A stretch of 35,766 nucleotides of DNA from Spirochaetales bacterium. Lineage in GTDB: Bacteria > Spirochaetota > Spirochaetia > Treponematales > UBA12059. The notes under the pieces are model-generated. The model was not told the origin of the DNA. It made no database searches and saw only the letters and a list, made by a program, of their open reading frames with translations. The position numbers and the translations under genes were made by a program. Location: the NCBI GenBank assembly GCA_016928955.1, contig JAFGJV010000019.1, forward strand, positions 1 to 35,766, written 5' to 3'. Position 1 is the stretch's first letter; each line of letters opens with the position of its first letter. This document shows positions 1-35,766 of the stretch, piece after piece.

Positions 1-12
1 CATGCGTCGCAT

Positions 13-52
13 GGGGCGGGCAGCTGGCCGCGTCCTGCGGCCACAACGCCCC
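13..52 (-). terminator. GC-rich hairpin just downstream of glnA (possible terminator or mRNA-stabilising stem)
   Basis: TGGCCGC-gtcct-GCGGCCA (25-43) nested in GGGGCG...CGCCCC (13-18/47-52); no U-tract visible before the window edge. Confidence 0.35.
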
Positions 53-57
53 GCTTC

Positions 58-1410
58 TTAGAAATACAGTTCATACTCCTGCGGTACGGGGGCGTTGTAC
101 ACATACTCGGCTTCCTTCCGTTTCAGGGCGGCCCAGCCGGACAGAAGCTCGTCAGGGAAGGCTGGCTTGAGGTAGGCCTTGTCCTTTTCCAGCCCGGTCA
201 GCACGTGGTACAGGCCCGTGGGGAAGGTGTTCTTGGGCGTTTCCTTGGTTGCGGCAAAACCCAGCTTGACAGGGTCCAGCTTGCGCTGCACGCCGTCCAG
301 GCCCGCCAGCAGCATGGCCGCCAGGAAGTAGTAGGTGTTGGCCGTGGCGTCGCCCGTGCGGAACTCTATGCGCGCCTCGCCCTTTTTGAGGTAGCCGGGT
401 ATGCGCACGGCAGCCGCGCGGCTGGCCTGGGCAAAGGTGGCCGATACCGGGGCCTCGTAGCCGGGCACCAGGCGCCGGTAGCTGTTGGTGCTGGGATTGG
501 ACCAGGCCAGGAGAGAGCCGGACAGGGCATGGGTCAGGATGCCCGCCGTGTACGCAAGGCCGGTATCCGACAGGCCATACAGGCCCTCGCCGGGGAACAC
601 GCTCTTGCCGCCCTTCTCCACGAACTGGTGCACGTGCATGCCGTTGCCCGCGATCTTGTACATGGGCTTGGGCATGAAGGTGACGTGGAGCCCAAGCTCG
701 TCGGCCACGTTGCGGATGATCCACTTGGACAGGACCACGGCGTCGGCGGCGCCGAGCAGGGATATGAAGTTGAGCTCGATTTCCAGCTGGGCGGCGCCCA
801 CCTCGTGGTGGTGGTACTTGACCGGTATGCCGGCGGCTTCCATGAGCTTGACGGCCTCATTGCGCAGGTAGCCATAGCGGTCGTCCGGGTGCACGCGGTG
901 GTAGCCCTTGGACAGGCCGAAGCGCGGCGCGTCCTCGTACTCGTCGCCTATGCCCTCCTCGGTACCCACAAAATAGTAGGAGTGGGCCGTGGTGGTTGAG
1001 TAGCTCACATCGTCAAACACGTAGAACTCGAGCTCGACGAGCATCTTGGCCTCGTCGCCCAGGCCCTGGGAGCGCATGTGCTCCACGGCCTTGCGCGCCA
1101 CCGTGCGGGGATACTGGTCAAAGAGCTCGCCGTCCGTGGTCCACACGTCACAGAACGCGTGCAGGATCTTGAAACCGTCCCGCTCCTCCACAAAGGCGGA
1201 GGACAGGTCGGGTATGGCGACCATGTCGCTCTTGTGCACCTGGGCGTAGCCAAAGTTGCTGGCATCAAAGCCTATGCCGCCCTTGAGCACCTTGTCGCTT
1301 ACATAGGAACGCGGCAGGGACACGGAGCGTATGGCTCCGTGGATGTCTACGACGAGCATGGACAGGTAATCGATTCCGGAGAGCTCCCCGTTGTACTTGG
1401 ACAGCTTCAT
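58..1410 (-). CDS. glnA: Glutamine synthetase type I
   Basis: 450 aa; motifs GIGFDAS, ELEFY, HHHEVG, TFMPKP, GNGMHVHQ, NPSTNSYRRLVPGYEAP, RIEFR; GGAG-like RBS (AAGAGGAG) upstream. Confidence 0.93.
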   Translation of the reverse strand: MKLSKYNGELSGIDYLSMLVVDIHGAIRSVSLPRSYVSDKVLKGGIGFDASNFGYAQVHKSDMVAIPDLSSAFVEERDGFKILHAFCDVWTTDGELFDQYPRTVARKAVEHMRSQGLGDEAKMLVELEFYVFDDVSYSTTTAHSYYFVGTEEGIGDEYEDAPRFGLSKGYHRVHPDDRYGYLRNEAVKLMEAAGIPVKYHHHEVGAAQLEIELNFISLLGAADAVVLSKWIIRNVADELGLHVTFMPKPMYKIAGNGMHVHQFVEKGGKSVFPGEGLYGLSDTGLAYTAGILTHALSGSLLAWSNPSTNSYRRLVPGYEAPVSATFAQASRAAAVRIPGYLKKGEARIEFRTGDATANTYYFLAAMLLAGLDGVQRKLDPVKLGFAATKETPKNTFPTGLYHVLTGLEKDKAYLKPAFPDELLSGWAALKRKEAEYVYNAPVPQEYELYF

Positions 1411-1465
1411 GACGACTCCTTAAAGGCGATGGTGGCGGGCCGACGATACGGCACGGCCGCAGCGT

Positions 1466-1495
1466 ATAGTAACGTCCTTGGGGAGCTTTATGCAA
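1466..1495 (-). promoter_or_regulatory. Candidate sigma70 promoter of glnA
   Basis: Minus strand TTGCAT (1495-1490)-N18-TACTAT (1471-1466). Confidence 0.45.
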
Positions 1496-1504
1496 GGGTT
1501 AAAG

Positions 1505-1539
1505 TTCATTTAATGATACGTCGTTTCATTTATTGATAC
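1505..1539. promoter_or_regulatory. Tandem 15-bp direct repeat, candidate transcription-factor sites upstream of glnA
   Basis: TTCATTTAATGATAC (1505-1519) and TTCATTTATTGATAC (1525-1539), 14/15 identical, 20-bp period, in an AT-rich patch. Confidence 0.55.
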
Positions 1540-1677
1540 AAAAAGATGTGCATCGAAGCTTTGATGTCGGGCGACGTAAGGCCATGAGGAGCATACAGCC
1601 AACCACGGAAGCTCGGAGAAACACTTAAAACAGTGTAGGCGGTTTTCTGCGAGATCCCTGGTCAGGAGGGCGGACGG

Positions 1678-2922
1678 CTACTCGTCCCCGAACAGGAAAC
1701 CGGCGGGGTTGCGTTCGAGCATGGCTGACTTGAGTTCCTGGTCCAGGCCGCTGGCCGTGAAGCCGGCCACGTAGTCCAGGTAGGACTGGCTTTTGGTCAG
1801 GTTGATCAGGAAGTCGCTGCCAAAGAGCAGGCGACGCCTGACCACGGCCTCCGCGGAGTCGGACAAGCCGGCCATGAAGGAGCCCAGCTCGTTCCAGTAG
1901 GCGCGCTCCGTGCCGTTGAACGCCACGTCGGCATACACCCCGGGCAGGCGCTCCATGTAGCCCACGATGGTGCGCGACCAGCGCTCGCGCGTGTCTCCCC
2001 TGGCCGCCGGCAGGTAGCGTCGCCCAAAATGGGCAAAGTTTACGGACAGCTCAGGGTAATCCGTGAACACCCGCGACCAGCGCTCGGGGGCCGTATACAG
2101 CTCGGCCAGCTCGTGGGCTATGACGCGGTAGCCCTGGTCGTCGCAATGGACCGTGATGGGTATGCCGCGGCGCTCGCAATACGAGTAGAGGACGCGCACG
2201 GCGTCCCTGGCGCGCCTGTCCTCCGGCCAGGGGTCAAAGCCCAGGGGCGGATAGAGCTTGACGCCGGCAAAGGCGTTGCGGGGCGGACGCAGGGGATTGC
2301 CCCGCCAGCGGCGCGCGTCGCGGAAGGCGGCCAGCTGGGCCTGGCGTCCTTTGGCGTAGGAACGAAAGTACCTGTCCAGGACCTCTTCCGTGCGGCCGGG
2401 GCCCAGCCAGGTGGGATCCATGCCAAGGAAGGGCCGTATGACCAGGCGGCCCCAGGGCCGTTCGCGGCGGTAAGCGGACACTCCTGCCAGGATCTCGCGC
2501 ACGGCCTCCTCCAGGGGTTTTCGCGGCTGGGCGGGATAGCGGCAGGCCGCTGGAGCGTCCACGGGCCGGGAAAAATCCATGGCCTGGGGGCATACCAGCC
2601 ACCTGTCATCTCGGGATCGGCCGACTAATGCGCGCGCGGCCACGGCCAGCTCTGGATCGGCGGGTGGCCCGAAAGACCCCGCCAGGTCATCCTCCATGAG
2701 CATGAACTGGCCGGCGGGATCGTTGTCGGCCACCGACAGGAAATTCCTGGCGGCGTCGCCGCCGCGCCTGAGCAGGGAAAAAAGGAGGAACGTAGGCGCG
2801 GCCACCTGCGACATGAGGTAGTCCATCTTGCGGCGGGCCAGGGCGTCCAGGAAGGGGCCCAGGGCCGGCCGGGCCAGGGTCATCACGTGGCAATGGACGT
2901 CAAAACTCAGCCTGCTAGCCAT
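1678..2922 (-). CDS. Amidohydrolase superfamily protein (Amidohydro_2-like TIM barrel)
   Basis: FDVHCH, GVKLYP, ITVHCD, FAHFG and FGSDF metal motifs; start moved to ATG 2922 (MASRLSFD), preceded by AGGAG. Confidence 0.85.
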   Translation of the reverse strand: MASRLSFDVHCHVMTLARPALGPFLDALARRKMDYLMSQVAAPTFLLFSLLRRGGDAARNFLSVADNDPAGQFMLMEDDLAGSFGPPADPELAVAARALVGRSRDDRWLVCPQAMDFSRPVDAPAACRYPAQPRKPLEEAVREILAGVSAYRRERPWGRLVIRPFLGMDPTWLGPGRTEEVLDRYFRSYAKGRQAQLAAFRDARRWRGNPLRPPRNAFAGVKLYPPLGFDPWPEDRRARDAVRVLYSYCERRGIPITVHCDDQGYRVIAHELAELYTAPERWSRVFTDYPELSVNFAHFGRRYLPAARGDTRERWSRTIVGYMERLPGVYADVAFNGTERAYWNELGSFMAGLSDSAEAVVRRRLLFGSDFLINLTKSQSYLDYVAGFTASGLDQELKSAMLERNPAGFLFGDE

Positions 2923-2930
2923 AGCATCTC

Positions 2931-3641
2931 CTACGCGCCGGCCACGCGGTACAGCTTGCGCCGTCCGGCCTGTCCCGCGTCCGCCAAGAGTCCCGCTTTC
3001 CGGTAGGTGTACAGAATCTTGCGGGCGCGCTCGGGTCCCAGGCCCAGGGCCTGCCCGAGGCTGGCCGAGTCCCAGACGCCGGCGCCGCAGGCGGGCAGGA
3101 GCCCGAGCCAGTCGTCCTTCGTGTCCAGGGACCGCGTGTCCAGCACGTCCACAAGCTCTCGACCAGCCACCCTGTCGCCCCGCCGCCGCCACGAGCCCGA
3201 GCCGTCACGCACGCGGATTTCCCTGGCCCGCACCAGGACTATGTCCATGCGCACGTTGGGCGACGCCACGATGAGGGGCGCCCGTACCAGTTCGTCGAAG
3301 GCGCTGTACACATCCCCCCGCTTCGGGGAGCGCCGGCGGCTGGGAGCGCCGCGCTGGTCGCCCCGCTCTATCCACAGTTCCGCGAGCACGGGGTATACCA
3401 CGCGCACGGGCATGACGCAGGCCAGATGGAGGATTTTCTCGGATATGGAACCCAGGTTGCGGGTCTGGATTTCCACCAGCTCGTCGGGCAGGACCACGTC
3501 CACCACCTTGCCGGCCACCCTGGCTTCCAGCCTGGCGCCTGGCCGGCAAGCGTAGCGGCGCTTCAGGGCGTCGTGGAGGCCGGTTTCCGAATACAGGCCT
3601 ATGCCGGGGCTCTCGGCAACAAGTTCGTTCACGCCTTCCAT
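2931..3641 (-). CDS. Conserved hypothetical protein, PD-(D/E)XK nuclease-like fold with possible C-terminal winged helix
   Basis: ETGLHDALK...EARVAGKVVDVV...LVEIQT pattern; C-terminal helix-turn-helix-like segment (SLGQALGLGPERARKILYTY); ends 8 bp before the amidohydrolase start; start uncertain (3641 or 3632). Confidence 0.65.
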   Translation of the reverse strand: MEGVNELVAESPGIGLYSETGLHDALKRRYACRPGARLEARVAGKVVDVVLPDELVEIQTRNLGSISEKILHLACVMPVRVVYPVLAELWIERGDQRGAPSRRRSPKRGDVYSAFDELVRAPLIVASPNVRMDIVLVRAREIRVRDGSGSWRRRGDRVAGRELVDVLDTRSLDTKDDWLGLLPACGAGVWDSASLGQALGLGPERARKILYTYRKAGLLADAGQAGRRKLYRVAGA

Positions 3642-3716
3642 GCATACAGTATCGGCTTGATGGGCGGCCAGCGGGAAGCCCTTGCCCCGGACGCCGCGCG
3701 CCGGGCAGAATGGGAC

Positions 3717-6194
3717 ATGGCCGCACGCCCTTCCATACAGCCCTCGTCGCTCCCCATAGCGCCCCGCGTGGGCGACATAGCGCGGGCCCTGGAAGCCGGG
3801 CACCTGGTCCTGTCGGCCGAGACGGGCTCGGGCAAGACCACGTACCTGCCCGCAGCCCTGCTTGAGGCCATGGTCGGATCCGGAGCCATCCTGGTGCTGG
3901 AACCCAGGCGCCTGGCCGCGGTGTCGGCGGCCGTGCGCGCGTCCTGGCTTTTGGGTCAGAAGCCCGGCGACAGCGTGGGCTACCGGGTGCGCGGCGCTAC
4001 CACAGCCGGCCCGTCCACCCGCCTTTGGTACCTGACCTACGCGGTCTTCCTCCGCATGGTCCAGGACGATCCCTTCCTGGACGGCGTGCGCCTAGTGATC
4101 TTTGACGAATTCCACGAACGCTCGGCCGTGGGCGACCTCTGCCTGGCCTATGCCCTGGAGGCTGCCGGAGCCAGGGACGGCCTGTCAATCATGCTGACCT
4201 CCGCCACCCTGGCCGACCCGCGCCTGTCGCTGTGGCTGGGCGCGTCAACCATGGACGTACCGGGCAGGACCTACCCCGTGGACCTAGCCTACCTGCCGTC
4301 CAAGGACCGGCCGGTAGCGGCGGTGGCCGACGGCGTGGATCTGGCCCTGTCCAGGACCTCCGGCGACGTGCTCGCCTTCCTGCCCGGCGCCCGCGAGCTT
4401 GCCGAGTGCGCGTCGCTCGTGCGGGCCAGGCATACCGACGTGGACGCGCTCGTCCTGCACGGCTCGCTGCCGCTGGAAGCCCAGCGCCTGGTCATAGACC
4501 CGCCCCCGGCCGCACCCAGGCGCGTGGTGCTGGCCACCAGCGTGGCGGAGACCAGCGTCACCGTGCCGCGCGTCGGAGCCGTGGTGGACTCAGGCCTGTC
4601 CCGCCTGTCGCTATACGATGCCCGCCTGGGCATGAACCGCCTTTCTACCCTGCGTTCAAGCGACGCGGAAGCCGAGCAGAGGCGCGGCCGCGCCGGCCGC
4701 CTGGGACCGGGGCTGTGCGTTCGTTGCTGGGACCGGAGCGACAAGCTGGCGCCGGCCAGGGAACCAGAAATACTGCGGACCGAGTTAGCCGGCATAGCGC
4801 TCGAGTGCGCCGTGCGCGGGGCCGTCCGGCCCGCGGATACCCGCTGGCTGGACGCTCCGCCGCCTGCCGCCTGGGCCGCTGGCTTGGACCTGATACGGGA
4901 GCTTGGCTTTGTGGGCACGGACTGCGGGGCCACGGAGCGCGGACGCGCGGCTGCGGGCTTGGGCGCTGACCCCAGGGCCGCGGCAAGCGTGCTGTCCGCC
5001 GTGGAAGCCGACCCCGGGGGACCGGACGCCCACGCCGCCTGCCTCTTGGCAGCGCTGGGGACCGAACGCGACGCTGCCGATTTTGGCCAAAGCCAGGCGC
5101 TGGACGAGCGCGTGAGGTTTGCGCTTGACGGCGGGGGCGGTCAGCGCGGCGCGGCCATCCTGGCCGAGGCCAGGCGCCTGTACAGGCGGGCCACGGGCGG
5201 CCAGTGGTCGGAAGCGGCAGCGCGTGCGGCGGCATCGGAACCGGGCAGGCTCCTGGCGCCAGGCTACCCCGACCGCTTGGCCCGCCCCAGGCCGGATGGC
5301 TTCTGGGAATTCCGCTCGGGCAGGCAGGCCCGCCCCGGACCAGGCCTCCCCGTGTCTGGATGGGTGGTGGCCGTGGACGTGGACGCGGGTGACAGGCAGG
5401 GCCGCATCCACCGCGCGGCTCCCGTGGACGACGCCGTCGCCCTGGCGGTGCTGTCCAAATCGGCGGTCCAGGAAACCGTGACCGAGTGGAAGGGACTGGA
5501 AGCGCGCAGGGTCAGGCGCTCGCGGTCCGGCGTCTTTACGCTGGCCGAAACCCGGCTGCCGCGGCCGTCCGGTGGCGACCTGGCGCGCGCCGTGGCAGAC
5601 AGGCTGGCCGCGGAGGGCGTGGACTGGCTGCCGTGGTGCGGCCAGGCCGAAGCCATGTTGACCAGGATACGGTACGCGTCCAGGCATGGCGCCTTTGAGG
5701 CACCCGCCTGGCTAGACGACGCTCGGGCCCTGGCCACCGTGCTGGCCGAGTCGCTTCCGCCCTGGCTGTCGGATTCGGGACCGGCGCTGGACAGCCAGGG
5801 CCTTGCCCAGGCCGTGCGCTATGCCCTGGACCTGGACCAGCCCTGCCTCATGGCCACGCTGGACCGGGTAGCGCCGGCCACCCTGGTGACCCCTGGCGGC
5901 CGCAGACGAACCATACCCTATCCGGAGGAGGGCGACGCCAGGCTATCCCTGCGCATCCAGGAAGTGTTTGGCATGGAAAGCTCGCCTCTGGTGTGCGGCC
6001 GGCCCCTGGTGCTGGAGCTGTTGTCGCCCGCGGACAGGCCGGTACAGGCAACCAGCGACCTGGCCGGCTTCTGGCGGAACACCTATCCCCGGCTCAGGCA
6101 GGAACTGTCCAGGCGCTATCCCAAGCACCACTGGCCGGACGATCCCCTGGCCGCGGTCCCGGGCAAGGGGCTGAAGCCCAAGATGTCGCCCTGA
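3717..6194 (+). CDS. hrpB: ATP-dependent DEAH-box RNA helicase HrpB
   Basis: GSGKTT, EPRRLAA, DEFH, SAT, LATSVAETSVT, QRRGRAGR; HrpB C-terminus ELLSPADRPVQATSDLAGFW...RYPKHHWPDDP; start approximate. Confidence 0.93.
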   Translation: MAARPSIQPSSLPIAPRVGDIARALEAGHLVLSAETGSGKTTYLPAALLEAMVGSGAILVLEPRRLAAVSAAVRASWLLGQKPGDSVGYRVRGATTAGPSTRLWYLTYAVFLRMVQDDPFLDGVRLVIFDEFHERSAVGDLCLAYALEAAGARDGLSIMLTSATLADPRLSLWLGASTMDVPGRTYPVDLAYLPSKDRPVAAVADGVDLALSRTSGDVLAFLPGARELAECASLVRARHTDVDALVLHGSLPLEAQRLVIDPPPAAPRRVVLATSVAETSVTVPRVGAVVDSGLSRLSLYDARLGMNRLSTLRSSDAEAEQRRGRAGRLGPGLCVRCWDRSDKLAPAREPEILRTELAGIALECAVRGAVRPADTRWLDAPPPAAWAAGLDLIRELGFVGTDCGATERGRAAAGLGADPRAAASVLSAVEADPGGPDAHAACLLAALGTERDAADFGQSQALDERVRFALDGGGGQRGAAILAEARRLYRRATGGQWSEAAARAAASEPGRLLAPGYPDRLARPRPDGFWEFRSGRQARPGPGLPVSGWVVAVDVDAGDRQGRIHRAAPVDDAVALAVLSKSAVQETVTEWKGLEARRVRRSRSGVFTLAETRLPRPSGGDLARAVADRLAAEGVDWLPWCGQAEAMLTRIRYASRHGAFEAPAWLDDARALATVLAESLPPWLSDSGPALDSQGLAQAVRYALDLDQPCLMATLDRVAPATLVTPGGRRRTIPYPEEGDARLSLRIQEVFGMESSPLVCGRPLVLELLSPADRPVQATSDLAGFWRNTYPRLRQELSRRYPKHHWPDDPLAAVPGKGLKPKMSP

Positions 6195-6197
6195 CGC

Positions 6198-8357
6198 TCA
6201 CACCTTGCGTATGACCACGGCGGTAAGATCGTCCGTGCGCCGCGCGCCCGCGGTAAAGTTGCGGTAGTCGATCATGATGGACGCCAGGATGGATTCGGCG
6301 TTTTCGTCGTCGGCCCTGCCCAAGGCTTCCATGAGCCGCTCCTCGCCGTATTCCACGCCGCGCGCGTTGCGACCCTCAGTCAGGCAGTCGGTGTACAGAA
6401 GGAGGGCGTCCCCCGGCAACATGGAAAAGGCCAAAGCCTTGACGTTTACCTCTAGGCCCTCGCGCCCGAGGGGCGGCGCCTTGAAATCCTGGCCGTCCTT
6501 GGACGTGAGCGCCTGCACCTTGCCCGATCCCGCCTTGCGGAACAGGACGTCCGTGTGGGCAGCGTTGACGTACTCGACGCGGTCACCGGCCATGCGGAGA
6601 TACGCGCAGGTCAGGTAGTTGTCCACGCTGGACAGCTCGCGCACCAGCTCCCGGTTGGCCTCGGCCAGGAGGGCGCCGAGCGCTTCCTTTGACCTGGACG
6701 ACACGCGCCGGAAAAAGACGTTGCGGGCAAGCAAGGTGATCAGGCCGCTGGCTATGCCGTGCCCCGACACGTCGCCCACCATCACGCCGCGGAGCTCGCC
6801 GTCCCTCTCGTAGAAATCGTAAAAGTCCCCGGACACTCCGGCCGCCGGCTCGAACACAAAGCTCAGGTCCCAGCCTTTGACCGCGGGTGCCTTGGCCGGG
6901 AAAAAACCTCTCTGCACGGACACCGCTATGCTCATGTCCCGCTTGGCCGCGTCCATGGCCGTCCGCAGGTTCCTGTTGGCGCCGGCTATGTCCACGTTCA
7001 GGCGGGAACGGTCCTCCGCGCTCTTGGCCAGGGCCGCGGTGCGCTCCTGGACGGTCCGCTCGAGTCCCGCGGTCAGCAGCTCCAGATTGGCGTAGGTTGA
7101 GGTGAACTGGCTGGCAAGGACAAAGGCCGCGCCTAGGAGAAACAGGAAAAACGCGTATTTGGACAGGCTGAGCGTGGAGCCCGCGTTGTTGAGGAACACG
7201 TCCCCTAGTACGGCCGCCGCCATGACCGCGGAACCGACCAGCATCTTGCCCACGTCCGAACGCAGGGCAAAATCCCGCGCCCAGCGCGCGGCGCGCACAA
7301 AACGGTTGGGCCCGGTCACCCGCACGGCCAAAGCCCGCACGTCGCGTATCAGGGCGCGGGGCAGTATGAACACCAGGAGGTAGAGCACGGCCGCTATGGC
7401 CAGCACGTACCATACGTCAAGCACGTGGTGCCGGTGGACAAACTGGCCGGCCACGCCGACCGCAACGAACACGGCCGACAGTATCTTGCCGCCCAGGGAT
7501 AGCTTGCCGTTGAGCACGGTCTCCAGGAAGGCCACGAACATGGGAATCATCAGGAAGAGTACCAGGTATTCCACGTGCACCACGATGTCCGTGTTGATGA
7601 TCAGGTCGGTGATGGCCCTGGTCCTTGAGGTCAGGTAGATGGACAGAAGCAGGGCCGCGCCTCCGAAGTACAGATAGCCCCGCGATTCCCGGTGCAGCAC
7701 GTACAACAGGAGGTGATAGAGCGCGAAGAACATGTATATGCCTATCAGCATGAGGTCGATGGTCTCGCGGCTTCTGGCCGACAGGGTGCGGTACGAGTCG
7801 ATCATGTAGGGGCCCGGCAGTTTCATGCCCGTGCGGGTGTCGCCCGGGTCGCCGTTGATATGGAAGGCCAGGATGTTTTTGCCCCTGTTGATGAGGCGCT
7901 TGTCCAGCGGAATGATGACGCCGCGCAGGGACCGCTGCATGAACGGGCCCGCCGGATCGCCGCGCAGTTCGTTCCGTATGAGCGTGCCGTTCAGGTACAG
8001 GGCCCAGGCCTCGCCCACATGGGCGATGTACAGGCCGGGGTCCGTCAGGTTGAGCAGCCGGAGGTCGGCCTCAAAGGGAATCAGTATGGTGAAATCCTTT
8101 GACGGCATGGGAAACAGGCTCTTGACGGCGTCTTTGGGCATGCCCGGCACGTTCAGCTCGGGTAGGACCAGGGTCCGCTTGCCCCGCTCCGGCTGGACCA
8201 CGAGCCACGCTGAATCGCCCAAGAGCGGCAGGTTGCGTATCCAGGTTGTCTTGAATCCAGAACGCACGTATATCTCGGATTGGGTGAGGTCGACAATTTG
8301 GGCGCCGGCCGCGGCGGATAGCAGGGCCAGAAACAACGCAAGCACACGTTTCCGCAT
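6198..8357 (-). CDS. Membrane sensor PP2C/SpoIIE (RsbU-like) Ser/Thr phosphatase with extracytoplasmic domain and 7TM-DISM-like region
   Basis: Signal peptide, about 7 TM helices, coiled coil, then VSGDFYD, GDVSGHG, LYTDCLTE, DDLT. Confidence 0.88.
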   Translation of the reverse strand: MRKRVLALFLALLSAAAGAQIVDLTQSEIYVRSGFKTTWIRNLPLLGDSAWLVVQPERGKRTLVLPELNVPGMPKDAVKSLFPMPSKDFTILIPFEADLRLLNLTDPGLYIAHVGEAWALYLNGTLIRNELRGDPAGPFMQRSLRGVIIPLDKRLINRGKNILAFHINGDPGDTRTGMKLPGPYMIDSYRTLSARSRETIDLMLIGIYMFFALYHLLLYVLHRESRGYLYFGGAALLLSIYLTSRTRAITDLIINTDIVVHVEYLVLFLMIPMFVAFLETVLNGKLSLGGKILSAVFVAVGVAGQFVHRHHVLDVWYVLAIAAVLYLLVFILPRALIRDVRALAVRVTGPNRFVRAARWARDFALRSDVGKMLVGSAVMAAAVLGDVFLNNAGSTLSLSKYAFFLFLLGAAFVLASQFTSTYANLELLTAGLERTVQERTAALAKSAEDRSRLNVDIAGANRNLRTAMDAAKRDMSIAVSVQRGFFPAKAPAVKGWDLSFVFEPAAGVSGDFYDFYERDGELRGVMVGDVSGHGIASGLITLLARNVFFRRVSSRSKEALGALLAEANRELVRELSSVDNYLTCAYLRMAGDRVEYVNAAHTDVLFRKAGSGKVQALTSKDGQDFKAPPLGREGLEVNVKALAFSMLPGDALLLYTDCLTEGRNARGVEYGEERLMEALGRADDENAESILASIMIDYRNFTAGARRTDDLTAVVIRKV

Positions 8358-8593
8358 ACCCCCATCCTACGCCCACGCGCACGGGCGGTCAAGCTCGGAT
8401 GCTCTCGCAGTGCCCGCAGGGCGCCACAGACGCCCGCTCGCGTGACGGAGCCTTGATGTGGTACCGATACGGGCGCCTACGGGCGTAACCTGCTGGCGTT
8501 GCCGGTGCTTATCCGGTATACTGCCTCCGGCGCGGCACAGCCACCCGCCGGAGCTATCCTGGCGGCATTCGTCGCGGCAAGGACGCGGTACCT

Positions 8594-10228
8594 ATGAAAT
8601 TTCTCGAGTATCTAAAACCCCTCACGCGGGTGCTGTTCTGGATCGGTTTCTGCTGGTCGGGCCTCTTTGACGCGGCCCTGCTCCTGTTCGCCGAGCCCCT
8701 GCGTCCGGCCGCCTGGGTGTTCACCGCGCTCAAATGGGCAGCCGCCGTCGCCTTCATCCTGCTCCAGCGCAGGGCAGCCAAGGCTGATGAGTGGAAAAAG
8801 GCCTATTTCCTGTCGCGGGTGGCCTTGTTCTACGCGGTGGCCCTGCAGGGGTTCCAGCATTTTTACGGCGTGTCCCTGGTCGCCAACAGAACCATGGCCT
8901 ACGTCCTGTTCTACCTGTCCATAGCCACGGTGCTGATACCGTCCATCGTGTTGTACCTGTCCGCCTTTGGCAAGAAGGCCCTGCTCGCCCGCGGCGTCAT
9001 GGTAAAGAACGGCCGCAAGTACCACCACGGCTTTTCCACGGGCGCGGCCTTTGCGGTCCTGGACTGGGTAGACGCCATAGTCGGCGCCTTCATCCTGGTC
9101 ATGTACCTGAGCTCGTTCGTGTTCCAGTGCTACGTGATTCCTTCCGGATCAATGGAGAACACCCTCCTGGTGGGCGACCGCCTGATATCCCTGAAGCCCG
9201 CCTACGGCATAGAGCCGCCCTTCTCCAACGTCAAGCTGCCCCGCCTGTCGAGGCCTGGCCGCGGCGAGATAGTCATCCTGCACAACCCGCGCGTCCCCGC
9301 CGAGGAGCGGCAGGACGTGGGTTTCATACTCGGCCAGTACCTGCAGGTCCTGTCCAACGCCATCTTCAAGGACAACGCGGCCGCCGCTGTGGCCGAACCC
9401 CTGGTCAAGCGCGTGATTGGCCTGCCCGGCGAGCGCCTGTACATGCTGAACGACATCGTGTACGTGCAGACCAAAGGCTCTGAGGCCCGCGCCCTGTCCG
9501 AACCGTACACACGCGTGTTCGCCAACCCGGCATCCGACATGTCCGTGGGACCTGAGGCCACGATCATCCTGGACATAGATAGGATGTTCGCCGGCATGGA
9601 CTTGGACCGGCTTGAAGCGTCCACCCGCGCTGTGGTGGGCCAGCTGGCCTCGGACTACGGCCTTTCAGGCGGCCCGAGCAACGCCTTTCTGCCCACCAAC
9701 GTTGCGGACTTCACCGGCGCCGTGACCGCCTTGGCCACGGGCGTAAGCGGCCGGAACCTGTCGCGGACCGACCTTGAGGAATTTTTCCTGGGCGCCTTCA
9801 CAGGCTCGCCGTCCAATCCCTACGAAGTGCAAGCGGCCACGGTCAACGCCTGGCTCAAGCTCAGGCTCCTGGAATGCGCCCGGGACATCCTGGCCGGCTC
9901 GGACGAGCGCGCGGTTTTCTCCGACGAGACCCTGCGCCGCGTCATAGGCACCTGGCTCAACCGCTACGACGCGCGCAACTTCCCGCCCTTCCCTGCCGCC
10001 GGCTACCTGGGCAAGGACGAATGGTTCCTGATGGGCGACAACCGCTACAGCTCCCTGGACGGCCGCCACTGGGACTCGTTCATGGAAGAACGGAAGCTGT
10101 GGACCGGAGACCCTTCGTCGCTCACCTATCCGTCCCTGCTCGATCCCTTTGCCATATCCGGCGAGATGTTCTTTGCCGAGCCTTTGGCCGTGGCCTGGCC
10201 ACTGTCCAACGCCAAGGCCCTGCCCTGA
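8594..10228 (+). CDS. lepB: Signal peptidase I with extended multi-TM N-terminus
   Basis: Catalytic Ser box IPSGSMENTL, VGDRL, Lys box LVKRVIG, MGDNRYSSLDGR. Confidence 0.85.
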   Translation: MKFLEYLKPLTRVLFWIGFCWSGLFDAALLLFAEPLRPAAWVFTALKWAAAVAFILLQRRAAKADEWKKAYFLSRVALFYAVALQGFQHFYGVSLVANRTMAYVLFYLSIATVLIPSIVLYLSAFGKKALLARGVMVKNGRKYHHGFSTGAAFAVLDWVDAIVGAFILVMYLSSFVFQCYVIPSGSMENTLLVGDRLISLKPAYGIEPPFSNVKLPRLSRPGRGEIVILHNPRVPAEERQDVGFILGQYLQVLSNAIFKDNAAAAVAEPLVKRVIGLPGERLYMLNDIVYVQTKGSEARALSEPYTRVFANPASDMSVGPEATIILDIDRMFAGMDLDRLEASTRAVVGQLASDYGLSGGPSNAFLPTNVADFTGAVTALATGVSGRNLSRTDLEEFFLGAFTGSPSNPYEVQAATVNAWLKLRLLECARDILAGSDERAVFSDETLRRVIGTWLNRYDARNFPPFPAAGYLGKDEWFLMGDNRYSSLDGRHWDSFMEERKLWTGDPSSLTYPSLLDPFAISGEMFFAEPLAVAWPLSNAKALP

Positions 10229-10232
10229 AACC

Positions 10233-10267
10233 CTAACAGGCCGGGGACCAGTTCTCCGGCCTGTTAG
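10233..10267 (+). terminator. Stem-loop after lepB
   Basis: CTAACAGGCCGG...CCGGCCTGTTAG, perfect 12-bp stem starting 5 bp after the stop; no U-tract. Confidence 0.55.
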
Positions 10268-10302
10268 CACCTTCCTCACAACAAACAAACACTCAGCTCA
10301 CC
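10264..10302 (+). promoter_or_regulatory. Candidate Pho-box-like array
   Basis: Hexamers TTAGCA (10264), CTCACA (10275), CAAACA (10286), CTCACC (10297) at exact 11-bp period upstream of alkaline phosphatase. Confidence 0.4.
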
Positions 10303-10401
10303 ATAGGCGCGGACGCATGCCGCATCCTGTGCATGACGCGGAATCACCCGGGCGGCCGGAACGGACGCCGCCCGTCCGCCAAATCAAGCCAGGAGGCAGC
10401 A

Positions 10402-11892
10402 ATGACAAGGTCGGCAAGATGCGCGGTACTATTGGCCGCGCTCGCTCTCAGCAGCGCCCAGGTGTTTGCCATGGGGTCACGGGAACAAAAGGCTCCCGGC
10501 TCCGTACAGGAGACCGCTCCGGCAAAATACGTGTTCCTTTTCATCGGCGACGGAATGTCCATGGCCCAGGTGAGCGCCGCAGAGGTGTACTCGAACGCCC
10601 TGGCATCAAAAACCCCGGGCCAGGCCAGACTGGGCTTCACCCAGTTTCCGTCCCAGGGGCTGACCACCACCTACGATTCGAGCTCGATTATCACCGATTC
10701 AGCCTCCGCGGGCACCGCGATAGCGACCGGGAACAAGACGGCCAGCGGGGTAATCAACATGGATCCGGGCAAGACCCTGAAGTTCAAAACCATCGCCGAG
10801 TACGCCAAGGAGATGGGCTGGAAGGTCGGTGTCGTGTCGAACGTATCGCTGGACCACGCGACCCCCGCGTCGTTCTACGCCAAGGTACCGAGCCGGGGCG
10901 ACATGTACTCCATCGCCACGCAGCTGGTCGCCTCAGGGTTCGACTACTTCGGTGGAGGCGGCTTTGCCCAGCCCAGGGGGAAAAAGGGCGACCAGGCTGA
11001 CGTGCTGGCGATCGCGCGGGAGGCCGGCTACCGGATCGTCAACACCGCTGATGGCTTTAGGAAGCTCGACGCTGCCAGTGCAGGCAAGGTCATAGCCATC
11101 AACGAGACCCTCCAGGACTCGGAAGCCATGCCGTACGAGATAGACCGGCATCCGGACGACCTGTCCTTGGCGGACTACGTGGCCAAGGGCATCGAGCTCC
11201 TCATGAACGACAAAGGCTTCTTCTTAGCCGTTGAATCCGGCAAGATAGACTGGGCCTGCCACGCGAACGACGCCGCGGCATCCATCGGCGACACGCTCGC
11301 CTTCGACAGCGCCATAGCGGTGGCGGTGGCCTTCCAGAAACTGCATCCCGAGGACACGCTTATTGTCGTAACCGGTGACCATGAGACGGGGGGCATGAGC
11401 CTTGGTTTTGCGGGCACCAAATACACGACCGCGTTCGAGAGGGTTTCTGCCCAGACAGGATCATACGTGGCCTTTGACCAGACGGTGCTGGATCCCTACA
11501 AGGACGGCCGCTCTCCAGGAGAGGGCAGCCTGAAAGACCTGCTGCCGGAGATACAGCGCTTCTTTGGAATAGACGTAAACGCCCTCCCGATCAAAGACCG
11601 CGAGATGGTAGAGCGGGCCTTTGTGCGGAGCATGAAGGGAGAGGTGGAACGAGCCGCTCAGGAGGACACGTACCTCCTGTACGGAGGGTACGAACCCCTG
11701 ACCGTCACGCTCACGCACATAGCCAACCAGTCCGCCGGTATCGGCTGGACCACGTATTCGCACACCGGAGTTCCGGTGCCGACCTACGCCCTCGGCAACG
11801 GCCAACAGCTCTTTGATGGATACTACGACAACACGGATATTTTCAGGAAACTGGCCGCGGTCATGAACGTCAGGCTTCCGGCCACCAACTGA
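10402..11892 (+). CDS. phoA: Alkaline phosphatase (PhoA family), secreted
   Basis: AGGAGG RBS; signal peptide; FIGDGMS, ITDSASAGTA (catalytic Ser), HATPASF, ESGKIDWACHAND, TGDHETGG, SHTG. Confidence 0.92.
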   Translation: MTRSARCAVLLAALALSSAQVFAMGSREQKAPGSVQETAPAKYVFLFIGDGMSMAQVSAAEVYSNALASKTPGQARLGFTQFPSQGLTTTYDSSSIITDSASAGTAIATGNKTASGVINMDPGKTLKFKTIAEYAKEMGWKVGVVSNVSLDHATPASFYAKVPSRGDMYSIATQLVASGFDYFGGGGFAQPRGKKGDQADVLAIAREAGYRIVNTADGFRKLDAASAGKVIAINETLQDSEAMPYEIDRHPDDLSLADYVAKGIELLMNDKGFFLAVESGKIDWACHANDAAASIGDTLAFDSAIAVAVAFQKLHPEDTLIVVTGDHETGGMSLGFAGTKYTTAFERVSAQTGSYVAFDQTVLDPYKDGRSPGEGSLKDLLPEIQRFFGIDVNALPIKDREMVERAFVRSMKGEVERAAQEDTYLLYGGYEPLTVTLTHIANQSAGIGWTTYSHTGVPVPTYALGNGQQLFDGYYDNTDIFRKLAAVMNVRLPATN

Positions 11893-11903
11893 TTCGTCAC
11901 GCG

Positions 11904-11930
11904 GCAGCCAGGCCGCGACGGCCTGGCTGC
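11904..11930. terminator. Perfect GC hairpin between phoA and the YibE/F gene
   Basis: GCAGCCAGGCCG-cga-CGGCCTGGCTGC; no U-tract. Confidence 0.5.
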
Positions 11931-12073
11931 TAAACCCAAGGAACCATATCGACACCGCTCCAGCAAGCCGCGGAAACCGCGTGTCCGCGGATGGCCATCA
12001 GAAAAGCGAGCGTCGTGGACCGGAATACCGGGGTAGCCGTTTGGGCTGCCCCGGACGGAAATTGGAGTGGTAC

Positions 12074-13255
12074 ATGAGCTTAAGCGCCTCGTTACGGGCG
12101 TATTTCAGGCACGCGTGGGGAAACGCCCACGTCAAGGACATGGTGTTCGTCGCAATCGTGCTCGCTATCTCAGGCTTGGCCGTGCTGGCTCCCACGGGAT
12201 ACGAGCGGGCCCCGGACGGCATGCACCGTGCACGGGCGGCCATACTGGAAACCTTTGACCAGGGCATCCGCCATTACGGGCCCGTCACGCAGGGCGAGCA
12301 GTACGCTACCGTACGCGTCCTGGCCGGTCCCTTCAAGGGCCTTGTGGGAGAGGCCCACAACATCCTGTACGGAAAAACGGACATAGACAAAATCTTCAAG
12401 GCCGGCGACACGGCCCTGGCCGTGATAGCGCCCGGAATCGAGGGTGGGCCGGCGGATATAACGCTGGTCGACCACTGGAGGCTGGACATCCAGGTGTGGC
12501 TGGTGTGCGCATTCCTATCGCTCCTGGTGCTCCTGGGCGGATGGACGGGCGTCAAGAGCTTTGTCTCATTCATTTTTACAGGCACGGTCATTTGGAAAGT
12601 CCTCATCCCTGCATTCCTGTCAGGATTCCCAGCGATTCTCTCCAGCCTGGCCGTGGTCGCCCTCTTGTCCTTTGTCATCATCTTCCTTGTTTCCGGCTTT
12701 TCGCGAACCGGGCTGTCGGCCTTCCTGGGCAGCGTCATGGGCACCGCCATAAGCGCCGCCCTTGCCCTGGCGCTCAGTAACCCCTACCACCTGAACGGCT
12801 CCGTGCGCTCCTTCTCGGAGACGCTCAAGTACAGCGGCTTTGACCACCTTGACCTGGCCCAGATCTTCCTTGCGGGAACCTTCCTTGCGTCGTCCGGAGC
12901 CTTCATGGACCTGGCCATGGACGTGGCCGCGTCGATGGAGGAACTGCACTTGAAACGTCCGGCCCTGGGCTTTATCGAACTGGCCAAATCCGGGCTCAAT
13001 GTTGGTCGCAAGGTAATAGGCACCATGTCGACCACCCTACTGCTTGCCTACACGGGCGGTTTCACAAGCTTGCTCATGGTATTCATGGCCCAAAACGTCA
13101 ACCCGCTCACCATGTTCAGCATGTCCTACGTATCCAGCGAGGTATTCCACACCATGGTCGGTTCGCTCGGCCTGGTGCTTATCGCCCCGCTCACCGCCCT
13201 CTTGTCGGCATGGCTCTTGTCCAGCCAACCGTCCCAGAAAGGATACCTCCGATGA
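12074..13255 (+). CDS. YibE/F family membrane protein
   Basis: GGAG RBS; multiple TMs; SGAFMDLAMDVAASMEEL, SGLNVGRKVIGTMSTTLLLAYTG, GSLGLVLIAPLTA. Confidence 0.88.
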   Translation: MSLSASLRAYFRHAWGNAHVKDMVFVAIVLAISGLAVLAPTGYERAPDGMHRARAAILETFDQGIRHYGPVTQGEQYATVRVLAGPFKGLVGEAHNILYGKTDIDKIFKAGDTALAVIAPGIEGGPADITLVDHWRLDIQVWLVCAFLSLLVLLGGWTGVKSFVSFIFTGTVIWKVLIPAFLSGFPAILSSLAVVALLSFVIIFLVSGFSRTGLSAFLGSVMGTAISAALALALSNPYHLNGSVRSFSETLKYSGFDHLDLAQIFLAGTFLASSGAFMDLAMDVAASMEELHLKRPALGFIELAKSGLNVGRKVIGTMSTTLLLAYTGGFTSLLMVFMAQNVNPLTMFSMSYVSSEVFHTMVGSLGLVLIAPLTALLSAWLLSSQPSQKGYLR

Positions 13256-13402
13256 CACCGCACGGAATGCACGAAATGCCATATCATCATTTTGCCGACC
13301 TGGGGCCGTCCGCCACGCCCATGCCGCATCCGCTTGCTTTCGCCCGGGCGCCGGATTATGTTCAAAACGAAGACGGGCGCGCGCCCCGGGAAAAGGAAAA
13401 AC

Positions 13403-14179
13403 GTGGGATTGTTTGGCCGCATCTTTGGCCGTCGCGTTTGGGAGCCACTGCCGGACTCCTTGTGGACTGAGCTCTCCGGCGACCGGCCCTGCCTGCACCT
13501 CCTAGCGGAAGCGGACGCCCAGAGACTGAGGCGGCTCGCCACGTGGTTCATGGCAAAGCGACGCTTTGTGCCCGTGGGCGGTGCCGAGCCCTCGGAGCTG
13601 GACAAGGCGACCATAGCGGCCCTGGCCTGCCTGCCCATCCTGAACCTCGGGACCGCCTGGTACCGGCTCTGGTCCACCGTGCTCCTTGAGCCGGACGGGT
13701 TTATCCACCGCATGGAAACGGTGGACGACGCAGGCGTGGTCACCGAGTACGACGACGAGCTGGCCGGGCGCGTTACCGAGCTCGGGCCGGTCATACTCAG
13801 CCTGCGCGACGTGCGCGAGTCCGGCCACGGCGACGGTTACGACGTGGTCGTCCACGAGATGGCCCACAAGCTGGATGAGCGCGACGGCGGGCTGGACGGC
13901 GTTCCGCCCCTGCCCGGCGGCATATCCCGCGCGGCGTGGAGGGCCGTGTTCAGCTCGGCGTTCGAGGATTTCCGCGCGCGGGCCGGAAGCAGGCGCCTGA
14001 AGGGCAGGCGTCGCTCCCTTCCCTTGGACGAGTACGCGGCGGACAGCCCGGAGGAATTCTTTGCCGTGTCCTGCGAGCACTTTTTCGGCACGCCGTCCGC
14101 CTTGGCAAGGGCCTATCCGGAGCTGTACGGCCTTTTGTCGTCGTTTTTCAGGCAGGATCCAAAAGCGCTTGGATACTGA
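13403..14179 (+). CDS. MtfA-like zinc-dependent peptidase (family M90)
   Basis: VVVHEMAHKLD, DGVPPL, YAADSPEEFFAVSCEHFF; start GTG 13403 (AAGGA RBS) or ATG 13358. Confidence 0.88.
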   Translation: MGLFGRIFGRRVWEPLPDSLWTELSGDRPCLHLLAEADAQRLRRLATWFMAKRRFVPVGGAEPSELDKATIAALACLPILNLGTAWYRLWSTVLLEPDGFIHRMETVDDAGVVTEYDDELAGRVTELGPVILSLRDVRESGHGDGYDVVVHEMAHKLDERDGGLDGVPPLPGGISRAAWRAVFSSAFEDFRARAGSRRLKGRRRSLPLDEYAADSPEEFFAVSCEHFFGTPSALARAYPELYGLLSSFFRQDPKALGY

Positions 14180-14248
14180 GCAGTGATATGCGGGCCGTCC
14201 AGGGAACGCCCAGGGTGTTCCCGGCGGCCCCGCGCAAGGAGGCAGGGA

Positions 14249-15466
14249 GTGAGCGAGCATTTTGGCGGACAGGACGACAAGAGCGCGCGGCTGAGGGTCA
14301 TCGTGGAAAAACTGGCCGCAGGGGTTCCGGCGTCGGAGGTCAAGCGCGAGTTCCACGAGTTGATCAAAGGCGCGGACGCGGCCGAGGTTGCCGCCATGGA
14401 ACAGGCCATGATAGAAACCGGCACCCCGGTTGAGGAAGTGCAGCGCCTGTGCGAGGTGCACGCGGACCTGTTCCGCGCCGGGCTTGAGCGCGGCGAAAAA
14501 GCCGACCGCATGCCGGGCCACCCGGTCCACACCTACCGCGCCGAAAACCAGGAGGCCAGGAAGCGCCTGCGCCCGCTCAGGCTTGCTGCGCTCGCGGGAG
14601 GCTTGGATGCCCTGACCAGGGCCGCCGACAGCCTGCGCCCCATCATCGTCCACTACCAGCGCAAGGAAAACCAGCTCTTCCCCTTCCTGGAGCGCACGGG
14701 CTTTACGGGCCCCTCAAAGGTGATGTGGGGCAAGCACGACGAGATCCGGGAAGCGTTCCGGGAGCTTGACGCGGCCATCCAGTCAAGAAGCGCTGGGCTT
14801 GCCCGCAAAACCGCCCGCGCCCTGGCCCGCAAGATAGCCATGATGATATTCATGGAAGAGAAAATCCTCCTGCCCAACGCCTTGAAGCGCCTGTCCGACG
14901 CCGACTGGGCGGCGGTCAGGCGCGGAGAGGACGCGATTGGCTTTGCCTGGGTCAAGCCGGGCGCCCAGTACGACCCGGCCCTGGTCAACCAAGGCGGCAT
15001 GTACGCCAATTTCCAAGCGGCCGCGGACAGCGCGTCGTCGCAAGCCGGCCAGGACCAGGCGGCGGGCATACGCCTGTCCGAGGGGAGCCTGCCCCCGGAC
15101 ATCCTGGACCTCATGCTGAGGCACCTGCCCCTGGACGTGTCCTTTGTGGACGCGGACGACAAGGTCCGCTACTACTCCGATTCCCCGCACAGGGTGTTCC
15201 CCAGGAGCCCGGCCATCATAGGCCGCGACGTGCGCAACTGCCATCCGCACAAGAGCGTGGCCGTGGTCGAGCGCATTCTGGAAGCGTTCAAACGCAAGGA
15301 AAAGGACACCGCGGATTTCTGGCTGGAGGTGGGCGGGCGCTTTGTGTACATCACCTACAAGCCGCTGTACGCGGCGGACGGTTCCTACCTGGGCACCATG
15401 GAAGTCAGCATGGACGCCACCGAACTGCGCGGGCTGACCGGAACGCGCACCCTGCTGGATTGGTAA
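14249..15466 (+). CDS. DUF438 / hemerythrin-like / PAS_10 domain protein
   Basis: AGGAGG RBS; EEVQRLCEVH, GHPVHTYRAEN, HYQRKENQLFP, VMWGKHDEIR, MIFMEEKIL, FPRSPAIIGRDVRNCHPHKS. Confidence 0.88.
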   Translation: MSEHFGGQDDKSARLRVIVEKLAAGVPASEVKREFHELIKGADAAEVAAMEQAMIETGTPVEEVQRLCEVHADLFRAGLERGEKADRMPGHPVHTYRAENQEARKRLRPLRLAALAGGLDALTRAADSLRPIIVHYQRKENQLFPFLERTGFTGPSKVMWGKHDEIREAFRELDAAIQSRSAGLARKTARALARKIAMMIFMEEKILLPNALKRLSDADWAAVRRGEDAIGFAWVKPGAQYDPALVNQGGMYANFQAAADSASSQAGQDQAAGIRLSEGSLPPDILDLMLRHLPLDVSFVDADDKVRYYSDSPHRVFPRSPAIIGRDVRNCHPHKSVAVVERILEAFKRKEKDTADFWLEVGGRFVYITYKPLYAADGSYLGTMEVSMDATELRGLTGTRTLLDW

Positions 15467-15494
15467 ACTGGCGCGTTTTGGTTACACTGGCGGA

Positions 15495-16184
15495 ATGATG
15501 AACAAAGCTTCAGCCTTCCGCCTGCCGGCGTCCCTGCTGATTGCGGCCATGGCGGCCGGGGGCATCGTCATCCAGATGACCCTGCCCATAGCCGGGCGCT
15601 CGGCTTTTGGCATGTGGCGCTACTTTACCGTCCAGAGCAACGCCCTGGTCGCGCTTGCCGCCGCCCTTGATGCCCTGGCGCTTGTCCGCGGCCGCCGGCC
15701 GGGAACCCGCCTGGCCCTGTTCCGAGGCCTTGCCCTGTTCGCCATCACGGTGACCAGCACGATGTTCGCCCTGTTCCTGTCCAGGCTGTGGAACCCCCCG
15801 GGCATGGCAGGGCTGGCCAATTCGCTTCTGCACGCGTGGACGCCGCTGGCCTTCTGGGCGTACTGGCTGGTCTTTGGCGAGCGAGGCCTGCTCAAGCCCA
15901 CGGCTCCAGCGCTGTGGCTCGGCTACCCGCTTGCGTACCTTGCGGGCTCCCTGCTTGTGGGGAGCGTGTCCGGGTTTTATCCCTATTGGTTCATCAACCC
16001 GGCTCCCCCGCCCGACGGCTTGGGTTCCTACGGACACGTGGCGCTTTTCTCGTTGGGCTCGGCCGCCGCCTTCCTGGTCCTTGGGTACGCGCTTTGGGGC
16101 GTGGACAGGTTTCTGGCAGCCGCGGCCGTTCGCTTGGTCGCTAGAAAACCGGAGAACGATCCGCGGGATACCAGCTCGCCATAA
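15495..16184 (+). CDS. Pr6Pr (FAR-17a/AIG1-like) integral membrane protein
   Basis: YFTVQSN, LLHAWTP, WLGYPLAYL, FYPYWFINP; about 6 TMs. Confidence 0.8.
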   Translation: MMNKASAFRLPASLLIAAMAAGGIVIQMTLPIAGRSAFGMWRYFTVQSNALVALAAALDALALVRGRRPGTRLALFRGLALFAITVTSTMFALFLSRLWNPPGMAGLANSLLHAWTPLAFWAYWLVFGERGLLKPTAPALWLGYPLAYLAGSLLVGSVSGFYPYWFINPAPPPDGLGSYGHVALFSLGSAAAFLVLGYALWGVDRFLAAAAVRLVARKPENDPRDTSSP

Positions 16185-16236
16185 TGCGGCGGACTGACAG
16201 GCCGCGGGCAACGCCGCTTGTTTTGCCGGCAGTCTG

Positions 16237-17808
16237 CTAGGCGTCCGGCTCGTCCTCATCAGGGGCATGTAGCGGGAAGCGGATGACAAAACGCGTGCCG
16301 GAAGCGGGCGACGATTCCATGCGCACGCTGCCGTGCAGCACGCGCGACACGGCCGAGTCCACGATAGACAGGCCCAGGCCCGTGCCTCCCGCTCCCCGCC
16401 TGGTGGTGAAGAACGGCTCAAAGGCCCTGGCTGCCGTGTCCTGGTCCATGCCCACGCCGTTGTCCGCATACTCGATCACGACGTCTGAGCCGTCCTGCCG
16501 CACGTCCAGGGTAAGGATCCCGCCCTCGTCCGGCCGGAAGGCGTGGGTCAGGGAATTCATGATCAGGTTGCTGACGATCTGCGTAAAGGCTGACGGCCAG
16601 GTATCCAGCTCCAGGTTCTGGGGACAGGACAGACTGACGCTGGCCCTGTGCTTTCTGAGTTCCGGCCGGATGCTGTCCAGAATGTCACCCAGGTAGGTAC
16701 CCAGGTGGATCACCCGGCGCTGCCCGGTCATCTGGTCGGCCGCCAGTTCCTTGAACGAACGGAGTATGTTGCGCGCGCGCTGGAGGTTGGACTGGATAAG
16801 GTCTATGGACTCGGTCGCCGCCACAAGATGCTCGTTGGGAAGCACGACGCCGGGATCGTCGCCCCTGGCCACGCTCCGGAGCTGGTCGGCCAGGTAGCTT
16901 GCCGCGGTTATGGATACGCCCAGGGGCGTGTTCACCTCGTGCGCCACGCCGGCAACCAGGGTGACCATGGCCGCCATCTTTTCCTTGCGCACCAGCTCGT
17001 CCCGGGCTTCCTCCAGCTGCCGTATGGTGGCCGTCAGTTCGGCCGTGCGAGCGCGCACCTGGTCCTCAAGGCCGGCCGTGGCCATGCCCAGCTCGCCGGC
17101 CATGGCGTTGAAGGATTTGGCAAGCGACAAGACCTCGCCGTCCCCGGTTTCGTCTGCCCGCACCTGCATCTCGCCGCGGCCCATCAGTATGGTGGCCGCC
17201 TCAAGCGCCTCCAGGGGCGCGGCCACCCGTTGTCCAGCGCTTCTGGCGGCCAGGCTTGCGGCCATGATTCCCAGGAGCACCACCACGCCCACGGCCGGGA
17301 GCGACGAAGCGGCCGCCTGGGATATGTATTCCGCCGGCACGGCCAGGATGACGGTCCAACCCCAGGGTTCAAAAGCCTCGTTCCAGCCCAGGAAAGACTT
17401 GTAGCCCAGGCCCCAGTAGCCAGGCCCCGTGTCGCCCCGCCCCAGGCTTTGCACAATCACCATGGACGACGCGGTGCCCACCGCCTCCCAGGGGCTGGCC
17501 AGTACCTTGCCGTCGGCGCCTAAAACCACCACGCCCACTTCCTGCCCGGACGCCTGGGATACCTGGGCCAGGGCCTCATTCTGGGCCGAGCGGGAGTAAA
17601 ACGGGGAGTCGTCTATGCCCAGGCGGACAACAGTGTCGTATTCCGCGCGGATGCCCTGAAGCACGGCCCCTGAGCGGGACGCCAGCAGGTCCTGGTACAG
17701 CCGCCTGACCGTGCCCGCGGACGCCGCGTACACGGCCGCCCCCGTTACCAGGCCGACGGCGGCAACCACCGGCACGATTACCATGACCAGGCGCGCCCTG
17801 AGCCTCAT
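16237..17808 (-). CDS. Sensor histidine kinase (2 TM, HAMP, HisKA, HATPase)
   Basis: AHEVNTPLG, SNLIMNS, DNGVGM, FEPFFTT, GTGLGL. Confidence 0.92.
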   Translation of the reverse strand: MRLRARLVMVIVPVVAAVGLVTGAAVYAASAGTVRRLYQDLLASRSGAVLQGIRAEYDTVVRLGIDDSPFYSRSAQNEALAQVSQASGQEVGVVVLGADGKVLASPWEAVGTASSMVIVQSLGRGDTGPGYWGLGYKSFLGWNEAFEPWGWTVILAVPAEYISQAAASSLPAVGVVVLLGIMAASLAARSAGQRVAAPLEALEAATILMGRGEMQVRADETGDGEVLSLAKSFNAMAGELGMATAGLEDQVRARTAELTATIRQLEEARDELVRKEKMAAMVTLVAGVAHEVNTPLGVSITAASYLADQLRSVARGDDPGVVLPNEHLVAATESIDLIQSNLQRARNILRSFKELAADQMTGQRRVIHLGTYLGDILDSIRPELRKHRASVSLSCPQNLELDTWPSAFTQIVSNLIMNSLTHAFRPDEGGILTLDVRQDGSDVVIEYADNGVGMDQDTAARAFEPFFTTRRGAGGTGLGLSIVDSAVSRVLHGSVRMESSPASGTRFVIRFPLHAPDEDEPDA

Positions 17809-17811
17809 AGA

Positions 17812-19539
17812 CTAGCGCCCGACCACACCGAGATACTCGGCGAACGACGAACCGTGATAGTCGTACCAGACATCCTCGAACGCGCCCCTGGCTTTGGCCG
17901 CGTCCAGCCAGGCGCGCAGCAAACCGGCCAGTTCCTCGTCGTCTTTTTTCACGCCCCAGGACAGTTCGTCCACGGTCTTTGACGCGGGGTACATGGCCAA
18001 GGTGGCATAGCCGCGCAGCCAGGCCACCGCAAAGCTGGAATCGGCCAGCGTGGCGTCCGCCGCTCCCGTGGCCACCAGGTCCACGCTCTGGCCCATGGAC
18101 TGCGTTCGCGTTACGACGGGCCTGACGCCGGTCTCAGCCAGGCGCTCGGCCAGCCAGGGCTCGTAGCTGGAATCGGCCAGCACGCACAGGGGACGGCCTT
18201 CCAGGTCGGCTATGGACTCCACGCGGTCGTCCTCGCGGAAAATCCACACCAGGGTGCTGGGGAACACGGGCACAAAACGGAGGAATTTTTCCCGCCACGG
18301 CAGGGGCGTGAACGGGGCCACATACATGTCCACGCGCCGTATGAGGTCGGGGGTCCAGGGCAGTTTGGGATCCGTCTTGACCCGCTCCGGCAAGGCGCCG
18401 CCTGCCGTCCAGAAATCCTGAAAGCTAACGGTTTCCACGACCAGCTCTATGCCGAACGTCTCCGCGAATCGGGCCAGGAGGGCGTAATGGTAGCCGGCCG
18501 GGGGAAGGCCGGGGCGGCTTTCATACACGGTCAGGTCGGCGTCCAGGGCGGCGCGCAGGCCCGAGCGCCTGAGTTCCGAAATGCGCTCGGCCTGGGCTTC
18601 CGTGATAGCCGGCATGGCTATGTCGCGGCAACGCGCCAGGATCTCGTACTCGTCGTAGGTCATGCGGAAAGAATCGGACCACAGGCGCCTGAGCGTCCCG
18701 TCCAGCCTGGCGGAATCCAGGAAGGACCTGAGCGCCGACTCCAGTTCGTCGTTGCCCTTTTGGAGCGCCCAGCACAGGCTTTGCTGTTCGGAAACGCTCG
18801 GGCCCACGGTTATGTCGCCGCGGGTCATGAGCACGCTGGCCAGCCCAAAAGCGTCGCGGAACGTGAAATCCGCCTCGCCGGCCACCACGGCCCCGATCGT
18901 GTCGTAGTCATAGGGCTTCAGCTCGGGCCGCAGGTCGATACCCAGGCGGTCCACCAGATCCCGGGCGTACGCCTCAAAACTGGTCCGCCTGATGACGAGC
19001 GCCGACTTGCCCGAAAGTTCCTGCACCCCGCGCGCCTGTGCTCCTTTGGGGAACACGGTCAGGATACGGTTGGGGACCACGGGAACCAGGGTGCTGATTT
19101 TCTCGCGCCACAGGAGCGGGGTCAGGGCGTGGACGACCATGTCCACGCGGGAAAAAATGTCCGGCGTGGCGTCCGGGGGCGGATCATCGAAAACGGGCTG
19201 GCCGTTGACGGCCAAGAGCTCGTCGTACCCCACCACCTCAATGACCAGGGGAAGGTCCAGGCGACGCGCGAACTCGGCCGCGAGCAGGGTCATGAACCCG
19301 CCTGGGCTCCCATCCGCGCGCGGTTCGTATATGCCCTCGGTCAGGGTGGTGGCGACGCGCAGACCCCCTTGTCCCCGGAGTCGATCTGCCAGGGCCAGGG
19401 CGCGGCCATCGGGCGCCCAGGGCTCGGCCACGGCGGCTCCGGCAGGCTCGGGGTCGGGCTCACCTTGGGCGCAGGCAAACACGGCCACGGCCACGGCCAG
19501 AGCAAGGCCCATAACGCCCACTGTTGTCCAGAATCGCAT
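17812..19539 (-). CDS. Probable lipoprotein with two tandem family-3 solute-binding domains
   Basis: GGAGG RBS; signal peptide ending VFAC; internal duplication (TPDIFSRVDM..TPLLWREK vs TPDLIRRVDM..TPLPWREK); SBP_bac_3-like GEAD/GAAD and WALQKG/WGVKKD segments. Confidence 0.8.
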   Translation of the reverse strand: MRFWTTVGVMGLALAVAVAVFACAQGEPDPEPAGAAVAEPWAPDGRALALADRLRGQGGLRVATTLTEGIYEPRADGSPGGFMTLLAAEFARRLDLPLVIEVVGYDELLAVNGQPVFDDPPPDATPDIFSRVDMVVHALTPLLWREKISTLVPVVPNRILTVFPKGAQARGVQELSGKSALVIRRTSFEAYARDLVDRLGIDLRPELKPYDYDTIGAVVAGEADFTFRDAFGLASVLMTRGDITVGPSVSEQQSLCWALQKGNDELESALRSFLDSARLDGTLRRLWSDSFRMTYDEYEILARCRDIAMPAITEAQAERISELRRSGLRAALDADLTVYESRPGLPPAGYHYALLARFAETFGIELVVETVSFQDFWTAGGALPERVKTDPKLPWTPDLIRRVDMYVAPFTPLPWREKFLRFVPVFPSTLVWIFREDDRVESIADLEGRPLCVLADSSYEPWLAERLAETGVRPVVTRTQSMGQSVDLVATGAADATLADSSFAVAWLRGYATLAMYPASKTVDELSWGVKKDDEELAGLLRAWLDAAKARGAFEDVWYDYHGSSFAEYLGVVGR

Positions 19540-19679
19540 CCGAGGCCCTCCGCTGGTTCCGTTCATGCCGCATGCTAGCACGGGCAGTGTCCAGGAGCGT
19601 TCAGAAATCGAACATTCACGCCGGTGTTCTCTAGCATATTGTCAAGGAAGCGCGAGCGCAAGAACGCGGCCCAGCCTCA

Positions 19680-20939
19680 TCAACGCTTGGCGGAGCTACG
19701 GATCGTGTCGCCGCGGTAGATGAACAAACTGAACCCGGCGCTCAAGAGGGATAAGACCGCCACAAACGGCCACACGGCCGCCGATCCCCGTGCGTCGGAG
19801 ACGGCGCCGGCCACCAGCGGCCCCATGGCGCCGCCAGCCACGTGACAGACGGATATGAAGGAATTGATACGCGCCCGGAATTCCGGCGGGGAACGTTCCG
19901 CTATAAAGGCGTTGCCGTTGGTCGCGCCTAGGATTTCGCCCACGGTCCATAAGGCGGTCATGCCCAGTATGGGTAGGGCGGACAAAGACAGGGCGTAGCC
20001 GCCAAACCCGGCCGCGTAGAAGAGATAGGACAGGGAAACGGCAGCCAGGCTGGGAAGCCGCCTGGACAAAAGGGTCACCAGCGATGTGAGCAGTACCACG
20101 GTCAGCCCGTTGGTGGTCATGGCCGAGCCGAACAGCTTGGGCCCGAGTTCCGGCCCAAGCCCGTCTTTGAGGTACACGGGCAGGGCAAAGCTGTGCTGGG
20201 CGTAAATGAAGGAGCCGAGCACGCTGGACAGGCCGTACAGCACCAGGATGGGATGGCGCCTGAGCGCGTCCACCAGGGCGGACTTTCTTGAAAGGGGACG
20301 GGCTACGATCGTCGCCTCAGCGGCCCGCTCAGCGACGGCCGCCTGGGCGCCTCCAGGCGCCGCGCCCGGCCGCCGTACGAATAGGCCGACCACGCCTGCC
20401 GCTATGAACAGGGCCACCGCGTTGCCGACAAACAGGGCGCGCGGGGCGGCGTCAAACAGCAGTCCGGCTATCAGCGGCCCGATCGAGAACCCTATGTTGT
20501 TGCCCCAGTAGATCAGGGCAAAGGCTTCCTTGGTCCGCTCGGGCGGGGCCCTGTCCGCGACCAGGGCGTTGATCAGGGGCCAGGTACCCTGAAGCGTCAC
20601 CAGGGCGGCGGCCATCAGAAAGGGCGTAACGGGCGTAAAGCCGACCAGGGCGCACACCAGGAAGATCCCGGCCGTGGCGGCCTGGAGCCAGCGCAGGACG
20701 CCTGCCCGTTCCAGCCTGTCGCCCAGGTGGCCGCCGGCGAACAAGCCCACGGCGCCGGCAACCGTAACGCCCGATACGAAGGCGCCCGCGGCGCCGTCGG
20801 CGTAGCCCAGCTTGATGGTGAGGATCATGGTCAAAAACGGCCCCACAAAGCTGCCCGCGGATACCACAAGTCGCACCACAAAGAGGGCGTATATCTCCGG
20901 GGGCAGTTTTGCCGTGGGAAGCGCGCTGGCGCGGCTCAT
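19680..20939 (-). CDS. MFS transporter
   Basis: About 12 TMs; motif A-like GGHLGDRLER; NIGFSIGPLIAG; WTVGEIL. Confidence 0.9.
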   Translation of the reverse strand: MSRASALPTAKLPPEIYALFVVRLVVSAGSFVGPFLTMILTIKLGYADGAAGAFVSGVTVAGAVGLFAGGHLGDRLERAGVLRWLQAATAGIFLVCALVGFTPVTPFLMAAALVTLQGTWPLINALVADRAPPERTKEAFALIYWGNNIGFSIGPLIAGLLFDAAPRALFVGNAVALFIAAGVVGLFVRRPGAAPGGAQAAVAERAAEATIVARPLSRKSALVDALRRHPILVLYGLSSVLGSFIYAQHSFALPVYLKDGLGPELGPKLFGSAMTTNGLTVVLLTSLVTLLSRRLPSLAAVSLSYLFYAAGFGGYALSLSALPILGMTALWTVGEILGATNGNAFIAERSPPEFRARINSFISVCHVAGGAMGPLVAGAVSDARGSAAVWPFVAVLSLLSAGFSLFIYRGDTIRSSAKR

Positions 20940-20984
20940 GTCTGGTATCCCTTCAAGCGGCGCGGACCTCAGCCGGTCCGCGCC

Positions 20985-21470
20985 TCACGCGCTGTACGCC
21001 TTGCCCCGCAGGGAGTCGATGTCCAGCCTGAGTATGGTAACCGCGTCGTAGGACGCGTCGTTCTTGATGTTGCGCTCCAGTATCGGCTGCGGATCCTTCT
21101 CAAGGTGCCCAAGCAGGGTCAGGAGGGCGTGCTTCTTCTCGGCCAGGTCCGTGACCACGGCCATCCGGCCGCGTATGACCAGGGACGCGTAGTCATGGTC
21201 GCACTTGCCATCCAGATACCCGCGGTCCTGGATGACGGTAGCGCATACCCGGTCGTTGGCCCTGATGAAGTCGAGCTTGTCGCCGTGATTGGAGCTGTGA
21301 AAATACACGTTCCCGCTATCCCGGTCGTAGCCATAGCTCAGCGTCACGATGTACGGCTCGTCGACCCTGGCCAGGGCCAGGGTCATGTATTTCCCGGCTT
21401 TGAGGATGCCGGTCAGCTGTTCCTGGTCCAGGATTTCCTTGTCCCGCCTGCGGGGATGGTACGACGCCAT
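20985..21470 (-). CDS. Pyridoxamine 5'-phosphate oxidase-like / NimA-type flavin-binding protein
   Basis: RRRDKEI, PYIVTLSYGY, YFHS..GDKLDFI, YASLVIRG; GGAGGA RBS before ATG 21470. Confidence 0.85.
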   Translation of the reverse strand: MASYHPRRRDKEILDQEQLTGILKAGKYMTLALARVDEPYIVTLSYGYDRDSGNVYFHSSNHGDKLDFIRANDRVCATVIQDRGYLDGKCDHDYASLVIRGRMAVVTDLAEKKHALLTLLGHLEKDPQPILERNIKNDASYDAVTILRLDIDSLRGKAYSA

Positions 21471-21577
21471 GACTATCCTCCAACGCTGCGCTAGTGGGCG
21501 CAGTATACCATACACGGCCTCAAGTCCAGCGGCTTCGGACAGCGCCGTCGCCGCTTCCCCTGCCGTTCACGCCCGGC

Positions 21578-22378
21578 CTACACGCGGGTATCCATGCGGT
21601 TGCCGGATTCGTAGCGCTTGAGGCCCAGGCCAAAGAACGCCCTGGCCAGTACCGCGTACACGATGGCCACGCCCCAGAGGGCGGGCACCAGGGGCCAGTC
21701 CATGGAACGGAACACGCGCAGCGGCACAAAGGCCACAAAGCCCGAAGGTACCAACGAATACAGCACCCAGCGGAGACCCTTCCCGAACACGCCCTCCGGA
21801 TACAGCGAAAAAGACAACAGGAACTCGCTCAGGGCGCCCGCTATGCCCTGGGAATTGCCCATGAAGAAGGCCAGGCTTTCGGCCATGGCAAAGGCCGACG
21901 CGAATATCACGGCCGCCGGCACCGCCAGGGCGCAGAACAGGGCCAGGCGCTCAAGGCTCAGGCCGGGGAGGAGACCCAGGACCACAAAGCCGTACAGAAG
22001 GTCGCCCCAGGCCCCCACGTCGGTCTTGGACAAAAGGACATTGAGGAGCGCGTCTTTGGGCTGGAGCAGGTACACGTCCAGGGATCCTTCCATGATGATC
22101 CTGCCCAGCTGGCGCACGTTGCCGGCCAGGATGTGGGCCAGCCCAAAAGCCGTGGACACCAGGCCCCACACGAACATCACGTCCTGGAAACCGTAGCCGC
22201 CCACGGCCCCCGTCCGGCCTATCAGCACGGCCCAGAAGGCGGCAAAAGCCGCGTTGTTCAGCATCATCCCAAAGGTCTGCACCAGGAAGTTCACCCGATA
22301 CTCGATCACGCTCTTCACGTTGGCCGCAAAAGCCGCGGCCATGAAGCGGCCATACGCCGCCAGTCTCCATTTCCTCAT
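21578..22378 (-). CDS. ABC-2 type permease (ABC2_membrane_6 / COG3694-like)
   Basis: EYRVNF, GSLDVYLLQP, SLYPEGVF, GLKRYESG. Confidence 0.88.
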   Translation of the reverse strand: MRKWRLAAYGRFMAAAFAANVKSVIEYRVNFLVQTFGMMLNNAAFAAFWAVLIGRTGAVGGYGFQDVMFVWGLVSTAFGLAHILAGNVRQLGRIIMEGSLDVYLLQPKDALLNVLLSKTDVGAWGDLLYGFVVLGLLPGLSLERLALFCALAVPAAVIFASAFAMAESLAFFMGNSQGIAGALSEFLLSFSLYPEGVFGKGLRWVLYSLVPSGFVAFVPLRVFRSMDWPLVPALWGVAIVYAVLARAFFGLGLKRYESGNRMDTRV

Positions 22379-22380
22379 GA

Positions 22381-23187
22381 TCAGCCTCCGTTGAGGGCCA
22401 CGCGCCGGGAACTCAGGGAGAAGACGGCGCGGGCCAGGAGCACGGCAAACGCCACCCAGGCCAGCTGCCTGGCTATCAGGGACAGCGCGTCCGCCGGGCT
22501 AAAGGCGACGAACACCCGCGCGGGCGCCCAGGACAGGTACGGGAAGGGCGTCCATAAAGCCGCCGCCGCCACCGTGTCCGGCAGGAACTCGATGGGCACC
22601 AGCGTGCCGACTACCAGCACGAGCTTCTGGTACACCCAGTAGAACGCGTCGTTTTCCTCCAGCCAGAAGGCGGTCAGCGATATGCTGAAATGGAGAAGAA
22701 AGTTGAGCGACCCGGCCAGGAGAAGCGACACGGCCAGGAGCCCTCCCCGCAGGATTTCCGCCCCAAGGCCGCCGCCCGCGGACGGCGGCGTGCCCACCAG
22801 CAGGAAACCCACCGCCAGGCCCTCGGCCAAAATGACGGCGGCGTCCGCAAGGCTGCCTCCCACCCGCTCGGCGTAGTTGTAGGCCACAAAGTCGTACGGC
22901 CGGCCCAGCTGGTACGCCACCTGCCCGCTTTTCACGTCGCGCGACAGGCCCCAGAAATAGCGGCCAAAGCCAAAGCTCGTGATCTCGGCCACAATGAAAT
23001 ACCACACGGCCATGGATTGGGTGTAGCCGGCTATCTCAGAGCGTCCGGCGTAAGCCCCGGCCCATACCCGGGAGAAGATGAACACAAAGAGACCGTAGGT
23101 CAGCATGGACGCCGTGAAATTCCCGAGGTACATGGTGCGTTCCCGCAGAGACGTGGACGCGGCCACGGAATAGAGCCTGGCCCTCAT
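22381..23187 (-). CDS. ABC-2 type permease (COG4587-like)
   Basis: DVKSGQVAYQLGRPY, LTAFWLE, GTLVPIEFLP, C-terminal NGG; ATGA-type overlap with the ATPase. Confidence 0.88.
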   Translation of the reverse strand: MRARLYSVAASTSLRERTMYLGNFTASMLTYGLFVFIFSRVWAGAYAGRSEIAGYTQSMAVWYFIVAEITSFGFGRYFWGLSRDVKSGQVAYQLGRPYDFVAYNYAERVGGSLADAAVILAEGLAVGFLLVGTPPSAGGGLGAEILRGGLLAVSLLLAGSLNFLLHFSISLTAFWLEENDAFYWVYQKLVLVVGTLVPIEFLPDTVAAAALWTPFPYLSWAPARVFVAFSPADALSLIARQLAWVAFAVLLARAVFSLSSRRVALNGG

Positions 23188-24200
23188 GCCGAGCCTCCCC
23201 GCGTCACGGCCGCCGCCTCCGCGCCCGAGCGCGCCGCGTATATCTGCTCGATCACGTTCTCAAGCGGCTCGTCCTCAACCGTGATGTCCACCAGCTCGCC
23301 GCGCTCGGCCAGGGCGCGCACCACGTCGCGCAGGGCATGGCGGTTGGTGTCCACCTCGTAGCGCGCACTCTGCTCGGTGCGCTTGAGAGGCGACAGGCCG
23401 GGCAGGTCCATGGACGTGGGACGGGCGTAGCGCACACCAACGTGCTTGCGGGACAGGGCCCGATGCTTGAGCGTCTTCATGGACTCGTCCACCACCACCT
23501 CGCCGTGGTGGATGATCACGGCCCGCTTGCACACCTTTTCTATGTCGCCCATATCGTGGCTGGTGAGGAAGACGGTCACGCCGTCGCGCTTGTTGAGCTC
23601 CTCTATCAGCCGGCGGATCTCCTTGCGGGCCACCACGTCCAGCCCTATGGTCGGCTCGTCCAGAAAGAGCACCCGGGGCGCGTGTATGAGACTGGCGGCT
23701 ATCTCGCAGCGTATGCGCTGCCCAAGCGACAACTTGCGCACGGGCACGTCCATGAGCTCGGCAAGGCCAAAGCGCTCCACAAGCGCGCCGGTGCGCTCCC
23801 GCAGGAGCTTCGGTTCCACCTCGTACACCGCGCCAAGCAGCCTGAACGAGTCGGCCGGCGGCAGGTGGAACCACAGCTGGCTCTTCTGCCCGAACACCGA
23901 GCCTATGGACCAGGCCAGGCGCTTGCGCTCCCTGGCTGGATCAAGGCCAAGCACGCGGGCTCCGCCGCCGGAAGGCGTGAGTATGCCGGTCAGCATCTTG
24001 ATGGTTGTGGACTTGCCCGCCCCGTTGGGCCCAAGAAAGGCGACCACTTCGCCTTCATCCACCGAAAAATTCACGCCCTTGACGGCGTCGACGATCCGGC
24101 GCTCGGGCCGCACCAGAGCGCGCAGGGCGGCAAAGCGCCCCTGGGGCCGCACGCGGAGAATAAAACGCTTGGACAGGTTTTCGGCCACGATGGCGGCCAT
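23184..24200 (-). CDS. ABC transporter ATP-binding protein (NatA/COG4586-like)
   Basis: GPNGAGKS, VFGQKSQLW, LSLGQRIR, LDEPTIGLD, TSHDMGDIE; GGAGG RBS. Confidence 0.93.
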   Translation of the reverse strand: MAAIVAENLSKRFILRVRPQGRFAALRALVRPERRIVDAVKGVNFSVDEGEVVAFLGPNGAGKSTTIKMLTGILTPSGGGARVLGLDPARERKRLAWSIGSVFGQKSQLWFHLPPADSFRLLGAVYEVEPKLLRERTGALVERFGLAELMDVPVRKLSLGQRIRCEIAASLIHAPRVLFLDEPTIGLDVVARKEIRRLIEELNKRDGVTVFLTSHDMGDIEKVCKRAVIIHHGEVVVDESMKTLKHRALSRKHVGVRYARPTSMDLPGLSPLKRTEQSARYEVDTNRHALRDVVRALAERGELVDITVEDEPLENVIEQIYAARSGAEAAAVTRGGSA

Positions 24201-24260
24201 GGGGGACCTCCGAGTCGACGGGACGGCGCCGCCAGAGCGGCAGACGGGTCCCGTGGTCGA

Positions 24261-24388
24261 TCGAGACTCCGTCCTCGGGCTTTTGTCCCGTGGGTGTCGC
24301 GGCTGTCACGCGGCCGCCGGCGCCGCTCGGTCTCGGCCACCGGCAGCGTCTTCACGCTGGCCGGGCGGAACCCTAGGCGCCCTCTCGA
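24261..24388 (-). ncRNA. ykkC-yxkD family riboswitch aptamer, subtype 2-like variant (ligand unresolved)
   Basis: Minus strand UCGAGAG-GGCGCC-UAGGGUUCCG-[hairpin]-GACCGAGC-GGCGCC-G-[GCGGC..GCCGC]-GACACCCA-CGGG-ACAAAAG-CCCG-AGGACGGAG-UCUCGA; the ykkC landmarks are present in order in the 5' UTR of the ABC operon. Confidence 0.85.
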
Positions 24389-24402
24389 AGGTAGATGCAC
24401 TG

Positions 24403-24431
24403 TTTGTAGCTGACCCTCGCTCGGCGGTCAA
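24403..24431 (-). promoter_or_regulatory. Candidate sigma70 promoter for the riboswitch-ABC transcript
   Basis: TTGACC (24431-24426)-N17-TACAAA (24408-24403); predicts a start near 24396, just before the aptamer. Confidence 0.55.
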
Positions 24432-24537
24432 GTGGATGTACCGTTACTGCGAGGAGCATCGCACGCGCCCGCCGGGCCGGGAATGGTTCACGCCCGGCAT
24501 CTTGCGCGTTGGGCGTACCGAGTCTATCCTTATAGCC

Positions 24538-25917
24538 GTGGTAACCTTACCAGGCGAGCTGGACAGCGACGTCATCCCCTACAGGCGCCCCGCCGTTATC
24601 TTTGGCGTGTTGACCACCTGCCTGCTCTATGTCCTGTCCGCGACCGCTGCCCATTTCTGGATGGCCCACCTGGGCGACATGGAGCGCGTCGAGGTGTCCC
24701 AGGAAGCGTCGCGCCTCCGCGCCCGCCTTGAGAACGTGCTCAACGAAAAGCTGTCCATGGAACGTGGCCTGGTGGCGTACATAGAAACCAACCCGGACAT
24801 GACCACCGACGAATTCAACGCCTATACCTCCGCCCTGATCATGGACGACCCCGTAATACGCAACATATCGGTGATCAAGGGCACGGTCATAGGCTTTGCG
24901 TTTCCGTACCAGGGGAACGAAGCTGCCATAGGCAAGGACCTTTCCCTCATACCCGAACAGGCGCCCACCCTCAGGCTGGCCATGGAAACCAGAAAGCCCA
25001 TCCTCTCCGGCCCCCTGGACCTGGTCCAGGGCGGGCGCGGCATCATCACGCGCATGGGCATCTTTCCCATCGGCGAACTGGGCCCTGAATACTGGGGCCA
25101 GGCCAGCGTGGTTCTGAACGAGGACGAGGTATACCGCCAGGCGGGTTTTTATGACGCCACGGCCATACGGCTGGCCATCCGCAAAGTAGACGAACGCGGC
25201 GTTGACGGGCCAGTGTTCCTGGGAGATGAGTCCGTCTTCCTGGACGAGCATATTGCCCTTGACGTGGTGGTGCCGGGCGGCTCGTGGCGAATGGCGGCCG
25301 TGCCGGCCGAGGGATGGCCGCGCTACACGGTCTATGTCGTGGCCAGCGTGGTCATCCTCCTGGGCCTGTCCACCGCGTTGGGAGTCGTCATTTACCTGCT
25401 GGTGTCCGCGCGCGGGCGGCTGGCCATCATGGCCTACCGCGACCAGCTGACGGGCATGCCAAACCGCCTCCTGTTCTGGGACCGCCTGTCGGTAACGCTG
25501 CCCCAGGCCGAGCGCGACGGCCGTCGCGTGGCCCTGCTCATGCTGGACATGGACGGCTTTAAGGAAGTGAACGACACCCTTGGACACGCCGCCGGGGACG
25601 CGGTGCTGGTGGAGGCTGCCGCCCGCCTGAGCGCGGCCTTCCGGCGCGGCGACACGGTGGCCCGGCTGGGAGGCGACGAGTTCGCGGTGATAGCCCCGTT
25701 GTGCGGCGACGCGGGGGCGCGTATCGTGGCCGCAAAGGCCGAGTCCTGCTTCACGGAGGCCTTCAGAGCGGCCGGAAGCATCAAGCTGTCCGCCAGCGTC
25801 GGCATGGCTGTCTTCCCGGACGACACCCACGACCCTGAGGAGCTCCTGGCCATGGCCGACCGGGCCATGTACAAGGTCAAGATAAAACCGGCTAGCGCTT
25901 CCAGAACGAACGGGTAA
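24538..25917 (+). CDS. CHASE-domain diguanylate cyclase
   Basis: TM-CHASE (SGPLDLVQGGRGII, YWGQASVV)-TM; DQLTGMPNR, DMDGFKEVNDTLGHAAGD, RRGD I-site and RLGGDEF; start approximate (GTG 24538); 3' end overlaps the convergent trkH by 26 bp. Confidence 0.9.
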   Translation: MVTLPGELDSDVIPYRRPAVIFGVLTTCLLYVLSATAAHFWMAHLGDMERVEVSQEASRLRARLENVLNEKLSMERGLVAYIETNPDMTTDEFNAYTSALIMDDPVIRNISVIKGTVIGFAFPYQGNEAAIGKDLSLIPEQAPTLRLAMETRKPILSGPLDLVQGGRGIITRMGIFPIGELGPEYWGQASVVLNEDEVYRQAGFYDATAIRLAIRKVDERGVDGPVFLGDESVFLDEHIALDVVVPGGSWRMAAVPAEGWPRYTVYVVASVVILLGLSTALGVVIYLLVSARGRLAIMAYRDQLTGMPNRLLFWDRLSVTLPQAERDGRRVALLMLDMDGFKEVNDTLGHAAGDAVLVEAAARLSAAFRRGDTVARLGGDEFAVIAPLCGDAGARIVAAKAESCFTEAFRAAGSIKLSASVGMAVFPDDTHDPEELLAMADRAMYKVKIKPASASRTNG

Positions 25918-27349
25918 AGAGCACCAGCACCGTGTATATCTCCAGGCGCCCCAGGAGCATCACAAAGGACAGCCAGGCCGTCACGTAATCGGGAAAAAAG
26001 TCGTAGTTGAACACCGGTCCCACCAGGGCAAAGCCCGGGCCTATGTTGCCCAGCGTGGCAAGGGTGGCGGTGATGCTCGTCTGTATGTCGTAACCGCCCG
26101 ACGCAACCACCAGGGTGCTCACGATAATGGCGGCCGCGTACAGGAAAACCATGGCCGCTATGTCGTATACCACGTTTTTCTTAAGGTAGTGGCCGTCCAC
26201 ATACACGCCGTATATGCCCCGTGGGTTGAGCAGGTAGCGCATTTCGGACAGGCCCATCTTGAACAGGGTGACGATGCGGCCCACCTTGATTCCGCCGCCT
26301 GTGGACCCCGCGCAGCCTCCAATGAACATGAGAGCGAACAGGATGGCCTGGGACAGGGCCGGCCAGGCTAGGTAGTCCGCGGTGACAAACCCGGTGGTGG
26401 TCAGGATGGACGACGTCTGGAACGCCGAATAGCGCAGGGCCTGCCCAAAGCCCTGGTAGGCGCCTCCGCGCATCAGATCCAGGGCCATCACGCCGCTGGA
26501 CGCCACGAATATCAGGATATAGGTGACAAATTCGCTGTTCTTGAACACGGCCTTGAAGTCCCCGCGGAGCATGCGCCAGTGGAGGGAAAAATTCATGCCG
26601 GCCAGGACCATGAACACGGTGACAACCCAGTCAACGTAACCCGAGCCAAAGGCGCCCACGGACTGGTTCCGCGTGGAAAAACCGCCGGTGGCCATGGTCG
26701 CGAACGAGTGGGTTACCGCGTCCAGGAGGTCCAGGCCACCCAGCATGAGCAGGGCCGTCTCAAGCACTGTCAGTCCTAGATAGATGAGCCACAGAATCTT
26801 GGCGGTTTCTGAGATGCGCGGGGTGAATTTGTCCACCTGGGGACCGGGCGCCTCGGCTTCCATGAGGGCCCTGCCGCCCATGCCCAGGAGGGGAAACACG
26901 GCCACCGTCAGCACGACGATGCCCATGCCGCCCAGCCAGTGCGTGGTAGCGCGCCACAGGAGTATGGAGTCGGGAAGGCTCTCTATGTCGGATAGCACGG
27001 TCGCGCCCGTGGTGGTCAGTCCGGATATGGTCTCGAACAGGGCGTCCACAAAGGACGGGATGGAACCCGACAGCACAAACGGCAAGGCGCCAAGCACTCC
27101 TGACAGGGTCCAGCCCAGGGTGACAAAAAGGTACCCGGTTTTGGTGGACAAGGCAGGCTTATCGCGCTTGCGGCCCGTGGCCAGGACCAGTACCAGAAAA
27201 CAGAGGCCGGCCGCCACGGGCAGGGCAAAGGCATGTACGGCTGCCGCCCCCTCTCCGAGCGCCAGACCCACCGCCATGCAGGCCGCCATGAAGCCCGACA
27301 CGATGGACAAAAGCAGGGCCAGGGCCCTGGCGAGCGGCCTAGGCTCCAC
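25892..27349 (-). CDS. trkH: Trk potassium uptake membrane protein TrkH
   Basis: FETISGLTTTGAT, WLGGMGIVV, ATGGFS, TTTGF, GGCAGSTGGGIK, LGNIGPG, MLLGRLEI; GTG start overlapping the trkA end. Confidence 0.94.
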   Translation of the reverse strand: MEPRPLARALALLLSIVSGFMAACMAVGLALGEGAAAVHAFALPVAAGLCFLVLVLATGRKRDKPALSTKTGYLFVTLGWTLSGVLGALPFVLSGSIPSFVDALFETISGLTTTGATVLSDIESLPDSILLWRATTHWLGGMGIVVLTVAVFPLLGMGGRALMEAEAPGPQVDKFTPRISETAKILWLIYLGLTVLETALLMLGGLDLLDAVTHSFATMATGGFSTRNQSVGAFGSGYVDWVVTVFMVLAGMNFSLHWRMLRGDFKAVFKNSEFVTYILIFVASSGVMALDLMRGGAYQGFGQALRYSAFQTSSILTTTGFVTADYLAWPALSQAILFALMFIGGCAGSTGGGIKVGRIVTLFKMGLSEMRYLLNPRGIYGVYVDGHYLKKNVVYDIAAMVFLYAAAIIVSTLVVASGGYDIQTSITATLATLGNIGPGFALVGPVFNYDFFPDYVTAWLSFVMLLGRLEIYTVLVLFTRSFWKR

Positions 27350-28748
27350 CCCGCCCTCCAAAGATCCTCTCAAGGGCGCCTATGCCGCTTTTGCGTACCA
27401 CAAAGGCAACGGTGTCGCCGCTGTCTATGACCGTGCGGCCGCTCGGTACCGTCAGCTCCCCGGATTTTAGCATAAAGGCCACCAGGGAGCCCTTGGGCAA
27501 GGACAGGTCCATGAGCTTTTTGCCGGCCGCTGGCGACGAGTCCTCCACGGCCAGCTCCACGATTTCCACGTCGTCCTCGAAAAAGTCATGGATGGTGCGT
27601 ATGTGGGCGCGGCGGATCAGCTCCAGCGCAAAGGCGGCAACCACGTTTTTTATGTTCACCACGGCGTCGAGCTCAAGGACGCCGCCCAGGGGGGCGTAGC
27701 GGTCATTGATGGTAATGGCAATGCCCTTGGCCGCGCCCAGCGACTTGGCCAGACGGGCGGTCAGCATGTTGTAGGTCTGGGATTCCGTGGCGCACACCAC
27801 CAGATCTGCCCTGTCAGCCCCGGCCTGTTCCAGCACCCCGAATTCCGAGCTGTCGCCGTTGACCACCTCGATGCCCTGGAAAACCCTGGACAGGCGCTTG
27901 CCCGCCTCCCGGGATGAATCCAGCACGGTGATGGACCTTCTGGACCTGAACAAGCCCTTGAGGATGCGGCCCAGGCCCCGGGCCCGCTCAAGCTCCCGCT
28001 CCTGGAGCCTCTGCACCAGATGCTCGGTTACGCGGGTGGCGCCCACGATAAGCACCTTGCGGGTAGCCTGACGCACGGCTGCCACAGGACCAGACACGCC
28101 GTCCAGGTCCTCGGGCGTGCCCAGGATGTCGAGCATGTCGTCACTGGCCACGCGGTAGTCGCCGGACGGCACGGAAAGCGTTCCGTTCTTGACCACGGCC
28201 GCCACCAGGAACTCCCTGCCTGACTGGCCGCGGAGCTCCTGCAAGGTCCGGCCGGAAAAGCCGGGCACCGCGCCCGCGTCCAGGTAGCGCAGTTGCAGCT
28301 GTCCGTCATGCAGGGGAACCACGTCCTCGGCAAAGCCGGCGTCCACGATGCGGGCCACGGCCTCCGCTGTGGCCATGGCCGGATTCACGATAACATCCAG
28401 GCCAAAGGCCCGCCTTTGCGCCTCTGACAGGGTCGAGTAAAAGGGATTCGCAACGCGGGCCACGGTCCGGACAGACTTGTTTTCCGCGGCCACCAGCCCG
28501 CAGGCCACAATGTTCACCTCATCTGAGCCCGTCAGCGCAAGGAACCACTCGGCGTCGGCTATCTTGGCCTTGCGGAGCACTTCCGGGCGGGAACCGTCGT
28601 CATGCATGACCAGGCAGTCCAGCTCGTTGGAGGCCACCCGGGCCGTTTCCGTGTCCTTTTCGATCAGGACAACATCGCGCCGCTCTTCTATCAGCTCCCT
28701 GGCAATGTGAATGCCAAGCATGCCGGCACCCACGATGATCACTCGCAT
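27339..28748 (-). CDS. trkA: Trk potassium uptake regulatory subunit TrkA (two RCK units)
   Basis: VIIVGAGMLG, LTGSDEVNIVAC, duplicated RCK_N/RCK_C layout, adjacent to trkH. Confidence 0.9.
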   Translation of the reverse strand: MRVIIVGAGMLGIHIARELIEERRDVVLIEKDTETARVASNELDCLVMHDDGSRPEVLRKAKIADAEWFLALTGSDEVNIVACGLVAAENKSVRTVARVANPFYSTLSEAQRRAFGLDVIVNPAMATAEAVARIVDAGFAEDVVPLHDGQLQLRYLDAGAVPGFSGRTLQELRGQSGREFLVAAVVKNGTLSVPSGDYRVASDDMLDILGTPEDLDGVSGPVAAVRQATRKVLIVGATRVTEHLVQRLQERELERARGLGRILKGLFRSRRSITVLDSSREAGKRLSRVFQGIEVVNGDSSEFGVLEQAGADRADLVVCATESQTYNMLTARLAKSLGAAKGIAITINDRYAPLGGVLELDAVVNIKNVVAAFALELIRRAHIRTIHDFFEDDVEIVELAVEDSSPAAGKKLMDLSLPKGSLVAFMLKSGELTVPSGRTVIDSGDTVAFVVRKSGIGALERIFGGRGGA

Positions 28749-28810
28749 CCCGCCACTATATACGACAGCGGCTAAACACGCTAGCTGACCAGTTCCTATG
28801 CAAGAAAGAC

Positions 28811-28840
28811 TTGACGTTCAATAATTTTGAACGTTACACT
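28811..28840 (+). promoter_or_regulatory. tldD promoter with overlapping palindromic operator
   Basis: TTGACG (28811-16)-N18-TACACT (28835-40); ACGTTCAA-N5-TTGAACGT (28814-28834) fills the spacer. Confidence 0.65.
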
Positions 28841-28870
28841 GAGCCGTTACGTTTCGATAAAGGAGTTGCC

Positions 28871-30316
28871 ATGCGACACGACCTCAAACGGCTCCTGGAC
28901 GCGGCAGCGGCCGCAGTTCCCGGGGCGGAATGGCTGGGACTGCGCCGCCGCCGCGGTGTACAGCGCCTGTATATGGCCAGGGACGGCGTTCTGGAGCAGG
29001 CCGTTGAGACCGACGACCAGGGCGTCATGCTGGAGGCCTTTTTCCAGGGCCAGTTCGGCTATGCCGCCACCCAGGACCTGAGCCCCGAGGGCATAGCCCG
29101 GGCGGCCAGCAGGGCCCTGACAGCCGCCAAGGCCGCCGCCGGCAAGGGCGTGCACGCGTTCAGCCTGGACGTACGGCCGGCCACCAAGCTGGTATGGGAA
29201 ACCCCCCGGGCGCGCCTGTCCGCCCCGGCCGCCGACGCGGTATTCGGCTTCCTGTCCGGCGCCTGTACGGCCCTCAAGGTGGGCGACAAGATCATCCAGA
29301 CGGCCGCCATGGTCGAGTCCGGCACCTACGAGTACGATATCGTGTCGACCAACGGCGCCGACATCAGCCAGACCCTCCACTACCTGGGTACCAGCATGCA
29401 GGCCATAGCCCGGGACGGAGCCATCGTGCAGAGGCGTAGCGCCTTTGGTCCCCGGGGCCTTACGCGCCAGGGCGGCTGGGAACTCCTGGACACGTCCGCC
29501 CTGCTGGACAAGGCCACAAGCGTGGGCGAGGAAGCCGTGGAGCTCGTGTCGGCGGAAAACTGCCCCAGCGACACGCGCACCCTGGTCCTCATGCCCGACC
29601 AGATGATGCTCCAGATCCACGAGAGCGTGGGCCATCCCCTGGAAGTGGACCGCATGCTGGGCGACGAGCGGAACTTTGCCGGATTTACCTTCGTCAAGCT
29701 GGCCGACGTGGGCTCGTTCCAGTACGGCTCCGAGCTCATGAACATCAGCTACGACCCCACCGTGCGCGGCGAGCTGGCGTCCTACGGCGCCGACGAGATA
29801 GGCAACCTGGCACGCAAGGAATTCCTCATCAAGGACGGAGTCCTGGTCAAGGCCCTGGGCAGCCTTGAAAGCCAGGCCCGCTCGGGCGTGCCCGGCGTGG
29901 CCAACCAGCGCGCGTCGGACTGGAACCGCCCGCCCATAGACCGCATGGCCAACCTCAACCTGGAGCCCGGCTCGTCCAGCTTCAAGGACATCATAGCCGG
30001 CGTCCAGAAGGGCGTCCTCATGCGCACCAACCGCTCGTGGTCCATAGACGACTACCGCAACAAGTTCCAGTTCGGCTGCGAGTACGGCACCCTGATAGAG
30101 AACGGCAAGCTCACGCGCACCGTCCGCGACCCCAACTACCGGGGCGTGTCGTCCAGCTTCTGGCGCAACCTGAGCGCGGTGGGCGACGCGTCCACGTTCG
30201 AGTTCTTCGGCACGCCCAACTGCGGCAAGGGCGAGCCCAACCAGGTGATCTTCGTGGGCCATGCCAGCCCCGTGTGCGCGTTCAACGACGTGGAAGTGTT
30301 CGGAGGTGCGAAATGA
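28871..30316 (+). CDS. tldD: TldD metalloprotease subunit
   Basis: AAGGAG RBS; HESVGHPLE zinc motif, PIDRMANL, SWSIDDYRNKFQFG, CGKGEPNQ. Confidence 0.9.
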   Translation: MRHDLKRLLDAAAAAVPGAEWLGLRRRRGVQRLYMARDGVLEQAVETDDQGVMLEAFFQGQFGYAATQDLSPEGIARAASRALTAAKAAAGKGVHAFSLDVRPATKLVWETPRARLSAPAADAVFGFLSGACTALKVGDKIIQTAAMVESGTYEYDIVSTNGADISQTLHYLGTSMQAIARDGAIVQRRSAFGPRGLTRQGGWELLDTSALLDKATSVGEEAVELVSAENCPSDTRTLVLMPDQMMLQIHESVGHPLEVDRMLGDERNFAGFTFVKLADVGSFQYGSELMNISYDPTVRGELASYGADEIGNLARKEFLIKDGVLVKALGSLESQARSGVPGVANQRASDWNRPPIDRMANLNLEPGSSSFKDIIAGVQKGVLMRTNRSWSIDDYRNKFQFGCEYGTLIENGKLTRTVRDPNYRGVSSSFWRNLSAVGDASTFEFFGTPNCGKGEPNQVIFVGHASPVCAFNDVEVFGGAK

Positions 30317-31653
30317 GCGGCGCGGCCGACTTCAAGACCCAGTTCGACGCCATCGTGAAGCTTGCCCTGGGGGAACTGCAGGGCGACGAGGCCCTGTCCC
30401 TGACCTTTGACGCCGAACGCTCGGCGTTCATGCGCTTCAATAACTGCAAGGTCCGGCAGACCGGCTTTGTGGACCAGGCATACGTGGGCATGAAATTCTT
30501 CCGCGGAGCCAAGACCTACCGCCTGCAGGTGGGCCTGTCCGGAGACCAGGCGGCCGACGCAGCCACGGTCGCGGACGCCATCAGCCGCGCGCGCGTGGCC
30601 TCGGCCCTGCTCCCGGACGACCCTTACCAGGTTCGGCCCACGTCCGCCGACACCTCGGACGCCAGCTACTCGGGCAAGCTCCTTGCAGACGACGCCATAC
30701 CCCAGAAGGTCCTGGGACCGGCGGCCGGACTGGACTTTACCGGCATCTATTCCCAGGGCACCATCTGCCGGGGCGCGGCAAACTCCGCTGGGGCCCGCCA
30801 CTGGTTCAGCACGGACACCTTCCTGGTGGACTACTCGGCCTGGCTGCCCAACGGCCGCGCCGTCAAGTCAAGCTACGCCGGCCGAGACTTTGTCGACGCG
30901 GACTACGCCGCCCGCCTGTCGGCCACCCGCATGGCCCTGGAGAACCTCCACAAGCCCGAGGTGGCCTTAAAGCCTGGCGCCTACCGCGCCTTCGTCACCG
31001 CGGACGCCCTCAACGAGCTCATCACCTTCTTCAGCTGGAACGGCCTGGGCGAGCGGGGCCTCAGGCAGGGCGAGAGCGCCTACCTGGCGCTCAAGGAAGG
31101 CCGCGAGAGCATGTCGCCGCTCTTCAGCCTGACCCAGGACTTTACCCTGGGCGTAGAACCCGCCTTCAACGGCGAGGGCGAGCTGGCCGCGGACACGCTG
31201 GAGCTGATCAAGGGCGGCAAGCTGGCCAACACCCTGGTGTCGTCCCGCAGCGCCAAGCAGTACGGCATAGCGTCCAACGCGGCCACCGCCTGGGAAGGCG
31301 TGCGCTCTCCGGCCATAGGCTCGGGCGCTTTGCCGGAAGCCGACGCCCTCAAGGCCCTGGGCACCGGCGTGTACGTGTCCAACTTCCACTATCTCAACTG
31401 GAGCGACACGGCCAGCGCCCGCGTGACGGGCATGACGCGCTTCTCCTGCCTGTGGGTTGAGAACGGCCAGGTGGTCGGGCCCATCAAGGACATGCGCTGG
31501 GACGAATCCCTGTACGCCATGCTGGGGTCCAAGCTCGAGGCCGTGACCAAGGAACGCCACCTGATCGTGGAAAGCGCCACCTATGAGGCGCGCCAGGTCG
31601 GCGGCTGCCTCTTGCCCGGCCTCTTGGTGAACGGACTGACCTTCACGCTGTAG
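30313..31653 (+). CDS. pmbA: TldE/PmbA family subunit
   Basis: ATGA overlap with tldD; GGAGG RBS; RFNNCKVRQ, PGAYRA, HYLNWSD, TGMTRF; no HExxH motif. Confidence 0.85.
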   Translation: MSGAADFKTQFDAIVKLALGELQGDEALSLTFDAERSAFMRFNNCKVRQTGFVDQAYVGMKFFRGAKTYRLQVGLSGDQAADAATVADAISRARVASALLPDDPYQVRPTSADTSDASYSGKLLADDAIPQKVLGPAAGLDFTGIYSQGTICRGAANSAGARHWFSTDTFLVDYSAWLPNGRAVKSSYAGRDFVDADYAARLSATRMALENLHKPEVALKPGAYRAFVTADALNELITFFSWNGLGERGLRQGESAYLALKEGRESMSPLFSLTQDFTLGVEPAFNGEGELAADTLELIKGGKLANTLVSSRSAKQYGIASNAATAWEGVRSPAIGSGALPEADALKALGTGVYVSNFHYLNWSDTASARVTGMTRFSCLWVENGQVVGPIKDMRWDESLYAMLGSKLEAVTKERHLIVESATYEARQVGGCLLPGLLVNGLTFTL

Positions 31654-31702
31654 TTTCCCTTGCCGGGGCTCGGCGCGCTTACCATCACGCAAAAAGTACG
31701 AC

Positions 31703-31733
31703 AACGGCGCCGCCCTCCCGGCGCCGTTTTTTT
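31703..31733 (+). terminator. Rho-independent terminator of tldD-pmbA
   Basis: AACGGCGCCG-ccctcc-CGGCGCCGTT running into a 7-T tract. Confidence 0.85.
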
Positions 31734-31775
31734 GCCCTTATCAGTTAAGGCTCCTTTTTTAAATTGGCTCGGTTT

Positions 31776-31988
31776 TCAGTAATGCGGCGGGCGCTCGGAC
31801 GCCGGCATGCCCTGTTCCTTGCCCGCATCGGCAAGATCAGAAAGGCGACCGGACAAAAGCTTCATCGCGCCCTCCAGCCTCTCAACCCGGGTCCGGTACT
31901 CGATCACCAGTGAACCAAGGTCGGCAAGGGCGGCCTCCTGCCAGGCCAGCTTGGTTTCCAGTTCGTCTATGCGTTTGGACTCGTCCAT
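31776..31988 (-). CDS. slyX: SlyX family protein
   Basis: RIDELETKLAWQE...ERPPHY; GGAGG RBS within the end of the upstream gene. Confidence 0.9.
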   Translation of the reverse strand: MDESKRIDELETKLAWQEAALADLGSLVIEYRTRVERLEGAMKLLSGRLSDLADAGKEQGMPASERPPHY

Positions 31989-31993
31989 GGGAC

Positions 31994-33865
31994 TCAACCT
32001 TCCTCCACGATGGCCGCCAGTTCCTCCCAGCGGGCCGTGCGCGCGTCTATGAGCGGCCCGAGCTCGGCGTAGCGCCGCGAGGCAGACTCAAGCTCGGGAC
32101 CCGACGAGCCGCTTGAGAACAAGCTCTCAAGGTCGGCCTTCTCCGCCTCCAGGGCGGCTATCTCGTCCAGAATGCCGTCGTATTCCCTGCGCTCCGCCCA
32201 GCTGGCCCGGCGCGCCCGGTTGGAACCGCGGCCGTCGTCTGCCCGTGCCGCCGCCGCGGGCGCATCCCGGGCGCCGGCGGCGCGTTCGTCGGCATAGACC
32301 TTGTAGTCGCCATAGCATCCGGGAAAGAGGCTCGCGCCTCCCGAGCCGTCAAAGACCAGCGTCATATCCGTGACCCCGTCCAGGAAGGCGCGGTCGTGCG
32401 ACACGGCCACCACGCAGCCCTCAAAGCCGTCTATGTAGTCTTCCAGAAGCTCAATGGTGTCTATGTCCAGGTCGTTGGTCGGCTCGTCCAGGACCAGCAC
32501 GTTGGGATGGCCGGCCAGCGTGGCCACCAGCTGGAGGCGCCTAAGCTCGCCGCCTGAAAGGGTGGACAGCCTCTGCTCGTGCATGTCGCGGTCGAAGAGG
32601 AAGCGCTCAAGGAGGCGCTCGGCGTCAAGCTCGGAGCCGTCGCCCATACGCGTGAGCTCAGCGTGCCTGCGGATATATTCGATGACGCGCGCGTCCATGG
32701 GAAGCCCGTCAGCCGTCTGCGCGTAATGGGCGCACACCGTGGACGCGCCCCGGTCCACCGCGCCGCCGTCCGGCTCCAGGGCGCCAGATATGATGGACAG
32801 GAGCGTCGTCTTGCCAGACCCGTTCGGGCCGACCACGCCAAGGCGGTCGCCCTTGCCGAACTCGTAGCTGAACGGCGACAGCACCGTGCGGCCGCCATAC
32901 GCCTTGGTCACGCCCTTGAGCTCCAGGATCTTCTTGCCGAGCCGGCGCGCCCGAGACGAGAACGCGCCCATGGCGTCAGGCCTCTCAAGCGCCTGGGCCT
33001 CAAGCTTCCGGATATCGTCCTTGCGGCGCTCGCTCTTGCCAGCGCGGGCCCTGGCGCCACGGTTCAGCCATTTGAGCTCTATCTTGAGGATGGCCCTGCG
33101 CCGCGAGTCAGCCTTCTCCAGGGACGCCCAGCGTTCCTGCCTGGCCCGGATGAAGGCGTCGTAGTTGCCCGGATAGGAGAACACTTCCCGCCGGTCTATC
33201 TCCATGATCCGTCCGCAGGTTGCCTCCAGAAAGGCGCGGTCATGGGTCACGAGCACGAACGCGAAACCGCCCTGGGCCAGCTTGCGCTCCAGGAGCTCGA
33301 TGGCTTCCAGGTCAAGGTGGTTGGTCGGCTCGTCCAGGATGGCAAGCTCGGGACGCTCGGCCAGGCAGCGCGCTATGGCCGCGCGCTTGATCATGCCGCC
33401 CGAGAAGCCGTCCATGGACGCGTCCTGGTCGGCCAGACCGAACTCCGAGCACAAGGACGCGTAACGCCGCTCCAGGAGAAAGCCGCCCTCGGCCTCCATG
33501 CGCGCCGCAAGCCTGTCCAGCTCCGCCTGTCCCGCCGCGCGCGAACCGTGCACGGCCGCGTGGTAGGCGCGCGCCAGGGCCGCCCCCGGCGATGCCCCTT
33601 CCAAAAGGAAGTCAGCCAGCGTGGAGCCAGGCCTGGCCGTTGGCCGCTGTGGCAGAACCGATACCCTGAGCCCGCGCTTTCTGGCCACGGTACCCGAGTC
33701 GGGCTCAAGCTCTCCCGAGAGCACCCTGAGCAGGGTGGACTTGCCCACGCCGTTCCGCCCCACAAGGCCGACACGCTCGCCCTCCTCAAGCCCAAAGGAC
33801 ACGTTTTCAAACAGAGGAGAGCCTATGAGGGTGACGGACACGCCGTCCAGTGAAAGAATGTTCAT
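31994..33865 (-). CDS. uup: ABC-F family ATPase, Uup-like
   Basis: Two NBDs (GRNGVGKS/DEPTNHLD; GPNGSGKT/LSGGE/DEPTNDLD), no TMs, C-terminal coiled coil ending RWEEL. Confidence 0.85.
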   Translation of the reverse strand: MNILSLDGVSVTLIGSPLFENVSFGLEEGERVGLVGRNGVGKSTLLRVLSGELEPDSGTVARKRGLRVSVLPQRPTARPGSTLADFLLEGASPGAALARAYHAAVHGSRAAGQAELDRLAARMEAEGGFLLERRYASLCSEFGLADQDASMDGFSGGMIKRAAIARCLAERPELAILDEPTNHLDLEAIELLERKLAQGGFAFVLVTHDRAFLEATCGRIMEIDRREVFSYPGNYDAFIRARQERWASLEKADSRRRAILKIELKWLNRGARARAGKSERRKDDIRKLEAQALERPDAMGAFSSRARRLGKKILELKGVTKAYGGRTVLSPFSYEFGKGDRLGVVGPNGSGKTTLLSIISGALEPDGGAVDRGASTVCAHYAQTADGLPMDARVIEYIRRHAELTRMGDGSELDAERLLERFLFDRDMHEQRLSTLSGGELRRLQLVATLAGHPNVLVLDEPTNDLDIDTIELLEDYIDGFEGCVVAVSHDRAFLDGVTDMTLVFDGSGGASLFPGCYGDYKVYADERAAGARDAPAAAARADDGRGSNRARRASWAERREYDGILDEIAALEAEKADLESLFSSGSSGPELESASRRYAELGPLIDARTARWEELAAIVEEG

Positions 33866-34011
33866 GCGTGGGCCCACTATACCCGGAAGGGACCAGCGGC
33901 GGCTACCGGGGAGGCACGGAGGATCGCGCTTCTCTTGCTGTCTTTGGGCGCCTCGCGCGGCGCTTATGTGCCCAGTGGATTTCCTGGATCACACAGCTTC
34001 CAAGGTTCCAT

Positions 34012-34085
34012 CCTGGCGCGACCGGGCTCTCGGCTTTATCTTTCCGCGCTAAGCGCGGAAAGGATACCGCCTCGATCCCTGGCGC
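34012..34085. repeat. REP-like palindromic element
   Basis: CTTTCCGCGC-taa-GCGCGGAAAG core (34040-34062) in a longer imperfect stem, bracketed by a direct repeat CCTGGCGC (34012-34019, 34078-34085). Confidence 0.5.
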
Positions 34086-34129
34086 TTGTTGGCCAGCTGG
34101 CCCATTCTCTTGTAGCCCCGGTCCAAACG

Positions 34130-34813
34130 TCATTTTTTTTCATAGTTCATTTGATGCCAGATAGCATCTTTACCGAAAGACAGAAACGCGTTGCCGTAAA
34201 ACCATTCGCCATCATTGTAGAAAGGACTAAATACCTGAGTCAAAAAAAATTGCTTATCCGACACCATGGTAATCCTGAGAACCCCGTACAGTTTCTCCTG
34301 ATATCGCTCCCCCTCCAGGTACAGATCCAGAACATTTTTCTCCCGCTCCTCGCACCCGAGTATTCTTTTAGAAAACATTCCTTGTACTGACAAAATCTTT
34401 TCCCCTGAAATGCAATCTATGATCAGCGAAGTCGGCGAGCTATACACAAGGACCCCTCCAATCCTTTCCTCATGGAGCGATGCATAATGGCGTTCATCCA
34501 GTACCAATTGATCTTCAGAAAAAGCCTCCCACACACCCGACACAGCAAGCAGGACATCTTCGGAAGCGGCGAACCCTTTTTTTGCTCTTTCTAGAATTTC
34601 CTCATCCGCGAAATACTCCCCTACATACCTACCCTCATCGAATTTTTCAGGAACACTCTCTAAGGCTGGCGCATCCTGATTATTTACTCCCGCTGCCTCC
34701 CTGATAGTAGCAGCTACTACCGGGGATTCTGTTTTACCATCATGCGTCCCAACATGATTTCTTGAACAACCTGAGAGAAAAAAAATCAACAACAGGCTTG
34801 CATAAATCCTCAT
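34130..34813 (-). CDS. Hypothetical lipoprotein (AT-rich region)
   Basis: GAGGAG RBS before ATG 34813; MRIYASLLLIFFLSGC lipobox; no recognisable domain. Confidence 0.75.
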   Translation of the reverse strand: MRIYASLLLIFFLSGCSRNHVGTHDGKTESPVVAATIREAAGVNNQDAPALESVPEKFDEGRYVGEYFADEEILERAKKGFAASEDVLLAVSGVWEAFSEDQLVLDERHYASLHEERIGGVLVYSSPTSLIIDCISGEKILSVQGMFSKRILGCEEREKNVLDLYLEGERYQEKLYGVLRITMVSDKQFFLTQVFSPFYNDGEWFYGNAFLSFGKDAIWHQMNYEKK

Positions 34814-34837
34814 GGCCTTACTCCTCATCATAAAATA

Positions 34838-35077
34838 TTACGATTTTTGTAATGCCACCTGGCACCGGATACCTATTGTGGGGATTTTTTTTCCATGCCA
34901 TGGGTCCCAAATCAATGTGCCAGAACTATCCCCTAATTGAAAATGTCCGGGTACATTGCGGATTGTATAAGTTGCAGGCACACCACTATAACCTGTTTGC
35001 CAACTTTTAGTCCCACGCACATAGGCATCAGTAATCCCTAGTCGTTCGAGTGCGTCCTTAATGACAGCCGTCCAATC
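34838..35077 (-). pseudogene. 5'-truncated gene fragment (C-terminal about 80 codons)
   Basis: Frame open from 35101 to stop 34838 with no good start or RBS: ..DWTAVIKDALERLGITDAYVRG..NVPGHFQLGDSSGTLIWDPWHG..; abuts a repeat arm at 35078. Confidence 0.55.
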
Positions 35078-35167
35078 AGTTTTTAGAAGTTCCCTTCGTT
35101 GTCACCCGAAAACACAGGATTTTATAAGGGAGGCTCTAAAAACTGAAGTTTTTAGAGCCTCCCTTAT
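35078..35167. repeat. Perfect 21-bp inverted repeat plus a diverged lone arm (REP/MITE-like)
   Basis: ATAAGGGAGGCTCTAAAAACT-ga-AGTTTTTAGAGCCTCCCTTAT (35124-35167); AGTTTTTAGAAGTTCCCTT at 35078-35096 matches the right arm at 16/19. Confidence 0.75.
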
Positions 35168-35173
35168 CACAGA

Positions 35174-35698
35174 TACTAATACCTGCATAAGTAGTTTATA
35201 ATGTGATATACTATAACAATGAAAGATCACGACGGAAGAAAACTCAGCCACAAAACTCTTGAAGAGATCAGGATCAGAGCAGTAAAGCAAGTAGAAGCTG
35301 GTGAAAGTCCGGAAATTGTCATCAAGACTCTTGGATTTAGTCGTCCATGCATCTATACATGGATTGCTGCATATAGGGAAGGTGGATACGAAGCTCTGAA
35401 AGCAAAAAAGTTGATGGGGCGGCCAACAAAATTAACAGGAAGGCAGCTTCAACAACTCTATCATATTATCGTAAATAAAAGCCCACTTCAGCTCAGGTTT
35501 GCATTCGCATTATGGACCTGTGCATTGATAAGAGAAGTAATAAGGCAGAAGTTTGATGTTAGGCTTTCTGAAGTATCTGTAGGAAGACTATTGAAGAAAC
35601 TGGGATTATCACCTCAGAAGCCACTCTGGCGAGCATATCAACAAGATCCAGAAAAAGTCGAGGCGTATCTGAAAGAAGAGCAAATCCAGTCAAGATAG
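35174..35698 (+). mobile_element. IS630-family element, left end and truncated transposase (HTH region only; ORF 35219-35698)
   Basis: EEIRIRAV..W..YREGG.EALK..GRP.KL..LWT..SVGRLLKKLGLSPQKPLWRAYQQD is a typical IS630 N-terminus; stops at 159 aa; no DDE region seen in the remaining 68 bp; left end tentatively at TA 35174. Confidence 0.85.
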
Positions 35699-35766
35699 AT
35701 TACGCCATTTGGAGGGCGTAATTGCATGAGATATTCTGAGGGTTTCAAGGCATCCATAGTCAAAAA

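Follow-up and report, generated by a model that had tools for sequence, protein, structure and literature searches.

What does the leader RNA in front of an uncharacterised ABC-2 transporter operon sense in a spirochaete, and how would it act on the genes behind it? This question is raised by a 35,766-nucleotide contig of a Spirochaetales bacterium (the window), on the minus strand of which a first-pass annotation had recognised a ykkC-variant RNA of uncertain ligand. All of the ykkC landmarks that it listed were found at their places on that strand, and we assign the element at 24261..24388 (-) to the natA lineage of ykkC subtype 2a aptamers, with helices P0 to P3 around a four-way junction, from its match to Rfam family RF00442, an alignment of homologues and our own covariance model R1. 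Four of the proposed helices stood, namely P0 (24388-24383/24266-24261), P1 (24381-24376/24324-24319), the P1 extension (24359-24344) and P2 (24317-24313/24303-24299), all (-). P3, which carries an AAAAG loop (24273..24293 (-)), had to be redrawn: it is longer than the suggested CGGG/CCCG and reads CC-A-CGGG/CCCG-A-GG with an A·A mismatch, in a register fixed by alignment counts; 31 of the 60 alignment rows have a standard pair in place of the A·A. The annotation had named a covariance search with RF00442 as a check, and this gave a mixed outcome: the leader was matched over its full length (29.9 bits, E 0.0015 in a search of 501 bases), with a score under the gathering score of 63. Consistently, Rfam at gathering level did not match the ykkC leader anywhere in the window, and its sole match there was a Flavo-1 RNA (34016-34088 (-), 44.4 bits against a gathering score of 42), an observation in its own right for a spirochaete genome. 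The gathering-level miss is uninformative, because the experimentally validated C101 switch also falls below the RF00442 gathering score (46 bits). Single-sequence folding of the leader was not significant (z -1.15 and -1.77). R1, which had the window RNA in its training set, scored that RNA at 107.8 bits and found it as a single copy in the genome.

Comparison with homologous leaders, likewise proposed in the annotation, supported the structure. The ATPases closest to that of the window (60-82% identical) belong to Spirochaetota/Treponematales genomes, and the next tier (49-60%) lies mostly in Bacillota. We examined 110 loci, in 82 of which a first pattern found both ends of the motif; a refined pattern yielded 60 distinct aptamers, 35 in a spirochaete group (ATPase identity at least 60%, with L067 set apart as Bacillota) and 25 from Bacillota. 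In their alignment 91.9% of the cells of the five helices are paired, two-sided changes occur in 18 of 26 pairs, and the covariation score is 0.420, compared with 0.178 after shuffling (none of 500 shuffles reached 0.420) and 0.07-0.132 for slid alignments; these controls are lenient, as the sequences are related and the structure was taken from the window. P0, a trait of the subtype-2 variants, is 97.3% paired over the 60 aptamers, with two-sided change in three of its five pairs. The equivalents of A5/G6, G48/C49 and ACAC are invariant in all 60, ACAC partly by selection since it belonged to the extraction pattern.

The RNA follows the operon closely. Among the leaders of close-relative orthologues with upstream DNA (L005-L032), 25 of 28 hold the complete motif, and the three others are cut by a contig end (L019), lack the 3' half (L024) or are diverged (L030). 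When 31 genomes were searched both ways, the RNA was present in 12/12 with an ATPase of at least 60% identity and in 0/19 without one. Starting from the RNA instead, a pattern search of metagenomes gave 42 matches, of which 35 stand before the ATPase (34 at 60% identity or above, one at 41.5%); four end too early to judge and three precede other genes. The RNA was found in 13 of 41 genomes of the order, 12 times natA-type and once guanidine-I-like, and in at least 2 of 151 genomes of the phylum, where R1 scored 22 candidates per genome and the negatives are weak. Could the leader nevertheless be a decayed relic that binds no ligand? Its low Rfam score would fit, as would the decayed or diverged copies at L024 and L030/L060 and the spirochaete ATPases that have no detectable RNA (L058, L072, L093, L099). 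Against this, the pocket bases are invariant and the helices covary, in contrast to freely changing P1b, P2 and spacer sequences, and we regard a relic as hardly credible.

Several loci found along the way deserve mention for themselves. At L024 (568-715) the 5' half of a decayed aptamer runs directly into the ribosome site, with intact copies in genus mates, and the aptamers of L030, L060 and L061 are diverged, with an altered P3 loop and a G after ACAC (46 bits), and represent possible further pocket variants. The 41.5% match, L153, places an RNA of the same lineage (1402-1537 (+), 99 bits) before a more distant ABC ATPase (1605-2435 (+)) and may mark a change of the transporter under control. 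L158 (RNA at 1499-1602 (-)), L143, L145 and L161 combine a spirochaete-type tail with a U-tract terminator and stand before other genes. In L158 the gene behind the RNA encodes a GNAT acetyltransferase, and one of the aminoglycoside 3-N-acetyltransferase family lies further downstream; in L143 and L145 the frames after the RNA are broken. This suggests that the sub-lineage also controls stress or detoxification genes. The guanidine-I-like RNA of the same order (L183, 1501-1626) precedes a gene whose product we take to resemble a urea-carboxylase-associated protein.

The operon itself comprises a natA-type/drrA-like ABC ATPase of 338 aa (23184..24200 (-); PF00005; TIGR01188 at 233.5 bits against a cut-off of 312), a first ABC-2 permease of 268 aa that overlaps the ATPase stop (22381..23187 (-); PF06182) and a second of 266 aa (21578..22378 (-); PF06182). 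Both permeases are present in 70 of the 71 loci with enough DNA. Such operons presumably also go by the label 'viologen exporter family'. The ATPase search gave generic ABC matches alone with respect to cargo, a search for a solved structure of permease 2 found none, and the literature on COG4586/COG4587 and EvrA yielded no function. Neighbouring genes were surveyed separately: upstream lie genes for potassium uptake (TrkA/TrkH) and for a CHASE-GGDEF protein (25892-28748 (-), 23446-25917 (+)), and downstream genes for a PNPOx-like flavin-binding protein and an MFS protein (19680-21515 (-)); over 80 loci TrkH recurs nine times, GGDEF ten, MFS eleven and PNPOx not at all. The annotation had named NatA-type operons among the genes linked to ppGpp-type RNAs, and this was borne out: natA + COG3694 + COG4587 is one of three subtype 2a gene contexts, covering 12 of 105 RNAs, in the original description of ppGpp riboswitches (PMC6003355), and the operon of the window matches this published context; the label 'NatA' rests on ATPase similarity in that source.

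The closest known systems are C101 (Clostridiales bacterium oral taxon 876 F0540, 'Cba') and C94 (Clostridium sp. BL8), described in PMC9881157, PMC6003355 and PMC10687018. C101 is a validated pppGpp/ppGpp switch that binds pppGpp with a Kd of 119 nM, both RNAs prefer pppGpp (PMC9881157), the natA RNA of BL8 binds ppGpp (PMC6003355), and C101 acts as a terminator switch with ppGpp-dependent readthrough (PMC10687018). They share with the window the orthologous three-gene operon, P0 with GAGA/UCUC, a linker ending in GAG and all named contacts; the ATPase and permeases of the window are 50/30/46% identical to those under C101 control (L109, the C101 locus), and the 3' half aligns to C101 without gaps (ACAC + 6 + 8-nt loop + 13 nt). 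They differ in host phylum, Bacillota as opposed to Spirochaetota, and P1b and P2 are longer and G+C-rich in the window. The canonical 2a RNAs of T. oceani ilvE and S. acidophilus (6DMC) also share the P0-P3 junction, A5/G6, G48/C49, ACAC and a non-G at position 96, but have an NARG linker of 4-5 nt and control branched-chain amino acid and glutamate genes.

We then compared the pocket base by base. According to PMC9881157, ppGpp is contacted by P0, A5, G6, a bulged G with the C that follows it, ACAC and purines of the linker. The features (a) to (g) described there are all present in the window (A24383, G24382, G24326, C24325 and 24297-24294), and all seven ppGpp-contact positions are kept. 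The last base of P0, an A, and the unpaired G after it (24382..24383 (-)) are the A5/G6 equivalents, with roles as 5'-phosphate contacts taken from PMC9881157 and PMC6031431. The G-C of the AGCG junction (24325..24326 (-)) corresponds to G48/C49, where C marks subtype 2, guanidine-I RNAs have A and subtype 2c rows G; in ACAC (24294..24297 (-)), C24296 is predicted to pair with the guanine of the ligand. Ligand choice between PRPP and ppGpp is decided at G96, and G96A alone switches the ligand (PMC6031431). This position lies 21 nt after C75, a count that we checked on L118, where a PRPP-type RNA precedes a purine permease gene (PF00860) and the count falls in G95-G96-G97, and on the PRPP rows of Table S2, which also have G. 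In the window the G96-equivalent is A24275, inside P3 and of the ppGpp type, and across the 35 spirochaete-group aptamers it is A in 25, C in seven, U in two and G in one, where it is paired with C.

These bases bear on the reading of the leader as a PRPP switch (subtype 2b) or a guanidine-I switch, which share much of the fold. The 2b riboswitch has the same scaffold, P0, AGCG and ACACC, and guanidine-I RNAs (RF00442) the P1-P3 core and loop; R1 even scores the PRPP-type RNA at 71 bits and guanidine-I RNAs at 27-43 bits. Yet the 2b RNAs carry G96, a tail ending in UAGG and purine genes (PMC6031431), and guanidine-I RNAs lack P0 and have an AGAG junction, ACACGG, an S-turn pocket and SMR or urea carboxylase genes, with AGAG, ACACGG and no P0 also seen in the guanidine-I examples from the same Clostridia (among L114-L119). 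The window has A at the G96-equivalent, CC and not GG after ACAC, AGCG and not AGAG, and a P0, and purine, SugE or urea-carboxylase genes do not occur downstream. Either identity is already contradicted by the pocket and is barely conceivable, and the annotation was right to place the RNA in the ykkC family outside guanidine-I. Two further subtypes were considered and rejected. Subtypes 2c and 2d control NUDIX/HAD and EamA/TauE genes, respectively (PMC7266159, PMC7609027). For 2c (ADP/CDP), two NUDIX rows, which are examples rather than a consensus, read GAGGG and GCACC, compared with GAGCG, ACACC and an ABC operon in the window, and the orphan 2d is set apart by its EamA or TauE gene context, which this leader does not share.

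The annotation had also held that the 3' tail was unlike those of ppGpp RNAs and might signal another ligand. This found no support. The first part of the supposedly odd tail is P3, and just ACGGAG (24272-24267 (-)) is the P3-P0 linker; counted from the P3 loop, the GGACGAG-UCUC tail of C94 and C101 and the GGACGGAG-UCUC region of the window are equally long (13 nt each). Moreover, C102, one of the 105 candidates of the published subtype 2a list (PMC9881157, Table S1), is letter-identical by eye to the RNA of L137, which precedes an ATPase at 65% identity, so that the spirochaete lineage already lies inside the published subtype 2a set. C102 shares with the window the first 21 letters but one, apart from one register of P1b, the CC-A-NGGG form of P3 and the GGAAGGAG-UCUCGA tail, and differs in its linker (AAGGAG, compared with ACGGAG); its row in Table S1 carries no gene, species or binding result. 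The other alternative offered, a ppGpp switch in an unusual host, agrees with the spirochaete lineage and the preserved 2a pocket.

What does set the spirochaete aptamers apart lies at the floor of the pocket. A24272 stands opposite C24294, the last C of ACAC, where C101 (linker ACGAG) has a C-G pair; the facing base is A in 34 of 35 spirochaete aptamers and G in 19 of 20 Bacillota aptamers of equal length. With this C·A the spirochaete linker has six unpaired nucleotides, whereas tested binders have purine-rich (A)NARG linkers of 4-5 nt (PMC9881157). In total length and in its last three bases, GAG, the linker of the window is as in C101, but with those six nucleotides unpaired; C101, whose ACGAG itself departs from NARG, binds. 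The C·A floor with its six-base linker is the one real ground for altered specificity. It has been seen that near-identical natA aptamers differ in their choice between ppGpp and pppGpp, and that one of five tested, C105, bound neither ligand (PMC9881157). By analogy with C94 and C101, the chance that the window RNA would prefer pppGpp is about even.

A more radical reading is that the spirochaete branch was retuned to another guanine nucleotide (pGpp, GDP/GTP or GMP/XMP), with the C·A floor and the GGAG linker reshaping the 3'-phosphate site. The C·A is lineage-wide and involves the very C through which the 3' phosphate is bound; single changes such as G96A switch the ligand of ykkC RNAs, and natA aptamers already diverge in their ppGpp/pppGpp choice. 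On the other hand, invariance extends over G24326, which contacts the 3' phosphate, the M2-site C and ACAC in full, and the operon is that of validated (p)ppGpp binders. An XMP/GMP-binding ykkC subclass was reportedly described in a 2025 paper, with G at the G96-type position and a place before GMP synthesis genes; our literature search did not return this subclass, and both traits are absent here. We therefore consider retuning improbable. The leader is very probably a real ykkC subtype 2a switch with (p)ppGpp as its predicted ligand. A candidate source of (p)ppGpp is encoded in the same genome, namely a RelA/SpoT protein of 681 aa with HD, synthetase and TGS domains, the synthetase activity being predicted, along with a RelA_SpoT-TPR protein of 414 aa.

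How would binding be read out? A predicted promoter precedes the aptamer, with a -35 hexamer TTGACC (24426..24431 (-)) and, after a 17-nt spacer, a -10 hexamer TACAAA (24403..24408 (-)) that would place the start near 24396-24398. All spirochaete-group leaders but one (34 of 35) carry TTGAC at a distance of 38-46 nt upstream of P0; the exception, L020, has a second, nearer copy. This near-constant element marks a conserved promoter, with a start site deduced from it. A generic scan of the leader returned neither a promoter, missing TTGACC, nor a minus-strand terminator. RNA-labelled sequencing runs, available as contigs only, cover the promoter region and the opposite-strand gene evenly, and since genes on both strands are covered alike these runs do not show transcription. 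Before the -35 of 20 of the 35 spirochaete leaders lies an A+T-rich, partly palindromic motif ending in AGAAAC or AGTAAC (24443-24450 (-) in the window; relatives L013-L064). Scanning the genome with a matrix built from it gave 69 sites; several sit immediately ahead of TTGAC, and one lies in front of what we take, from its translation, to be a DnaA-like gene. As an operator of this operon it was rejected, given that it scores at many promoters genome-wide; it is possibly a general promoter element or the site of a global regulator of the family.

Downstream of P0 the two groups part. Within the first 60 nt past P0, an 8-nt stretch with at least six T occurs in 3/35 spirochaete but 25/25 Bacillota leaders. 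The anti-P0 strand (24242..24252 (-)), which in folding pairs with the linker and the 3' strand of P0 to form a terminator-like hairpin without a U-tract, is kept in both groups, and the tail pairs downstream with a probability above 0.5 in 33 of 34 leaders; in the window the anti-P0 pairing probability is 0.88, compared with 0.44 when the spacer is shuffled. A second segment, 24232-24240 (-), has complementarity to the aptamer's P1 junction, with similar CGCUCG stretches in several relatives, and could be a further anti-aptamer strand. The Shine-Dalgarno sequence GGAGG lies 6 nt before the ATG (24207..24211 (-)), and the 5' strand ACCUUCGAG (24384..24392 (-)), which overlaps P0, is predicted to pair with it when P0 is open (probability 0.99 in the window).

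We estimated ribosome-site access with two folding models. In the first, which omits the 5' end and from which L017 was dropped for lack of a recognisable start, freeing the 3' half of the aptamer for other pairings made the site more than 1 kcal/mol harder to open in 28 of 34 spirochaete leaders and in 2 of 25 from Bacillota, two groups that also differ in G+C content. The effect exceeded the shuffled-spacer mean in 31 of 34 spirochaete leaders (mean 4.6 vs 0.1 kcal/mol) and ran in the opposite direction in two, L057 and L059; in the window itself this model left access unchanged (7.7 vs 7.7, with 11 of 20 shuffles as high). A second model, devised after the first and carrying no shuffle control, includes the 5' end. 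It puts the opening cost in the window at 8.0 kcal/mol when the RNA folds freely and 3.8 with the aptamer fixed, and shows the effect in 22 of the 33 spirochaete leaders and four of the 24 from Bacillota, two long leaders being left out. Pairing of the 5' P0 strand with the Shine-Dalgarno sequence is used in just 2 of the 33 spirochaete leaders, and the predicted folds of L005, L006 and L063 have the Shine-Dalgarno site bound directly by the 3' strand of P0; in these models, species appear to mask the ribosome site by differing pairings.

Transcriptional control by the same ligand would be the obvious counterpart, with the anti-P0 hairpin pausing or terminating the polymerase with the help of Rho or without a U-tract. 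The hairpin is conserved (33/34), Rho is encoded in the genome, three of the 35 spirochaete leaders do have a U-rich run, and C101 is a terminator switch. This reading has to contend with the lack of a U-tract in 32 of 35 leaders, the predicted direct Shine-Dalgarno pairing in L005, L006 and L063 and the shuffled-spacer control, and we judge it rather unlikely. A translational platform, in which the switch turns expression ON through ribosome access and not by averting early termination, is probable on the folding models, and in its missing intrinsic terminator and predicted Shine-Dalgarno masking the window departs from C101. Termination by Rho could follow a block in translation or take its place.

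Under the translational model, in the absence of ligand the anti-P0 strand (24252-24242 (-)) would sequester the 3' strand of P0 together with the linker; the 5' strand of P0, now released, would pair with the Shine-Dalgarno sequence and block translation of the ATPase, after which Rho could end the transcript. By extension from the structures of relatives, an incoming ligand would pair its guanine with C24296, have its phosphates held by A24383, G24382, G24326, C24294 and linker purines, and clamp P0; in the folding models the anti-P0 strand would then pair downstream and the ribosome site would open. Closing P0 costs 9.3 kcal/mol in the window in the folding model, so that some of this energy has to come from tertiary contacts or from the timing of folding during transcription. 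A (p)ppGpp-class ligand combined with ON logic is, in our estimate, highly probable. It is decidedly unlikely that the spirochaete branch forms a distinct ykkC class that is wired to translation initiation, its C·A floor and GGAG linker having moved specificity off ppGpp and onto a different guanine nucleotide (strict pppGpp, pGpp or a non-alarmone). If it did, riboswitches would gain a new ligand, and Spirochaetota, for which our searches turned up no direct reading of alarmone signals by RNA, would have one.

Taken together, pocket identity, conservation, covariation, operon linkage and the absence of the U-tract are established by sequence comparison. The class, its gene context and one sequence of the same lineage (C102) are already in print. 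A literature search with few subscription papers within reach found neither a Spirochaetota host range nor a translational platform for ppGpp riboswitches, and 'spiroch' and 'treponem' do not occur in the supplement text of PMC9881157 and PMC6003355. As far as sequences and folding predictions reach, what is new is the spread across a family of free-living spirochaetes, the loss of the U-tract with predicted masking of the Shine-Dalgarno site, and the lineage-wide C·A. The transfer direction is left undecided by the ATPase tree (83 rows, quick search): a support-100 branch splits the main spirochaete group from Bacillota, and three further spirochaete proteins nest within Bacillota, with both outgroup rows on very long branches. 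The annotation had expected the ligand to point to the function of the transporter, an expectation that proved weak: an alarmone switch tells when the transporter is made and does not identify its cargo.

At the strength given above, a family of free-living Spirochaetota would join Bacillota as hosts of (p)ppGpp riboswitches. The 35 natural variants, set apart from the best-studied natA switch by their expression platform and by a single pair at the floor of the pocket, serve two questions, namely how pppGpp is chosen over ppGpp and whether the class can gate translation. Alarmone control of an uncharacterised transporter would also be kept across two phyla, which argues that the link is functional.
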